A DNA stretch of 64,000 nucleotides, taken from IMG/VR virus record IMGVR_UViG_3300046786_000157, positions 57,220 through 121,219 of that record; one strand, 5' to 3'. Source of the stretch: a virus. The notes below the pieces were generated by a model that saw only the letters and a list, made by a program, of their open reading frames with translations, did no database searches and had not been told where the DNA came from. Both the position numbers and the translations under genes were made by a program. Of this stretch, positions 1 through 64,000 are shown piece after piece (the first letter of the stretch is position 1; every line of letters starts with the position of its first letter).

Positions 1-2
1 AC

Positions 3-494
3 ATTAGAAGTGGTACTGATTGGGGAGTAGTAGAGAACAATTTCTTAACAGCTAAGAAAACACCCTATATACACTTGCAAATGAATACTGTGTTAAGCGT
101 ATTCAATTGCTTAACTATACACGAATTCTATCAATATTTGATAGACAAAGAACTATATAAGCCCAATGATAATATCTATAGCTTATATAACATGTCTACC
201 CCTGAACATCTATCATGTCATATCTTGCCCTCAACGTTGAAAGAGCGCGGTAAGTTAAGCATTCAGAATGCTATGAAAGTAATGAGTGACCATAAATTTA
301 CTCAGGGTAAAATAAATGAACTAGAAAAGTCAATTGGTTGGATTTACGCAAGAGATACATGGGAAGAACAAAAGACAAAGTTCCAACAAGAATTGATGAG
401 ATTAGATAAAATTCGAGGTGAAAGCTTTGAAAGAACATTCCCTGAATTGAGAGAGCTATTACCATTTAACAGAAAAAGATTATTTCCTATATGA
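3..494 (+). CDS. Radical SAM family protein, C-terminal part (gene starts left of window)
   Basis: Frame is open from base 3 (IRSGTDWGVVENN), matching LRSGTDWGVVESN of the next paralog; ends with the family motif RLDKIRGESFERTFPEL. Confidence 0.8.
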   Translation: MRSGTDWGVVENNFLTAKKTPYIHLQMNTVLSVFNCLTIHEFYQYLIDKELYKPNDNIYSLYNMSTPEHLSCHILPSTLKERGKLSIQNAMKVMSDHKFTQGKINELEKSIGWIYARDTWEEQKTKFQQELMRLDKIRGESFERTFPELRELLPFNRKRLFPI

Positions 495-1729
495 CAATTA
501 ACTTAAACAAAGAATATTTGCTGAATGAAAGCAAAGTGTTTTGTATGTTCCCGTGGATGCACTTGAACGTAACACCAAAGGGAGATATCTACCCATGCTG
601 TTCAAATGATTACACAAAGCCCTACGGAAACACTAAGGAAATGTCATTGAAAGAAGCCTTCAATACTGATAAGATGAAGGAATTACGTTTGGATATGTTA
701 AATGACAGACCAAATTCAATGTGTGATTTCTGCTACAAACACGAAGATTCAGGCCCTCATTCATTCCGTAACTATAGCAAAGAACAATTCAGTAAGCACT
801 TTGATGAAATTGTGCCCACTACATTAGAAGACGGTACAGTCCCTGAATTTAAAATGCACTATTTTGATATTCGCTTTAGTAATATCTGTAACTTCAAATG
901 CAGAACATGTGGCTCTGAATTCAGTAGTCAATGGGGAGCAGAAATGCGAGCCAATCATGATCCAAAACACCCTATTGTAATTCATGCTGATTCAAAGGGT
1001 AACTTGTTGAATGAAGTATTAGAACATGTAGAACATATCGACCTAGCGTACTTTGCAGGTGGCGAACCAACACTAACCGAAGAGCATTACATTATGCTTG
1101 AGGAAATGATTCGCAAAGGCCGTACTGACATTACATTACGCTACAATACTAACGCTAGTAATATCAAGTTCAAAGACTATGATTTGTTAGACATGTGGAA
1201 ACACTTTAAGAAGATTGAATTAAGTTGCTCAGTAGATCATTACGGTGAACGTGCTGAATGGTTGCGTAGTGGTACTGATTGGGGCGTTGTTGAAAGTAAC
1301 TTACTAAAGTTTAGAGACTTAGAATATGTTAGTTTCCAGATGAATACTGTATTCAGTATCTTTAATTATAGCACAATTGGTGAATTCTATCAGTACCTGA
1401 AAGATAAGGGAATTGTACGTAGAGAAGACTGGTATCACAGTCTATATCTTGCAGTACATCCTAGCTATTACTGTGCAAAATCATTACCTAAATCATTGAA
1501 GATTGAAGCCGCAAGTAAAGCAATGGCATGGGCAAACAATAACACACAAGATGGAACAAGCTTATCACGACTAATCACAGACGCTGTTAACTTTGCATCT
1601 AGTAGTGATACCTGGCAAGAAAACAAAGACATTTTCATGCAACACACAGGTTCAATTGATAGAATTAGAAATGAAAGTTTATGGAAAACTTTCCCCGAAT
1701 TAAATAGCTTGAGAGACTTAACAGAATAA
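491..1729 (+). CDS. Radical SAM protein with N-terminal SPASM/Twitch-like Cys cluster
   Basis: CNFKCRTC motif, FAGGEP; N-terminal FCxxPW..PCC..CDFC. Confidence 0.9.
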   Translation: MTINLNKEYLLNESKVFCMFPWMHLNVTPKGDIYPCCSNDYTKPYGNTKEMSLKEAFNTDKMKELRLDMLNDRPNSMCDFCYKHEDSGPHSFRNYSKEQFSKHFDEIVPTTLEDGTVPEFKMHYFDIRFSNICNFKCRTCGSEFSSQWGAEMRANHDPKHPIVIHADSKGNLLNEVLEHVEHIDLAYFAGGEPTLTEEHYIMLEEMIRKGRTDITLRYNTNASNIKFKDYDLLDMWKHFKKIELSCSVDHYGERAEWLRSGTDWGVVESNLLKFRDLEYVSFQMNTVFSIFNYSTIGEFYQYLKDKGIVRREDWYHSLYLAVHPSYYCAKSLPKSLKIEAASKAMAWANNNTQDGTSLSRLITDAVNFASSSDTWQENKDIFMQHTGSIDRIRNESLWKTFPELNSLRDLTE

Positions 1730-1730
1730 T

Positions 1731-3002
1731 ATGCAAGATCCAATCGTAGTAGAAAATTTAGTTAAACACGGAAAGCACTTCTGTGTATTGCCCTGGGTAC
1801 ACTTCCATTCATGGCCTGACGGTCGTGTAATGCCCTGTTGTATTGCTGACAGTAACAAACCAGTTGCTAATATCAACAATAACGAATCCGTTATTCAAAT
1901 GATGAATAGCGAAGATTACAAAAAGATGCGTACTAGTATGCTTAACGATGAACCCGTCGAAGCATGTAAGCGTTGCTATGACTTAGAATTGATGGGCACA
2001 TGGACAATGCGCCAAAGTCACAACAAGCGTAGAGGATTAGACTACGTTAAAGACATTAGCGAAACTACAAAAGATGACGGTGAAATCACTGAATTCAAAA
2101 TGAAGTATATGGATTTGCGCTTCAGTAGCATTTGTAACATGAAATGTCGTAGTTGTGGTCCAGGTTGTTCTAGTCTATGGGCGCAAGAGTTTGTAGACAG
2201 AATGGGTACAGACGAATATGAGAAGTATTTTGGTACTAGAAAGATTGTGATTAATGCGTCAGAAGAAATGAGCTTTATGAACAAACTAAAGCCATACTTG
2301 AAAGACGTATTAGAAGTATACTTTGCAGGTGGTGAGATTATTATCACACCTGAACACTATGAATGTCTTGACTATTGGATTGAGAACGGGTTGAATGAGC
2401 AAATTGAATTAACTTATACAACAAACTTTAGTTCATTGAAATTCAAAGACAAAGACTTGATCGGTTATTGGAAGAAGTTCCCCAAGCTTAAGATTTGGGC
2501 TAGCTTAGATGCTGATGGTGACGTAGCAGAATTAATTCGCAAAGGTACTGATTGGGATCGAATTGTAAAGAACATTAGAGCAGTTAAAGAACAAGTTCCT
2601 CATGCTGAGTTTCAGATTACTCCTACAATTAGTATATGGAATGTGTTTGACTTCCCTGACTTCTTTGACTATATGTTAGATGAAGGGTTTATTGATACTA
2701 AGAGTAGCCCACGATTCAATTTAGCAACTAATCCGTGGTATGCAAATATCATGATTCTACCTAAACACGTTAAGCGTAGACTAACTGAATTGTATCGTAT
2801 CTATCAGGATCGTTACAAAGACAACCCTGACATTCACAATGGATTCAAAATGATTATCTACAATTTGAATGTGGGTGAAGAAAACAAAGGTGGCATCTTA
2901 GAATTCAAGAAATTCAATGATGAATTAGATCAGTTTAGAAAAGAAAAGATAACAGATGTTATCCCAGAACTTAAAGAGGTGTACGAGTGGGCAGAAAGTT
3001 AA
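1731..3002 (+). CDS. Radical SAM protein with N-terminal SPASM/Twitch-like Cys cluster
   Basis: CNMKCRSC, FAGGE; N-terminal FCVLPW..PCC..CKRC. Confidence 0.9.
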   Translation: MQDPIVVENLVKHGKHFCVLPWVHFHSWPDGRVMPCCIADSNKPVANINNNESVIQMMNSEDYKKMRTSMLNDEPVEACKRCYDLELMGTWTMRQSHNKRRGLDYVKDISETTKDDGEITEFKMKYMDLRFSSICNMKCRSCGPGCSSLWAQEFVDRMGTDEYEKYFGTRKIVINASEEMSFMNKLKPYLKDVLEVYFAGGEIIITPEHYECLDYWIENGLNEQIELTYTTNFSSLKFKDKDLIGYWKKFPKLKIWASLDADGDVAELIRKGTDWDRIVKNIRAVKEQVPHAEFQITPTISIWNVFDFPDFFDYMLDEGFIDTKSSPRFNLATNPWYANIMILPKHVKRRLTELYRIYQDRYKDNPDIHNGFKMIIYNLNVGEENKGGILEFKKFNDELDQFRKEKITDVIPELKEVYEWAES

Positions 3003-3955
3003 TCGCAATTGAAGCCCCAGAACCGTACATTGCAGTAACATGGCAAGTTAACAACTATTGTAACTTCAAATGCAGTTATTGCAACCCGGGCAATTGGGGA
3101 GGAGAGAATCCTAATGATGGTAACTTAGACAAGTACATTGAGAACTTGGGAGTTATCATCAATCGCTATAAAGAAGTAGGGTATAAGAACTTTAAATTCT
3201 TCTTTAGTGGTGGAGAACCTACAGCTTGGCGTAACTTTATTCCTATCTGTGAATGGTTAAAACAAGAGATCCCTGATTGTACTCTCGCAGTCAATACTAA
3301 TCTAAGTCGTCCGTTAGCTTGGTGGCAGAAACATTATCATTTGTTTGATGACATTGTTGCAAGCTTTCACGTTGAATTCAGTAACAAAGAAAAGTATAAA
3401 GAAAACAATATCTTCTTATGTGACAAAGTGAACTATCTTTGCACAAAGATGCTGATGCATGAAGAAAGATTCTGGGAGATCGTTGAGTACGGTGAGCATT
3501 TGAAAACAGTAATGCCTAATTACGTATTAGAATGGACTCCGTTGTACGATGAATTGAGCGTGAATGCAGGTCCATGGCAGTATAAAGACCCTGAGAAAGA
3601 AAAGTTCCTCAATGAACACAACACTGAGATGAACTTTACAGTTGACAAACCCTACAATCCTAGCAAATGCGTAAGCTATAACAGATACGAAGATGATTAT
3701 GTTTGCCCAACAAACAGTAATGAAATCATTGTAGACCGACAAAACTTCTTTAGTGGGTGGCAATGTAATGTGGGGGATAGTATTTTTATCAACCCTACAG
3801 GTCTTGTGAGCTTTGCAAGTTGCGGAATGGGTGGCATTGTAGGGCATATTTTAGAAGATGTAAGCAATATTGGTCCCAAGAAGATTACATGTAGAAAAGA
3901 ACATTGTATTTGTGGAACTGATATTATCATCCCCAAAGTTATGAGCAATAAATAA
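2987..3955 (+). CDS. Radical SAM protein with C-terminal Cys cluster
   Basis: CNFKCSYC, FSGGEP; C-terminal C..G..C..CRKEHCIC; GTG start. Confidence 0.88.
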   Translation: MGRKLIAIEAPEPYIAVTWQVNNYCNFKCSYCNPGNWGGENPNDGNLDKYIENLGVIINRYKEVGYKNFKFFFSGGEPTAWRNFIPICEWLKQEIPDCTLAVNTNLSRPLAWWQKHYHLFDDIVASFHVEFSNKEKYKENNIFLCDKVNYLCTKMLMHEERFWEIVEYGEHLKTVMPNYVLEWTPLYDELSVNAGPWQYKDPEKEKFLNEHNTEMNFTVDKPYNPSKCVSYNRYEDDYVCPTNSNEIIVDRQNFFSGWQCNVGDSIFINPTGLVSFASCGMGGIVGHILEDVSNIGPKKITCRKEHCICGTDIIIPKVMSNK

Positions 3956-3958
3956 ATA

Positions 3959-5269
3959 ATGTCTGAAAAAATTAAAGTCGTTTACAGTTGGATAGGACCA
4001 CGTGGTCCTATGATGAATACAGAGTTGCCAAACATACTGAGTATGGCTGCAGTTGCTACAGGTGCAAATACATCTAGTCACAACTTTTGGGCTGATAACA
4101 TTTGGCATGTAATATTCAATAACCCTGATGAAAACTATACATTATCGTCATCTATGATGATAGATGATAGAGATACATATATCTTCCCGTTCACATTAAC
4201 ATGGCGTATTCCATTTGAATCATATTTCTTACCTAAATCGGGTATTATGGAATTCTCGCACTGCCCACAGCATATCATTCATCATGTTAGAAATAGCAAA
4301 GGATATTTCTTACTAGACATGAGCGCAGAAGCTTATGTTAAGGATCAGCAATTAGATTTGATGCATTCTTACTTTAGATATCACAACGGTATCCCAATGA
4401 ACAAAATCATATATCTGACAGGGTGTATGAATGCACAAGAATTGTATGATGATTATTGCAACAGACGAGGAATTGATATACATGATAGAATGATTCTATT
4501 ATCATTCCCTATATCACAAGATGCATTAGCATTGCATTTAGGATCTAATCCACCTGTACCTGAATATGATGTTAACAAGATTCCTGAGAAGTTGTTCCTA
4601 ACATGGAACAGACGTTATCGCCCGCATCGCACAATGTTGGCTTTAGGATTAGAAAAATTAAATCTTATTGATAGATGTTATGTTAGCATGTGTAAACATG
4701 ATCCCGAAAATCGTGCTATCACTTTCGATAGTACAGTACATCCAAACATAATGACATATCTCAATCTGTCAAATGAAGACATTGATAGATTTGTAGCTAA
4801 GTTGCCGTTAATATTGGACGGCGAAACTAACGTCAATCAGATGTGTCAGGACTTTGATAATGCCGCACGTAATTACTATCAGAATAGCTTAGTAAGTATT
4901 GTAACTGAAACGAACTTTGACTTACCTGAACTAACGTTGACAGAAAAGTCATTTAAGCCTAGCAAAGAAAAACATCCGTTTATGATTATGGGTGTTCCTG
5001 GATGCTTGAAAGCATTGCGTGATTTTGGATTCAAAACATTTGGGGAGTTCTGGGACGAATCGTATGATGAGATCGGCGATCCTTATATTAGAATGAATGC
5101 CATACTAAAGATTTGTGATGATATTAGTAGATGGGACGAGCATAAGATACGTGACTTCAGAACTAAAGTAAAGCCGATATTGGATCATAACTATGAAGCA
5201 TTAAAAGTAAAGTCTAGTAGAATTGTTTCTAAAAGAATTAAACAAATAATTAACGAAAGATATCCATGA
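3959..5269 (+). CDS. Putative glycosyltransferase (GT10/alpha-1,3-fucosyltransferase-like C-terminal motif)
   Basis: SIVTETN..LTEKSFKP..HPFMIMG resembles the GT10 F.L.FEN..Y.TEK..PI..G motif; paralog of 6240..7313. Confidence 0.5.
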   Translation: MSEKIKVVYSWIGPRGPMMNTELPNILSMAAVATGANTSSHNFWADNIWHVIFNNPDENYTLSSSMMIDDRDTYIFPFTLTWRIPFESYFLPKSGIMEFSHCPQHIIHHVRNSKGYFLLDMSAEAYVKDQQLDLMHSYFRYHNGIPMNKIIYLTGCMNAQELYDDYCNRRGIDIHDRMILLSFPISQDALALHLGSNPPVPEYDVNKIPEKLFLTWNRRYRPHRTMLALGLEKLNLIDRCYVSMCKHDPENRAITFDSTVHPNIMTYLNLSNEDIDRFVAKLPLILDGETNVNQMCQDFDNAARNYYQNSLVSIVTETNFDLPELTLTEKSFKPSKEKHPFMIMGVPGCLKALRDFGFKTFGEFWDESYDEIGDPYIRMNAILKICDDISRWDEHKIRDFRTKVKPILDHNYEALKVKSSRIVSKRIKQIINERYP

Positions 5270-6243
5270 AAAAGATTGTAGTGTGTGGTGCAGGTGGATT
5301 CATTGGTACACATTTAGTAGAGAAATTAAAAGAGCAGGGACACTATGTAATTGGTGTCGACCTACATTACCCACTATATGATGAAACTAAAGCTGATGAG
5401 TTTATTATCGCTGATTTAAGAGTATATAGTAATGTTGACCACGTTATCCGTAGTGACGTTGATGAGATTTATCAATTAGCCGCTGACATGGGTGGCGCCG
5501 GGTATATCTTTACAGGTGAGCATGACGCTGATATCATGCACAATAGCTGCCAGATCAACTTAAACGTATTAGACGTTATGAAGAAGAAGGCTATTAAGAA
5601 GGTCTTTTACAGTTCTAGTGCATGTATGTATCCAAGTCACAATCAGGAAGATCCTGATAATCCTCTACTGAGTGAAGACAGCGCATATCCTGCTAATCCA
5701 GACAGTGAGTATGGTTGGGAGAAACTATTCAGCGAACGTCTATATCTTACATACGCACGTAACTATAATATTGATGTTCGTATCGCCCGCTTTCACAACA
5801 TCTTTGGCCCACGTGGGTCATGGAACAATGGTAAAGAGAAAGCCCCTGCCGCATTGTGTCGCAAAGTAGCAATGTGTGAAGAAGGTGGCATCATTGATGT
5901 TTGGGGCCCGGGTATACAAACACGATCCTTCTTATTCATTGATGAATGTATTGAGGGTATCCAACGTATCATGGAAAGTAATTGTACAGTCCCAGTTAAC
6001 TTAGGTAGCACACGTATGATATCAATCAACAATCTAGTATACCTAATTGCAAAGTTAACTAACAAGAATTTATCAATTAGAAACATTGACGGACCGCGCG
6101 GCGTTATGGGTCGTAACAGTGACAACAGATTAATAAAAGAAATGATTAATTGGGTTCCTGATGAAGACTTAGAAGCAGGACTAGTAAAAACATATGCCTG
6201 GATTAATGAACAGATTACGTTGAATAAACAGGACGTAGAATGA
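5266..6243 (+). CDS. NAD-dependent epimerase, GDP-mannose 3,5-epimerase-like
   Basis: GAGGFIG, QLAADMGGAGYI, SSACMYP, YGWEK. Confidence 0.85.
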   Translation: MKKIVVCGAGGFIGTHLVEKLKEQGHYVIGVDLHYPLYDETKADEFIIADLRVYSNVDHVIRSDVDEIYQLAADMGGAGYIFTGEHDADIMHNSCQINLNVLDVMKKKAIKKVFYSSSACMYPSHNQEDPDNPLLSEDSAYPANPDSEYGWEKLFSERLYLTYARNYNIDVRIARFHNIFGPRGSWNNGKEKAPAALCRKVAMCEEGGIIDVWGPGIQTRSFLFIDECIEGIQRIMESNCTVPVNLGSTRMISINNLVYLIAKLTNKNLSIRNIDGPRGVMGRNSDNRLIKEMINWVPDEDLEAGLVKTYAWINEQITLNKQDVE

Positions 6244-7313
6244 CAAGTTGCTATGTGATTCATCATCAACAAGCATACGACAATACATGGGATAAAGAAA
6301 TCAGTGAGATAAAAACACTAAACCCTGATAGAATTATTCTCGAATGCTTGGAAGAACAAGAATGGAATTACATATTTAGACATTTCTTAGACAACATATT
6401 GCCATGGGTTAGAGAACATAACAAAGTAATACAAGTATTAGCGCCCGATATCGGTAATGTTGTGATGGAACATGTAGAAGTTTATCCGACAGTCGGTGTG
6501 ATGCTAATGCAAGCAAATGATGTTGACAAGTGGATCAAGCAATCACATGATGCGGGTTTGGAAGAAAGATACATAGCTAAAAGATTTCCAAAAGTTCAAT
6601 TTCCATTGTTGTTTAATTGCTACATTAATAAATATAGCCTTGAAAGAAGGAAGCTTATTGATGCATTATCTAAAGAGAATTTATTAAATGAGGGTATAGT
6701 AACTTGTCACTTCACTGCGGGTGAATGGACTCATCATGATGGGTCTAAGATAGTAGACCCGGCTGAACCTGATTTTGAACTACACTCGAAACCCGAATAT
6801 AGGCCATCAGTATTACCTAGGAATTTCTTCAAAGGGTTCTTTGATATAGTCCCTGAGTCTCGTTACGCCAACAATGAGTTTATGATGACTGAGAAGACTA
6901 TCAAAAGCATTATTAATTATAAACCCTTTCTAGTATTGTCTTCTAAAGGATATCACAAAGAGTTCTTAGTTAAACGTATGGGGTATCAATTGTATGATGA
7001 AATGTTTGACTACAGCTTTGATTCATGTGATAACATTGATGACCGAATTGAAGGCATAGTAGAGAACATAAAAAGACTACGTGACAAATTATCAGGGCCA
7101 GCAGAATATGACAATAAATATAACTTAATGGTTGCTCTCTCTAAGAAATTGCATTACAACCGGGCTAAATTTTTTGATATCTTTTATGATCCTGATAAAA
7201 TAATACCCGAATGTTTACAATTTGTAAGAAAGACAGATGATTATAAATTCTATGGTAATACAGATGGGTTTTTGTTTCATCACATGAAACAAATGAATTG
7301 GATTAAATTATGA
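6240..7313 (+). CDS. Putative glycosyltransferase (GT10-like), paralog of 3959..5269
   Basis: DIVPES..MTEKTIK..PFLV..GYQLYDEMFDYSFD shared with 3959..5269. Confidence 0.45.
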   Translation: MTSCYVIHHQQAYDNTWDKEISEIKTLNPDRIILECLEEQEWNYIFRHFLDNILPWVREHNKVIQVLAPDIGNVVMEHVEVYPTVGVMLMQANDVDKWIKQSHDAGLEERYIAKRFPKVQFPLLFNCYINKYSLERRKLIDALSKENLLNEGIVTCHFTAGEWTHHDGSKIVDPAEPDFELHSKPEYRPSVLPRNFFKGFFDIVPESRYANNEFMMTEKTIKSIINYKPFLVLSSKGYHKEFLVKRMGYQLYDEMFDYSFDSCDNIDDRIEGIVENIKRLRDKLSGPAEYDNKYNLMVALSKKLHYNRAKFFDIFYDPDKIIPECLQFVRKTDDYKFYGNTDGFLFHHMKQMNWIKL

Positions 7314-8227
7314 AAAAATATATTGTAGGTATTGGATGTAGTTGGACACAAGGTGAAGGTGGCTATACTGAACAAGTATGGGAAGAGCATGGTGGCAGAG
7401 TCCAAGTCAGAGGGCGTGATGACTATTATCTGAGAAAGATGGAACATGAAAACAGTTGGGTCAATGTACTAGCTAAAGAACATTTTCCAGGATATGAAGC
7501 AGTTAATCTAGGGGCACGTGGTATAGGAAATCGTGCGGCAGTACATCAGTTGCATTTCTGTGATAAAATTGACTGGGCTAACAGTGAAGGCTATATCGTA
7601 TTGATGCTGAGTGGCTTTGAGAGATTTGACTTCTTCCAAGAACATCCATACCGCAACGGTGGACAAGATGACTTTTATAGTGACAATAACTATGTACACT
7701 ATAAGTGGAGAACAATGTGGCCTGTACCAGACAACGGTGGCCTTGAAGCTCCTTTATGGAATTGCTATGCTAAAATGCTATGGAGCGAACAGTTTGTTGC
7801 TAGCGAAGCTATGATGGCGTTACTTGATGCACAGACGTTTGCAAAAGCACATGGCTTTAAGTTGATTGTTGCAAATGCTTTCAATCAACATACACGTGGA
7901 GTTAGAACATATCTATCTGAGAATACCGGATCACTTGCTGAAAAGTTTGATTGGAATACATATGTACATGAATCCACAGACTATGTAGCCTTTATGCAAC
8001 ATTTAGTGACGCTAGACGGATTGATGAACCCTAGAGATTGGGGAGCATATCACAACTTCTATAGAGTCAGAGACTGGCCATCTAAATACTTAACTAACTG
8101 TGACGGCGCGCATCCTACATTATTGGGATACAAAGAAATTGCTAGTCAGTTAGCAAAATTTATAAAAGAAAAAGATGACAAAGAAAATAGTCAGTTTCGT
8201 CAATCCGAATTTTCAACAAGGCCCTAA
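7310..8227 (+). CDS. SGNH/GDSL-like hydrolase or acyltransferase
   Basis: GCSWTQG, NLGARGIGN, DGAHPT. Confidence 0.65.
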   Translation: MKKYIVGIGCSWTQGEGGYTEQVWEEHGGRVQVRGRDDYYLRKMEHENSWVNVLAKEHFPGYEAVNLGARGIGNRAAVHQLHFCDKIDWANSEGYIVLMLSGFERFDFFQEHPYRNGGQDDFYSDNNYVHYKWRTMWPVPDNGGLEAPLWNCYAKMLWSEQFVASEAMMALLDAQTFAKAHGFKLIVANAFNQHTRGVRTYLSENTGSLAEKFDWNTYVHESTDYVAFMQHLVTLDGLMNPRDWGAYHNFYRVRDWPSKYLTNCDGAHPTLLGYKEIASQLAKFIKEKDDKENSQFRQSEFSTRP

Positions 8228-10097
8228 AGAATTCAATGCGTTCTATCTGCCTTACAGCCCCGCTGTCCTATGGGCATACGTAGCACAATTTGAAAACATT
8301 ACAGACAATTATGAATTAGGTGAATTCATATGGCGCAGAGATACAATTGAAGAAGCAGTTGAAAGATTAAAAGATCATGCAATTGTAGGGTTCAGTACAT
8401 ACATTTGGAATCGCAGTTACAATACGGTGCTTGCACGTGAATTGAAGAAAGCTAACCCTGATATTCTAATTCTTGCAGGTGGGCCAGAGTATCCCATAGA
8501 GAAGCCTAACTTCTTTAAAACATACCCATTCATTGATATATGTGCTAAGTTAGAAGGTGAAAAATCATTCAAGCAGATCCTTGAACACTTCTTATCAGAC
8601 AAAGACTACAAATCTATTCCAGGATTACTAATTAACGATAACGGGAATACGATTGATACCGGCGATGCTGTACGTATTGACGACTTAGACACGATACCTA
8701 GTCCGTATCTAACAGATGTATTTAAAAGTCTCATGGATAAACATCCTGAGATACGATGGAATGCTACGTTAGAAACAAACAGAGGTTGTCCATACGCCTG
8801 TACCTTCTGTGACTGGGGTTCGTTAACATACAATAAAGTTAAGAAGTTTAATCTTGAACGTGTGTTTCATGAATTAGAATGGATCGGTAAGAACAAATGT
8901 GATTTCGTATCATTGACTGATGCTAACTTTGGAATCTTCCCTGAACGTGATAGCTTGATTGCAGACAAACTAATTGCTGTACAGAAAGAATACGATAATC
9001 CCAAAGCATATACAATTGCATGGGCAAAGAATCAAAAGCGTGAAGTTGTAGAGATTGTACGCAAATTGATTTACGAAGGTGGAAGTAAGATGGGTCTTAA
9101 CCTATCTGTGCAGAGTATGGACGATGATGTATTAGACATTATCAAGCGTAAGAATCTTGAAATGAATAAGATTCAAGAAGTATTTGAACTATGCGAAGAA
9201 TTTAACATTCCATTGTACACTGAATTGATTCTAGGCTTGCCTGGTGAGTCATTAACAACTTGGAAGCAGAACTTCTACAAACTATTCAAAGCAGGTAATC
9301 ATACGGGCATTACTGTATACCAAGCACAGTTGTTAGAGAATGCCGAGATGAACTTACTACAGCGTAAATTGTATCGTTTGGAAGGTCGTATTGTATATGA
9401 TTATCTAGTAGGAACGTACAACGAGCATGAATTGAAAGAGGGTATTGAAGTTATCGTATCTACTAAAGACATGCCCCGTGACGATATGGTTGAAGCTCAA
9501 GTGTTTAGTTGGTTTATGAACACATTTCATATTAATGGTATCACTAACTTCATTAGCAGATACTTGTATAAGCAGGGTACTGAGTATGAAGTGTTCTATG
9601 GTAAACTATTAGAACATGTACAGCTTGATCCATGGTTTAACAGTGAGATTGAAAGAATCAAAGAACATTATAGACGTTGGACTGACAACGGTTTAATCGA
9701 CCACGAGCCTATTCAGGGTATGGAGATTCACGGTTGGAATCTAATTCACTCTACAATGATTAACTTGCACGGACAGGGTAAGCACAAGCATGTATTCGAA
9801 GTAGTAGAAGAATTCATGCGTGATAACTTTGAACTAGATGAAGATATTTTACAAGAATTACTTACAATTCAAAAGACATTTGTGGTCAATCACAGTAGAA
9901 TCAGTGAATACCCATTGATTGTTGAATCTAAGCTTGACATTCTAGGATACATTCAACACGATACATCATTGAATACTCCAAGCAAATATGAATTTGACTT
10001 CCCCGAAGATAAAACAATGAGTCTGCAAAGATTTTGTGAACAGATATTCTTTGCACGTAGAAGAAACTTTGGTAAAGCTTGGGTAACTAAACAATGA
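8175..10097 (+). CDS. Cobalamin-binding radical SAM protein (class B methylase-like)
   Basis: VGFSTYIWN..GGP B12-binding region; ETNRGCPYACTFCDW. Confidence 0.88.
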   Translation: MTKKIVSFVNPNFQQGPKEFNAFYLPYSPAVLWAYVAQFENITDNYELGEFIWRRDTIEEAVERLKDHAIVGFSTYIWNRSYNTVLARELKKANPDILILAGGPEYPIEKPNFFKTYPFIDICAKLEGEKSFKQILEHFLSDKDYKSIPGLLINDNGNTIDTGDAVRIDDLDTIPSPYLTDVFKSLMDKHPEIRWNATLETNRGCPYACTFCDWGSLTYNKVKKFNLERVFHELEWIGKNKCDFVSLTDANFGIFPERDSLIADKLIAVQKEYDNPKAYTIAWAKNQKREVVEIVRKLIYEGGSKMGLNLSVQSMDDDVLDIIKRKNLEMNKIQEVFELCEEFNIPLYTELILGLPGESLTTWKQNFYKLFKAGNHTGITVYQAQLLENAEMNLLQRKLYRLEGRIVYDYLVGTYNEHELKEGIEVIVSTKDMPRDDMVEAQVFSWFMNTFHINGITNFISRYLYKQGTEYEVFYGKLLEHVQLDPWFNSEIERIKEHYRRWTDNGLIDHEPIQGMEIHGWNLIHSTMINLHGQGKHKHVFEVVEEFMRDNFELDEDILQELLTIQKTFVVNHSRISEYPLIVESKLDILGYIQHDTSLNTPSKYEFDFPEDKTMSLQRFCEQIFFARRRNFGKAWVTKQ

Positions 10098-10861
10098 TTG
10101 ACTATACAAAATACAAACGATTCTTTACATTTGGGTGTAGCTTCACTAGTTATATATGGCCAACATGGGCTGACCTTATAAGCAAAGAAATGCCTCAAGC
10201 AGAGTTCTTTAATTTAGGAAAGACGGGCGCCGGCAACTTATGTATATCATCCAAAGTAGCCGAAGCTAACAATAGATTTAAATTTACTGACACTGACTTG
10301 GTAATGGTTATGTTCTCTAGTTATACCAGAGAAGATAGATGGGTAGAATACGAATGGATGACAAAAGGCAATGTATACGTTAACAATGTCTACACCAATG
10401 ACTGGGTTAGAAAGTTCGCTGATGAACGTGGGTATTTGATACGTGATGCATCACTAATTGACCTGACTACTAGATACCTAAAATCCTTACCATGTGATTC
10501 ATATACTATGCTGAGTGTGCCGTTTAAAACAAATGCAGATTCACCTAATAGTGATAGCACTGCCCCGGACGATATACTAGAGGTATATGCAGATACCTTT
10601 AATAAGATGGGTCCGTCATTATTTGAATTATCACTTTTTGGGTGGACTACTGATTACAAAAAGTTCTCAGACGGTCACCCTTCTCCTATAAAGTATTACG
10701 ACTATCTAGAAAAGATAGGAATAACGTTGTCAGAATCAACAAAGCAATATGCATTAGATTCTACCCAAATACTAATTGAAGAAGAATCACGTGCATTAGC
10801 GCAAAGTAGGTTTCCCGAACAAGACGCTAATACAACCAAAGGGCAAAAATTAATGTTTTAA
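10094..10861 (+). CDS. SGNH-like protein
   Basis: FGCSFTS, NLGKTGAGN, DGHPS. Confidence 0.6.
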   Translation: MIDYTKYKRFFTFGCSFTSYIWPTWADLISKEMPQAEFFNLGKTGAGNLCISSKVAEANNRFKFTDTDLVMVMFSSYTREDRWVEYEWMTKGNVYVNNVYTNDWVRKFADERGYLIRDASLIDLTTRYLKSLPCDSYTMLSVPFKTNADSPNSDSTAPDDILEVYADTFNKMGPSLFELSLFGWTTDYKKFSDGHPSPIKYYDYLEKIGITLSESTKQYALDSTQILIEEESRALAQSRFPEQDANTTKGQKLMF

Positions 10862-10864
10862 CTG

Positions 10865-10893
10865 TTGCGTTATTAACTTAAATAACGTATAAT
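10865..10893 (+). promoter_or_regulatory. Sigma70-type promoter
   Basis: TTGCGT-N17-TATAAT, followed by AAGGAG and a TTG start at 10918. Confidence 0.7.
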
Positions 10894-10917
10894 AGTAAAG
10901 AATTAAGGAGTGTATTT

Positions 10918-13176
10918 TTGGATTTCAATTTAAAGTCATTGGCGGTAGACAAAGCCGCCCCCAAAGAAAGACCGACAGAAGACATTGCGGATGCACGCCA
11001 TCGTAGTATGATGGAAGCTATTGCTCCCTATGCTAAAAAGACGATCCAAAAGAACCTAACTCCGGTCTACGTAGATTACAAAACACGCAAGACTACATTA
11101 GCGTTAGTGTTATGTCCTGAGTGGAGCCCGTATATGCCTCCGTTCAGTCTTGCACGACTATCAGGTGTTGCTAAGAGTGCCGGCTATGAAACACACATCA
11201 TGGACTTGAACGTTAAAGCGTACAATACATATCGTGATGATTGGCAACCAAACAACAAACTACCCTTTAGACTATGGGATCCTTCTAGCTCATGGCATTG
11301 GCTAGGTGACACATATCTCAATGATATTCACCCTGTACTAGAACCTATTCTTACAGAAGCTATTGATAAGTTAGTTGAAATGAAGCCTGACGTTGTTGGC
11401 TTTAGTGTATATTACATTAGCGAAGAACCCACTAAGTGGATGTGTCAAGAACTCAAACGTAGACTGCCTAATGTAAAGATTGCTGTTGGTGGCCCTAACG
11501 TACACAAGAGTTGGTTTAAGATTGAACCGTACTATGACTATGTTGTCGTAGGTGAAGGAGAGCAGAACTTATTAGTCTTGCTAGAAGATGTAGAGAACGG
11601 TAACACACGTGATATCCCTCTGATATTGAATCAACCTGAAGACGAACGTATCAACATCAACGGCTTACCTATGCCTGACTATGAAAGTATCGACTTCAAT
11701 CAGTATGAATTGCCTAACGGCGTTAACTCAGAGATATCACGTGGCTGTACAGCTAAGTGTACATTCTGTGAAGAAACACACTTCTGGAAGTATCGTCAGC
11801 GTCAAGCAGTTGACTTGATTGATGAAGTTGAATGGCTATATTATAACAAAGGTACTGACGTTATTTGGTTCATTGATAGTCTTATCAATGGTAACCCTAA
11901 AGAATTACGTGCATTTGCAGTAGCACTTAAAGAAAAAGACTTGAAAGTACGATGGACGGGATACGCACGTTGTGATGGTCGTATGAATTTAGAATATCTA
12001 AAAGACTTAGCTGATGGTGGCTGTATCATGTTCAACTTTGGATGTGAATCGGGCAGTCAGAAAGTATTAGATGATATGGCTAAGGGTGTTACTATCAAAG
12101 AGATGGAACAAAACTTTATTGACTGTAAAGAAGTAGGCATTTGGTGCGCTACTAACTGGATTGTAGGTTTCCCCACAGAAGACTTCCAAGACTATGCAGA
12201 TACAATGACATTCATCTGGCGTATGCGTAATAACAACATGAACAATGCAGGTCTAGGTGTAGGTTACGGTTTAGGTCCAGAAACAATTGTAGGACAGAAT
12301 CCTCACAAGTTTAACATTAGTTGGCACAAGTATATGAATCATTGGATCTCTAATGATTTCGCTAAAGGTGGCACACACGTTATGATTCGTGTGAAGACAT
12401 TTCATATGTTCTTAGACTTCTTCAAAGGATGTACAGAAGTTCCTGTAGGTTATCCTGTACGTTTTGCATTAGAGAAAGAACATTACAAAATTACATTTGA
12501 CAATCCTGATACTATCAGAGAAATCGAATATGAAAAGTTTGACTATAACATCATCAAAGTAAAGATTAACCCATTCGCTAACACACTAGTTAATGAAATG
12601 TGGCCTTTCTTTAGAATGTTGTGGAAGACTCGCGGTGGCTATGAAGCAGAAGTATTGTATAACCCTGAGATTGACTTGAAAGAGTTTGGAAGTCAGTTTG
12701 GCCCCGGCATGTTTAATGCTGTATACAAGTTTAAAATTACTGATGACGGTAAGTGGAGTGCTGACTTTGATATCAAGTTCAATCAGAACGTGGAGAATCC
12801 ATATGATGACCGTGAGCCGCCGCCAGCAGGTCGTAAAGGTCCTTTCTATGCACAAGACTATTCTCGTCTACAGTCAAATACAAGTAAACGTGCTCGTAAG
12901 CTTGCTAAGCCTAAGTGGGATGAAGAAGAAGGTCGTAGTGGACAAGACTTTACAGACTTACTTAACGAAGAAGCACACTTGAATGCTAACGTTGACTTCT
13001 CATTCAATCATCATTACATTGGTGAAGGTGATTGGGGCAACTATAATGATTATGCAGTTGAAGTATCAAGTGTAACAACTGTCGCATTACCGGAAAAAGA
13101 AGCTCAGAAGTACAATGAAGTGGGAGTAATTAAGTTAGACACTATCAAGCGCAAGCGTCCTGCGTTCCCTGTCTAA
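10918..13176 (+). CDS. Cobalamin-binding radical SAM protein
   Basis: PPFSLARL, VVGFSVY..GGP, SRGCTAKCTFC, FGCESGSQ, WIVGFPTE. Confidence 0.88.
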   Translation: MDFNLKSLAVDKAAPKERPTEDIADARHRSMMEAIAPYAKKTIQKNLTPVYVDYKTRKTTLALVLCPEWSPYMPPFSLARLSGVAKSAGYETHIMDLNVKAYNTYRDDWQPNNKLPFRLWDPSSSWHWLGDTYLNDIHPVLEPILTEAIDKLVEMKPDVVGFSVYYISEEPTKWMCQELKRRLPNVKIAVGGPNVHKSWFKIEPYYDYVVVGEGEQNLLVLLEDVENGNTRDIPLILNQPEDERININGLPMPDYESIDFNQYELPNGVNSEISRGCTAKCTFCEETHFWKYRQRQAVDLIDEVEWLYYNKGTDVIWFIDSLINGNPKELRAFAVALKEKDLKVRWTGYARCDGRMNLEYLKDLADGGCIMFNFGCESGSQKVLDDMAKGVTIKEMEQNFIDCKEVGIWCATNWIVGFPTEDFQDYADTMTFIWRMRNNNMNNAGLGVGYGLGPETIVGQNPHKFNISWHKYMNHWISNDFAKGGTHVMIRVKTFHMFLDFFKGCTEVPVGYPVRFALEKEHYKITFDNPDTIREIEYEKFDYNIIKVKINPFANTLVNEMWPFFRMLWKTRGGYEAEVLYNPEIDLKEFGSQFGPGMFNAVYKFKITDDGKWSADFDIKFNQNVENPYDDREPPPAGRKGPFYAQDYSRLQSNTSKRARKLAKPKWDEEEGRSGQDFTDLLNEEAHLNANVDFSFNHHYIGEGDWGNYNDYAVEVSSVTTVALPEKEAQKYNEVGVIKLDTIKRKRPAFPV

Positions 13177-13182
13177 TAGAAA

Positions 13183-13935
13183 GTGAATATGAAAAAGATA
13201 ATGTTAATTGCAGGATGTAGTCATACATCTGGATCTGAAATAAATGGCACCGAAGATAGCGAATACAATCGCCAGCATTCGTATGGTAATCAGCTTGCAT
13301 ATAAGCTAGGATATGAACCCATTAACTTTGCTGAGCCAGGCTCAACAAACCCCACAATTGCTAGAAGTATTTTAGAATGGTTCAGTAAAGAATACAAACC
13401 AGAAGAAATGAAATTGTTTGTTTTGATTGGATGGACAGAATCTACTCGTATGGAAGTACCTTTTCATAGAACATCATGGTATGATTTTCATAATTCATCA
13501 CATGATTGGTTCTCTGAGTCAGGTAGAGATTATCTACGAATCAATATGGGTTGGGAAGGTATTGACCCTGAAGAAAAAGAATTGATTCCTGCATATCATA
13601 GATTCATGGCTAATAACACTCAGTACCTAGAGATAGTCAGTGCTAACGCAGTGCTACAATTGCAATACTTCTTAAAGATGCACAAAGTTGATTATACAAT
13701 GTGCAACGTAATGCATATGTTCACTCAGGATAAACATCTTGATTTCTATACTGGCTTAATAGATACCACTAAATATATGAACATGGACGACAATGACCAG
13801 TCATTCTATACTAGGTATAAGAGAGATGGGTATACTAATCCTAAAGCTAAGTATTGGCATCATGATGAAATTCCTCATCGTTTATATGCCGAAGAGTTGT
13901 TCAGATTCATAGGAGAGAACAAATGTTTATCGTAA
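13183..13935 (+). CDS. SGNH-like protein
   Basis: AGCSHTSG, NFAEPGSTN, C-terminal HHDE..H. Confidence 0.6.
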   Translation: MNMKKIMLIAGCSHTSGSEINGTEDSEYNRQHSYGNQLAYKLGYEPINFAEPGSTNPTIARSILEWFSKEYKPEEMKLFVLIGWTESTRMEVPFHRTSWYDFHNSSHDWFSESGRDYLRINMGWEGIDPEEKELIPAYHRFMANNTQYLEIVSANAVLQLQYFLKMHKVDYTMCNVMHMFTQDKHLDFYTGLIDTTKYMNMDDNDQSFYTRYKRDGYTNPKAKYWHHDEIPHRLYAEELFRFIGENKCLS

Positions 13936-14021
13936 GATTTTATAAATATTTGGTACGTGAATATCAGTACCGCAAGCGCATCAAAGAACTACGTAAAAGA
14001 GATCCATTCATCTACAAATGA
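13923..14021 (+). CDS. 32-aa basic peptide (MFIVRFYKYLVREYQYRKRIKELRKRDPFIYK), not in ORF track
   Basis: Open frame exactly fills the gap; its TGA overlaps the carbamoyltransferase ATG (ATGA). Confidence 0.65.
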   Translation: MFIVRFYKYLVREYQYRKRIKELRKRDPFIYK

Positions 14022-15514
14022 ACTATATTGGTATAAGCTCAGGTTTTCATGACGCAGCCTTAAGCGTCATTGATAGTAATGGCAACATCGTGTTCGCTGG
14101 TCACAGTGAACGATACAGTAAGCACAAGCACGACAAACATTTGTCAATGGGTCTCGTTGAAGATGCATTGAAATACTGTGATAGTCGTGATGTAGAGATT
14201 CATTATTACGAACGTCCGTGGATGAAGTTTCTACGTCAAGTTCGTTCAGGTGAAAAGCCTAAATTAGCAAACTTGTTTGTTAAAGACATTATCGGCACTG
14301 GTCTATTGCATAAACTACAAGATGGTCGTGGTGGCAAAGTTCATACACACAATCATCACTTGAGTCATGCGGCAGCAGGGTTCCAAACAAGCCCTTATGA
14401 TGACGCTACTGTTGTTGTGATTGATGCTATCGGCGAGTTTGATACTATCAGTATTTGGAATGCTTACTACGATAAGAATGGTGTAGCACAATACAAAAAA
14501 CTATGGGGACAGAAGTATCCAGATAGTATAGGATTATTCTATTCAGCAATGACTGAACGTGTAGGCTTACGTCCATTAGATGAAGAATACATTTTGATGG
14601 GTATGGCAGCATATGGCAATGACAAACCATTAAAAGACATGTCTTCTGAGTTAATAGAATCATATAAAGATATTATTTTTAAAGATAATTTACATACCGG
14701 CGTATCTTCTAATTTCTTAGAAGGCGTTGATGATATGAGTATCGCCACTAGCGCACAATTGATTGCAGAACAATTAATTACTAACGTTATGAGTAGAGCA
14801 AGAAGTTTAAGCAATAGTAAGAATCTTGTATACGGTGGCGGTGTAGCATTAAACTGTCTAGCGAATAGACTTATAGGAGAATATTATGAGAATATTTGGA
14901 TTATGCCTAATCCTGGTGATGCTGGTTCTAGCCTTGGTGCTGCCTGTCTCGGCTACGGTAAACGTGTTACTTGGAATAATAGCTTTATTGGTCATTGTAT
15001 TGAAGGCAGCTATCCCACTAATGCTATTCTTGACAGTCTGCTTAGTGATAGGATTGTTGGGGTTGCTAGTGGTAGGGCTGAATTCGGACCGAGAGCACTT
15101 GGACATAGAAGCCTACTTGCAGACCCCAGAGGACAAGAAATAAAGGATAAAGTAAATGAAATTAAACGCAGACAGAAGTTCAGACCTTTCGCCCCAGTCA
15201 TTTTGGAGGAGTATGCTGATGATTATTTTGATATGCCTCGTGGCTTCAGTAATAGCAGGTATATGCAAGTCATCAGTCGTTGTAGGCATCCTGACTTATT
15301 TCCTGCTATCGTTCATAATGATGGGACTTCACGTGTTCAGACTGTTCCAAAAGATGGAAGTGGAATCAGAGAACTCCTTGAAAAGTGGTACATCTTGACA
15401 GGATGCCCAATGTTGTTAAACACATCACTTAACATACGAGGTGAACCAATGGTCAATGATCGTAGTGACGCTGACAGATTTGAAAAACTTTATAATGTCA
15501 AAGTCATTTCATAA
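14018..15514 (+). CDS. Carbamoyltransferase (NodU/CmcH/TobZ family)
   Basis: GFHDAA, HHLSHAAAGF, DAIGE, GGVALNC, EFGPRALGHRS, FRPFAP, LLNTSLN. Confidence 0.93.
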   Translation: MNYIGISSGFHDAALSVIDSNGNIVFAGHSERYSKHKHDKHLSMGLVEDALKYCDSRDVEIHYYERPWMKFLRQVRSGEKPKLANLFVKDIIGTGLLHKLQDGRGGKVHTHNHHLSHAAAGFQTSPYDDATVVVIDAIGEFDTISIWNAYYDKNGVAQYKKLWGQKYPDSIGLFYSAMTERVGLRPLDEEYILMGMAAYGNDKPLKDMSSELIESYKDIIFKDNLHTGVSSNFLEGVDDMSIATSAQLIAEQLITNVMSRARSLSNSKNLVYGGGVALNCLANRLIGEYYENIWIMPNPGDAGSSLGAACLGYGKRVTWNNSFIGHCIEGSYPTNAILDSLLSDRIVGVASGRAEFGPRALGHRSLLADPRGQEIKDKVNEIKRRQKFRPFAPVILEEYADDYFDMPRGFSNSRYMQVISRCRHPDLFPAIVHNDGTSRVQTVPKDGSGIRELLEKWYILTGCPMLLNTSLNIRGEPMVNDRSDADRFEKLYNVKVIS

Positions 15515-15522
15515 GTAATATT

Positions 15523-18500
15523 ATGCTAAGAGATGTATTTTATTACGGACAGAAACCTAACGCCCATCCAAGAGAAAAGTTTGCACAAGACTTAGTTGAT
15601 GCTAGAAATCAAGCAACAACAGAACACTTTTGGATCATAAACGAATTTTGCGACTATACAAAGTTTGATTGGGACTTTGATTTTGAATTTTTACACGATG
15701 ACGATGTATGGGCTGAGAGTCATAACAATGTATGGCCTAGTAAATATCAAAAAGATAGTGGCACATGGTTATGTGCAAAAGAATTTAGTGCTATCATAAT
15801 CTATCGCAATGACGTAGACCCTGTACCCAGAAAAACTGTTTCACATAAACACTGGCAAGTATTATCGCCTATTGACGAAACTAAGTTTGACTTTGGGTGG
15901 CATCCTGATCCATCTGACCCTCCGTATATCTACGTTTGGGGCAATCAGTGGTACCCAGGCACAGTAATGCCCACAGTAGAATATCATGTTGATGGTGCAA
16001 CACAGCGCAAATTTGTTGATACAAGTTTGGCGATACTAGCACAGCAACCTAAAAACTTTGAAGTGTTTGAAGAAGTTGACCACTTTGACTTTAGTTGGGT
16101 TCCTAATCCAACTAGCCCACCTTATATCTATGCTTGGGGCAATCAATGGAATGACCCTGAAGATAAAGTTTCAGTGCAGTATGTAGTAGAAGGTGGTACA
16201 GAATATAAGTTCATGCATAACAATGCTAGACGCAAACCCTGCATGGACAATTGGGTAGTACCTACTAACGTAGACGTTAGTAACTTTGATTTTAGTTGGG
16301 AGCCAAGCCCAGCAGAACCACCGTTCATATACCAGTTCGGCACACAACATCAAAAGACAGGTGGTCCAAGATACATAGTTGAAGATGCAACAGAGGTTAA
16401 GTACGTTGACATACTAAAAGCCAAAGCATTACCGTCAACAGAAAATTGGACTCTTCCAAATAATATAGACATTGATAACTTTGATTTTAGTTGGCACCCC
16501 GATGATACTAGCCCTCCTTATATCTATTACTTTGCAACACAGTGGGCATTAAGTGGTGGACCTATCTATACAGTACCTGAAGCGACCGAAGTCAAATACG
16601 TAGAAGATGTTCAAGCAAAAGCATTACCAAACAAAGCTAATTGGGAAGTGCCTGCATTCATTGATAGTGATAGCTTTGACTTTAGCTGGCACCCATATGT
16701 AGAAGATGAGCCTTATATCTATCAATTCGGCACACAATGGCAGAAGACAGGTGGCCCTAAGTATATCACCCCCGGCTCACACAAGAACAGTCCTGTAAAG
16801 TATATTGATACACGTATTCTTAAAGCAAAACGTTTACCATCAAAGCAAGGGTTTACTCATGTGAATGGATCGTTAATTGAAGATTTTGATTACTCTTGGC
16901 ACCCTGACACAACAGAAGAACCATACATATATAAATTCGGAAGTCAATGGTATTCAGCAGAGATACTATCTGCGATTGAATATGTTGTTCCCGGTGCAAC
17001 ACAAGTAAAATATGTAACAGATATTATTGCTACGTTAGCACCCTCTAAACAAAACTGGGTTATTGCAGAAGATGTTGAAGTAGCTAACTTTGACTTTAGT
17101 TGGGTGCCTAACCCACATGATCCTCCCTACATTTATCGCTGGGGTAACAAATATGTTAGTAACAAATTCAAGCCCACACTAGAATATCATGTACCCGATG
17201 CAACTGATATCAAGTACATGGATGACAATGTGGAAGTATTACCTGAATGGGATCGCTGGCAACTATTTGGCAATGTTGATAAAGAAAGTTTTGATTTCTC
17301 ATGGAGACCTGATCCACGTGAACCTGCTTATATCTATCGTTGGGGTAACAAATACGTTAGTAACAAGTTTAAACCTACGGTAGAATATCATGTACCAGGA
17401 GCAACTGACATTAAGTACATGGATGATAGTGTAGGTGTGCTTCCTGAATGGGATCGTTGGGAAATACCTGATGACATTGATAAACAGAGTTTTGATTTCT
17501 CATGGAGACCTGATCCATTAGAAGCTGATCTTATTTGGCAGTTCGGTACACAATGGCAGAAGACAGGTGGACCAAGATATGTAGTTCCTGGCGCCACAGA
17601 AGTCAAATACATAGACAAACTAAAAGCTCGCCGCTTACCATCACCCGACAATTGGGAGATGCCGGACAAAGTAAAGATAGCTAAGTTCGATACTAGCTGG
17701 CATCCTGATGCTACTGACGGCCCATACATATATCAATTTGGTACTCAGTGGGTTTTGACAGGTGGACCGAGATATGTAGTTCCTGGCGCAACTGAAGTTA
17801 AGTTCGTTGAAGAAAATAATGCAATTGCCGCACCAGATCACGCACCTTGGATAACACCTAGTGATATTGATGGCATCAGCTTTGATTACTCTTGGCACCC
17901 TCACCCTGATGACCCACCATTCGTCTATCAATTTGGTACACAGTGGCAAAAGACAGGCGGACCTAAATATATTGCTGAAGGTGCGATTGATGGTGAGACT
18001 GCTGTAAAATATATTGACACTCGTATTTTGAAATCTAGACGTTTGCCTAGTAGAAACAACTGGGTTATTGAAAATGCAATTGATGTAAGCACATTCGATT
18101 TTAGTTGGCACCCGGATGCAAACTCTCCTAAGTATATCTATCAATTCGGTACATTGAGTAATGATACAGATGGCCCACGATACGAAGTACCTGATAATAA
18201 TGGTGAAATTGTATTCTTAGAACGCACTAAGCTTAAAGATGATGAAGTAGCATTCCCTCACTATTTTATTGAAACTACACTTGATGATTTAGTTAAGAAT
18301 CATCCTAACGAAGTATTTTGGGCATTAAACCCTGATATTGATTACTCTGCATTTGATTTCAATTGGAGACCTAGTATTGAGCAAGCACGTTATATACACG
18401 CATTTGGCTCAGAGGATAACATCAATACACAAACATACTTTGTGTCAGGTCCTATGTGGCATCAAGGCTACAGAGATATCAACTATGTTGAGAAAAAGAT

Positions 18501-20262
18501 AGAAGTTAACTATATCATTGATTTGTTCTTTGTGGATAGAGGTAACAAAGAATCAAACTCTCGCTTTGAGAGATTGAAACAACAATTTGGAAATAGAATA
18601 CAAAAAACTCGCTACTTGAACAGTTGGGTTGATACAATCAATCGCTGTATCAATCGTTCATCATCTAATCTATGTTGGATACTTAATAGTGAACTAGACT
18701 ATATTGGTTTTGATTTCAAGTATTATCCTAACCCATGGCAGATGAATATGGTTCATGTATTTGGAACACAGTGGAGTCATTGGGGCACAACCTTCATGGT
18801 CAATCGTGAAACGTTTGCAAAAGATACCAAATATGTTAAAATTATTGAACACCTTTCTAATTTGAACTTTGTTAAAGATAGAAATAGTAGAGCCACTAAC
18901 TGTTTATATGATGTGTTCTTAGTAGATCATGGTAACCGTAGTGTCACTAAGGTATTGAGAACAATTCAAAGTCGTGTATCATCTGATATACCTGTCAATC
19001 TTGTAAAGTACACCGATAGTTATTTTGAAACATTTAAAGAACTATTAAAGACACTTCCTGAAAAGAAAGAGCATTACATATGGATATGCTCTAGTGTTTG
19101 TGATTATGCTAAATTTGATTTTAGTTATATCTGTGATCCATACGCAAAAGAACAACTGCATGTGTTTCCTAGTGACAAACAGAAGTTTGGTGATACATTC
19201 TTAGTTAACGTAAACAAACTACGTGAATTGATAGCAGACATGAGTAAGTTGGAAGAGTATACAAAGATTAATTACAACCAACATCAACGTGTTGCTAGAC
19301 TACCTGCACCATCTATCATAACTGAAGGTGATACACATGTATCTAGTATCAATACTGACTTTGACTTCCCGTATGCAATCTTTACTGCGAACGACAACAC
19401 AGACAACGGTATTATTGATGTTGAACCAATGAGCTTATGGTCTCCTGAACACAAGAACATCATTGTTACAACTACGGGTGCAACTAGAATCATTGCACCT
19501 AAAGAAGTTAAAGAATATGTTAAGCGTGAATTGTATGATTATCCGTACATCAAGACTAACAGCAAGCTAGGCAAGTCTACTCCAATGGACATTGTGTTCT
19601 TATCTAATGGTGAGGCAGGTGCAGACGCTAACTACGAACATTTGTTAAGAGTTACACATGGATTAGCTAATCGTGTTGTTAGAGTAGACGGAGTAAATGG
19701 TCGTGTGCAAGCATATCATGCGGCTGCTGATGCAAGCAATACACCTTGGATGTTCACTGTGTTTGCTAAGTTAAAAGTCAGCAACAAGTTTGATTGGAAC
19801 TGGCAACCTGATAGAATGCAATTACCTAAACATTATGTATTCCACGCTAAAAACCCAGTTAACGGATTGGTCTATGGTCACCAAGCTATGATTGCATATA
19901 ACAAGAAAATTACATTGAAGAACAACGGTAAGGGTCTTGACTTTACAATGGACGATGAACATGAGATTGTTCCTTTGTTGTCAGGTGTTGCTAATTTTAA
20001 TACTGATGTTTGGTCTACGTGGCGTACTAGCTTCCGTGAAGTTGTTAAGTTGAAATCCGACACAACAGACGAGAGTAAAGAACGATTGAATGTTTGGATG
20101 ACAGAGGCGTCAGGTAATCATAGTGAATGGTGTCTACGTGGCGCACAGGATGCTAGTGATTACTTTGATAGTGTAGGCGGTGACTTCTTTGAACTACGTG
20201 ACAGTTATGAATGGGCATGGTTAAAGAACAGATTCCTGACATTGTATCCTAATGAAACCTGA
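15523..20262 (+). CDS. 1579-aa tandem-repeat protein with C-terminal glycosyltransferase-like domain
   Basis: About 12 copies of a 60-70 aa FDFSWxPxP..PYIYxFGxQW..GP.Y unit plus degenerate copies; C-terminal DIVFLSNGE..RVDGVNG..AYHAAA..FTVFAK. Confidence 0.75.
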   Translation: MLRDVFYYGQKPNAHPREKFAQDLVDARNQATTEHFWIINEFCDYTKFDWDFDFEFLHDDDVWAESHNNVWPSKYQKDSGTWLCAKEFSAIIIYRNDVDPVPRKTVSHKHWQVLSPIDETKFDFGWHPDPSDPPYIYVWGNQWYPGTVMPTVEYHVDGATQRKFVDTSLAILAQQPKNFEVFEEVDHFDFSWVPNPTSPPYIYAWGNQWNDPEDKVSVQYVVEGGTEYKFMHNNARRKPCMDNWVVPTNVDVSNFDFSWEPSPAEPPFIYQFGTQHQKTGGPRYIVEDATEVKYVDILKAKALPSTENWTLPNNIDIDNFDFSWHPDDTSPPYIYYFATQWALSGGPIYTVPEATEVKYVEDVQAKALPNKANWEVPAFIDSDSFDFSWHPYVEDEPYIYQFGTQWQKTGGPKYITPGSHKNSPVKYIDTRILKAKRLPSKQGFTHVNGSLIEDFDYSWHPDTTEEPYIYKFGSQWYSAEILSAIEYVVPGATQVKYVTDIIATLAPSKQNWVIAEDVEVANFDFSWVPNPHDPPYIYRWGNKYVSNKFKPTLEYHVPDATDIKYMDDNVEVLPEWDRWQLFGNVDKESFDFSWRPDPREPAYIYRWGNKYVSNKFKPTVEYHVPGATDIKYMDDSVGVLPEWDRWEIPDDIDKQSFDFSWRPDPLEADLIWQFGTQWQKTGGPRYVVPGATEVKYIDKLKARRLPSPDNWEMPDKVKIAKFDTSWHPDATDGPYIYQFGTQWVLTGGPRYVVPGATEVKFVEENNAIAAPDHAPWITPSDIDGISFDYSWHPHPDDPPFVYQFGTQWQKTGGPKYIAEGAIDGETAVKYIDTRILKSRRLPSRNNWVIENAIDVSTFDFSWHPDANSPKYIYQFGTLSNDTDGPRYEVPDNNGEIVFLERTKLKDDEVAFPHYFIETTLDDLVKNHPNEVFWALNPDIDYSAFDFNWRPSIEQARYIHAFGSEDNINTQTYFVSGPMWHQGYRDINYVEKKIEVNYIIDLFFVDRGNKESNSRFERLKQQFGNRIQKTRYLNSWVDTINRCINRSSSNLCWILNSELDYIGFDFKYYPNPWQMNMVHVFGTQWSHWGTTFMVNRETFAKDTKYVKIIEHLSNLNFVKDRNSRATNCLYDVFLVDHGNRSVTKVLRTIQSRVSSDIPVNLVKYTDSYFETFKELLKTLPEKKEHYIWICSSVCDYAKFDFSYICDPYAKEQLHVFPSDKQKFGDTFLVNVNKLRELIADMSKLEEYTKINYNQHQRVARLPAPSIITEGDTHVSSINTDFDFPYAIFTANDNTDNGIIDVEPMSLWSPEHKNIIVTTTGATRIIAPKEVKEYVKRELYDYPYIKTNSKLGKSTPMDIVFLSNGEAGADANYEHLLRVTHGLANRVVRVDGVNGRVQAYHAAADASNTPWMFTVFAKLKVSNKFDWNWQPDRMQLPKHYVFHAKNPVNGLVYGHQAMIAYNKKITLKNNGKGLDFTMDDEHEIVPLLSGVANFNTDVWSTWRTSFREVVKLKSDTTDESKERLNVWMTEASGNHSEWCLRGAQDASDYFDSVGGDFFELRDSYEWAWLKNRFLTLYPNET
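17131..17520 (+). repeat. Recent 201-nt (67-codon) tandem duplication within the repeat protein
   Basis: YIYRWGNKYVSNKFKPTxEYHVPxATDIKYMDDxVxVLPEWDRW at about 17131 and 17332. Confidence 0.85.
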
Positions 20263-20938
20263 TGTATATATCTGTGGATGTAGCTTCTCTACCGGGGCCT
20301 ATTGTACTGACACACATGTCGAATATAATACCCCGTATCCAGAACTGTTTTGTATAGATAAAACGCTATCCTTCGAAAATATTGCATTCAATGGATCATC
20401 AAATTATGGAATTGCGAAACAAGTTGAATACGCAATTAAACAACAACCTAAATTAATTTTAGTTAACGTTACTACGTCATTGAGATTTGACTGGACTATA
20501 CCAGAGTCACGATTAGAAGATTTACCTACACTTGCTAATTTTGTATTCAACAACAAATTGAATACATTAGAGCCAGACACAGAAAAATGCGTACACTCGT
20601 CTTCTTTGATAACACTAGTCAATGGAAATAAAAATAGAATACTCACTGAATATGTAGCAACATTTGTAGACCCGTGGTTGAAGAGTGATATGGATAGGTT
20701 AATAATTTTAGGTATGATACACCAATTGAAGGTATCAAAAATCCCATATCAGATTGTAAATTTTAATTCTGATTATACATTTTCGGCACCCTATGTGCTT
20801 GAGTACCCTTATAGTGTGTTCACTAAAAATTTTCCAGTTGCGACAGACCCTAATCACTTTAACAGTGCAGGCCACTTAGCATTATCTAAAGTATTACTAA
20901 GTACAATACCCAAAACTATTGACGTTAACTCTGTATAA
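20252..20938 (+). CDS. SGNH-like protein
   Basis: CGCSFSTG, NIAFNGSSN, DPNHFNSAGH. Confidence 0.6.
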   Translation: MKPDVYICGCSFSTGAYCTDTHVEYNTPYPELFCIDKTLSFENIAFNGSSNYGIAKQVEYAIKQQPKLILVNVTTSLRFDWTIPESRLEDLPTLANFVFNNKLNTLEPDTEKCVHSSSLITLVNGNKNRILTEYVATFVDPWLKSDMDRLIILGMIHQLKVSKIPYQIVNFNSDYTFSAPYVLEYPYSVFTKNFPVATDPNHFNSAGHLALSKVLLSTIPKTIDVNSV

Positions 20939-20947
20939 ATATATACT
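20919..20947 (+). promoter_or_regulatory. Promoter of the tmRNA gene
   Basis: TTGACG-N17-TATACT with an embedded TATAAATA (20934..20941). Confidence 0.75.
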
Positions 20948-20953
20948 GTAAGT

Positions 20954-21395
20954 TATTGCTGTATGAAGCAAAGAGAAAAGTGTTCTGGACGCGGGTTCGA
21001 CTCCCGCCTGGTCCACCAAAAGTGATCTTATGAATGATAAAATGAAAATTTGTGTAGTGTGTGAGAACTACAATGAGCAGAATAAATCCTGTAAGTTGTG
21101 TGGGTGCTACATGCCTGCAAAAACATTAGTACCGTTCGTTAAATGCCCCGCAGGCAAATGGTAAGATTATTTCTGATGGGCCAGTCATGGTTTCGACAGG
21201 GCAAAGAGTAACAGAGTGGACAGCTCGGGAAAGCAGAACCCGTAGGATTGGTAGAATGATCTGAAGCAAGCTAGTCTTGACAGTAGGATTTTCCGGTCGT
21301 AGAAGCAAAAAACCATAAATGCAAACGATTCAGTTTACGCATTGGCTGCTTGATAAAAGCATCCTAGGGTAAGACATACCTAGTAACAGAAACTC
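20954..21395 (+). ncRNA. ssrA: Circularly permuted (two-piece) tmRNA: acceptor piece about 20954..21018, coding piece 21178..about 21395
   Basis: T-arm GCGGG-TTCGACT-CCCGC plus CTGGTCC-A-CCA (20991..21018) precedes the 5' end GGGCCAG-TCATGGTTTCGAC (21178). The 7-bp acceptor stem has G3:U70. Tag frame 21321..21353 = ANDSVYALAA-stop. Outer ends are estimated. Confidence 0.93.
21030..21164 (+). CDS. 44-aa Cys-rich peptide within the tmRNA intervening segment
   Basis: MNDKMKICVVCENYNEQNKSCKLCGCYMPAKTLVPFVKCPAGKW; CxxC..CxxCGC..CP..W metal-binding pattern. Confidence 0.75.
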   Translation: MNDKMKICVVCENYNEQNKSCKLCGCYMPAKTLVPFVKCPAGKW

Positions 21396-21397
21396 AA

Positions 21398-21424
21398 GAA
21401 AGGCTCTTCGGAGCCTTTCCTTTT
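21398..21424 (+). terminator. Rho-independent terminator after the tmRNA
   Basis: GAAAGGCTC-TTCG-GAGCCTTTC then CTTTT. Confidence 0.85.
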
Positions 21425-21436
21425 ATAAATATTTTA

Positions 21437-22411
21437 ATGAAAAACTTCTTTTGTCCTGCGCCGTGGCGCTCAATTTATTACCATGTAAACAAGTCTGCGG
21501 TGTGTTGCATTAGCTCTAAGAGATTAGACATGTCTCCTAATGAGTTTCTCAAGAGTGATTACTTAGAAAATTTAAAAACTAAATTTTTAAACAATGAGTT
21601 TGATGAAACATGCACTGGATGTAAGAGACTAGAAGATGCAGGACTACAAAGCATACGCCAACATATGGTTGCATTGTATGGTGAAGACATAACTCCTAAG
21701 ATAGATTACATGGAGTTAAGAACTAGCAACTTGTGCAACTTTCAATGTAGGATGTGTAATGCTGATAACAGTTCATTGATTGCAGGTGAAGTTCGTAACA
21801 TAACAGACAAAGACTGGGACGAGATATTAACTCTATCAGAAAATTTGAAATACTTGACGTTAACTGGTGGCGAACCATTGTTGATTAAACACTACTATCA
21901 ACTATTAGACCATTTAATAGAGAAGAATAGAACAGACATTGAACTAAGAATATACACAAATGCTAGCGTATACAATCCAGTCTTCATTGAAAAAATGTTA
22001 AAGTTTAATACGATTGTAAATCTAAGCATAGATGGAGTAGGAGAAACTGCTAGTACTCAGCGTGTAGGCACTGACTGGAACGTAGTCAATGAAAACATAC
22101 AAAAGTTTTTAGCCTTACCAGTTAAGGTAAAATTCCATTCTACCTTTACAGTTTTGTCTATAGTAGATGTACATTCATTAGCAGAGTATTTTGCTACGAT
22201 AGCAAAGACTAACCCGCACTGTGGTTTTTCTGCACATACTGCAATTCTTCCTAAGGACTTAACAATCTATGGTATAGATTCTTCTAGTGCGGTCACTGCA
22301 ATAGAAAGCATTGACAAGGCATTAGTAATATTGACTGATCCTAGATTTGGACAACTACGTAAGCAACTTATGTCGTACAGAACCATAATTGACAACAAAA
22401 CCAAAACGTGA
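21437..22411 (+). CDS. Radical SAM protein with N-terminal Cys cluster
   Basis: CNFQCRMC, LTGGEP; N-terminal FCPAPW..CC..CTGC. Confidence 0.88.
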   Translation: MKNFFCPAPWRSIYYHVNKSAVCCISSKRLDMSPNEFLKSDYLENLKTKFLNNEFDETCTGCKRLEDAGLQSIRQHMVALYGEDITPKIDYMELRTSNLCNFQCRMCNADNSSLIAGEVRNITDKDWDEILTLSENLKYLTLTGGEPLLIKHYYQLLDHLIEKNRTDIELRIYTNASVYNPVFIEKMLKFNTIVNLSIDGVGETASTQRVGTDWNVVNENIQKFLALPVKVKFHSTFTVLSIVDVHSLAEYFATIAKTNPHCGFSAHTAILPKDLTIYGIDSSSAVTAIESIDKALVILTDPRFGQLRKQLMSYRTIIDNKTKT

Positions 22412-22417
22412 TATCAT
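22389..22417 (+). promoter_or_regulatory. Early-type sigma70 promoter (probably leaderless transcript)
   Basis: TTGACA-N17-TATCAT, 6 nt before ATG 22424. Confidence 0.7.
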
Positions 22418-22423
22418 GTCGTT

Positions 22424-22672
22424 ATGAAAATTAAATACGCTGTTGATTTCCAAGAACTAGAGTTAAAACGTGAACTAGACTCTGTTGGCTACAACCCTGA
22501 CTTGAAAAAAATGTACGCTAACATTGCTACTATGGTCACTGAGTTGAGCAAAATGGAAGTGTCTGCACGTAGACTGAATAAAGATACTTACACACAACCG
22601 CATGTTGACAAGATCAACCAAGCAATAGATCATTTAGAAAAATTGATTCTGATGGCAAAACTAATGCGATAA
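22424..22672 (+). CDS. Hypothetical helical protein
   Basis: 82-aa ORF between promoter cassettes. Confidence 0.7.
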   Translation: MKIKYAVDFQELELKRELDSVGYNPDLKKMYANIATMVTELSKMEVSARRLNKDTYTQPHVDKINQAIDHLEKLILMAKLMR

Positions 22673-22673
22673 T

Positions 22674-22702
22674 TTGACAATAAAACCCATTTGTGCTATA
22701 CT
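22674..22702 (+). promoter_or_regulatory. Early promoter cassette
   Basis: TTGACAATAAAA..TATACT, 17-nt spacer. Confidence 0.8.
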
Positions 22703-22730
22703 ATTGTTAACTAGTAAATCGGACTACAAA

Positions 22731-23141
22731 ATGGAATTCAAAGTAGAAGGCAGTCGCCGAAACAAAAAGTTCATTGAGGCAATACTACCCTCAATGTTCA
22801 AACAATTGAATCTTGAAAATAGTACTAAAGCAGTAGTCATTCGTGTAGCTGATGAATGCGGTACAAATAGTGGTGCAACTATTGACCTCAGTGAAGCTAC
22901 CGGATGTTACATGGTAATCATCAAACCTCACCGCAATCTTAAAGATATCGGTCTGACACTTGCACATGAAATGGTTCACGTAAAGCAATTGGCCAAGGGC
23001 ACGTTGAAGAATCGTAAAACAGGGTCTTACGTGTGGGCCGGCAAACGGTACAGTAAAAAAACTGCATACTTAAGTATGCCCTGGGAAATTGAAGCCTTCA
23101 GTCGTCAGGAGCTGATTCTACGGCGTGCGATTGAGGAATAA
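22731..23141 (+). CDS. Zinc metallopeptidase-like protein (HExxH)
   Basis: LAHEMVHVKQ..PWEIEA; start moved to ATG 22731 because the TTG at 22674 is the -35 box. Confidence 0.75.
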   Translation: MEFKVEGSRRNKKFIEAILPSMFKQLNLENSTKAVVIRVADECGTNSGATIDLSEATGCYMVIIKPHRNLKDIGLTLAHEMVHVKQLAKGTLKNRKTGSYVWAGKRYSKKTAYLSMPWEIEAFSRQELILRRAIEE

Positions 23142-23145
23142 AAAT

Positions 23146-23207
23146 TTGACAATAAATCCAAACTCTGATACAATACTTGTATTGACACTGAAATCAAGGA
23201 CAAACAA
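23146..23207 (+). promoter_or_regulatory. Early promoter/RBS cassette, near-duplicate of 47196..47255
   Basis: TTGACAATAAAT-N11-TACAAT-ACTTGTATTGACACTGAAATCAAGGA. Confidence 0.85.
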
Positions 23208-23513
23208 ATGGCTCTCACTCCCCTCACTGAACGTCAAAAAACTCTGATTGTTTCCAACGTTCTCAAAGCAGTTAAGAACATTGACAACCTGAACAAGACA
23301 GGTTACAACTTTGTTTATCAGTGTTCGGGCTTTATTGCACACTATGACCTGTATGGTTTCATTGCAAGCTACACAGGTGAATCATTGAAGCGTGACCTCA
23401 TTTCGTATGCAGGTCAAAATCAGTGGAACAACTTTCGTCCCGGTGAACGTGACTATGAGTACATGATGGCAAAGAAGGATGTGTACAACCGCATCGTTGC
23501 CCAAATTGTGTAA
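23208..23513 (+). CDS. Hypothetical protein
   Basis: 101-aa ORF with AAGGA RBS. Confidence 0.75.
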   Translation: MALTPLTERQKTLIVSNVLKAVKNIDNLNKTGYNFVYQCSGFIAHYDLYGFIASYTGESLKRDLISYAGQNQWNNFRPGERDYEYMMAKKDVYNRIVAQIV

Positions 23514-23520
23514 AATAAAT

Positions 23521-23549
23521 TTGACGATAAATCAAATCTCTGTTACACT
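23521..23549 (+). promoter_or_regulatory. Early promoter cassette
   Basis: TTGACGATAAAT..TACACT, 17-nt spacer. Confidence 0.75.
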
Positions 23550-23599
23550 ACAGTTTCTTTCTTTTTAACACACTTTCATTTTTTTTTTAGGAGCATCAA

Positions 23600-24703
23600 A
23601 TGGCATCAGTAGTTTCTGACAATCTGACTATCACCTCAGTCCAAGTTCGCAAAGCACTCTTGACTGCATTCAAAGCAAAACGTCCCGTCTTCTTGTGGGG
23701 CCCTCCCGGCATCGGCAAATCTGAGGTTGTTGCAGAAGTTGCGGCAGAACTAAACGGTCCTGTCATTGACTTGCGTATGGCACAGATGGAGCCTACTGAC
23801 ATTCGAGGTATCCCGTATTTTAATAAAGACGTTAACAAGATGGATTGGGCTGAGCCTGTCGATCTGCCTAGCGAAGAATTTGCAAGCAAGCATCCCATCG
23901 TTGTTTTGTTTCTTGACGAAATGAACAGTGCGCCACCTGCAGTGCAGGCAGCAGGTTATCAGTTGATTCTGAACCGTCGTGTTGGTAAGTACAACTTGCC
24001 TGATAACGTTGTTATTGTTGCGGCAGGTAATCGTGACAGTGACAAAGGTGTTACATATCGTATGCCGATGCCCCTCGCTAATCGTTTCGTTCACGTTGAA
24101 ATGCGAGCCGATTTTGCTTCTTGGCAAAACTGGGCTGTGAACAAAGGCATTCACAAAGACGTTGTTGGTTACTTGTCTTTCGCTAAACAAGACTTGTACG
24201 ACTTTGATAGCAAATCTGCATCACGTGCGTTTGCTACCCCACGTAGCTGGTGCTTTGTCTCTGACTTGCTGAATGATGAGGCAAACGTTGACAATGATAC
24301 ATTGTTCAACTTGGTTGCAGGTGCAGTTGGTGAAGGTCTTGCAGTTAAGTTTCAAGCGCACCGCAAGATTGCAGGCAAGATGCCCGAGCCAACTGACATT
24401 CTCAGTGGCAAAGTCACTGACTTGTCTGTGAAAGAAATTTCTGCAATGTACTCTCTTACAATTTCTATGTGTTACGAATTGCGTGACTCTATTGAAAACA
24501 AGAAAGTCAATAGCAAAGAGTTTCACGTTATGGCAGATAACTTCTTCAACTACATCATGAAGAACTTTGAAACTGAACTGGTTGTTATGGGTGCAAAGAT
24601 TGCACTGAAAACATACAAGCTCCCGATTGAGCCTTCTCAATTGAAGAACTTTGACGAATTCCACAAGAAGTACGGTAAGTACATCGTGGAGGCAGGTAAC
24701 TAA
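23600..24703 (+). CDS. MoxR-like AAA+ ATPase
   Basis: GPPGIGKS, LFLDEMN, AAGNR, LANRF, ATPRSW. Confidence 0.9.
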   Translation: MASVVSDNLTITSVQVRKALLTAFKAKRPVFLWGPPGIGKSEVVAEVAAELNGPVIDLRMAQMEPTDIRGIPYFNKDVNKMDWAEPVDLPSEEFASKHPIVVLFLDEMNSAPPAVQAAGYQLILNRRVGKYNLPDNVVIVAAGNRDSDKGVTYRMPMPLANRFVHVEMRADFASWQNWAVNKGIHKDVVGYLSFAKQDLYDFDSKSASRAFATPRSWCFVSDLLNDEANVDNDTLFNLVAGAVGEGLAVKFQAHRKIAGKMPEPTDILSGKVTDLSVKEISAMYSLTISMCYELRDSIENKKVNSKEFHVMADNFFNYIMKNFETELVVMGAKIALKTYKLPIEPSQLKNFDEFHKKYGKYIVEAGN

Positions 24704-24720
24704 TCAGTTACTTGTCTTAT

Positions 24721-24754
24721 AGGGTGAGTGTATCATTATGCTCACCCTTTTTTT
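24721..24754 (+). terminator. Rho-independent terminator
   Basis: AGGGTGAGT..GCTCACCCT followed by a T-run. Confidence 0.75.
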
Positions 24755-24767
24755 AATAAGGATTATT

Positions 24768-24920
24768 ATGTCAGGTAAAAAGTATTTCTATGCTCTTGGT
24801 CAAAGTGCCCGAGCGAAGGGTTTCACTAAGGATCAAGGTATGACCTTGTACGCTATTGAAGCCGCACAACCTTATGCACGAATTGCATTTGATGCAGGCT
24901 ACAGAGGATTAAGCCTATGA
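24768..24920 (+). CDS. Small hypothetical protein (MSGKKYFY...)
   Basis: AAGGA RBS before ATG 24768; ATGA overlap with the next gene. Confidence 0.65.
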   Translation: MSGKKYFYALGQSARAKGFTKDQGMTLYAIEAAQPYARIAFDAGYRGLSL

Positions 24921-25186
24921 CAGAAAAAAAGAAAATGGAAGTTGTGTTTGCCCCTGGATGCTTTGACAACTTTGATGGTACACAGGAAGAATTGGATCAA
25001 TTGATTAAAGAGATCCAAGAAGGTGTAGACAACGGAACGTTGTTTGAAAAATCTAGCGCAGTGTCCATTGAATCTTTGCTTGAAGAATTGAGCGAGGAAG
25101 AAGTCGAAGGACTATTAAATACACTTGAACTTTTGGAAGACGAGGACCTTACTGACCTTGATCGCCCTAATCGAACATTGCAATAA
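24917..25186 (+). CDS. Acidic hypothetical protein
   Basis: 89-aa ORF, translationally coupled. Confidence 0.7.
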   Translation: MTEKKKMEVVFAPGCFDNFDGTQEELDQLIKEIQEGVDNGTLFEKSSAVSIESLLEELSEEEVEGLLNTLELLEDEDLTDLDRPNRTLQ

Positions 25187-25187
25187 T

Positions 25188-25216
25188 TTGACAATAAATC
25201 ACGGCTGTGCTATAAT
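25188..25216 (+). promoter_or_regulatory. Early promoter cassette
   Basis: TTGACAATAAAT..TATAAT, 17-nt spacer. Confidence 0.85.
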
Positions 25217-25240
25217 GTTAGTAACAGTTAAGGAGTATAC

Positions 25241-26524
25241 ATGAGCGCAGTAATTGACAAATCTAAATCTAAAAAAACACGTAGCGATAAGTTTGAGAAA
25301 CTTGTCGGACCCACTGATCCCAAAGTTGACCACGATGCACGTGAGCGACTAGTCACCGCACGTATCGGCTTGCTATTGCGTCAATCATTCTTTGGTAATC
25401 TCGCAACCCGATTGACTCTTATCAATGCTGATGACTGGTGCTCTACTGCGGCAACTGACGGTCTCAAATTCTATTACAACAGCCGTTTCATTATGATGCT
25501 CAAACCCAAAGAGGTTGAGTTTCTTGTGGGTCATGAAGTGTTGCACGTTGTCTACGATCACATGGGTCGCCGAGGCAATCGTGATCCTCAAATCTGGAAC
25601 ATTGCTGATGACTATGCAGTTAACGCAGACTTGAAGCGACACAAAGTTGGTCAATTCATTACTACAGTACCTTGCTTGTACGAACAAAAGTATGACGGCA
25701 AAGCGGCTGAGGAAATCTATGATGACCTCATGAAAAACGTTCAAAAGATTGATATCAATAGTCTGATTGACCAGATGATTGACGATCACATGGATGGTGA
25801 GGGAGAAGGTGATGGTGACGGTGATGGAGATCAAGAAGGCAAAGGTAAGCGTCCCAAAATGTCTCCTGAAGAACGTGAACGTGTGCGTCAGGAAGTTAAG
25901 CAAGCAATTATCAGTGCCGCACAAAGTGCAGAAGCAGGTCAACTGCCCGCAGGTGTCGAACGTCTGATTCGTCAACACACTAACCCAGTCATGCCCTGGC
26001 GTGAACTGATTCAGTCAAATTTGACTAGTGCAATTCGTACTGACTTTTCTTGGATGCGCCCTTCACGTAGAAGTTGGCATATGGATGCTATCATGCCCGG
26101 CATGACTCCCGGCGAAGAAATTGATGTTGTCGTTGCTATTGACATGAGTGGCTCTATCTCTAACAAGCAAGCACAAGCTTTCTTGGGTGAGATTGGTGGC
26201 ATGATGGAATCGTTTGATGGATATAAGGTCCATGTATTCTGTTTTGATACTGATATTTACAACCCACAAGATTTCAATAGCGAATCAATGGATACTATTG
26301 ATGCGTATGAGCCAATGGGCGGTGGTGGTACAGACTTTGATGCTATCTTTGATTACTTGAAGAAAGTAGGCAATGTACCCAAGCGACTTATTTGTTTCAC
26401 TGACGGCTACCCTTGTGGTAGTTGGGGTGATGCAGATTACTGCGATACGACATGGATCATTCATGGTGATCCTAATCCGAATCCCCCATTCGGTACGTAT
26501 GCTCTTTATGATGATAAAGGTTAA
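25241..26524 (+). CDS. Metallopeptidase-vWA domain protein (DUF2201-like), likely partner of the MoxR ATPase
   Basis: TAATDG, GHEVLH (HExxH), IDMSGS MIDAS, GGGGTDF, FTDG. Confidence 0.85.
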   Translation: MSAVIDKSKSKKTRSDKFEKLVGPTDPKVDHDARERLVTARIGLLLRQSFFGNLATRLTLINADDWCSTAATDGLKFYYNSRFIMMLKPKEVEFLVGHEVLHVVYDHMGRRGNRDPQIWNIADDYAVNADLKRHKVGQFITTVPCLYEQKYDGKAAEEIYDDLMKNVQKIDINSLIDQMIDDHMDGEGEGDGDGDGDQEGKGKRPKMSPEERERVRQEVKQAIISAAQSAEAGQLPAGVERLIRQHTNPVMPWRELIQSNLTSAIRTDFSWMRPSRRSWHMDAIMPGMTPGEEIDVVVAIDMSGSISNKQAQAFLGEIGGMMESFDGYKVHVFCFDTDIYNPQDFNSESMDTIDAYEPMGGGGTDFDAIFDYLKKVGNVPKRLICFTDGYPCGSWGDADYCDTTWIIHGDPNPNPPFGTYALYDDKG

Positions 26525-26526
26525 TT

Positions 26527-26646
26527 ATGGAAGCATTGCATACAATTGGCTACGCCGTTCTACTAGCGGCAGTGATCGGAGTACTATACTTATTTGGTAA
26601 AGTACTCTGGTCAGGATTCAAAGCCGTTAAACAGAATGATGATTAA
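26527..26646 (+). CDS. 39-aa single-pass membrane peptide, not in ORF track
   Basis: MEALHTIGYAVLLAAVIGVLYLFGKVLWSGFKAVKQNDD fills the gap after the vWA gene. Confidence 0.6.
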   Translation: MEALHTIGYAVLLAAVIGVLYLFGKVLWSGFKAVKQNDD

Positions 26647-26881
26647 GTCTAGTGAAGAAATAATCATTTACGAAAGCCCAGATGGTGGCAAGACAGTCTA
26701 CTCCCGCAAGTCGGGAGAGCCTGCTTCTTCTCGTACATTACATAGCATTGATCCTGCTTATAAAAGAGAACAAGAATTAACAGCACGTTGGGCTAAATTA
26801 AAAGAAGCAGTGATGATGGATGATCCTGTTATTAATGATTACATTGAAAAAATTGAAATACTATTGGAGCTAAAACGATGA
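26636..26881 (+). CDS. Hypothetical protein
   Basis: IIYESPDGGKTVYSRK; start uncertain. Confidence 0.65.
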   Translation: MMIKSSEEIIIYESPDGGKTVYSRKSGEPASSRTLHSIDPAYKREQELTARWAKLKEAVMMDDPVINDYIEKIEILLELKR

Positions 26882-27297
26882 AACTAATTGGTCTTAGTCT
26901 TGGTGGTTGTTTGCGTAGTCTTATGGTAGGTGAAGTGTCCGAGGATGATGTTGTGTTCATTGTAACTCGCACAAATTGCCCTGAGTTCCACCAATACATT
27001 GCTGTAGTTGAGCAGTATCATAAACAAGGAAATCCCTACTCTCGTAATTCTGATAGATACGAATTGAATAATTTCCCACTCGACAAAGTAACTGACTTGG
27101 CAATTCGTTTGTGGAACAATGGTAGGATTCATCAACCGCGTATTTTTACAAGTGGGTCTGGAGTAGAGTATACTCACCCTGTTGAGTACGGTGATGGATT
27201 GTGGATGGAAATAGTTCCTTCTAATCGTAACACTAATCCTGCGGTTATTGAAGCCTATGAAAAATATAAGATGTTGGATAACTTGACTCGTGATTGA
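26878..27297 (+). CDS. Hypothetical protein
   Basis: 139-aa ORF, ATGA-coupled. Confidence 0.7.
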   Translation: MKLIGLSLGGCLRSLMVGEVSEDDVVFIVTRTNCPEFHQYIAVVEQYHKQGNPYSRNSDRYELNNFPLDKVTDLAIRLWNNGRIHQPRIFTSGSGVEYTHPVEYGDGLWMEIVPSNRNTNPAVIEAYEKYKMLDNLTRD

Positions 27298-27544
27298 AAA
27301 TGAAATTAATCCACAAGTATGGTTTGGTAGTAGAGAACTAGACTTTACTCCCAAACACTTTGTTCTCGCCAAGACTAAACTATCAATCGAATCTAAAACT
27401 TGGATTTTAAATAAACTTTCGGGTAGATTCTCACTAGTTCAATACACTGACGATTCTACTGACTTTTTTATAACAGGAGACAGTTGTTTTCCTGCATTTG
27501 AAGACCCTGCAGAAGCTGTTTTGTACGAATTATACTGGTCGTAA
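27290..27544 (+). CDS. Small protein, outlying member of the F.D..EA..Y.L.W paralog family
   Basis: C-terminus PAFEDPAEAVLYELYWS. Confidence 0.65.
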   Translation: MIENEINPQVWFGSRELDFTPKHFVLAKTKLSIESKTWILNKLSGRFSLVQYTDDSTDFFITGDSCFPAFEDPAEAVLYELYWS

Positions 27545-27607
27545 ATAAAATTTTTAACTAGCATAAATCTAGTTAAATACTTTCGTAAATCTTAGTAGGA
27601 GAATAAT

Positions 27608-28267
27608 ATGAGTTTTTTACGACATGTAGGTAAACACGGTGATCGCAAGGTAGCAGTCATTTTTAGAGAGGTCCCGGGCGAACCTCACATGTGTTTAGTT
27701 TCATATACCGAAACAATAAATCAGCACATTCACGATCCATTGATTCGTTGCATTGAATCTGATATTGGTCAGAATAGTGAAAATCTAGCTGACGCACTTA
27801 ATCGCACATACACACAAGATGGTAAGCCCATTTTGCAAACACTTCACTTTGAAGGTCAGTTGAAAAAGGTTCAAACTAACCTTATCGTCATGACACCTCA
27901 ACCTAACACACGTATTAAGTTAGATGAATTGAATAAGATTCTTAATGAGATGAAACAGGGTGAGGATGCTGTTAAACGACTAGCTGAATTAGATTCTAGC
28001 CGCGGATTGCAAGATCCTGCTGACGTTGCACGTAGATTGCGTGGAGACAAAATGCCTCCTGTTACTAACGTATCAGACGGTGCTTTGGGTGATAACGACT
28101 TGGCAAACAATTTTAGAGCGCAAGCTGAGAAGATGAATGCCGAGGCTAAAGGCTTGATGGCTGAAGCTCAACGTTTGATGAAGGAAGCGGCTGCTATGGA
28201 TCCTCCAGTAGTAGAAGCTCCTAAGGCAAAAAGAGCATATAACAAAAAAGCAAAAGTTAGTGCATAA
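27608..28267 (+). CDS. Hypothetical protein
   Basis: TAAATA motif and AGGAG RBS upstream; 219 aa. Confidence 0.75.
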   Translation: MSFLRHVGKHGDRKVAVIFREVPGEPHMCLVSYTETINQHIHDPLIRCIESDIGQNSENLADALNRTYTQDGKPILQTLHFEGQLKKVQTNLIVMTPQPNTRIKLDELNKILNEMKQGEDAVKRLAELDSSRGLQDPADVARRLRGDKMPPVTNVSDGALGDNDLANNFRAQAEKMNAEAKGLMAEAQRLMKEAAAMDPPVVEAPKAKRAYNKKAKVSA

Positions 28268-28563
28268 TGAGTCCAGAGTTTATTCAGAAGTGGGAACACA
28301 TTCTTGAAGACGTTGAAAAGCAAAAAGTACCCATACAGTTTATTAAGAAATTAATTATTAAACTGGAGGGTAAAAGACAGCAAACAATCAACATCCAAAA
28401 GTTTTTAAGTCAAGGACTTGACCCAGAACAAATAGAAGAAGCAGTTAGTAGAAAGCTAAACGAATTAGATGACCTAGTCACTAGCGTAGAGTTTATATTA
28501 GATGTACAAAGTATCGCCGAGACTGTTCAACCGGAGACTGATAGGTTATTGAATAAATTATGA
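28267..28563 (+). CDS. Hypothetical protein
   Basis: 98 aa, coupled. Confidence 0.7.
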   Translation: MSPEFIQKWEHILEDVEKQKVPIQFIKKLIIKLEGKRQQTINIQKFLSQGLDPEQIEEAVSRKLNELDDLVTSVEFILDVQSIAETVQPETDRLLNKL

Positions 28564-29012
28564 AATTAATTATAGCTTGTGATCCTAAAGGAGGAATAGG
28601 CTTTGATGGTAAATTGCCCTGGACTAACCTTCAGGGCGATTTGCCAAGATTCAAGGCATTGACTACTGGTAAAGTCATACTCATGGGAAGAAATACATGG
28701 GATAGCTTACCCAAGAAACCGTTACCTAATCGTATCAATGTAGTAGTTACTAGCAAAGACATAGAAGGTATTACTACGTTAACTAGCTTACCGGAAAGAG
28801 ATACTATGGACTTGAATGATGTGTGGTTAATCGGTGGTGCAAAGTTAATTAATACTAGCTGGCACCTTATTGATGAAATATATCTATCGAGAACATTTAC
28901 CGAATACACTTGTGATACTTTCGTAGATATAGTAAAATTACAAAACGAGTTCATGTGTTGGTTTAAAGAAGACTATACAGACCACTCGTATGAAATTTGG
29001 AAACGAAAATGA
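28560..29012 (+). CDS. folA: Dihydrofolate reductase
   Basis: IG..GKLPW..DL.RFK..T.GK..LMGRNTWDSLP.KPLPNR.N; IGGA. Confidence 0.95.
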   Translation: MKLIIACDPKGGIGFDGKLPWTNLQGDLPRFKALTTGKVILMGRNTWDSLPKKPLPNRINVVVTSKDIEGITTLTSLPERDTMDLNDVWLIGGAKLINTSWHLIDEIYLSRTFTEYTCDTFVDIVKLQNEFMCWFKEDYTDHSYEIWKRK

Positions 29013-29908
29013 AACAATACTTAGAACTACTACAAGATATTTTAGATAACGGGGAACAAAAAGATGACAGAACTGGCGTGGGCACCATTAGTGTTTTTGG
29101 ACGTAATATTCGCTTTGATTTGCGTGAATCTTTTCCCGCTGTCACTACTAAGAAGCTTGCATGGAAAGCTTGCAAAGGTGAACTTATCTGGTTCATTGAA
29201 GGCAGTAGTGATGAGCGTAGACTGGCAGAGATTACCCACGGTAGTACAGAAGGAAAGGTTACTATCTGGACGCCAAATGCGCTTGCACCCTATTGGAAGC
29301 CTAAAGCAAAATTCGAGGGCGACCTCGGTCGTGTCTATGGGGTACAATGGCGTCACTGGAACAAAGACCGTGTTGAAAAAGACATGGGCCCAGCGCACAA
29401 AGGTGGCACACGCCTCGCAGTGGATAGGACGGAAGTCGACCAACTCAAGAACCTCATTGAGGGCTTGAAGACTGATCCTAATGGACGCAGACACATTCTA
29501 AGTGCTTGGAATGTAAGTGAGCTAGATCAAATGGCTTTACCTCCTTGTCATGTTATGTCACAATTTTATGTCAACAAAAATAAAGAACTCTCTTGTCATA
29601 TGTACCAGCGCAGTGTGGATGTGTTTCTTGGCTTACCTTTTAACATTGCTAGCTATGCGTTACTCACTCATTTAATTGCACAAGTATGTGATTTGAAAGT
29701 CGGTGAATTGATTATCTCTACTGGTGATACTCACATTTATAGCGACCATGTTGAACAAGTTAAAGAACAATTGCAACGTGAGCCATTTGCTCTTCCGCAG
29801 TTGAAGTTGAATCCTGATATTAAAGATATCAACGGTTTCAAGATGGAAGATATTGAACTAGTAAACTATCAAAGTCATGGCACTATCAAAGCAAATATGG
29901 CCGTCTGA
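29009..29908 (+). CDS. thyA: Thymidylate synthase
   Basis: DRTGVGT, LPPCH, YQRSVD..LGLPFN. Confidence 0.97.
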   Translation: MKQYLELLQDILDNGEQKDDRTGVGTISVFGRNIRFDLRESFPAVTTKKLAWKACKGELIWFIEGSSDERRLAEITHGSTEGKVTIWTPNALAPYWKPKAKFEGDLGRVYGVQWRHWNKDRVEKDMGPAHKGGTRLAVDRTEVDQLKNLIEGLKTDPNGRRHILSAWNVSELDQMALPPCHVMSQFYVNKNKELSCHMYQRSVDVFLGLPFNIASYALLTHLIAQVCDLKVGELIISTGDTHIYSDHVEQVKEQLQREPFALPQLKLNPDIKDINGFKMEDIELVNYQSHGTIKANMAV

Positions 29909-30161
29909 AGACGAAGCAAAATCAATCACCTACAAAGTGAAAACACTTAACGTAGGTGATGTTGAAGATCCTGATATATATGTAGGGCAATATATATGGG
30001 AGTGGCAAGAAAGTGAAGCTGGTAGATGGATCATGGAAAACTCTAGACCATTGCCAAGTTGGCATCGTAGTGTCGATCATCTGACGTACGGGTACAAATA
30101 CGATATCAGAGCATATCTTACACCAAAACAAATAACTTATTTTGAATTGAAATACAAATGA
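29877..30161 (+). CDS. Small protein, probable outlying member of the paralog family
   Basis: W..EN..W..AYLTPKQITYFELKYK. Confidence 0.6.
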   Translation: MALSKQIWPSEDEAKSITYKVKTLNVGDVEDPDIYVGQYIWEWQESEAGRWIMENSRPLPSWHRSVDHLTYGYKYDIRAYLTPKQITYFELKYK

Positions 30162-31123
30162 ACATTTTAGTAACAGGCGGGCTAGGACTTATAGGTCATC
30201 ATGTAGTTGAACGTCTACAGACTCAGGGTCATATTGTGTCTATCATGGACACACAAACAAACTACGGTATTATCCCACAAGATGAGATTAATTATCTAAT
30301 TGAAGAACGTAGTAAGAAGATTGACTTGAGTGGTTATTACAAGTATGATATCTGTGATAGCGAAAAAGTCAGCAAAGTTTTTAATATTGAACAGCCAGAG
30401 ATTGTAATTCACATGGCTAGCTTCCCAAGACAAAAAGTAGTTAATGCAAATCCCGCATGGGGAAGTCGTGTTATGAGTGAAGGGTTGCTCAACTTGTTGG
30501 AAGCTAGCAAGAATTACGATGTACGTAAGTTCGTGTATATTAGTTCAAGTATGGTCTACGGAGACTTTACTGATGATGTTACAGAAGATGCCATCTGTAA
30601 TCCTCAAGGTCAATATGGTATTATGAAATATGCCGGCGAATGGCTTGTTAAAGATTACACACGCAAAGATAATTTAGTTCATACTATCATTCGTCCCAGT
30701 GCAGTATACGGTCCACTTGATGTTGAGGATCGTGTCATTGCGAAGTTCATGCTTACAGCAATGCGTGGTGGAGTGTTGAATGTTAACGGTGCTAGCGAAA
30801 CATTAGACTTTACGTATGTTGAAGATGCCGCAGATGGTATTGTTGCTGCCGCACTCTCTGATAATGCAGACAACAAGACATACAATATCACCAAGTCACA
30901 TAGCAGAACATTACTTGATGCGGCGAACTTAGCAGTAAAGTATGCAGGCAAAGGAACAATCAATGTCAGAGACAAAGACGCAGACTTCCCAAGTCGTGGT
31001 GCATTGAACATTGATGCCGCTCGTAGAGATTTCGGCTACGATCCTAAAGTAGATGTAGAAGAAGGCTTTCAGAAATACTATGACTGGTTGAGTACTAGTG
31101 AGTATTGGAAATCTAAAATATGA
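30158..31123 (+). CDS. NAD-dependent epimerase/dehydratase
   Basis: TGGLGLIG, SSSMVYG, YGIMK, RPSAVYGP. Confidence 0.92.
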   Translation: MNILVTGGLGLIGHHVVERLQTQGHIVSIMDTQTNYGIIPQDEINYLIEERSKKIDLSGYYKYDICDSEKVSKVFNIEQPEIVIHMASFPRQKVVNANPAWGSRVMSEGLLNLLEASKNYDVRKFVYISSSMVYGDFTDDVTEDAICNPQGQYGIMKYAGEWLVKDYTRKDNLVHTIIRPSAVYGPLDVEDRVIAKFMLTAMRGGVLNVNGASETLDFTYVEDAADGIVAAALSDNADNKTYNITKSHSRTLLDAANLAVKYAGKGTINVRDKDADFPSRGALNIDAARRDFGYDPKVDVEEGFQKYYDWLSTSEYWKSKI

Positions 31124-32079
31124 CACTGATACCCATTAAGGTAGAGCCATCGCCGGAACCTAACTATAAAATTATAGAATGGATGCTACATAATGTCTGC
31201 AACTATGATTGTAGTTTTTGTAACACTGAGTCCAAGAACGGTTCTATCAGATGGAAAACATTAGAGCAATATAAAAATTACACTGACAAGTTAATTGAAG
31301 CATGTAAAGGTAGTCCTGTTTGGTTTCAAATTACAGGTGGTGAGCCAACACTGTTCCCCGAGTTAGCAGAACTGTTACATTATATAAAAAGCAAGGGTGC
31401 ATATGTTAGCTTGATATCAAATGGTTCACGAACATTGCGTTGGTGGAAAGAACTAAAAGACTCAAAGAGTCTAGACTTTTTGTTTATAACCTGTCATAAT
31501 GAACAAACATCAGATTATGAACATATATCGCAAATATTAAACTTATTTCATGATGAATCTGTAGAGACAGTGTGTATGATTACACACACAATAAAGTCAG
31601 TGGACGAAGCTATAACTGCAAGAAAATACATAGAATCAACGACAGGCACGACTATTTTGTTTAAGGCAATGTTTATTGATTCGTATGATATCTACACAAT
31701 GTATACGAAAGAGCAACTAGCAGAAGTTCACAAATCCCACTCAGTGGGAATCAATCGTTCAACAAAAGCCTCAGCGGTGTATCCAAAAGAATACAAGATG
31801 ACTGATTTTTTAAAAGTTACGTATGAAGATCGTTCTACACGTATTGTCAATCCACAAACTCTACTAAAGACACAGCAAAATAACTTTCTAGATTGGGATT
31901 GCGCTATAGGAATGAGTACTATGCGAATCTCCGGTAGTGCAGTTTATAGAGGTGTATGCAGGGAAGGTGGGATGCAATTCACGTTAGATGATGATGTTAA
32001 GTTTAGTGACGCAATGGTTAAATGTACAAAGTCGCAATGCGTATGTCATACTGATTTAGTAACAACGAAGATAAAATGA
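31120..32079 (+). CDS. Radical SAM protein with C-terminal Cys cluster
   Basis: CNYDCSFC, ITGGEP, C-terminal CTKSQCVC; paralog of 2987..3955. Confidence 0.88.
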   Translation: MTLIPIKVEPSPEPNYKIIEWMLHNVCNYDCSFCNTESKNGSIRWKTLEQYKNYTDKLIEACKGSPVWFQITGGEPTLFPELAELLHYIKSKGAYVSLISNGSRTLRWWKELKDSKSLDFLFITCHNEQTSDYEHISQILNLFHDESVETVCMITHTIKSVDEAITARKYIESTTGTTILFKAMFIDSYDIYTMYTKEQLAEVHKSHSVGINRSTKASAVYPKEYKMTDFLKVTYEDRSTRIVNPQTLLKTQQNNFLDWDCAIGMSTMRISGSAVYRGVCREGGMQFTLDDDVKFSDAMVKCTKSQCVCHTDLVTTKIK

Positions 32080-33137
32080 AAATTCCACACTTTGGTCTAG
32101 CTAGACAATACAAACATATAGGCAAAGAGTTACTTGACGCCACACACCGAGCATTAAAGGATGGTCAGTTAATGAACGGGCATTACACTCGTTCATTTGA
32201 AGAATGGTTAAAATACAAGACCAAAACACAATATGCTGTCACCGTACATTCGGGTACACAAGCACTTGAGATTATTGCTAGATATAAAAAGCAAAAGCAC
32301 CATGTCTCTATGGAAGATAATCCCAAGATTCGCATACCTAATTTTACATACCCTGCAACACTAAACGCATTCTTGACTGCTGGATGGGATGTTGAACTTG
32401 CTGATACTGACAAGTATGGTATTATGACCAGCGGTACTAGTCAAGATGGTGGTGTGTATAACTGTGCTATGGGCTTTGCTGGACGCAGACCATGGCCTAA
32501 TGCAACATATCAAGAAAGCTACGGTGTCATCGTTGATGGGGCACAGCATTGGCTTGAAGCTGGTGGCAACGTTGGTAGTGGTATGGCAATTAGTTTTGAT
32601 CCTACAAAGAATTTGAACAGTAGTGGCAATGGTGGTGCCATCGTGACGAACGACCATCATTTATATCTGTATGCGGCTAGACACAGAGACAATAACAAAC
32701 CTGAGTTTCATACAGTAGGTACTAACTCTAGAATGTCCGAACAAGATTGTGCTCACATGATGGTTCGTGTCAATTATATAGATGCTTGGCAACTGCGTAG
32801 AAAGCAAATTGCTAGTTACTGGTGTGATAGATTCAGAGAGCTTCCAATAACTTGTTTAAGTGACACAAAGGAACCTCATGCACATCAGAAGTTTGTGATG
32901 TATCTACCAGATCGAAATAGTTTACACACTCATTTATTGACTGATGGTATTGATAGTAAGATTCATTATGAATATGTACTAGGTGAGTTGCCTACAGCAA
33001 ACAATTTGTCAAAGCCTGATCTGTTATCTACCAGTGTAATGTTAAGTCGAGGAGTAATTAGCCTCCCTATATATCCTGAGTTGACTGATGAAGAAGTGGA
33101 CTATATAGCTGAGAAAGTTACTGAATTTTATGAATAA
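32076..33137 (+). CDS. DegT/DnrJ/EryC1/StrS PLP-dependent aminotransferase
   Basis: SGTQAL, VDGAQ, SFDPTKNL (PLP Lys), GNGGAI. Confidence 0.92.
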   Translation: MKIPHFGLARQYKHIGKELLDATHRALKDGQLMNGHYTRSFEEWLKYKTKTQYAVTVHSGTQALEIIARYKKQKHHVSMEDNPKIRIPNFTYPATLNAFLTAGWDVELADTDKYGIMTSGTSQDGGVYNCAMGFAGRRPWPNATYQESYGVIVDGAQHWLEAGGNVGSGMAISFDPTKNLNSSGNGGAIVTNDHHLYLYAARHRDNNKPEFHTVGTNSRMSEQDCAHMMVRVNYIDAWQLRRKQIASYWCDRFRELPITCLSDTKEPHAHQKFVMYLPDRNSLHTHLLTDGIDSKIHYEYVLGELPTANNLSKPDLLSTSVMLSRGVISLPIYPELTDEEVDYIAEKVTEFYE

Positions 33138-34371
33138 GACGTTTTGTGTAATGCCATGGATTAACATATCTGTAGATCCTGACGGAAGCATAAAACCATG
33201 TTGCATATCTCAGCAACACATCACCAAAGAAAACAAACAAAACTATAATTTAGGGTACGACAAGCTTGATGATATTATAAACTCTCCTGATTACGTTGCT
33301 ATAAGAAAGAAAATGCTTAGAGGGGAAGAAGTTGCAGGATGTAAACAGTGTTATGCTATAGAGCAATATGGCAAGACAGAGAGCAAAAGAATTATGTTTA
33401 ACAAGACATGGTTTCCTAAACAAGAGATACGAAAAAAAGTTGTTCAGGGTGCTGTCATTGATAACACAGTGTATGATTTTGATTTGAGGTTCGGTAATAT
33501 GTGCAACTTATCATGCAAGAGTTGTTCATCTGTAAACTCAAGTCAACTAGAAAAAGAACTGAATGAATTGAACAGCAAAACAAATATTAGTAAATTTTTC
33601 TCTATAACATCTTATACTAACATTAATGAATGGTACGAGACAGACACTTTTGAATCCAACATCAAATCTAATTTAGATACGATTAGACAGTTGTATATCA
33701 CCGGTGGCGAACCTACGATAATAAAAAAGAACCAAGAACTATTAAAGTTTCTCGTAGACAATGGGAAAAGCAAGAATATTAAACTGATCCTAAATTCTAA
33801 CATGACAAACATTAACCCTGCATTCTACGAACTACTTCCCGAGTTTGAATCAGTGTTGTTCTTTGCAAGCGTGGATGGTTATGGGGAGATACAAGAGTAC
33901 TTGCGCTATCCTAGTAAATGGACTCAGGTTGACAAACATGTTAAAAAGTTAGTGTCATTGGGCGGGAACATAACAGTGCGTCTGTCCCCTACAGTACAGA
34001 TCGGCAACCTAAACAAGCTAGTTGACCTGTTTGAATATGCAGAAGACCTTAATAGAACTGCAGGTAAAGCAGTATGTTATATATGGATCAATCTATTGGA
34101 GTTCCCCACACATTTGAATATAGTGCACCTGCCTATAGACTATAAAAACAATTGTTGGGAAAGGATTGAATCGTGGATCAGAGACAGTTGCCAGTACCAA
34201 GACACTATATTTCATGACAGAATAGCGGCACTGAGAAACAAATGTATGACAGAAACACACGATCCTGAGAAAATCTCAAATTTCTTTGAAATGAATGATA
34301 TTTTTGATACACATCGGGGACATTTCTTAGATGAAATTAACCCTGAACTAGCCTCACTACGGGCTAAATAA
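33130..34371 (+). CDS. Radical SAM protein with N-terminal SPASM/Twitch-like Cys cluster
   Basis: CNLSCKSC, ITGGEP; FCVMPW..PCC..CKQC. Confidence 0.9.
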   Translation: MNKTFCVMPWINISVDPDGSIKPCCISQQHITKENKQNYNLGYDKLDDIINSPDYVAIRKKMLRGEEVAGCKQCYAIEQYGKTESKRIMFNKTWFPKQEIRKKVVQGAVIDNTVYDFDLRFGNMCNLSCKSCSSVNSSQLEKELNELNSKTNISKFFSITSYTNINEWYETDTFESNIKSNLDTIRQLYITGGEPTIIKKNQELLKFLVDNGKSKNIKLILNSNMTNINPAFYELLPEFESVLFFASVDGYGEIQEYLRYPSKWTQVDKHVKKLVSLGGNITVRLSPTVQIGNLNKLVDLFEYAEDLNRTAGKAVCYIWINLLEFPTHLNIVHLPIDYKNNCWERIESWIRDSCQYQDTIFHDRIAALRNKCMTETHDPEKISNFFEMNDIFDTHRGHFLDEINPELASLRAK

Positions 34372-34375
34372 CTAC

Positions 34376-34819
34376 ATGTGGATATTAACTGTACTGCCGG
34401 AATGGGTCACTCACGCAATTTTTAGCGTAGGTGTACTAGGAACTATAGCAGGGTTCATCTTGGGATTCTTACCGTTGGTAAGGGCATATAAACTAGCAAT
34501 TCAAGTTATTAGCTTGTTAACACTAGTATTCGGTGTCTATCTTGAGGGCGGCTTAGCTGACTATAAAGAGTGGGAACTCAAAGTCGCTGAAATGAAGGCT
34601 CAAGTAGCACAAGCAGAAGTTAAAGGTGCTGAAAAGAATGTAGAGATTCAGGAAAAAGTCGTTGAAAAGACGAAAATTATCCGTGAAAAGGGTCGTGATA
34701 TAATCAAGTACGTAGACCGTGAAGTTGTCAAAAACGAAGAAGTTATTAAGTACGTAGAACAATGCCCTGCTATCCCATCAATCATTATTGAACAACACAA
34801 TAAGGCGGCCACAAAATGA
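34376..34819 (+). CDS. Putative i-spanin (Rz-like)
   Basis: N-terminal hydrophobic helices, coiled-coil, terminal Cys-Pro; followed by a lipoprotein gene. Confidence 0.65.
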   Translation: MWILTVLPEWVTHAIFSVGVLGTIAGFILGFLPLVRAYKLAIQVISLLTLVFGVYLEGGLADYKEWELKVAEMKAQVAQAEVKGAEKNVEIQEKVVEKTKIIREKGRDIIKYVDREVVKNEEVIKYVEQCPAIPSIIIEQHNKAATK

Positions 34820-35079
34820 AATATCTATTAATCGCCCTATTACTTGCAGGCTGTGCGACAACGACAGTTCCTGTAAAACCTACATTCCCTAACCCAACTC
34901 CTGAGCTTATGAAGAAGTGCGAGGATTTGCGAAAAATTGAGGGTGACAAAGTGGCAATCACAGAGATGCTAAAAGTCGTAGTCCACAACTATTCACTATA
35001 TTATGAGTGCTCAACTAAAGTAGATGGTTGGCAAGAATGGTACACTGAACAGAAGAAGATATATGACAACGCAAAATAA
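34816..35079 (+). CDS. Putative o-spanin lipoprotein (Rz1-like)
   Basis: Lipobox LLLAGC, Pro-rich linker, LYYEC. Confidence 0.7.
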   Translation: MKYLLIALLLAGCATTTVPVKPTFPNPTPELMKKCEDLRKIEGDKVAITEMLKVVVHNYSLYYECSTKVDGWQEWYTEQKKIYDNAK

Positions 35080-35338
35080 TAGCATATTATTAGTTTTATG
35101 TTTATGTCTTGCAGGGTGTGCATCTACTCACGACTATCAAACGTATGTAGACACTCAAAAGTCGTTGAACAAAGACTATACTATGGCAGAATTAGCACGA
35201 ATTTCAGCACTGACAGAAATCGTCAAAGAATCACAAGATGTGAGTGTTAGAATTGAAGCTATAAAAGCTTTACAAGAGATTCAACGCAGTAAACGTCCGT
35301 TAAAAATAGACAGACCCAAGTCTTGGTTCGAAAGATAA
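35063..35338 (+). CDS. Second lipoprotein
   Basis: LCLCLAGCAS lipobox after ATG 35063. Confidence 0.6.
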   Translation: MTTQNNSILLVLCLCLAGCASTHDYQTYVDTQKSLNKDYTMAELARISALTEIVKESQDVSVRIEAIKALQEIQRSKRPLKIDRPKSWFER

Positions 35339-35364
35339 ATACTATATAGATCAGGATATTTACG

Positions 35365-35907
35365 ATGGCAACACCAGAAATAATCAATATAGGTACCTTA
35401 CCCAATGATGGTGAAGGTGACCCGTTACGAACAGCATTTCAGAAGATTAACAACAACTTTGCAGAGATATTCTCTACAGGGGCTTTCACCTATACCGGAG
35501 TCACTACTGGTAATACTGCTAATCAAGTTGTCTTTGAGACAGACGCAAACATATTCACTCAGGGTGTTTTCCAGATCAACTCTTATAAACCTGATTCAGC
35601 AGATAGTCAAAATATAACATTAAATGCCGCAATAAACAATGGTGCAAACAATGTCAAATTCACTGCCTTTGCAACTACTATGTTTGGCAATTATGTAGTA
35701 TCTAACTACAATATGGATGTTACAGACGGCAATGTAAGAATTTTAGTCAATCCGAATACAAGTTCTACATTAGAGCATTTTATCTCAGCACAAATCACGT
35801 TCAATGAAATAGTAGATACTATGGCATTAGGATTGAATGGTTATGATAGCGGAGATGTATTGGGTACTGAAGATAATTTAGTTATCGTTACTGAGCAACC
35901 AGCATAA
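35365..35907 (+). CDS. Baseplate/tail-associated protein (T4 gp9/gp10-like N-terminus)
   Basis: INIGTLPNDGEGDPLRTAFQKINNNF. Confidence 0.65.
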   Translation: MATPEIINIGTLPNDGEGDPLRTAFQKINNNFAEIFSTGAFTYTGVTTGNTANQVVFETDANIFTQGVFQINSYKPDSADSQNITLNAAINNGANNVKFTAFATTMFGNYVVSNYNMDVTDGNVRILVNPNTSSTLEHFISAQITFNEIVDTMALGLNGYDSGDVLGTEDNLVIVTEQPA

Positions 35908-36302
35908 TGAGAGCAAAAGAATTTATAACTGAGCAACGTGCGGCATTGTCTGTGGATATTTCCAGAGCACTACCCGGCACGTATACTATTCCGGGGTTAC
36001 CCAACAATGACTTCTATAAGCAATATCGTTTTGGTGTAGCACTTGCAGGAGCCCGCGGCCAAATAGAGAGAGTACAAGATAGCATTCCTCCTTATAACTT
36101 TGAAAAAGAAACTCCATGGGGCGAGAACATGATTGTTTCATCATATATGGATGGTTATATTGAACAAGACATTGACTATGCAATGAGAGAAGTCGGTGTT
36201 GAAGGTGGCAAAGTATTGATAAGCACTAAGAAAAGTGAAGAAGCAACTGATGTTGTTAAACATAGCCCAGTTAAGGCTTTCAAAGGATACAAGAGAAAAT
36301 GA
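35907..36302 (+). CDS. Putative internal head protein
   Basis: N-terminus MRAKEFITE, C-terminus VKAFKGYKRK. Confidence 0.55.
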   Translation: MRAKEFITEQRAALSVDISRALPGTYTIPGLPNNDFYKQYRFGVALAGARGQIERVQDSIPPYNFEKETPWGENMIVSSYMDGYIEQDIDYAMREVGVEGGKVLISTKKSEEATDVVKHSPVKAFKGYKRK

Positions 36303-36673
36303 GAGCCACTGAATTTGTAACTGAAGGTAAAACAGCTAAACCCACAAAACGCCAAAGTTTTGCAACACGAGGTATGCAAAAATTTCGTGACCCTAATGGA
36401 CTTGACCGTATATATGAGTTAAATCGTATTATGATGGCAGTAGCTTCTACTGATGGAGTATCAATGCCGGACTTAGATTCAGAAACATGGAGTGGACGTT
36501 TTAACACAGCACATCCTTATACTGACGTAGAAGCTGATATGCTTAAACTAGCATACAGGGCTGTTGGAAGTGAAATGCATGACTTAAACCACGGTGATAA
36601 CGAAAGTCAAGAATTACCGGGTACCAATACTCAAAGCACAGTCAAACCCTTCAAGGGATACAAGAGAAAATAA
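36299..36673 (+). CDS. Putative internal head protein, related to the previous gene
   Basis: N-terminus MRATEFVTE, C-terminus VKPFKGYKRK. Confidence 0.55.
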   Translation: MRATEFVTEGKTAKPTKRQSFATRGMQKFRDPNGLDRIYELNRIMMAVASTDGVSMPDLDSETWSGRFNTAHPYTDVEADMLKLAYRAVGSEMHDLNHGDNESQELPGTNTQSTVKPFKGYKRK

Positions 36674-36725
36674 TTTCTCATCAGTTGTAGAGAATAAGTA
36701 ATTTATATAAATTACAGGATTCTCA

Positions 36726-37418
36726 ATGATTGATATTAACAACACACTTGACCTAGTCAAACTCAAATTTTACAACGAATGGTTGTATACTGCCCACATT
36801 TATGATGAGGGCGACAGTCCAATGCATCAACATATGACTAGTGAAGTAGTCAAAACATATATTGATCCATTGAACATTCCTAAGAATGCAAAAATAGTTG
36901 ACTTGGGATGTGGCCCCGGTTACTTCTTAGATGAAATGAAATCTAGGGGTTATACTGATTTAACCGGAGTTACATTAAGCCCGGGTGATGTAGATATATG
37001 TGAAAAGAAAGGTCATACAATCAAAAAATATGACTTGACATTCTTACCACAAGATCAAGGCTACCACGATGAATCCACCGACTTCATCTTCTTACGTCAC
37101 GCACTAGAACATAGTCCATATCCTATCTTTAGCTTAATGGAATACAATCGTATATTGAAACAGTTTGGTAAGATTTATATTGAAGTACCTGCTCCAGATT
37201 GTGACAGACGCCATGAGTACAACTTAAATCACTATAGTATTTTAGGACAGAATCAATTGGCTGCACTACTACAGCGCACTGGGTTTGACATTGACAGATT
37301 TAATGTAATAGAATTTGACATTAGTATCCCGAACCAAGAGACCGGTGAGCAAGTAACGGTCAAAGAAAAGTACTACTGCATCGTGGCAACAAAACAACGC
37401 CCATTAGATATTAAATAA
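36726..37418 (+). CDS. Class I SAM-dependent methyltransferase
   Basis: VDLGCGPG, RHALEHSP..L.EYNRILK.FGKIYIEVP. Confidence 0.88.
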   Translation: MIDINNTLDLVKLKFYNEWLYTAHIYDEGDSPMHQHMTSEVVKTYIDPLNIPKNAKIVDLGCGPGYFLDEMKSRGYTDLTGVTLSPGDVDICEKKGHTIKKYDLTFLPQDQGYHDESTDFIFLRHALEHSPYPIFSLMEYNRILKQFGKIYIEVPAPDCDRRHEYNLNHYSILGQNQLAALLQRTGFDIDRFNVIEFDISIPNQETGEQVTVKEKYYCIVATKQRPLDIK

Positions 37419-37424
37419 TTTAAA

Positions 37425-38123
37425 ATGTCCTTGGTATCTGTAGAGAACTTTAAAAAAGCAAAATACTTATACGTAGTTTACCCCGGGGCAACCGGGGGTA
37501 ACCATGTGTGTAATATGATAAGCATTTGTGAGGGGTTTGGTCCTAGAGTAAAGAAGCCAAACTACAAAGAATGGATGCTTAAAAAGTATAAACGAGTAAA
37601 TTATAAAAGTAAGCCACCTAAGTTTGTTAATGCACATGTGGATGACAGTATTCATCACGTTGATAGACTTTATGAATACATTGACAAAGATTATTTACTA
37701 AATGCTAACGAAAAGATAGTTATACAAGGTCATATCTTCAACTTTTGGTCCGCAATAAAAAAAGGCGTTTTGAAAGAATTAGGTAATGACTATGTGGGAA
37801 TCATATTAGATTATCCTAAAGAAGGTTCTATGGCTTATGAGAGGATAAACGTTTATGGGTATGCGAGTCCTCATCGTGATTATACTTTTCCACTTAAAAT
37901 AGAATACATTGACTTTACTGTAGATATTGCAGAACATAATGGGTTTCATGTTGATACTAGCAAACTGTTTACTGAGAATGGCAGTCACTATTTGCGTGAG
38001 TTATTACGTGAAACCTTCGATCTAGAATTGCCCCCGGAAGCAGACGAAATGCATGAAATATGGTTTACGTGGATGAAACACGTAATCACCCCGGAAGTTG
38101 TTGAGTTTTGGAAAGATCAATAA
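37425..38123 (+). CDS. Hypothetical protein, sulfotransferase-like N-terminal loop
   Basis: VVYPGATGGNHV resembles VFQPGAAGNFI of 57096..58067. Confidence 0.45.
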   Translation: MSLVSVENFKKAKYLYVVYPGATGGNHVCNMISICEGFGPRVKKPNYKEWMLKKYKRVNYKSKPPKFVNAHVDDSIHHVDRLYEYIDKDYLLNANEKIVIQGHIFNFWSAIKKGVLKELGNDYVGIILDYPKEGSMAYERINVYGYASPHRDYTFPLKIEYIDFTVDIAEHNGFHVDTSKLFTENGSHYLRELLRETFDLELPPEADEMHEIWFTWMKHVITPEVVEFWKDQ

Positions 38124-38129
38124 TACGAT

Positions 38130-38160
38130 AAATACTCTCTAACAAGAGAGTATTTTTTTT
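38130..38160 (+). terminator. Terminator-like hairpin overlapping a TAAATA motif
   Basis: AAATACTCTCT-AACA-AGAGAGTATTT followed by a T-run. Confidence 0.65.
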
Positions 38161-38757
38161 ATGGCCAATCCACCTCCACCGTATGCAAACATTTCTGGTA
38201 TTACCAGAACAATAATGAAGGACAATCAGGAAGAGACTATCAGTAACTATGATGGTAATGCTCGTCCCGGAGAACTTGTAGTCGACCAACTAACAGATAA
38301 TCTTTATATAGGCAATACCAATGGTAATTTGAATTTAGTAGCATTTGGATCAGGTGTAACCAATCCCACATTATTTGATCCGCAGTTTACTGACGCATCG
38401 GGTACCGTTGCTGGTGTTACTACCACAGGAACATACACACGGATAGGCCCATTGTGTTATTATCATGTGTACTTAGATTTTTCAACTTGTACTAACTTTG
38501 GCACAGGACAATATCGAATCACTCTGCCATTCCCAACAAATCAAACTATGACTATACGTGGTGGCACATTACATCAAACAACCGGTAATTCATTGTATCA
38601 CATTGCTGGTATTACTGAAAACACAGTCAGTAATGTAGTTCAAAACTTGTATTATAGTGGCAGTACCACAGACTTGGCTTGGAAATATAACACACCAGTT
38701 GGTGCTACTACTGTAACTAGCCACTTTGATATTTCAGGTATCTATCAAATAGCGTAA
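38161..38757 (+). CDS. Probable tail/tail-fibre-associated protein
   Basis: G/T/N-rich; ARPGELVVD..LYIG..G; GTYTRIG..YHV..F..G.Y.ITLPF. Confidence 0.55.
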   Translation: MANPPPPYANISGITRTIMKDNQEETISNYDGNARPGELVVDQLTDNLYIGNTNGNLNLVAFGSGVTNPTLFDPQFTDASGTVAGVTTTGTYTRIGPLCYYHVYLDFSTCTNFGTGQYRITLPFPTNQTMTIRGGTLHQTTGNSLYHIAGITENTVSNVVQNLYYSGSTTDLAWKYNTPVGATTVTSHFDISGIYQIA

Positions 38758-39032
38758 TGTTCGATCCTTTTCAACAAGCTAAACTTCAAGGAGCATATTC
38801 TAAACTCAGGGATACTAAAATCCCCGAGAAGGATATGACGCTTGATGATTTAAAAAGACTGAGTGGATCAGGCAAGATTACAGGAGAAACAACGGTAACT
38901 CCTAACTATGAACTTGCATCCAAGAAAGCTGAATACATGCGTGAGAACAACATTCGTCCCGGTGACAAAGAGTGGTTCAAAGTCATGTTCGCAAAGCCGC
39001 ATCTTACAGGCGAAAACCCGTTTTCTAAATAG
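38757..39032 (+). CDS. Hypothetical protein
   Basis: 91 aa, coupled, directly upstream of TerL. Confidence 0.65.
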   Translation: MFDPFQQAKLQGAYSKLRDTKIPEKDMTLDDLKRLSGSGKITGETTVTPNYELASKKAEYMRENNIRPGDKEWFKVMFAKPHLTGENPFSK

Positions 39033-39058
39033 TAGTATTCTATCTACTAAATAAGTGT

Positions 39059-40618
39059 ATGAGTAAGCCATTAAGCAACGCACCTTCCTTAGTGAAGGAT
39101 CCGTATAAAAAGACAGAATTTAAAACTGATAAGGAATTACAAGACTTTATAAAGTGCTGTGATCCAAATACGGGTTATCTATACTTCATGGATAACTTCT
39201 TTATGATTCAGCACCCTACAAAGGGTTCAATGAATTATCACCCATGGGATTATCAAAAACGATTGATTGATACCTATCACAGATATCGTTACTCTATCAG
39301 TTTGATGCCTCGACAGTCAGGTAAGTCAACAAGTGCCGCAGGTTATCTGTTATGGTATGCAATGTTTGTGCCAGACAGTACGATTCTTGTTGCGGCGCAC
39401 AAATACACAGGTGCTCAGGAGATTATGCAACGTATTCGTTATGCATATGAAAACTGCCCCGATCATATTAAAGCAGGTGTAACAACATACAACAAAGGCT
39501 CATTAGACTTTGAAAACGGTAGTCGTATCGTATCAGCAACAACTACTGAAAACACTGGTCGTGGTATGTCTATCACACTATTATACCTAGACGAATTTGC
39601 ATTCGTTCGTCCTAGTATTGCGACAGAGTTCTGGACTGCTATTACTCCTACATTGTCAACTGGTGGTAAAGCGATTATCACAAGTACTCCAAACAGTGAC
39701 GAGGATCAATTCGCACTGATCTGGAAGGGTGCTAACAAGACAGAAGATGAGTATGGTAACAAGACTGAGCTAGGCATTAATGGCTTCAGATCATATCGTG
39801 CATACTGGCACGAACAGCCCGGTAGAGATCAAAAGTGGGCTGATGAAATGAAAGCACAGCTTGGTGAGGATCGTTTCAATCGAGAGATTGGTTGTGAGTT
39901 CATTATTGCTGACGAAACACTTATCAATCCTAACACGCTTATTATGTTAGAGGGTAAAGAGCCAACTAACAGAATGGGTCAGATTCGTTGGTATGATAAA
40001 CCTAAGAAGGGTAATATATATTGTGTTGCATTAGATCCAAGCTTAGGTACAGGTGGTGACCCGGCAGCTATTCAAATCTTTGAAGCAAACACGACAAATC
40101 AAATCGGTGAGTGGAAGCACAATAAAACTGATATTCCTAGTCAGATTAAATTATTAGCACAAATTAACAAATACATAGCTGAATGCACAGGTGAGCCATC
40201 TAACATATATTACAGTATTGAATGTAACGGTATCGGTGAAGCCGCAATTATATCATTGAATGAGTACGGTGAATCAAACATTCCCGGAGTATTTTTGAGC
40301 GAAGCAGGTAAGAATCGTAGAGGGTTCAATACTACTAACAAGAGCAAACTAGCCGCCTGCGCTAAGTTTAAAACACTTGTTGAGAGCAAGAAAATGACAG
40401 TTAACAGCTTTGGCTTGATAACAGAATTAAAATCGTTTGTTGCCGCAGGGGGTAGTTATCAAGCAAAGATAGGTGATACTGATGACTTGGTCATGGCCAG
40501 CTTGCTTATTGTGCGTATTTTGACTGTTTTGAGCGATTATCACTATAATTTAGAGAGTCATATCAGAGACCACGAAGAATACATTGCACCTCTACCGTTC
40601 TTTGCAGTAATTAATTAA
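39059..40618 (+). CDS. terL: Terminase large subunit (T4 gp17-like)
   Basis: PRQSGKST, LLYLDEFAF, IITSTPNS, ALDPSLG, DDLVMA. Confidence 0.95.
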   Translation: MSKPLSNAPSLVKDPYKKTEFKTDKELQDFIKCCDPNTGYLYFMDNFFMIQHPTKGSMNYHPWDYQKRLIDTYHRYRYSISLMPRQSGKSTSAAGYLLWYAMFVPDSTILVAAHKYTGAQEIMQRIRYAYENCPDHIKAGVTTYNKGSLDFENGSRIVSATTTENTGRGMSITLLYLDEFAFVRPSIATEFWTAITPTLSTGGKAIITSTPNSDEDQFALIWKGANKTEDEYGNKTELGINGFRSYRAYWHEQPGRDQKWADEMKAQLGEDRFNREIGCEFIIADETLINPNTLIMLEGKEPTNRMGQIRWYDKPKKGNIYCVALDPSLGTGGDPAAIQIFEANTTNQIGEWKHNKTDIPSQIKLLAQINKYIAECTGEPSNIYYSIECNGIGEAAIISLNEYGESNIPGVFLSEAGKNRRGFNTTNKSKLAACAKFKTLVESKKMTVNSFGLITELKSFVAAGGSYQAKIGDTDDLVMASLLIVRILTVLSDYHYNLESHIRDHEEYIAPLPFFAVIN

Positions 40619-40642
40619 CCTGCAACCAAGATAAATACATCT

Positions 40643-42613
40643 ATGTCAATCAATTCTGAAGCCCTACAACGAAAATTATACGATCTTTTAGACAATAAAG
40701 GGTACAACCCAAAACCAATGGATGCTACAGGGAAAGTTACTCCTGTACCAGAAGAAGCCGCAGTCATTAGATTTGACTTCATCAAAGATGGTGAAAATTA
40801 CGGCAAAGTCTGGATTTCTATTGACGGATCTAAAAAGCTAAAGATATACTATGGAGATAGTGTATCTAGCAGTCCTAGCGATAACACATCAGGTACACCT
40901 TACTCTGATAGTTGGACTGGGTTAATCAGACACCTCAAGAATTGGGCGCAACGTAGACAGTTAAGTTTTGAATTGAGAAACGAAAATCATTTAGAAGCCG
41001 ACATGGCACAAAGGGAACATATGGACAAGAAAGAAAGAATTTCAGAAGGTTATTACGCAATGGGTAAAAGTGCTAGCTATAGCGATGCAGTACCTTCAGT
41101 TAAGATTGTTATTGAACATTCACGTAAGATTGAAGAGGGCGAGCAACGCTATCGCAACATCAATCGTATTTTCGTAGAGAATGCTAACGGTGAACGTTTC
41201 TTATTGAATACTACAAAGCCAGGCATTGCACGTGTTTATGCTCGTCACATTGCTGAAGGCGGTACGCCGTATGATGACCGTGGTCAACACATCAAAGGTC
41301 TAGTTGAAGAATACAGCAAGATGGCAGGATTTGTTCGTGCTACTCGCAGTGGTCAGTTCAATGAATCAAGTCAAAAGTTAATCGCTGAGGGTGTAAATCA
41401 TTACAACTCATTGCGTGAAACATTGTCTCGTATGTCAGGCAAGCGCGGTTATGAAGCTTATTTTGAATCATGGACTCCTTCATTGATGGAAGATGACAGT
41501 GATACTACTGCTGTTAATGAATTGTTTGTACAAGAAACAGTTGATCCACGTATCGAATCAGCAATGCCAATCTTAGCAAAGTTGTCTAAGAACATTAGTG
41601 AGATGGCTGAACTATCTGAACTATCCGAGTGGGCTGATAGCTTGTTAGAAGGCGGAGACGGTGGCGAAGCTAGTGAAGAAACAGACGGCGACACTGAAGG
41701 TGATGCAGGAGAAGGCGGTGCTGAAGAAGTTGATGACGACATTACAGAAGCAGCCGGCGCAGAAACATTAGCACACAATGAAAAAACAGAAGCCGGCAAT
41801 CTAAAAGCATTTGGCTTAGCTGAAGAGGGTGATGGTGGTCAAACTGCTTTAAACCCACAAGGTATTCCTGAAGGAATGTTAGATGGTGGTGACGATGTTG
41901 ACAGCCCTGTTGCTAGTGCTATTCTACGTAGAATATTAATGCAACGTCTAGACTTGTTATCAAAGTACGGTCCAGAAAAAGTATCTAATGCTATCGGTGA
42001 TGTTGCTGAATTTGTCGGTGACGTAGATGAAATCGGTTCAAGTGATGTTAGTGGTTGGATCAAGCAAGTTGAAATGAGTCTAGGTGGTATTGATGAAGGT
42101 ATCATTGACAAGATTAAAGATGTTGGTCAAAAAGCATTAAACACATTAGGTCATGGTAGTGACGAAGACTTATTGAAAGACTTGAAGAAACGTGCAGGTG
42201 TTCGTAATCCAGAAAACGGTAAACCTAGCATGGCTCAATCTGATGTTGAAAAAGTAGACGAAGATGAGTTTGCTGGTAACTACGCAACAGGCGAAGCAGG
42301 ACAATGGCGTAACAAAGGTCCTAAAGCAAACAAGCCTGCTACTATCGGTGACTTAGTTGGTGAGAACTTTATTAACACTGACGCACAAGCTGTTGTTTCA
42401 GAAATGGACTCAGAAGGTTATAAAGGCACACGTGACAATGATGATGCTGGTAAAAAACAAACACACTTAGGTCCAAAGCATATGATGAAAGCTAAGGATG
42501 CTAGTAAGCAAGCTGAGAAGATTTTGAATAAAGAAATGGACAAATCTCACAATAAAGATGTCAAAGAAGGACAAGACGATCTGGCGGCTATGCTAAGAAT
42601 CATTAACAGATAA
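40643..42613 (+). CDS. Large acidic protein, probably virion/prohead-associated
   Basis: TAAATA upstream; E/D/G-rich linkers; many (I/L/V)xE sites. Confidence 0.6.
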   Translation: MSINSEALQRKLYDLLDNKGYNPKPMDATGKVTPVPEEAAVIRFDFIKDGENYGKVWISIDGSKKLKIYYGDSVSSSPSDNTSGTPYSDSWTGLIRHLKNWAQRRQLSFELRNENHLEADMAQREHMDKKERISEGYYAMGKSASYSDAVPSVKIVIEHSRKIEEGEQRYRNINRIFVENANGERFLLNTTKPGIARVYARHIAEGGTPYDDRGQHIKGLVEEYSKMAGFVRATRSGQFNESSQKLIAEGVNHYNSLRETLSRMSGKRGYEAYFESWTPSLMEDDSDTTAVNELFVQETVDPRIESAMPILAKLSKNISEMAELSELSEWADSLLEGGDGGEASEETDGDTEGDAGEGGAEEVDDDITEAAGAETLAHNEKTEAGNLKAFGLAEEGDGGQTALNPQGIPEGMLDGGDDVDSPVASAILRRILMQRLDLLSKYGPEKVSNAIGDVAEFVGDVDEIGSSDVSGWIKQVEMSLGGIDEGIIDKIKDVGQKALNTLGHGSDEDLLKDLKKRAGVRNPENGKPSMAQSDVEKVDEDEFAGNYATGEAGQWRNKGPKANKPATIGDLVGENFINTDAQAVVSEMDSEGYKGTRDNDDAGKKQTHLGPKHMMKAKDASKQAEKILNKEMDKSHNKDVKEGQDDLAAMLRIINR

Positions 42614-42621
42614 AGGGTAAA

Positions 42622-42648
42622 TAAACCTCACTTAAAACGTGAGGTTTA
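42622..42648. other. Perfect 10-bp hairpin upstream of the ssb promoter
   Basis: TAAACCTCAC-TTAAAAC-GTGAGGTTTA. Confidence 0.7.
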
Positions 42649-42669
42649 CCACATCTGGCATAAATACTA

Positions 42670-42698
42670 TTGACATTGATGAAAGCATTTGCTATACT
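42670..42698 (+). promoter_or_regulatory. Sigma70 promoter of the ssb gene, abutting a TAAATA motif
   Basis: TTGACA-N17-TATACT. Confidence 0.8.
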
Positions 42699-42774
42699 TA
42701 CATCTGTGTTAGACACTAATAGGTAGTGTCGAATATTAAAACGAGACCATCTCAATTTTATTAAGGAAAATATC

Positions 42775-43779
42775 ATGGCATCATTAGCAGAAATTCGTGC
42801 TCGTATCGCGGCACAAGAAAACAAGTCAACCGGTAACAACACACCGAAGCAGTCTGACAACTCAATCTACCCACACTGGAACATGGACGAAGGCACTACA
42901 GCCGCATTGCGTCTATTGCCTGACGCTGACCCATCTAACCCATACTTCTGGGTTGAACGTCAAATCATCAAGCTTCCATTCAATGGTGTGAAGGGTGATC
43001 CTAACATGAAGCGTGTTGAGGTTCAAGTACCTTGCGTGGAAATGTATGATCCAAAAGCACAATGTCCTATTCTTACAGAAGTTCGTCCTTGGTACAAAGA
43101 CGAAACATTGAAAGAAATGGCAAACAAGTATTGGAAGAAGCGTAGTTACTTGTTCCAAGGCTTTGTACGTCAAAACCCAATCGGTGATGACGCAACACCT
43201 GCGAACCCAATTCGCAGATTCATTATCAGTCCACAAATCTTCACTATCATCAAATCTAGTTTGATGGACCCAGAGATGGAAGAATTGCCAACTGACTACC
43301 AACGTGGTCTTGATTTGAACATCAAGAAAACAAGTAAAGGTGGTTATGCAGATTATTCTACTAGTAACTGGGCACGTAAAGAAAGTGCGTTGACTGAACA
43401 AGAACAACTAGCAATTGAATCACATGGTTTGTATAACCTTGCTGACTTCTTGCCAAAACGCCCTGGCGAAGCAGAATTACGTATCATCAAAGAAATGTTT
43501 GATGCGTCTGTTAACGGCGAACCATATGACACTGAACGTTGGGGTGCATATTACAGACCATGGGGTGTTGATGCACCTGCAGGAGCAACAGCGGCTAAAC
43601 CTACAGCGACTACTGAAACTAGCGCACCCGCGACAGCGCCCGTAGCAGAAACTTCTACTGCACCTTGGGAAGATGAACCTGCACAAGCTAGCCAACCAGT
43701 TAAGCTACCTACAGCAACTCCATCAAGCGACAAAGCACAAGACATCCTAGCGATGATTCGTGCTAGACAAGCGAAGTAA
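42775..43779 (+). CDS. Single-stranded DNA-binding protein (T4 gp32-like)
   Basis: LRLLP..NPYFWVE..VPCVEMY..CPI..WYK..KKRSY..FV..NP; AAGGA RBS. Confidence 0.85.
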   Translation: MASLAEIRARIAAQENKSTGNNTPKQSDNSIYPHWNMDEGTTAALRLLPDADPSNPYFWVERQIIKLPFNGVKGDPNMKRVEVQVPCVEMYDPKAQCPILTEVRPWYKDETLKEMANKYWKKRSYLFQGFVRQNPIGDDATPANPIRRFIISPQIFTIIKSSLMDPEMEELPTDYQRGLDLNIKKTSKGGYADYSTSNWARKESALTEQEQLAIESHGLYNLADFLPKRPGEAELRIIKEMFDASVNGEPYDTERWGAYYRPWGVDAPAGATAAKPTATTETSAPATAPVAETSTAPWEDEPAQASQPVKLPTATPSSDKAQDILAMIRARQAK

Positions 43780-43803
43780 TTAAAGGGGCTTCGGCCCCTT
43801 TAA
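43780..43803 (+). terminator. Terminator
   Basis: TTAAAGGGGC-TTCG-GCCCCTTTAA. Confidence 0.85.
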
Positions 43804-43819
43804 TATTAAGGAGAACAAC

Positions 43820-44056
43820 ATGACACTACCAGACGAACGTTACCGTGCCCTAAAGCAAGGTAAAAAACTGTTAGAAGAATTATGCGACCCGGGTAAAACA
43901 CCTAGGGTACCTGCATTAGTCAGAGATAGAGCAAGAGGTGTATTAAGACATTATCCTAGCGAGTACGAACTAGAACGTATCGCAGATAACTCTCCAGAAT
44001 ACCTTGACAAAATATCGTTCTCTGATAAAATGTATATGAACGTTACACAAAAATAA
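43820..44056 (+). CDS. Small conserved hypothetical protein (BPSL0761-like pattern)
   Basis: MTLPDERYRA..LRHYP. Confidence 0.6.
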   Translation: MTLPDERYRALKQGKKLLEELCDPGKTPRVPALVRDRARGVLRHYPSEYELERIADNSPEYLDKISFSDKMYMNVTQK

Positions 44057-44068
44057 TAGGAGAATAAA

Positions 44069-45136
44069 TTGGCTAAACCATTTGACGTAAGTAAATTTAG
44101 AAAAAGCATTACTAAATCTATTGAAGGATTAAGTATTGGCTTTAACGATCCAACTGATTGGATTAGTACAGGCAACTACGCACTGAACTATCTTATCAGT
44201 GGTGATTTTAACAAGGGTGTACCCCTAGGTAAGGTTACTGTATTTGCAGGTGAATCAGGCTCTGGTAAGAGTTTCATCTGTTCAGGCAACTTAGTGCGTC
44301 ACGCACAAGAGCAAGGCATCTATGTAGTTCTGATTGACAGCGAGAATGCATTGGATGAAGCATGGTTAAAAGCATTGGGTGTAAGCACTGACGAAAGCAA
44401 ATTGTTGAAACTCAACATGGCTATGATTGATGACGTTGCTAAAACAATTAGTGAATTTGTAAAAGAATATAAACAATTACCGGAAACAGATCGACCAAAA
44501 GTATTGTTCGTTGTTGACAGTTTAGGTATGTTGTTGACCCCAACTGACGTTAATCAGTTTGAAGCAGGTGATATGAAGGGTGACATGGGTCGTAAGCCTA
44601 AAGCACTTGCCGCACTTGTTCGTAACTGTGTTAATATGTTTGGTGATCTAGGCATCGGTATGGTTGCTACTAATCACACATACGCAAGTCAAGACATGTT
44701 CGATCCTGATGACAAAGTATCAGGCGGTCAAGGTTTCGTTTACGCATCTAGTATTCTAGTTGCTATGAAGAAATTGAAACTGAAAGAAGACGAAGACGGT
44801 AATAAGATTAGTGATGTGCGTGGTATTCGTGCGGCATGTAAGATTATGAAAACTCGTTATGCTAAGCCATTTGAAAGTGTTCAAGTTAAGATTCCTTATG
44901 AAACAGGCATGAGTCCATACTCAGGTTTGTTTGATATGATTGAGAAGGCTGAACTTGTTAAGAAGGAAGGTAACTCATTAGTCTATACAACACTTGATGG
45001 TGAAGTTATTAAGAAATTCCGCAAAGCATGGGAAGCAAATACAGATGGTTGCTTGGATACTGTAATGGCCGAATATGCTGAAAAATCAAAATCAACGATA
45101 AGTACTGTAACACCTGAGGAGGAGGAATCAGTATGA
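44069..45136 (+). CDS. recA: RecA/UvsX recombinase
   Basis: GESGSGKS, IDSENALD, VVDSLG, GGQGFVYASSI; TTG start with AGGAG. Confidence 0.93.
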   Translation: MAKPFDVSKFRKSITKSIEGLSIGFNDPTDWISTGNYALNYLISGDFNKGVPLGKVTVFAGESGSGKSFICSGNLVRHAQEQGIYVVLIDSENALDEAWLKALGVSTDESKLLKLNMAMIDDVAKTISEFVKEYKQLPETDRPKVLFVVDSLGMLLTPTDVNQFEAGDMKGDMGRKPKALAALVRNCVNMFGDLGIGMVATNHTYASQDMFDPDDKVSGGQGFVYASSILVAMKKLKLKEDEDGNKISDVRGIRAACKIMKTRYAKPFESVQVKIPYETGMSPYSGLFDMIEKAELVKKEGNSLVYTTLDGEVIKKFRKAWEANTDGCLDTVMAEYAEKSKSTISTVTPEEEESV

Positions 45137-45381
45137 GTTTAGATTTTGTGGCTGAAGTGTGGGACGTTTTAATTTCTCACATTGACTTTAACGATAGAGC
45201 CGATGCGGCAGATACATTAGTTAATCTATTGATTGACAATGATTATGAAGCAAGTGATATCAAAGAAGCATTCAGAAAAGACAAAGAAGTAATTACTGCT
45301 TTAAAAGAGTATACAGACCAGATTGAAGAAGAATATGAAGAATATGATGATGATACAGAGTCTGATGAAGACGAATGGTGA
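45133..45381 (+). CDS. Acidic hypothetical protein
   Basis: 82 aa, ATGA-coupled. Confidence 0.7.
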   Translation: MSLDFVAEVWDVLISHIDFNDRADAADTLVNLLIDNDYEASDIKEAFRKDKEVITALKEYTDQIEEEYEEYDDDTESDEDEW

Positions 45382-45384
45382 TAA

Positions 45385-45843
45385 ATGAATTGGTATACAC
45401 GAATCTCTACCGATTTAGCTGTAATACCCGATTTCATTACACACTATGAAGCTGAACTCGTTGACGCAAAAAAGGATGTAAAGGTATACGGCAATGTTGA
45501 AAAGAACATTGCCGCTATTCCGGGCATTACCGAACATCGGTTTAATCAATTACAAGAGATAGAAGCTGTTCTAAACTATCTCAACATTAAACTAAGGCAA
45601 ATTCGCCGAAAACATTTTCAAAAATACCTAGAGGCGTATAATAGAGTATTGACAAGCCGTGATGCTGAAAAGTATGTTGACGGTGAATCAGAAGTCATTG
45701 ACTTTGAAATTTTAATTAATGAAGTGGCACTGTTGCGTAATCGTTGGCTTGGTATCCTTAAAGGGTTAGAAGCTAAACAATGGCAAATGGGGCATATCGT
45801 GCGTTTACGCACTGCTGGAATGGAAGATATCACAATTGGCTAA
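45385..45843 (+). CDS. uvsY: UvsY-like recombination mediator
   Basis: YLE.YNR.L.SRDAEKYVDGE..V..F; located downstream of uvsX. Confidence 0.75.
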   Translation: MNWYTRISTDLAVIPDFITHYEAELVDAKKDVKVYGNVEKNIAAIPGITEHRFNQLQEIEAVLNYLNIKLRQIRRKHFQKYLEAYNRVLTSRDAEKYVDGESEVIDFEILINEVALLRNRWLGILKGLEAKQWQMGHIVRLRTAGMEDITIG

Positions 45844-46621
45844 TTGGAATAATATAAATCTGAGTAACATAGCTCCTCAAAAATCTATTAGTATTTCTGG
45901 ACAAAATGCAACTCCATGGAATACTTCTTTGGGAAGTCTCACGTTGAACACCTTACTAAGTGCGCCACACGGTGAGCATGTAAAAAAGTACGAAGTACTT
46001 GAAATTGATGAAGACTTGTTGGCATTAAGTGCTACTTGGAAACGTCTACGTGATACACACAAGAGCGGTGGCCCATACATATCTGTTTCTACATTGTTGG
46101 ATAAAGAATTATTCAAGTTTGTAACTACTCAAGACCATGCTAAAGCGGCTGAAATTCGTGATTACTACAGTAAGAAAATCATGATGTGGAAATTGAAAGA
46201 TGTAAGGCTTTCGCAATTCCGAGAAGATATGAATTCATTTATTCATACTAATGGTAAAATGTTTAAAGATAATACAGTACCATTAGCATTTCGTTTACCT
46301 GAATTCTATGAATATGACGTTGAGTTTGATACTCTAATATCTGAACATAATAAAGTCATTAATGACAAAACAAAGAGTCAAACTAAAACTCTAAAACTTA
46401 AAAAGACCTTTAGTGTTGGTAAAAAATATACAAAAAGAAAAGAATATTGGTTTAGTGATGAAGATAATAATCTAATTACATTTTCATTAACACATGATAA
46501 TCCTTTAATTTCATTATTAGATAATCAATGCAAAAATCCAATATCATTATCTGGTCTGTATAATATACGACACCGTGATAATAATCAATACTTTCTACTA
46601 GAAAAGTATTCATTTTTATAA
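45836..46621 (+). CDS. Hypothetical protein
   Basis: 261-aa ORF; TTG start. Confidence 0.7.
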   Translation: MANWNNINLSNIAPQKSISISGQNATPWNTSLGSLTLNTLLSAPHGEHVKKYEVLEIDEDLLALSATWKRLRDTHKSGGPYISVSTLLDKELFKFVTTQDHAKAAEIRDYYSKKIMMWKLKDVRLSQFREDMNSFIHTNGKMFKDNTVPLAFRLPEFYEYDVEFDTLISEHNKVINDKTKSQTKTLKLKKTFSVGKKYTKRKEYWFSDEDNNLITFSLTHDNPLISLLDNQCKNPISLSGLYNIRHRDNNQYFLLEKYSFL

Positions 46622-46622
46622 C

Positions 46623-46651
46623 TTGACAATAAATCCATATGGGCGTACAAT
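46623..46651 (+). promoter_or_regulatory. Early promoter cassette
   Basis: TTGACAATAAAT..TACAAT. Confidence 0.85.
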
Positions 46652-46682
46652 AGACTCTTATTCAGTTGAAAGGAGTCTTTGT

Positions 46683-46886
46683 ATGTCTTATGTTGTTTTC
46701 AAGCACAATAAAGAGTTTGGTCCTCGCAAAGGTCTTGAGGGCCCTTTTCACTATCCCAACGGTCAAGTGTTGTATTATGACAACAAAGAGGGTGCGTATT
46801 ACGACCCTCTGACCGACTTCTACGTCCCGGACGAAGACGTTCACCAACTGCAAAACATGATTTTTGACATGCTAAAAAAGGCTTGA
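46683..46886 (+). CDS. Small hypothetical protein
   Basis: AAGGAG RBS before ATG 46683; LYYDNKEGAYYDP..D.Y. Confidence 0.7.
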   Translation: MSYVVFKHNKEFGPRKGLEGPFHYPNGQVLYYDNKEGAYYDPLTDFYVPDEDVHQLQNMIFDMLKKA

Positions 46887-46911
46887 CAATAAATCGTTTT
46901 GGGCTTATAAT
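46883..46911 (+). promoter_or_regulatory. Early promoter cassette
   Basis: TTGACAATAAAT..TATAAT. Confidence 0.85.
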
Positions 46912-46943
46912 AGAATCTTAGACAGTTAAGAAAAGGACACGAA

Positions 46944-47192
46944 ATGACTGATTTTGAAGCTAAATGCTATGGTATGACTGAACAAGCTATCCGTGAACAG
47001 TACATGGAAAGCACTACTGCTAAATTCGCAGGTCTCGAAATGGTTGTGATGGGCATCTTGTCAGACTGCCAAGAAATGCAAGCCATGAATAATCCTATGA
47101 TTGCTTCTATGCGTTCAAATGAATACGTTCGTAAACAATTGAATATTGCCAAGTTTATTCTGTCAGAAATGATGGAAGCAAAAGTAGCCTAA
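46944..47192 (+). CDS. Small hypothetical protein
   Basis: AAGGA RBS; 82 aa. Confidence 0.7.
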   Translation: MTDFEAKCYGMTEQAIREQYMESTTAKFAGLEMVVMGILSDCQEMQAMNNPMIASMRSNEYVRKQLNIAKFILSEMMEAKVA

Positions 47193-47195
47193 AAT

Positions 47196-47255
47196 TTGAC
47201 AATAAATGGGTATTCTGCTACAATACTTGTATTGACACTGAAATAAAGGAAACAA
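47196..47255 (+). promoter_or_regulatory. Early promoter/RBS cassette, near-duplicate of 23146..23207
   Basis: TTGACAATAAAT-N11-TACAAT-ACTTGTATTGACACTGAAATAAAGGA. Confidence 0.85.
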
Positions 47256-48263
47256 ATGTCTAGCATCGTTCGCATCAAATCTGGTTCTTATCGTAACAGC
47301 CCTGTGACAGGTGAAGTGTTCACACTGGTTAAAGGTTATCAACTAGGTACTAAAGGTGGTTTTGTGACAGTAAAAAATGAAGGTCAGTTCCCCGGTCGTC
47401 CCGATCAAGTGCGTGTGAACGTTGACAATCAATCGTGTATTGAATTTGTGTCAGGTCGTGACACTGTGAAAGTTGAGACACCTCAGGAATCAGAAACAGA
47501 AGCAATGGACCGTATTGCTACTCGTTTCAGTGTGCTTGATGAAATGTCTAAAGCATGTATCAAAGGTGACATTCGTGCTATGATTGTTACAGGTCCTGCA
47601 GGTATCGGTAAGTCACACGGTGTGTCGTTGCAAATGGAAAAAGCAAGCTTGTTCGATCAAGTTGCAGGCAAGAAGCCTCGCTTTGAGATTGTCAAAGGTG
47701 CTATGTCAGGTATCGGCTTGTTCGCTAAGTTGTACAAATTTTCTGATGCTAAAAACGTTCTCGTTTTCGATGACTGTGATATCTGGGAAGATCAAGACGC
47801 TATCAACGTGTTGAAAGGTGCATTGGATTCAGGTAAGACTCGCCGCATCTCTTGGAACAAAGATTCACGTATCTTGCGTGAAGAAGGTATCCCTAACAGT
47901 TTCAACTTCAACGGCTCTATCATCTTTATTACAAACAAAACTTTCGATAACAAGAAAGCTAGCAAGATGCAACCTCACTTGGATGCGTTGCAGTCTCGTT
48001 GTCACTTTCTGGACCTGACTGTTGATAGTGAGCGTGACAAAATGTTGCGTATCAAGCAAGTTCACCGCGATGCTGATGGTGGTCTGTTTGCTGACTATGA
48101 TTTCACACAAGAACAGACAGACGAAATTATGTCGTTCATCTGGGACAATCACAACAAATTGCGTGAAGTGTCCTTGCGTATGTGTCTCAAAGTTGCTGAC
48201 CTCGTTAAGATTTCCGGCAACTGGCGCGAACTTGCTAAAGCAACTTGCATGAAAGGTGCTTGA
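47256..48263 (+). CDS. AAA-type P-loop ATPase
   Basis: GPAGIGKS, LVFDDCD, FITN, LQSRC. Confidence 0.85.
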   Translation: MSSIVRIKSGSYRNSPVTGEVFTLVKGYQLGTKGGFVTVKNEGQFPGRPDQVRVNVDNQSCIEFVSGRDTVKVETPQESETEAMDRIATRFSVLDEMSKACIKGDIRAMIVTGPAGIGKSHGVSLQMEKASLFDQVAGKKPRFEIVKGAMSGIGLFAKLYKFSDAKNVLVFDDCDIWEDQDAINVLKGALDSGKTRRISWNKDSRILREEGIPNSFNFNGSIIFITNKTFDNKKASKMQPHLDALQSRCHFLDLTVDSERDKMLRIKQVHRDADGGLFADYDFTQEQTDEIMSFIWDNHNKLREVSLRMCLKVADLVKISGNWRELAKATCMKGA

Positions 48264-48264
48264 T

Positions 48265-48537
48265 ATGCAAAAGGGTTTTACTCTCATTGAAATGATGGTT
48301 GTATGTGTGTTTGTTGCTATTCTAGGATTGATTGCCGCAGGTGCAGTATTCGGAACATCAACAGGAAGTACAATCAGCTATGGTGTAAATGGTATGACGG
48401 AAATACGCTGTATTGATGGCTATAGATTTGTGATCGGTCAGCATGGTCAGGCTCGTCAAGTACTTGACGAATTTGGTAAGGGCTCTCGATGTGAGAATCC
48501 TAATTTAGGCAAACCGGGTTCATTCGGTAGTCAATAA
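48265..48537 (+). CDS. Prepilin-like protein with type IV N-terminal methylation motif
   Basis: MQKG/FTLIEMMVVCVFVAILGLIA class III signal peptide. Confidence 0.75.
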   Translation: MQKGFTLIEMMVVCVFVAILGLIAAGAVFGTSTGSTISYGVNGMTEIRCIDGYRFVIGQHGQARQVLDEFGKGSRCENPNLGKPGSFGSQ

Positions 48538-48621
48538 AGGTTAACCCCTGCAGTGTGCGTAGAGGCAATGTCAATAAGTCCTCTTCGATAAGTTTTTTCA
48601 TCGTTTCTTTCATTAATCTTT

Positions 48622-48644
48622 GGGGACTTCGGTCCCCTTTTTTT
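48622..48644 (+). terminator. Rho-independent terminator
   Basis: GGGGAC-TTCG-GTCCCC-TTTTTTT. Confidence 0.9.
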
Positions 48645-48690
48645 GCCTTATCATTTGCTTTTGTATACACTTATTAGCTATAATGATTGA

Positions 48691-49707
48691 ATGGTAGATT
48701 TAAAATCAAAAGAAGACATATTGTATTTCATGCGTAGTGGGGTACTGAGAGTAAGTCGCAGTGACCTGCGGTTCGTCATGAATTTGCAAACTATGATAAC
48801 CAGTAAAAAATATGTTACAAGCAACCAAGCTAATCTCTTAGAAAAGATTATTTTAAAATATGAACGACAATTTGCCAAACATGAATTAAATGCAACACAC
48901 TTGGTATCATTACCTTGGCATGCTGAGATATTAGAAAGCAGTCATTCATACACTGATGCGTTTATAACAATTGACGGCAATCTAATCTACTTTAGATCAC
49001 CCTACAATAAGCAATTCATAACTGATTTTAAAAATCAGTCATTGAATCTATTCAAGTGGAACAGTGAAATTAAACGATACGAAGGTGAATATAGCACTAC
49101 TTCATTGAATGTGTTAGCGTCAATAGTTCCTAAATATTTTAACACAGTTAACTACTGTGAAGAAACAACTAGACTACTATCTACTGTAACTCAATACGAT
49201 TCTACACTATGCTGGGAACCTACACTAGTGTCCATTAATGGCAACTTTTTTATCACCGCAGTAAATTCACATTTAGCAGAAGCTATAAAAGATATTGAAT
49301 TAAATTGTAGCACTAGGACGTTAGCTACATTAGCTAGCTATGGAATAAAGGTTCACAATTCACTTTTACTTTCTGAGCATGAAATCTTTGCATCTACCTA
49401 CGCACCTTTAGTAGAAGTAACAGAGATTAATAATCTAGTTGTTTGGCTTAAAGAATTAGGATGCGATTACGTATACATTTCAGGCGGAAATAGCTTATCA
49501 AGAATCATCAGGTCCCTAGTCACTGAGTTAAATACTAATAATATTCCACACGGGGTAGTCACCTATAGAGATAGGCCCCTAGACGCAAGCCAATTCAAAT
49601 TTCCGGTAATAGTAAGATTCACACGAACCGGCAATGTTGACGTTGAACCCAAAAGAATTGCCAAACTAATCACAATGGTAAATTCAGAACCTATAGATAT
49701 AAAATGA
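48691..49707 (+). CDS. Hypothetical protein
   Basis: 338 aa; TATAAT 6 nt upstream of ATG; coupled to uvsW. Confidence 0.75.
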   Translation: MVDLKSKEDILYFMRSGVLRVSRSDLRFVMNLQTMITSKKYVTSNQANLLEKIILKYERQFAKHELNATHLVSLPWHAEILESSHSYTDAFITIDGNLIYFRSPYNKQFITDFKNQSLNLFKWNSEIKRYEGEYSTTSLNVLASIVPKYFNTVNYCEETTRLLSTVTQYDSTLCWEPTLVSINGNFFITAVNSHLAEAIKDIELNCSTRTLATLASYGIKVHNSLLLSEHEIFASTYAPLVEVTEINNLVVWLKELGCDYVYISGGNSLSRIIRSLVTELNTNNIPHGVVTYRDRPLDASQFKFPVIVRFTRTGNVDVEPKRIAKLITMVNSEPIDIK

Positions 49708-51191
49708 AACAATGTAAATTAATAATACGTGACGAAGTTAACGTCAAGATAGAAGGACTTGAACTTGCAGAGCGTAAAGCACTGATGAAGTTGTTCGAAT
49801 ATGAGAAGCCGGGTGCGAGGTATTTGCCAAGTGTCCGATTAGGTCGTTGGAACGGCAAGGTTAGTTATTTCTCATTGGGTGGTAGCTCGTATGTCAATCT
49901 ATTGCCTGAGATACTTCCTGTACTAGATCGTGCAGGTTATGATATCGAACTAGAAGACTTGCGTGAATATTCTACTACATTCAATTTTAAAGAAGTAACC
50001 GAACAAACATTTGCACATAAAGTTTGGCCTGCAAAGCATCCACAAGAGGGCAAGCCTGTTGTATTGCGTGATTATCAGATTGAAATCATTAACGAGTTCT
50101 TACAGAACCCACAATCATTACAAGAGATTGCTACAGGAGCAGGTAAGACATTGATTACTGCGGCACTAAGTGCTTCTATTGAAGACTATGGTCGTAGTAT
50201 TGTTATCGTTCCTAACAAATCACTTGTTGTTCAAACAGAAGCAGACTATATTAACTTAGGACTTGACGTTGGTGTATACTTCGGTGATCGTAAAGAGTTT
50301 GGCAAGACACATACTATTTGTACTTGGCAAAGTCTCGGCAATATGTTAAAGAAAACAAAATCAGACGAAGCAGAAGTGCCAATCGGAGAGTTCTTAGAAG
50401 GTGTTGTATGTGTCATGGTTGACGAAGTTCACATGGCTAAAGCAGACGTATTAAAAGAACTATTGACAGGTGTTATGTCGCATATCCCTATTCGATGGGG
50501 CTTGACAGGTACGATTCCAAAAGCTGATTTTGAGAAGAAGGCACTGATTGTATCTCTCGGTAATGTGATTAATAAATTATCAGCAAGTACATTACAAGAG
50601 ATGGGCGTGTTGTCACAGTGTCACGTGAACATCATTCAGTTACAAGACAACGTAGAGTTTACTAACTACCAAAGCGAGTTGAAGCATTTGCTAGAAGACA
50701 GCAAACGTTTAGATAAGATTTCGCAACTAATTAATGGTATCAAAGAATCAGGCAACACATTGATTCTTGTTGACCGTGTTGCCGCAGGTAAAGAACTACA
50801 GAATAGATTGAGTACATTGTTTAGTGTACTCAAAGATGCACCTGATGTTATCTTTGTATCCGGTGGCACAGACATGAAAGAACGTAAGGAACAATATGAT
50901 GACGTTGCTACAGCGACTAACAAAATTCTTATCGCAACCTATGGTGTGGCGGCTGTCGGTATTAATATACCTCGTATCTTTAACTTGGTTCTTTTGGAGC
51001 CTGGTAAGTCGTTTGTCCGTGTTATTCAATCAATAGGTCGAGGCATTCGTAAAGCAGAAGATAAGGACTTTGTTCAGATTTGGGATGTGACTAGCAACTG
51101 CAAGTTTGCAAAACGTCACTTGACCCAAAGAAAAGCTTTCTATAAAGAAGCCAACTATCCATTTGACATTGAAAAACTAAACTATAAGTGA
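49704..51191 (+). CDS. uvsW: Superfamily 2 helicase (UvsW-like)
   Basis: LRDYQ, ATGAGKT, DEVH, GLTGT, QSIGRGIR. Confidence 0.92.
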   Translation: MKQCKLIIRDEVNVKIEGLELAERKALMKLFEYEKPGARYLPSVRLGRWNGKVSYFSLGGSSYVNLLPEILPVLDRAGYDIELEDLREYSTTFNFKEVTEQTFAHKVWPAKHPQEGKPVVLRDYQIEIINEFLQNPQSLQEIATGAGKTLITAALSASIEDYGRSIVIVPNKSLVVQTEADYINLGLDVGVYFGDRKEFGKTHTICTWQSLGNMLKKTKSDEAEVPIGEFLEGVVCVMVDEVHMAKADVLKELLTGVMSHIPIRWGLTGTIPKADFEKKALIVSLGNVINKLSASTLQEMGVLSQCHVNIIQLQDNVEFTNYQSELKHLLEDSKRLDKISQLINGIKESGNTLILVDRVAAGKELQNRLSTLFSVLKDAPDVIFVSGGTDMKERKEQYDDVATATNKILIATYGVAAVGINIPRIFNLVLLEPGKSFVRVIQSIGRGIRKAEDKDFVQIWDVTSNCKFAKRHLTQRKAFYKEANYPFDIEKLNYK

Positions 51192-51203
51192 TATAATAAC
51201 AAC

Positions 51204-51704
51204 ATGAGAATATTAACATTAGACAATACATTCTACAACCTAGAAACATTACCCGAAGAGATTGATGATCTGCGCTTTGCAATACTAGATAATAGCAATA
51301 CACAGAATGTAGACTATCATTATATCCCATTGATCTTTTTAGAATCATTTTCAGCTCCTGCTCTTGTATTAAAAATCGGTGATGCTACAATTAAGATGCC
51401 AGTCGATTGGCAGATATTGATTGGTGAAAAAGAACACGGTGACTTAGAAACATTACCACTAACAAGTATCAATGACAGGGGATTCAATGCGTTTGAGTTC
51501 AACCCATTGACTAGTTTCAGTCCAAGCTTCTTACCAATTGAGATTGTAGATATTTACCATGATGTAACTTGGTATGCTCCTAGACTAAAGAACGGTCAGT
51601 TTTTATGTGTACCTATTGATGACAGTCCTAAACCACGATGTGTATACTTTGTTAAAGAAATCAGTCGTAACTGCGAGATTGTAGATTATTCACAGGCATT
51701 CTAA
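51204..51704 (+). CDS. Hypothetical protein
   Basis: 166 aa; promoter TTGAAA-N17-TATAAT ends 6 nt upstream. Confidence 0.75.
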   Translation: MRILTLDNTFYNLETLPEEIDDLRFAILDNSNTQNVDYHYIPLIFLESFSAPALVLKIGDATIKMPVDWQILIGEKEHGDLETLPLTSINDRGFNAFEFNPLTSFSPSFLPIEIVDIYHDVTWYAPRLKNGQFLCVPIDDSPKPRCVYFVKEISRNCEIVDYSQAF

Positions 51705-52300
51705 TGGCAACTAAAAAAGCAACAACCCCTGCAGATGAGAAACTAGAAAAGCAAGACTTCCCGTTGTTTGATGCACTTAATGCGTTAGACAGAAAAGACT
51801 ATGCATGGTTTGATTCATTGAACGAAGAACAACAAAGAAAGTTTGTAGCGTTCATGATGATTAAGTACATGAGTTACATCAAAGGATCAAGTAGCATTGC
51901 AGGATACTACGCTATGAGCACTGATGTTCATGCAAACAAATACTTCTTTAACGAATATGTATCTAAGCATCCTAAGCTTCAATGGTTGATGTTGTGCGCG
52001 GCAAGCCCGGGCAAAGGTAAACAATTTCACCCATGGATCCCACAAATTAAAGAAAAAGTTAGTCTGTTAAAAGAGCCTGCAAAAGCCACAGACATTAAAG
52101 AATACTTTAAGAAAATATACCCCTCTAGCGTTAGTGATAATGATTTGAAAGAACTTGCGGGTGCATACGTAGAAGAACACAAGCGTAAGATGTATCTTGC
52201 AAACAAGTTCCCATCAATGAAAATTGCTGATATAGATTTACTAAGTCAACTGGTTACCGATGAAGAAATTGAACAATACGAAAAAGAATTCGGAAACTGA
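51704..52300 (+). CDS. Probable clamp-loader small subunit (T4 gp62-like)
   Basis: FMMIKYMS..N..HPKLQWLML..KQFHPWI pattern; replication context. Confidence 0.5.
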   Translation: MATKKATTPADEKLEKQDFPLFDALNALDRKDYAWFDSLNEEQQRKFVAFMMIKYMSYIKGSSSIAGYYAMSTDVHANKYFFNEYVSKHPKLQWLMLCAASPGKGKQFHPWIPQIKEKVSLLKEPAKATDIKEYFKKIYPSSVSDNDLKELAGAYVEEHKRKMYLANKFPSMKIADIDLLSQLVTDEEIEQYEKEFGN

Positions 52301-52979
52301 AACACCTCACTATGGGTGTGAGTTCTGTGGGCGAACGTTTGCACGTGAGTCTACTATTACCAAGCATATTTGTGAATACAAACACAGATGGCTTGAGAAA
52401 GACCGTGCTGGCAATCGCATCGGCTTTCAAACTTGGTTGCAGTTTTACATAAAGACTAGCACTAGTAAAAAGAAACGCACGTATGAAGAATTCATCAAAT
52501 CAGCATATTACACAGCATTTGTTAAGTTCGGCAACTATTGCGTAGAAATTAATGCACTCAATATCAGTAGATTTACTGATTGGTTGCTAAAGAATCAAAT
52601 CAAGATTGACACATGGTGTACAGATAGCACATACACCAAGTACCTAATTGAGTATTTGCGAATCGAAGACCCACTAGACGCTGTAGCTCGTAGTGTTGAA
52701 ACAACTATCACATTGGCAGAATCTGCTGGCATCTTGAGTAAAGATGTGTTGCGATACGGTAATTCTAATCGTATCTGTCACAATATTACTATAGGTAAGA
52801 TCAGTCCTTGGCTATTGTATCATAGCGATAGTGGTAAAAAGTTCTTAGACAATCTCAGTGAGCCTCAGGTTGCTATGGTTATTGATTATATCAATCCTGA
52901 GTTGTGGGCTATCAAGTTCAAGCGTGAACTAGAAAATGTCAAGCAAGTTAAAGAGATACTGAATCTCGCGGGGTACTAA
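52260..52979 (+). CDS. Zn-finger-containing hypothetical protein
   Basis: CEFCGRTF..KHIC. Confidence 0.7.
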   Translation: MKKLNNTKKNSETETPHYGCEFCGRTFARESTITKHICEYKHRWLEKDRAGNRIGFQTWLQFYIKTSTSKKKRTYEEFIKSAYYTAFVKFGNYCVEINALNISRFTDWLLKNQIKIDTWCTDSTYTKYLIEYLRIEDPLDAVARSVETTITLAESAGILSKDVLRYGNSNRICHNITIGKISPWLLYHSDSGKKFLDNLSEPQVAMVIDYINPELWAIKFKRELENVKQVKEILNLAGY

Positions 52980-54163
52980 TGTATTGTTCACTAGCTCATT
53001 CGGGAATGAATGTAATTAGTAACGGCAAGATAACACCTTGTTGTGCTATAGCTAGATATACGCCTGAGGAAAAGAACAACAAGCCCCTTAGAGAAAAGTT
53101 AAATCATATAAATTTAATACGTGTAAGAGCACAACTTAAAGCAGGTGTATGGCCGTCTGAGTGTTCATCATGCAAACAAGCTGAAAAAATAAACACAGAG
53201 TCACTTAGAACAATATTCAATCAATATGCTTCCAGTAGAGGTGTGGATGATACTATGCACACTACACTAGATCCTAAAGATGTGTACTCTGTTCATATCT
53301 CAGTTGGAAACAAATGCAATAGCAAATGTATGACCTGCAACCCTGGGTCTAGTAATCTATGGTATGATGAGTGGAAGACTATTTGGGATATGAAAGTTAT
53401 GATTAGCACAAGCGATCCTATCATAGAAGATCCAAAGCTAGTCAATGAATTGATAACTGAGTTTATCAATTTAAAGAAGATAACGTTCTTAGGTGGTGAA
53501 CCCACTATCAATAGCAATCACTTAGATTACCTTAAATTACTAATAGAGAACAACAGAAGCAAGGACATTGATCTAGGGTACGTTACTAACCTCACTGGTA
53601 TAGATGATACTCTGCTAGATGTATGGAGTAACTTTCGCAAGATCAACCTTAGTATCTCATTAGATGCATATGGAGAGAAAAACGACTACATTAGGTATCC
53701 TATCAAGTGGACTAAAGTAGAATCAAATCTTAGAAAATTCTTAGACTGGGCTAGTGAAGACAAGATTTCTATAGGTCTTAGTTTAACCCCTAGTGTATTC
53801 AACTGTATTCATTTAGCTGAGGTGTTTCAGTATTGGTATGATTTATTAGTTGAGTATAACTTGCCAATGAGTTATGGTGTCGCATTAAACAAAATAACTT
53901 ATCCTATGTATACAAGTATGCGTATCACATCATTGGAGTATAGACAGCAGGGTATTGATAAGCTAACTAAGCTGAAAGAAACTATAGCCCCTGAGTTCTT
54001 TAGTTCAATTGATTATGCAATTGAGATGCTGAACGAACCTATTTTAGATACTGATACGATTAACACCGGTAAACACTTCATAGAACAATCGGACCTGTAC
54101 CGTAACAAGAGTATCAAAGAAGTAATGCCTGAACTATATAATGAGCTATGGAAAAAACAATAA
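52979..54163 (+). CDS. Radical SAM protein with N-terminal Cys cluster
   Basis: CNSKCMTC, FLGGEP; YCSL..PCC..CSSC. Confidence 0.88.
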   Translation: MYCSLAHSGMNVISNGKITPCCAIARYTPEEKNNKPLREKLNHINLIRVRAQLKAGVWPSECSSCKQAEKINTESLRTIFNQYASSRGVDDTMHTTLDPKDVYSVHISVGNKCNSKCMTCNPGSSNLWYDEWKTIWDMKVMISTSDPIIEDPKLVNELITEFINLKKITFLGGEPTINSNHLDYLKLLIENNRSKDIDLGYVTNLTGIDDTLLDVWSNFRKINLSISLDAYGEKNDYIRYPIKWTKVESNLRKFLDWASEDKISIGLSLTPSVFNCIHLAEVFQYWYDLLVEYNLPMSYGVALNKITYPMYTSMRITSLEYRQQGIDKLTKLKETIAPEFFSSIDYAIEMLNEPILDTDTINTGKHFIEQSDLYRNKSIKEVMPELYNELWKKQ

Positions 54164-54354
54164 TTAAAATTCCATTTGAACTAACAACAGAAGTCAACAA
54201 TAACATTGCCAACTGGAATGAAACTTGTGCTAGGGCAATTGAACTATTCGGCTTACCTGGCGAGAGGTATACGTGTAAGTTTAACAAAGACTTTCTTGAG
54301 TTTTGGTTCTTTGATGAACAAGATGCATTGATGTTTGAACTATGTTGCGGTTAA
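54148..54354 (+). CDS. Small paralog-array protein
   Basis: C-terminus FFDEQDALMFELCCG. Confidence 0.7.
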   Translation: MEKTIIKIPFELTTEVNNNIANWNETCARAIELFGLPGERYTCKFNKDFLEFWFFDEQDALMFELCCG

Positions 54355-54758
54355 AAGCTAGAATTCGCAAGTGGAGAGCCGAGCGAAAACTCAAAAAGAG
54401 TGGCTACTTGACATGGAAAGGATATAAACACAATACTGACCCCGGTGTACAAAGATATGCTCGATATGTAGAAGATTTCTATATCGACTATCCGTATGTC
54501 TATAGTTGCCCAAACCCAAAGCATTATGCATATCAACTGATAGCCGATTATGGGCCCGCTGGTCAATATTTTGGGTATGAAGAAATGAACGATTGGTGTC
54601 ACGACAATATAAGGTGGAACTTTCGTTGTGATTGTCATAGAGTTTGGCAGAATCAATGGGGAAAGATGGAGTTGAATGATATCGGAGGACATGATATAAT
54701 ATACTTTGCGTTTAAGCGTGGGCAAGATTTTACTCATTTTTTACTTAGGTGGTCATAG
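54342..54758 (+). CDS. Small paralog-array protein
   Basis: C-terminus FKRGQDFTHFLLRWS. Confidence 0.7.
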   Translation: MLRLKARIRKWRAERKLKKSGYLTWKGYKHNTDPGVQRYARYVEDFYIDYPYVYSCPNPKHYAYQLIADYGPAGQYFGYEEMNDWCHDNIRWNFRCDCHRVWQNQWGKMELNDIGGHDIIYFAFKRGQDFTHFLLRWS

Positions 54759-55009
54759 TGGAGCAAGGTAGTTTTAAGTATAGAACAGAAAGCTATTACG
54801 GTAGCAAGAAAAAAGTACATACTATATCATGGCATGGTCGAGGAGAAGTTGATACTAGTGAAGTTCGTAATTGGTGTGTTCAGAATTTTGGTAAATCCGG
54901 ATACCAAGAAGAACACGGTGAGTCACGATGGTTAGATGACACTGATGATGCTACTATTATCTTATGTAAGGATGAGGACTTGACCTTCTTTTTACTTAAA
55001 TGGACATGA
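54758..55009 (+). CDS. Small paralog-array protein
   Basis: EVRNWCVQNFG..RW..KDEDLTFFLLKWT; GTG start. Confidence 0.7.
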   Translation: MEQGSFKYRTESYYGSKKKVHTISWHGRGEVDTSEVRNWCVQNFGKSGYQEEHGESRWLDDTDDATIILCKDEDLTFFLLKWT

Positions 55010-55239
55010 GGCGCATACACTTAGAAGGTCCTACTTGGGAAGACACTAAGCCCGGATGGCACGAAGTTGAGTTGAATCTCAGCGGTCAGATAAATCGCTA
55101 TCGGGAAATTATGGAATGGCTCTATGATAGAATAGACAAGTGTGAAAGACACTGTAGATGGTTTCAAACTGAGTCTGGCATCAAAGTTAAATTTAGATAC
55201 GAAAGAGATTACATACTTTTTACGTTAAGATGGTCATGA
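55006..55239 (+). CDS. Small paralog-array protein
   Basis: EIMEWL..RW..FRYERDYILFTLRWS. Confidence 0.7.
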   Translation: MRRIHLEGPTWEDTKPGWHEVELNLSGQINRYREIMEWLYDRIDKCERHCRWFQTESGIKVKFRYERDYILFTLRWS

Positions 55240-55454
55240 TTGAAGTTAAGCTAACAGATACTACAGTTGAAGAAATGCTAGTCATTGTTAAAGACTTGCG
55301 TGACCGCGGGTATATACAACACACTGATTTTGACTTCACATACCATCCGCCCAAATTTGACAACATATCAGGCCATCCTGTGTATAATAGATGCGTAGTA
55401 TTTAAATTTTATAAAGATGAGGTAGCAACATGGTTCAGTCTAGTATATCCTTAG
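55236..55454 (+). CDS. Small paralog-array protein
   Basis: FKFYKDEVATWFSLVYP. Confidence 0.7.
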   Translation: MIEVKLTDTTVEEMLVIVKDLRDRGYIQHTDFDFTYHPPKFDNISGHPVYNRCVVFKFYKDEVATWFSLVYP

Positions 55455-55702
55455 AAAATGAAATAGCTGATAAAATGGCTAAAACTCTGGCAGAAGAAAT
55501 TGACTGGGAACTACTAGTTGATATGATGTGTGCAGTAGGCTGGACAAAAGTAGTTATTGGTCGGTTAAAGGATCGCTATCATTCTATTGACATACAAGAT
55601 TGGCTTACTAATAACTGTAAAGGTCACTATAGACAGCGCGGGAGTATATTCGTGTTTGAAAAAGTAGAAGAAGCTGAATGGTTTAGTTTAAGATGGCTAT
55701 GA
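55430..55702 (+). CDS. Small paralog-array protein
   Basis: DIQDWLTNNCKG..FEKVEEAEWFSLRWL. Confidence 0.7.
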   Translation: MVQSSISLENEIADKMAKTLAEEIDWELLVDMMCAVGWTKVVIGRLKDRYHSIDIQDWLTNNCKGHYRQRGSIFVFEKVEEAEWFSLRWL

Positions 55703-55977
55703 TGAAGCTAGTATGGAGTAGAAGCATAGGGTGGAACATTCAATTGCGCGGATACAAAAAGAAAAATATGGATTACACTATTATCAAAGACGGGGCAGAC
55801 TGCTATCCATGGATAGAATATTTTGCTATTGTGCCCAGAAAAACAATTAGCGGCAATCGCATCTTTTGGCAGAAAGCATATAAGCGTAAAGTGTGGGTAG
55901 TATGGGGGACTGGCTTTCATATGGAACCTGAAACTCAATACGCTAACGCATTTGATTTATTGACACACGATGATTAA
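55699..55977 (+). CDS. Small hypothetical protein within the array (lacks the family C-terminal motif)
   Basis: Coupled ORF. Confidence 0.6.
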   Translation: MMKLVWSRSIGWNIQLRGYKKKNMDYTIIKDGADCYPWIEYFAIVPRKTISGNRIFWQKAYKRKVWVVWGTGFHMEPETQYANAFDLLTHDD

Positions 55978-56191
55978 AATACCTTTACCACATAATCAAC
56001 TTACTAGTGAACAAGAACAATGGCTTGCAAAGAACATTGGCCCACGACTACACTATCTACACAATAGTATAGGTGGACAAGGCTGGATAGCAAAAAACGA
56101 GTGGGACCCAGGCATGGTTACTAAACGTTGGTATCTCACATTAGAAGATGATAAGCTTGCTACTTTCTTTGCAATTAAGTTTTCCTCATAA
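55970..56191 (+). CDS. Small paralog-array protein
   Basis: EQWLAKNIGP..LEDDKLATFFAIKFSS. Confidence 0.7.
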   Translation: MIKIPLPHNQLTSEQEQWLAKNIGPRLHYLHNSIGGQGWIAKNEWDPGMVTKRWYLTLEDDKLATFFAIKFSS

Positions 56192-56469
56192 TGGCTACTA
56201 TACCTCCCTTTCAAGATTACGATGATGATGGTCCAGAAATAGAATTTCGAAAGAACCGATGGAACTACTGGGCGGCATTGAAAGTGATTCGCAAAGAGTA
56301 TATGCAGGATATGGCTCAGTTAGACGGGCAGTTTGACGCATATGATTTTGAAGACTACATAGAAGCAAACTACGGCATTAAAATGAACATAGTAGATGGA
56401 AACATCACTGACGGGTACAAGATTATGGATGAAAAGAAGTACCTAATATTTTTACTTAAATATCAATGA
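56191..56469 (+). CDS. Small paralog-array protein
   Basis: KIMDEKKYLIFLLKYQ. Confidence 0.65.
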   Translation: MATIPPFQDYDDDGPEIEFRKNRWNYWAALKVIRKEYMQDMAQLDGQFDAYDFEDYIEANYGIKMNIVDGNITDGYKIMDEKKYLIFLLKYQ

Positions 56470-56825
56470 ACAGTCCTTTTATATTAAACGATTTATGTGA
56501 CAACACTTGGTCAGTTACTTGGCCCACTTTTCAAGCATCAAATAGCTATGATAACATGGCAGGTGATATATTGAAATTTGTATTCAGTGAAGTCAAGCCT
56601 AATAGAGTTGGTCTAGGAGTAACATTAGATAATTACTTTGAAGCAGATACTTCTATACTATGGGTTGATGACGATGTATATACCACTGATATTACTGCTG
56701 AATATTCACAATACTTATATAGGAATTATAAAATATTTGGAGCAGTATTTGAAAAGCAACAAGATGCTGAGAAATTTAAAGAATTAATAGAAAAGAGATA
56801 TGTATGGCAATTACTCAAGGGATAA
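56466..56825 (+). CDS. Small paralog-array protein (divergent)
   Basis: VFEKQQDAEKFKELIE. Confidence 0.6.
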   Translation: MNSPFILNDLCDNTWSVTWPTFQASNSYDNMAGDILKFVFSEVKPNRVGLGVTLDNYFEADTSILWVDDDVYTTDITAEYSQYLYRNYKIFGAVFEKQQDAEKFKELIEKRYVWQLLKG

Positions 56826-57088
56826 ACGGAACATTTTTCCCAGCACAAGAATATGAAACAGTAGAACCTATATACTTTAGAAAATTCAAAAAGACTGTAT
56901 CAGTTGGTGGTGTTTGGGAAGATCGGATATTCTATGAGATAAGTAAGTTCCCCATGGGTAGAAGCAACACTGAGATATGGTTGAGCGAGAAGTATGGTCC
57001 ACCTAAATACAGTAATACATGGTGGACAACACACAATTCCATATGCATGACTGAAAAGATTTACACCCATTATAAATTACTTGAATAA
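56804..57088 (+). CDS. Small paralog-array protein (divergent)
   Basis: EIWLSEKYGP..W..MTEKIYTHYKLLE. Confidence 0.6.
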   Translation: MAITQGINGTFFPAQEYETVEPIYFRKFKKTVSVGGVWEDRIFYEISKFPMGRSNTEIWLSEKYGPPKYSNTWWTTHNSICMTEKIYTHYKLLE

Positions 57089-57095
57089 GTATTGT

Positions 57096-58067
57096 ATGGA
57101 CATTTTTGAATTAGAGCATATTTTTGTTGTCTTTCAGCCAGGTGCCGCTGGCAACTTCATAGTCTCTCTATTAGAGAAAATATTAAATCGTGATACTAAC
57201 ACTATTAATGTAGGTGAGTCTGGGACCGCACATACATTAATCAATAGAAAAATTGAAGGTACTGATTATTTGTCGTTCGGTACTGAAGTCATAGAGCATG
57301 AAGAATTCGATACAGAAGAAGAACGTATTGATTTTTATCTATCTAAAATAAAAACTGAGTATGTACATGTAACTTCCCCACAAATTATATGGACTCATGA
57401 TTTTACTAATATTCCAATATACAAGCGTTTCTTTCCTAAGGCCAAGATTCTTACTATTACACAAGAGTCTGATGCAGAAAAAATCGCAGTGGTACTATTA
57501 CATGTTATAAAAAATATACTAGACCTTAATACTATTAATCCGTTAACTGAAAAAAGAATGATTGAAGTACGGAAGATTTGGGATCTCGGCATGAAGATGA
57601 AACTAGGAGAAATGCTAGGTGAGGCTAAGGCTAGAACTCTAAACAAAGATAGCAATCTAATTAGATATGTGTCGTTTTCAAGAATGATGTCCTATTATAG
57701 ATTAAATAATCTAGTAGAAGAAAACAAAAAACAGGTTGACTTAGTTAACACTGTGCTATACCCGGCTAAAGGAATATTGATGCTAGGTAAAATACCTTAT
57801 ACTATAGGTAAAGAATACGCAGAGTACACTGATAACTGTACAAAGTTACCATTTAAATACCTCATGGATAACGACACCGAGTTATTGATAAACTCCTTAA
57901 GTCAACTAATAGAATTAGATGATGAACGTATTAAAATTATACTAAGCAACTATGACAACTATAGAAGTGTACAGAATCAAGAAATATTAGAGGATCCTTT
58001 GAAATATTATAACAAGATAAAAGAAGAAGGATACAATGAATTAAAACGGTTAGAACTAATTGGGTGA
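57096..58067 (+). CDS. Hypothetical protein, sulfotransferase-like N-terminal loop
   Basis: VVFQPGAAGNFIVSLL; related to 37425..38123; start uncertain (57081 or 57096). Confidence 0.5.
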   Translation: MDIFELEHIFVVFQPGAAGNFIVSLLEKILNRDTNTINVGESGTAHTLINRKIEGTDYLSFGTEVIEHEEFDTEEERIDFYLSKIKTEYVHVTSPQIIWTHDFTNIPIYKRFFPKAKILTITQESDAEKIAVVLLHVIKNILDLNTINPLTEKRMIEVRKIWDLGMKMKLGEMLGEAKARTLNKDSNLIRYVSFSRMMSYYRLNNLVEENKKQVDLVNTVLYPAKGILMLGKIPYTIGKEYAEYTDNCTKLPFKYLMDNDTELLINSLSQLIELDDERIKIILSNYDNYRSVQNQEILEDPLKYYNKIKEEGYNELKRLELIG

Positions 58068-58119
58068 GTCGTGACCGTTATCTATTGCTATTATGTATGA
58101 TTGCCTGTATAATAGATAC

Positions 58120-58680
58120 ATGGCTAATGATATAATGATTGACATTGAGAGTTTGGATACTGCCCCAAACTGTGTTATTTTAACTATTGGTGCAGTACGT
58201 TTTGACCCTAGGGGTATGGGTGTAGTTGAGAAACTAGAACTCAGACCTACTATTGAGGATCAAACAGAAATCTATAACAGGAGTATCAACGATGATACAA
58301 TTAGGTGGTGGTCTACGCAAAGTCCTGCCGCACTTGAAGAAGCAATGGGAGACAATGGACGCCAACCGTTTGCAGAGTGCATGGAGACCCTTTATAAGTT
58401 TTGTTGGAACCGTCGTGCTGTTTGGAGCAACGGTGCTCCCTTTGACTTGGTCGTCATGGAAAACGCATGGAGACAAGTTAGTGACAAGCCCAACCCTATC
58501 CCTTGGCCCTTCTGGACAATGCGAGATACAAGAACCTTATATGAAATTGCAGGAGTAAAGTTACAGAGTTCTGGCCATGTTACTAGTCACAAGGCGGTAG
58601 AAGATGCGGAACGACAAGCTATTGTAGTACAGGAAGCGTATATGAAACTAATGAAAGCAGGATTGGCACAACCACGATGA
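58120..58680 (+). CDS. DEDDh 3'-5' exonuclease (Rv2179c/exonuclease VIII-like)
   Basis: MIDIESL, WSNGAPFDL..E, RDTRTL, HKAVEDA; start set to ATG 58120 behind TTGCTA-N17-TATAAT. Confidence 0.88.
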   Translation: MANDIMIDIESLDTAPNCVILTIGAVRFDPRGMGVVEKLELRPTIEDQTEIYNRSINDDTIRWWSTQSPAALEEAMGDNGRQPFAECMETLYKFCWNRRAVWSNGAPFDLVVMENAWRQVSDKPNPIPWPFWTMRDTRTLYEIAGVKLQSSGHVTSHKAVEDAERQAIVVQEAYMKLMKAGLAQPR

Positions 58681-59105
58681 GACAACGCAGAAGAATTACT
58701 ACAGATAAAATACATGAAGTATTTGTAACTTTTGATAAACCCACTGAGGAACAAAAGTTCAAGAGGTCTAAAAAATACAAGCAAATAGTTGATTATATAA
58801 AAATCAATGACTTCATTCTAGACCACGAATACTACCAATCATTATATGATCCTGAGTGGACTAAAGAAGATTATTTAGAAGAACCTGACTACTACAGATT
58901 TTCATTTCTAGTTAAAAAACACGCTAAAGCAGTTGCAAAAGAGTTTGGCTTAGAAATGCAAACCTTTGATACTGAGGGTGAGTGCTGGTGGCATTGGCCG
59001 GATAATGATGATCCTGGCGACCCGGGCAATTCATGCATGCCAGATGGAATGAGTTTCGATGAATGTATGGATATTTACGGTGATATTCCTGGGAACAGAG
59101 GATGA
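58677..59105 (+). CDS. Hypothetical acidic protein
   Basis: 142 aa, ATGA-coupled on both sides. Confidence 0.65.
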   Translation: MRQRRRITTDKIHEVFVTFDKPTEEQKFKRSKKYKQIVDYIKINDFILDHEYYQSLYDPEWTKEDYLEEPDYYRFSFLVKKHAKAVAKEFGLEMQTFDTEGECWWHWPDNDDPGDPGNSCMPDGMSFDECMDIYGDIPGNRG

Positions 59106-59713
59106 AATTAGACGCTGACATTGACATTGACTTTGGCGACAGAGATACTTTATTAAAGCTTATCCCTCATACTACTGCGGCTATGCGTAACGTCAAGCCA
59201 ATGCGTAGACATAATACAGGTGTCTATATCACTGATGTTCCATATGATCCTGTCAATGACATGGCTGCTATTGATTACACCGAAGCAGATAAGCGTGGCT
59301 ATTTTAAGCTAGACTTGCTTAATGTTCATGTATACGAACAAGTCAATAGTGAAGAACATTTAGTTGAGTTGATGGCTGAACCTGACTGGTCTAAACTAAA
59401 TGATAAGAAGTTTGTTGAAAAATTAATTCACTTGGGTAATCACTATCAGTCGTTACAAAAGATGCCTGAGCCAGTGAATACTATTCCTCGGCTTGCTATG
59501 TTTCTAGCACTGATTCGTCCTGCTAAGAAGCATATGATCGGAAAATCTTGGAAAGAAGTCGCAAAGACTATTTGGGATAAAGAAGCTGACGGCTACAGCT
59601 TTAAAAAGAGTCACGCAATTGCATATGCACAATTGGTAGTAGTTCACATGAACCTATTAGTCAAGTCGCTTGACGAGGGTGATACTTCTGCGTTTGCTTC
59701 TGCGTTTGCTTAA
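59102..59713 (+). CDS. Minimal DnaE-like (C-family DNA polymerase) protein, 203 aa
   Basis: DIDIDF, RHNTGVYI, GYFKLDLL, LALIRPA, YSFKKSHAIAY occur in DnaE motif order. Confidence 0.82.
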   Translation: MKLDADIDIDFGDRDTLLKLIPHTTAAMRNVKPMRRHNTGVYITDVPYDPVNDMAAIDYTEADKRGYFKLDLLNVHVYEQVNSEEHLVELMAEPDWSKLNDKKFVEKLIHLGNHYQSLQKMPEPVNTIPRLAMFLALIRPAKKHMIGKSWKEVAKTIWDKEADGYSFKKSHAIAYAQLVVVHMNLLVKSLDEGDTSAFASAFA

Positions 59714-60037
59714 CTCGTTCATACTGCATGCGGGCCCGTGTAGTATTACTAAACTCTTGTTGTTAAATGTTCTGATGTAGGGTTTAAAGATAGCCCAGTC
59801 ATTCTTCAAAAACAAGTTAATCGGAATCAGTCTATTAGATTCCCACCACCAAACTTCCCCCAATTCTAAGAACTTTTCCTTAATGGAAGCATCCACGATT
59901 GCCCCGTAGTCGTAGATGGTAGTGACGACATCATCCCTATTTTGTACAATTCCAACATAGTCTTGATTAGCATAAGAGCAGACTGTTATGAAAGGGTGAT
60001 TTTCGCTTAGTTTCTTGAAGAATTCGTTTTGTATCAT
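59657..60037 (-). CDS. Hypothetical protein; the only convincing minus-strand gene
   Basis: Fills the gap between the DnaE-like gene and 60125; own TAAATA motif on the minus strand (60055..60060); LELGEVWWWESNRLIPINLFL. Confidence 0.75.
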   Translation of the reverse strand: MIQNEFFKKLSENHPFITVCSYANQDYVGIVQNRDDVVTTIYDYGAIVDASIKEKFLELGEVWWWESNRLIPINLFLKNDWAIFKPYIRTFNNKSLVILHGPACSMNELSKRRSKRRSITLVKRLD

Positions 60038-60124
60038 TATTGTAGTTACCCGTTTATTTATCCCCTGGTCCCACTTAAATAAATTAATATTTAATAGACT
60101 AAATACAAGATTGAGAACCAATCT

Positions 60125-60895
60125 ATGTATGCAACTTCAGTTTTTATCTATACTCAGCGCCAAATTGTTGTGCTACTATCCGGGTATTCGCCAAGGAGAT
60201 ATATGCCAGTTTACGCCAAACCATTGACACTACACAAAGGTGTCGATAACCAGATTCAATTCCAGTTCCTGAATCAGGAACAAAAGCCTGTGGACATTAC
60301 AGGCAAAGAAATAACATGCAGAATTATCAACTACACTGGTGGTGAAGTTCTGCTTAGAAAAGCATTAACTTTGCAGTTACCTGCAACGGGCATTGCCGCA
60401 CTTATTGTAGGCCCGTCAGACTTAGAAAATATTGATGCTCAGAAGTGCTATTATACATTAGAGATTCCTGTAGGAGAATTTGATTATCCTGTATTCGTAG
60501 ACCAAAATGCGGGCGCTAGAGGTGACATGAACATTGTCAACTCTGTGTTACCATCATTCATTCCTTCTGAGTCTATTTCTATACCAACCGGACAACCTTT
60601 CCCTAACTTAGATCCTAATGCAAACGCTAATAGCAATGCACAAACTTATTATTCTAGTGTGATTTCAACCAACGACAATCCAGTGTTGTCTATTCAAGCA
60701 CAATACACTCAGTATTACGGAAACGTTATCGTTGAAGGGTCTACGATTGTAGACGGTGATTGGTACCCAATCACGACAGCAACATATTCAAATGTATCTG
60801 ATACAAAAGGATATGTGATACAAGGATATCATCCTTACATAAGGATGCAGTTTGTCAGTAACGTAGGTATAGTGACCAATATATTAGCAAGATAA
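60125..60895 (+). CDS. Hypothetical protein, possibly virion-associated
   Basis: TAAATA upstream; beta-rich composition; HPYIRMQF. Confidence 0.6.
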   Translation: MYATSVFIYTQRQIVVLLSGYSPRRYMPVYAKPLTLHKGVDNQIQFQFLNQEQKPVDITGKEITCRIINYTGGEVLLRKALTLQLPATGIAALIVGPSDLENIDAQKCYYTLEIPVGEFDYPVFVDQNAGARGDMNIVNSVLPSFIPSESISIPTGQPFPNLDPNANANSNAQTYYSSVISTNDNPVLSIQAQYTQYYGNVIVEGSTIVDGDWYPITTATYSNVSDTKGYVIQGYHPYIRMQFVSNVGIVTNILAR

Positions 60896-60945
60896 TTGAC
60901 CTGAAGTGTTGATTATCTAAATAGAACATGCTATAATACACAAGC

Positions 60946-61935
60946 ATGTTTGATATTCTATCTATTATTCCCGGTAAAAAGAAACGAACCCACGGTGGCT
61001 GGGTATCTTTTAACGGAATTTGTTGTCATCATCTTGGTCATAGACCTGATCTCAGAATGAGAGGTGGCATACACGTTGATGGTGGTAATTGGACATATCA
61101 TTGCTTTAACTGTAACTTCAAGTGCGGGTTCACTCTAGGTAAAGCTATTCCCTATAAAGTCAGACAATTATTGACTTGGTGCGGTATTGATGAAAAAGAT
61201 ATCTTACGTTGGAACTTAGAGAGTTTGCAACAGAAAGATTTTATAGACTTCTCAAAGCCTGCGGTACAAATAAATATCAATTTTCAACCAAGACCACTAC
61301 CCGATGATAGTGAAGATTTAAATTTAGATGACCCTAGGCATCTTAGATACATAGAGTATCTAGAACAACGAGGCATACACTACGACAGCTATCCTTTTAA
61401 AGTTACACCCAACAGTACTGGTAAGTACGGTAGTAGAAAAGAACATCGCATCATCGTACCTTATTTTTATAAATCAAAAATAGTAGGGTACACAAGTAGA
61501 TTCTTAGATAACAAATTACCCAAGTACTTAAATGTTCAGCAACAAGGGTATGTATTTAATATGGATGCTCAACATCATGACTGGAGTGTATGTCTTGTCA
61601 CTGAGGGTATCTTTGATGCATTGAGTATTGATGGTGTTGCGTTAATGCACGATGATATTAGCAGTGAACAAGCACTGTTGCTAAGTTCTCTTAATAGACA
61701 AATTATTGTCGTACCTGATCGTGATGAGACTGGTATGAAGATGTGTGATAAAGCACTAGAGTTGGGTTATCAAGTAAGCTTACCTGATTGGGAGCCGGGA
61801 ATAAAAGATGTAAATGATGCAGTTAGTAAGTACGGTAAACTGCCTACACTAATGAGCATCTTACAAAGTGCTACAAACAGTAAAATAAAAATAGAAATGC
61901 AAAGGAAGAAAATTGGCAAACAAAACGGATTCTAA
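60946..61935 (+). CDS. DNA primase (T4 gp61-like)
   Basis: N-terminal Zn motif (CCHH..YHCFNC), Toprim VTEGIFDAL and VPDRDETG. Confidence 0.88.
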   Translation: MFDILSIIPGKKKRTHGGWVSFNGICCHHLGHRPDLRMRGGIHVDGGNWTYHCFNCNFKCGFTLGKAIPYKVRQLLTWCGIDEKDILRWNLESLQQKDFIDFSKPAVQININFQPRPLPDDSEDLNLDDPRHLRYIEYLEQRGIHYDSYPFKVTPNSTGKYGSRKEHRIIVPYFYKSKIVGYTSRFLDNKLPKYLNVQQQGYVFNMDAQHHDWSVCLVTEGIFDALSIDGVALMHDDISSEQALLLSSLNRQIIVVPDRDETGMKMCDKALELGYQVSLPDWEPGIKDVNDAVSKYGKLPTLMSILQSATNSKIKIEMQRKKIGKQNGF

Positions 61936-63376
61936 AAAGCAAATAGAATATACAGTAGAAGTACAAAAGCTATTTTTACGAATGATGTTGACTAACTCAG
62001 AGTTATATACACGTGTAGCGAACATCATGAACCCTGCAAACTTTGACAAGTCATTGAGACCTGCAGTTGAAGCATTCAAAGAAAGCACAGAGAAGTATAG
62101 TACTATCCCTGACCCACAACTACTAGAAGCTACAACTGGTGTTAAGTTAGAACCTATCCCTGAGTTAAACGAAGGTCATTATGATTGGTTCTTAGATGAG
62201 TTCGAAGGCTTCACACGTAGACAAGAACTAGAACGTGCTATTCTAACTGCGGCTGACTTACTTGAGAAAGGTGAGTTTGATCCTGTTGAGAAACTAATTA
62301 AAGATGCGGTGCAAATCTCATTGCAACGTGACATGGGTACAGATTACTTTGCTGACCCGGCTGCACGTATTAACAAATACTTTAACGCAGGTGGACAAGT
62401 TTCAACGGGCTGGCCACAGATGGACAAACTATTGTATGGTGGTTTCAGTCGAGGTGAATTGAATATCTTTGCAGGTGGTTCAGGATCAGGTAAGTCTCTT
62501 GTTATGATGAACATGGCATTGAACTGGTTACAACAAGGTATGAGTGGGGTCTATATCTCACTTGAACTTTCAGAAGAACTAACATCGTTGCGTACTGACG
62601 CTATGCTAACCTCAATGAGTACTAAAGAGATTCGTAAAGCAATTGATGATACTGCATTGAAGGTTCGAATGGTCAGTAAAAAGTCTGGGCAGTATCGTGT
62701 TAAGGGTATGCCTGCTCAAAGTAACGTTAACGACATTCGTAGTTATTTGAAAGAAGTACAGATTCAGACTGGTATCAAAGTTGACTTTGTTATGGTAGAC
62801 TATCTTGATTTGGTTATGCCTGTATCTGTCAAGGTCAGTCCTAACGATCAGTTCATTAAAGACAAGTATGTAGCAGAAGAATTGCGTAACTTGGCTAAGG
62901 AACTTGGTATCTTGTTAGTTACTGCGTCACAGTTGAATCGTACTGCGGTTGATGAAATCGAATTCGATCATAGTCACATTGCAGGTGGTATTTCAAAGAT
63001 TAACACAGCGGATAACGTGTTCGGTATCTTCACTAGCCGTAGTATGCGTGAGCGCGGTAAGTATCAGATTCAGTGTATGAAAAGTCGTAGTTCAACGGGT
63101 GTCGGTCAGAAGATTGACTTGGAATACAACATCGAAACGATGCGTATCACAGACGAAGATCCTGACGGATATGCAGACCAACAAGCAAAATATGCCCCTA
63201 AACCTAGCGGAAACGATATCATGAGTAGAATCAAAGCACAATCAGTAATTTCACATACTATGGATCCCATGATAGACCAAGCTACAGGGGAGATTTTAGA
63301 GCCCGTAGCTAAGAAAGTCGTAGCAGACGTTCGTGGTTCAAAGCTTAAAGCTATGCTCAATGACTTAAGTAAATAA
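61913..63376 (+). CDS. Replicative helicase (DnaB/T4 gp41-like)
   Basis: GGSGSGKS, MVDYLD, TASQLNR, KSRSS. Confidence 0.93.
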   Translation: MANKTDSKKQIEYTVEVQKLFLRMMLTNSELYTRVANIMNPANFDKSLRPAVEAFKESTEKYSTIPDPQLLEATTGVKLEPIPELNEGHYDWFLDEFEGFTRRQELERAILTAADLLEKGEFDPVEKLIKDAVQISLQRDMGTDYFADPAARINKYFNAGGQVSTGWPQMDKLLYGGFSRGELNIFAGGSGSGKSLVMMNMALNWLQQGMSGVYISLELSEELTSLRTDAMLTSMSTKEIRKAIDDTALKVRMVSKKSGQYRVKGMPAQSNVNDIRSYLKEVQIQTGIKVDFVMVDYLDLVMPVSVKVSPNDQFIKDKYVAEELRNLAKELGILLVTASQLNRTAVDEIEFDHSHIAGGISKINTADNVFGIFTSRSMRERGKYQIQCMKSRSSTGVGQKIDLEYNIETMRITDEDPDGYADQQAKYAPKPSGNDIMSRIKAQSVISHTMDPMIDQATGEILEPVAKKVVADVRGSKLKAMLNDLSK

Positions 63377-63413
63377 TTAACTTAAAAGACTAAATACTAT
63401 TAGGATAGTTATT

Positions 63414-63653
63414 ATGCAAAAACAAACTCGCAGCCTGTTAGAGGAATTAGAAGCTATTGGCAATAACCGTGATACTAATCACATTATTGAGAGCCGAGCC
63501 CATAACATTATCACTAGTGCTATTAATCTATTAGAAATGATTAACAAGAACTATGACCAAGATCAAGCTCAAATTCTAGAGAAAAAGCTACTGAGTGCTA
63601 TCAAAAACAGAGATCAGACTCGTTTTGCAAAGTCATTAAGGAAAAAATCGTGA
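63414..63653 (+). CDS. Hypothetical protein
   Basis: TAAATA and AGGA upstream; 79 aa. Confidence 0.7.
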   Translation: MQKQTRSLLEELEAIGNNRDTNHIIESRAHNIITSAINLLEMINKNYDQDQAQILEKKLLSAIKNRDQTRFAKSLRKKS

Positions 63654-64000
63654 AATTAAATGAATTCAAAGTAACAAAGAAAAAGCGTGTAGATGAACTC
63701 GCATTAAATCAAGTTATCGGTGATTACGGCGCAGCCGCTGCCAAACAGATTGGTAATAGACTATTAGGTCGAGGCGAGGGTAATCTATCTGTTAAAGACA
63801 AGATGGCAAAAGACAAGTTCTTGCAAGACTTTATTGGTCGTGCTTCTACTGCATTAGATAGTGCGGTGTCAAGTGGACTAGTTGATCCTAACCTAGGTGG
63901 TGCGGCAACTCCGACCCCACCTGAACCAAAAGAGCCAACTCTTAATCCAGAACCTACCCCGGCACCAGGACCTACTCCAACCCCAGGACCTACACCGGGA
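63650..64000 (+). CDS. Partial ORF (MKLNEF...) with Pro/Thr/Gly repeats, running off the window
   Basis: GTG overlaps the upstream TGA; frame open to 64000; ends ..PAPGPTPTPGPTPG. Confidence 0.7.
   Translation, partial: MKLNEFKVTKKKRVDELALNQVIGDYGAAAAKQIGNRLLGRGEGNLSVKDKMAKDKFLQDFIGRASTALDSAVSSGLVDPNLGGAATPTPPEPKEPTLNPEPTPAPGPTPTPGPTPG

Follow-up and report, generated by a model that had tools for sequence, protein, structure and literature searches.

A two-piece (circularly permuted) tmRNA gene of a phage was found to carry, in the spacer that is inferred to be cut out when the RNA matures, a genuine and conserved gene for a 44-residue cysteine-rich protein, and related uncultured phages use the same spacer as a slot for some twenty other small genes, including a thioredoxin. 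No description of this arrangement was found in the papers that could be searched. The analysed DNA, referred to below as the window, is a stretch of 64,000 nucleotides (positions 57,220 to 121,219) of the IMG/VR virus record IMGVR_UViG_3300046786_000157, a 121-kb record estimated to be 35% complete and hence derived from a large phage. All long ORFs of the window lie on the + strand and the G+C content is about 38%. Related loci identified in the searches are designated by L followed by a number.

The tmRNA gene and the protein gene in its spacer

RNA gene prediction with ARAGORN gave a single RNA gene in the window, a permuted tmRNA at 20926-21444 (+), and Rfam covariance models gave matches over the full model length to tmRNA_permuted (RF04321, 110.8 bits against a cut-off of 47) and beta_tmRNA (RF01850, 97.2 bits against a cut-off of 84), i.e. 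the gene is of the beta-proteobacterial type. The order is permuted, with the T-arm and the 3' acceptor strand with CCA lying upstream of the 5' acceptor strand and the tag frame, and the alanine identity pair G3:U70 and a tag frame ending in a hydrophobic ALAA-type degron plus stop are both present. Stems are maintained by compensatory changes, since the T-arm reads GCGGG/CCCGC in the window and GGGGG/CCCCC in L020 (an ENA contig with the same tmRNA architecture and the same 159-nt intervening segment), and the acceptor stem changes from A6:T to T6:A. SmpB was not found in the 121-kb record, which is only about 35% complete. The coordinates of the individual features are listed in Table 1.

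Table 1. Features of the permuted tmRNA locus, numbered from the first letter of the window
Position	Strand	Feature	Basis
20919-20947	+	Sigma-70-like promoter of the pre-tmRNA (TTGACG, 17 nt, TATACT)	Consensus scan, 10 of 12 matches; a promoter-like site at this position in 32 of 92 distinct upstream regions of related loci, against 8 in shuffles
20957-21018	+	tmRNA acceptor piece: 3' half of the tRNA-like domain, T-arm, acceptor 3' strand CTGGTCC (21008-21014), discriminator A (21015), encoded CCA (21016-21018)	RF04321 and RF01850 alignments; ARAGORN; compensatory changes against L020
21019-21177	+	Intervening segment (IVS), 159 nt, inferred to be absent from the mature two-piece tmRNA	Bounded by CCA and by G1 of the 5' acceptor strand (21178); treated by Rfam as an insertion in the acceptor-stem loop
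21020-21031	+	5' strand of the IVS closing helix, containing the leader and the first two bases of the start codon	Pairs with 21161-21172 (12 bp, 3 G-U) by direct reading and in the MFE fold
21030-21164	+	Gene for a 44-residue six-Cys protein (PHROG 13558, DUF6171-like)	ORF list; PHROG match; related clusters; purifying selection; AF2 model
21161-21172	+	3' strand of the IVS closing helix, overlapping the TAA stop codon	Direct reading, MFE fold and covariation among related IVS
21178-21421	+	tmRNA coding piece: 5' acceptor strand GGGCCAG with G3:U70, pseudoknot region, tag reading frame, 3' hairpin	Rfam alignments; ARAGORN; last ~120 nt 100% identical in L166
21321-21356	+	Tag reading frame ANDSVYALAA followed by two stop codons	ARAGORN (396-431 of the gene starting at 20926); reading of the sequence
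21398-21428	+	Intrinsic terminator-like hairpin (21398-21419) plus T-run, ending the pre-tmRNA unit	Terminator scan: 9-bp stem, 5 G-C pairs, T-rich tail
21437-22411		Radical SAM gene	PF04055, 52.5 bits

The observation in the original prediction, namely a complete 44-codon ORF with the Cys spacing CxxC-x9-CxxCGC-x12-CPxxxW nested in the 159-nt intervening segment, was confirmed with exact coordinates and content. The architecture was also present in independent contigs from different sources, namely IMG/VR, ENA and the JGI metagenome contigs L207, L211, L217, L220 and L258, so that it is not an assembly artefact.

The length of the frame alone would not be decisive, because 1% of 300 shuffles of this AT-rich spacer gave an ORF as long. 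Conservation of the frame and the dN/dS ratio, which had been named beforehand as a check, were therefore examined against three relatives. Against L020, 17 of 23 nucleotide differences were at third codon positions, with pS of 0.72, pN of 0.06 and dN/dS of about 0.03. The L123 type, found on six contigs, showed saturated synonymous sites and pN of 0.24, and L166, the closest relative, gave pS of 0.64 and pN of 0.09. All six Cys were kept in every relative, although only three sequence variants of this particular spacer gene were found (the window, L020 and the L123 type).

For the identification of the protein family, the peptide was compared with profile, sequence and structure collections. 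It matched PHROG 13558 (phage protein of unknown function) at E 7.4e-11 and 42.9 bits, residues 2-44 matching profile positions 26-68 of 69. A word-indexed protein search found only one relative, whereas a full HMMER search of 1.84 billion representatives found 782 clusters at E<=0.001, mostly proteins of 44-90 residues with this domain at the C-terminus, so that the family comprises at least 782 protein clusters. In an alignment of 70 of them, C8, C11, C21, C24, C26, K31, C39, P40 and W44 were invariant. The resemblance to DUF6171 proposed in the original prediction was a fair lead, but the Pfam match (PF19668) was below the gathering score of 27 bits, with 15.7 bits for the window and 18.5 bits for L123, and covered only the C-terminal half of the profile (41-80 of 80). 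The nearest ESM-Atlas clusters were viral proteins of which 27-51% carry DUF6171. The peptide is likely a distant relative, but cannot be filed as a member. AF2 predicted a compact fold with a mean pLDDT of 87.8, for which Foldseek against PDB gave 0 hits and VIA-align in its wide search a best Z of 2.1. A profile search of PDB gave only sub-significant hits to the zinc ribbon of bL32 (E 0.056-0.3) over the first two CxxC pairs.

A reading in which the frame is not translated, and is kept open by constraints on an RNA structure or by chance with incidental similarity to proteins, is very unlikely on this evidence. It could draw on the 1% shuffle frequency, on the absence of a canonical Shine-Dalgarno motif and on the base-paired start, but it is contradicted by the concentration of differences at third positions, the invariant residues, the PHROG match, a free-standing orthologue in L166 and the 26 to 1 asymmetry between sense and antisense spacer ORFs described below. 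The window copy lacks the AAGGA motif that L123 and many other spacer ORFs have, and carries only GTGATC, which is complementary to the 16S 3' end by inspection. However, most genes of this phage lack a Shine-Dalgarno motif (53 of 72), so that its absence here does not argue against translation.

A radical SAM gene starts 273 nt after the stop codon of the ORF, and the six Cys in 44 residues raised the possibility of a SCIFF/ranthipeptide-like precursor modified by this enzyme. This RiPP reading was rejected as very unlikely. A degenerate DNA motif from the conserved core found 122 loci in viral and metagenome collections, and no homologue of the radical SAM protein lay near any of the 121 other loci carrying the peptide family. 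L118 keeps the radical SAM gene next to a tmRNA without the peptide, while L166 keeps the peptide without a homologue of the enzyme in the locus. Furthermore, the peptide is predicted to fold compactly, and its conserved residues span the whole length instead of forming a leader plus a core. Of the 122 motif hits, about 116 were free-standing phage genes, occurring as ordinary small genes in cyanophage, T4-like and other phage gene arrays, and only the L123-type copies were inside a tmRNA.

Spacer contents and their turnover in related phages

For the survey of related spacers, an exact 35-mer from the acceptor piece was searched and hit at least 120 IMG/VR contigs, and the IVS could be delimited in 111 loci, which gave 89 distinct sequences of 24 to 382 nt. 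Of 44 distinct IVS of 80 nt or more, 26 were at least 70% filled by a sense ATG-ORF and 1 by an antisense ORF, and 25 beat 300 shuffles at p<=0.05. Every IVS of 181 nt or more was coding, although one of them, the 183-nt L038, is filled only if a GTG start is allowed, its longest ATG-ORF covering about two thirds. The ORFs start 9-15 nt after CCA, often behind AAGGA directly after CCA, and stop at -1 or at -9 to -13 relative to G1 (1, 9 or 12-13 nt before it) or shortly past it. They fall into about 20 unrelated families, several of which also showed pN well below pS, for example L099/L125 and a membrane micro-peptide family. A second scan, anchored on CCA plus AAGGA and therefore biased towards coding spacers, added 57 tmRNAs from other sub-clades, 44 of them coding. 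Three spacer ORFs matched Pfam above the cut-off, namely a thioredoxin (75.4 bits, L327), a CxxCxxCC protein (29.4 bits, L030) and a PGDYG protein (27.8 bits, L294), the thioredoxin and the PGDYG protein coming from the second scan, and Rfam placed these ORFs inside full-length tmRNA_permuted hits. In total, the arrangement was found in more than 70 phage contigs.

IVS nucleotides 2-10 paired with nucleotides -6 to -14 in 87-100% of the 89 distinct sequences, with four to six pair types per position, and hence a covarying helix of 10 bp (12 bp in the window) extends the acceptor stem in coding and non-coding spacers alike. In the window this helix takes in the first two bases of the start codon and the whole stop codon, which should hinder initiation.

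The comparison of individual loci showed that the spacer content turns over. L118 is syntenic with the window (a giant upstream protein, then the tmRNA, then a radical SAM gene), and its acceptor piece and the first 47 nt of its coding piece are identical to those of the window, but its 116-nt IVS is unrelated and non-coding. L166 has flanking proteins 91-96% identical to those of the window. Its Cys gene is intact (82% identity) but free-standing, followed by a decayed copy of the 5' acceptor region, an extra gene and then an intact permuted tmRNA. The promoter, acceptor piece, IVS (a different 38-codon ORF) and first ~110 nt of this tmRNA differ from those of the window, while its last ~120 nt, including the tag and the terminator, are 100% identical. 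This is the signature of recombination inside the tmRNA gene, and it also shows that the Cys protein is kept regardless of whether it sits in the spacer. On a tree of the mature tmRNA parts, coding spacers were scattered, with at least 14 changes of state forced by supported branches, but the tree is poorly resolved and the count of independent gains is rough.

In L097 a SegE-type GIY-YIG gene, and in L025 an HNH gene, lies between a truncated duplicate of the acceptor piece and an intact tmRNA. The T-loop interruptions in L025, L088 and L097 were first read as group I introns, but Rfam found no intron and did find an intact tmRNA further downstream, so they are truncated duplicate acceptor pieces next to endonuclease genes. 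Stenotrophomonas phage Marzo also has an HNH gene just upstream of its tmRNA. Gene conversion driven by such endonucleases is a plausible motor for the turnover, but this is an inference and the link is circumstantial.

An origin by tandem duplication of a unit of peptide gene plus tmRNA was also considered, because homologues of the peptide lie 0.47 kb (Xanthomonas phage X1) and 1.36 kb (Marzo) upstream of permuted tmRNAs. It was set aside, since those tmRNAs are already permuted and have non-coding spacers of 126 and 57 nt, respectively, and in the window's own clade only one locus (L140) has a free-standing homologue, 11 kb from the tmRNA. The phage-type acceptor-piece 32-mer had no exact match in 185,579 species genomes. 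A further genome scan, whose pattern carried eight instead of seven N between the T-loop and the acceptor strand and which is thus no valid test of cellular permuted tmRNAs, gave two hits that are chance matches in coding DNA, and the same pattern found nothing in viral contigs.

Interpretation of the spacer as a probable cargo slot

The interpretation given in the original prediction was partly supported. A complete, selected gene does lie in the segment inferred to be excised from a permuted tmRNA that looks functional, in the loop closed by the acceptor stem and an extension helix. Promoter-like and terminator-like sites bracket the unit, so that a single transcript giving both products, as had been proposed, is the simplest reading. 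The claim that no gene inside a two-piece tmRNA spacer had been described agreed with the papers that could be searched. The alternative proposal that translation gates tmRNA maturation was not supported.

The explanation considered likely is that the gene encodes a minimal member of a widespread family of small phage proteins with six invariant cysteines, and that the intervening segment is a cargo slot co-transcribed with the tmRNA. In this view, the whole unit would be transcribed from the tmRNA promoter to the tmRNA terminator, RNase P cleavage before G21178 and 3'-end maturation to CCA21018 would separate the two tmRNA pieces from the segment carrying the ORF, and the protein would be translated from the precursor, from a 3'-trailing intermediate or from a released fragment. 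The gene would not be a dedicated partner of the tmRNA. In this clade of uncultured phages the conserved 10-bp closing helix and the flanking tmRNA sequences stay fixed while the loop holds nothing or any of some 20 or more unrelated small genes (membrane micro-peptides, a thioredoxin, a CxxCxxCC protein, a PGDYG protein and this Cys protein). The cargo is probably exchanged by recombination within the conserved tmRNA sequences, which the homing endonuclease genes at the same locus in relatives may promote. The anatomy, the coding selection, the conserved helix and the modular turnover are thus shown by the analysis, whereas expression of the protein, the cutting of the precursor into two pieces acting in trans-translation, release of a short-leader mRNA and the probable metal binding are inferred, the processing steps resting on the maturation of two-piece tmRNA reported by Keiler et al. 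2000.

Functional coupling, in which translation of the ORF gates or times tmRNA maturation or maturation unlocks translation, is considered unlikely. Ribosomes on the ORF would have to melt the closing helix and the adjacent acceptor stem, while RNase P cleavage and 3' trimming would remove the strand that sequesters the leader, and protein and tmRNA output would then be mechanistically linked. This reading is favoured by the position of the leader, start codon and stop codon inside a covarying 10-12 bp helix stacked on the acceptor stem, and by ORF boundaries held within a few nucleotides of CCA and G1 in all cargo families. In one class the stop is the conserved TGA one base before G1, and in another the frame runs past G1, so that cleavage would remove the stop codon. 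However, about half of the spacers of 80 nt or more, and nearly all shorter ones, have no ORF, yet flank equally conserved tmRNAs, the cargo families are unrelated to each other, L118 and L166 show the same tmRNA backbone with another spacer or none of this kind, and the Cys gene persists outside the tmRNA. The tight boundaries are equally explained by selection to keep the processing helix intact. These observations argue that the link to the tmRNA is one of expression and location, and do not point to the peptide acting on, or gating, tmRNA maturation. A more far-reaching version is doubtful but was not excluded, in which the spacer hairpin is a processing-coupled expression device and not a passive slot, much like the fold-back inhibition of hok mRNA. 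The closing helix would pair the leader, with its ribosome-binding site and start codon, to the 3' end of the spacer, and cleavage at G1 followed by 3' trimming would unlock translation, so that synthesis of the cargo protein would be tied to tmRNA maturation. For cargo families whose frame runs past G1, the same cleavage would turn the message into a non-stop mRNA, a substrate of the very tmRNA it was cut from.

The finding adds a third kind of content to tmRNA genes, beside group I introns and integrated islands, namely ordinary protein genes carried inside the segment inferred to be discarded during maturation of two-piece tmRNA. Annotation pipelines that mask RNA genes, or that call the tmRNA and stop there, will miss these genes, one of which is a bona fide thioredoxin. 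The locus offers a natural system for asking how a bacterial cell handles a transcript that must be both processed as a folded tRNA-like RNA and read by ribosomes. Ultraconserved RNA-gene flanks, probably together with homing endonucleases, can in this view serve as fixed recombination anchors for swapping accessory genes among phages, and the architecture would be a compact way to co-express a stable RNA and a small protein from one promoter.

Comparison with known systems

Two-piece tmRNA genes of Alphaproteobacteria, Betaproteobacteria and cyanobacteria (Keiler, Shapiro and Williams 2000; Sharkady and Williams 2004; PMC11915505) have the same order of acceptor piece, intervening segment and coding piece, with the intervening segment removed by tRNA-processing enzymes, and permuted tmRNA genes are also described in phages (PMC9004378). 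Their intervening segments are treated as non-coding, and the 2025 database survey of 11,946 permuted genes (79 phage sequences in the database in all) singles out only a tRNA-Ala gene and a repetitive element as unusual contents (PMC11915505), whereas here the segment carries a selected protein gene and, in related phages, many different ones. Homing-endonuclease genes in group I introns of the tmRNA T-loop (PMC11915505) likewise lie within a part of the tmRNA gene that is absent from the mature RNA, but those ORFs serve the mobility of a self-splicing intron, while the spacer ORFs encode no nuclease and their segment would be removed by tRNA-type end processing. In hok-type type I toxin mRNAs the 5' leader pairs with the 3' end and hides the ribosome-binding site of a small, often hydrophobic, peptide gene (fold-back inhibition), and in dual-function RNAs such as SgrS/SgrT one transcript has both an RNA role and a coding role; here no antisense partner is seen, no toxicity is known and the resemblance is structural only. 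The nearest analogue is the intervening sequence of 23S rRNA with the S23p ORF in Coxiella burnetii (PMC4990558), in which a protein ORF also lies inside a stem-closed segment excised from a stable-RNA precursor. The host RNA, the processing enzymes and the protein family all differ, that protein is probably not made in vivo and the element is described as selfish, whereas here many unrelated ORFs under purifying selection share one slot. Finally, in the mitochondrial tRNA punctuation model and in phage tRNA clusters with interspersed small ORFs, such as the T4 tRNA region with segB, coding segments are delimited by RNase P and 3'-end processing of adjacent tRNA-like structures and a homing endonuclease acts at a conserved RNA-gene cluster, but there the mRNA lies between separate RNA genes, and here it lies inside a single RNA gene, between two halves that must afterwards pair with each other.

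Spacer and tag variants in related phage tmRNA loci

A conserved spacer ORF family of 35-38 residues (CPxCF...KHKC) was found to read through the predicted RNase P site in the related phage loci L037, L040, L069, L106 and L110 (intervening segment of 107 nt) and L268, L284, L288 and L291 (intervening segment of 101 nt). The stop of this family lies 12 or 27 nt inside the mature coding piece, so cleavage at G1 would leave a message without a stop codon. Some longer non-coding spacers, in the loci L026, L076 and L118 (intervening segments of 93, 71 and 116 nt, respectively), are G+C-richer and contain T-arm-like hairpins (for example a GGGTTCGA...CCC element), and they may hold structured RNA elements instead of ORFs. 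With ARAGORN, the tmRNA carrying the L123-type Cys gene (contigs L123, L207, L211 and L217) was predicted to have an unusually long tag of 33 residues ending in LLAA, while the tag of the window has 10 residues.

Genes adjacent to the tmRNA

The coordinates of the features are listed in the table below. A radical SAM gene (PF04055) sits directly after the tmRNA in the window and in L118, a locus syntenic with it, and its 41%-identical relative in the locus L005 lies in the middle of a 16-gene tRNA cluster, which suggests an RNA-related role for the enzyme. The 1579-residue protein of the window has about 14 repeats of a motif like FDFSWxPxPxxPPYIYxFGxQW, gave no Pfam match and is conserved upstream of the tmRNA in L118, in the metagenome contig L220 and in L166, the closest relative of the window. 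The 228-residue gene preceding the tmRNA in the window is present twice in tandem in L166, at 79% and 43% identity, and the second copy abuts the free-standing Cys gene. In L281, ARAGORN called a tRNA with anticodon CTA (an amber-reading, 'Pyl'-type call) about 0.9 kb downstream of a cargo-bearing permuted tmRNA; this is a possible suppressor tRNA in that phage.

Coordinates of features at or near the tmRNA genes
Record	Positions	Feature
Window	15523-20262	Gene for the 1579-residue repeat protein
Window	20252-20938	Gene for the 228-residue protein
Window	21437-22411	Radical SAM gene
L118	6846-7823	Radical SAM gene
L005	2006-3049	Relative of the radical SAM gene
L166	1433-3047 (reverse strand)	Tandem copies of the 228-residue gene
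L281	6981-7055	tRNA with anticodon CTA
L001 (Xanthomonas phage X1)	2501-2629	Homologue of the Cys protein
BUDD	168132-168260	Homologue of the Cys protein
L097	5980-7116	Truncated acceptor piece, SegE-type GIY-YIG gene, intact tmRNA
L025	2630-4315	Truncated acceptor piece, HNH gene, intact tmRNA
L088		Truncated acceptor piece, intact tmRNA

Comparison with annotated phages and putative homing endonucleases

The homologue of the Cys protein is unannotated in the GenBank records of Xanthomonas phage X1 (L001) and BUDD, where it lies about 0.5 kb upstream of their permuted tmRNA, which is itself unannotated in X1. In the loci L097, L025 and L088, a copy of the tmRNA acceptor piece truncated by a break within the T-arm is followed by an endonuclease gene, of the SegE type (GIY-YIG) in L097 or of the HNH type, on the opposite strand, in L025, and then by an intact permuted tmRNA. 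These look like free-standing homing endonucleases targeting the tmRNA gene, and they are not group I introns.
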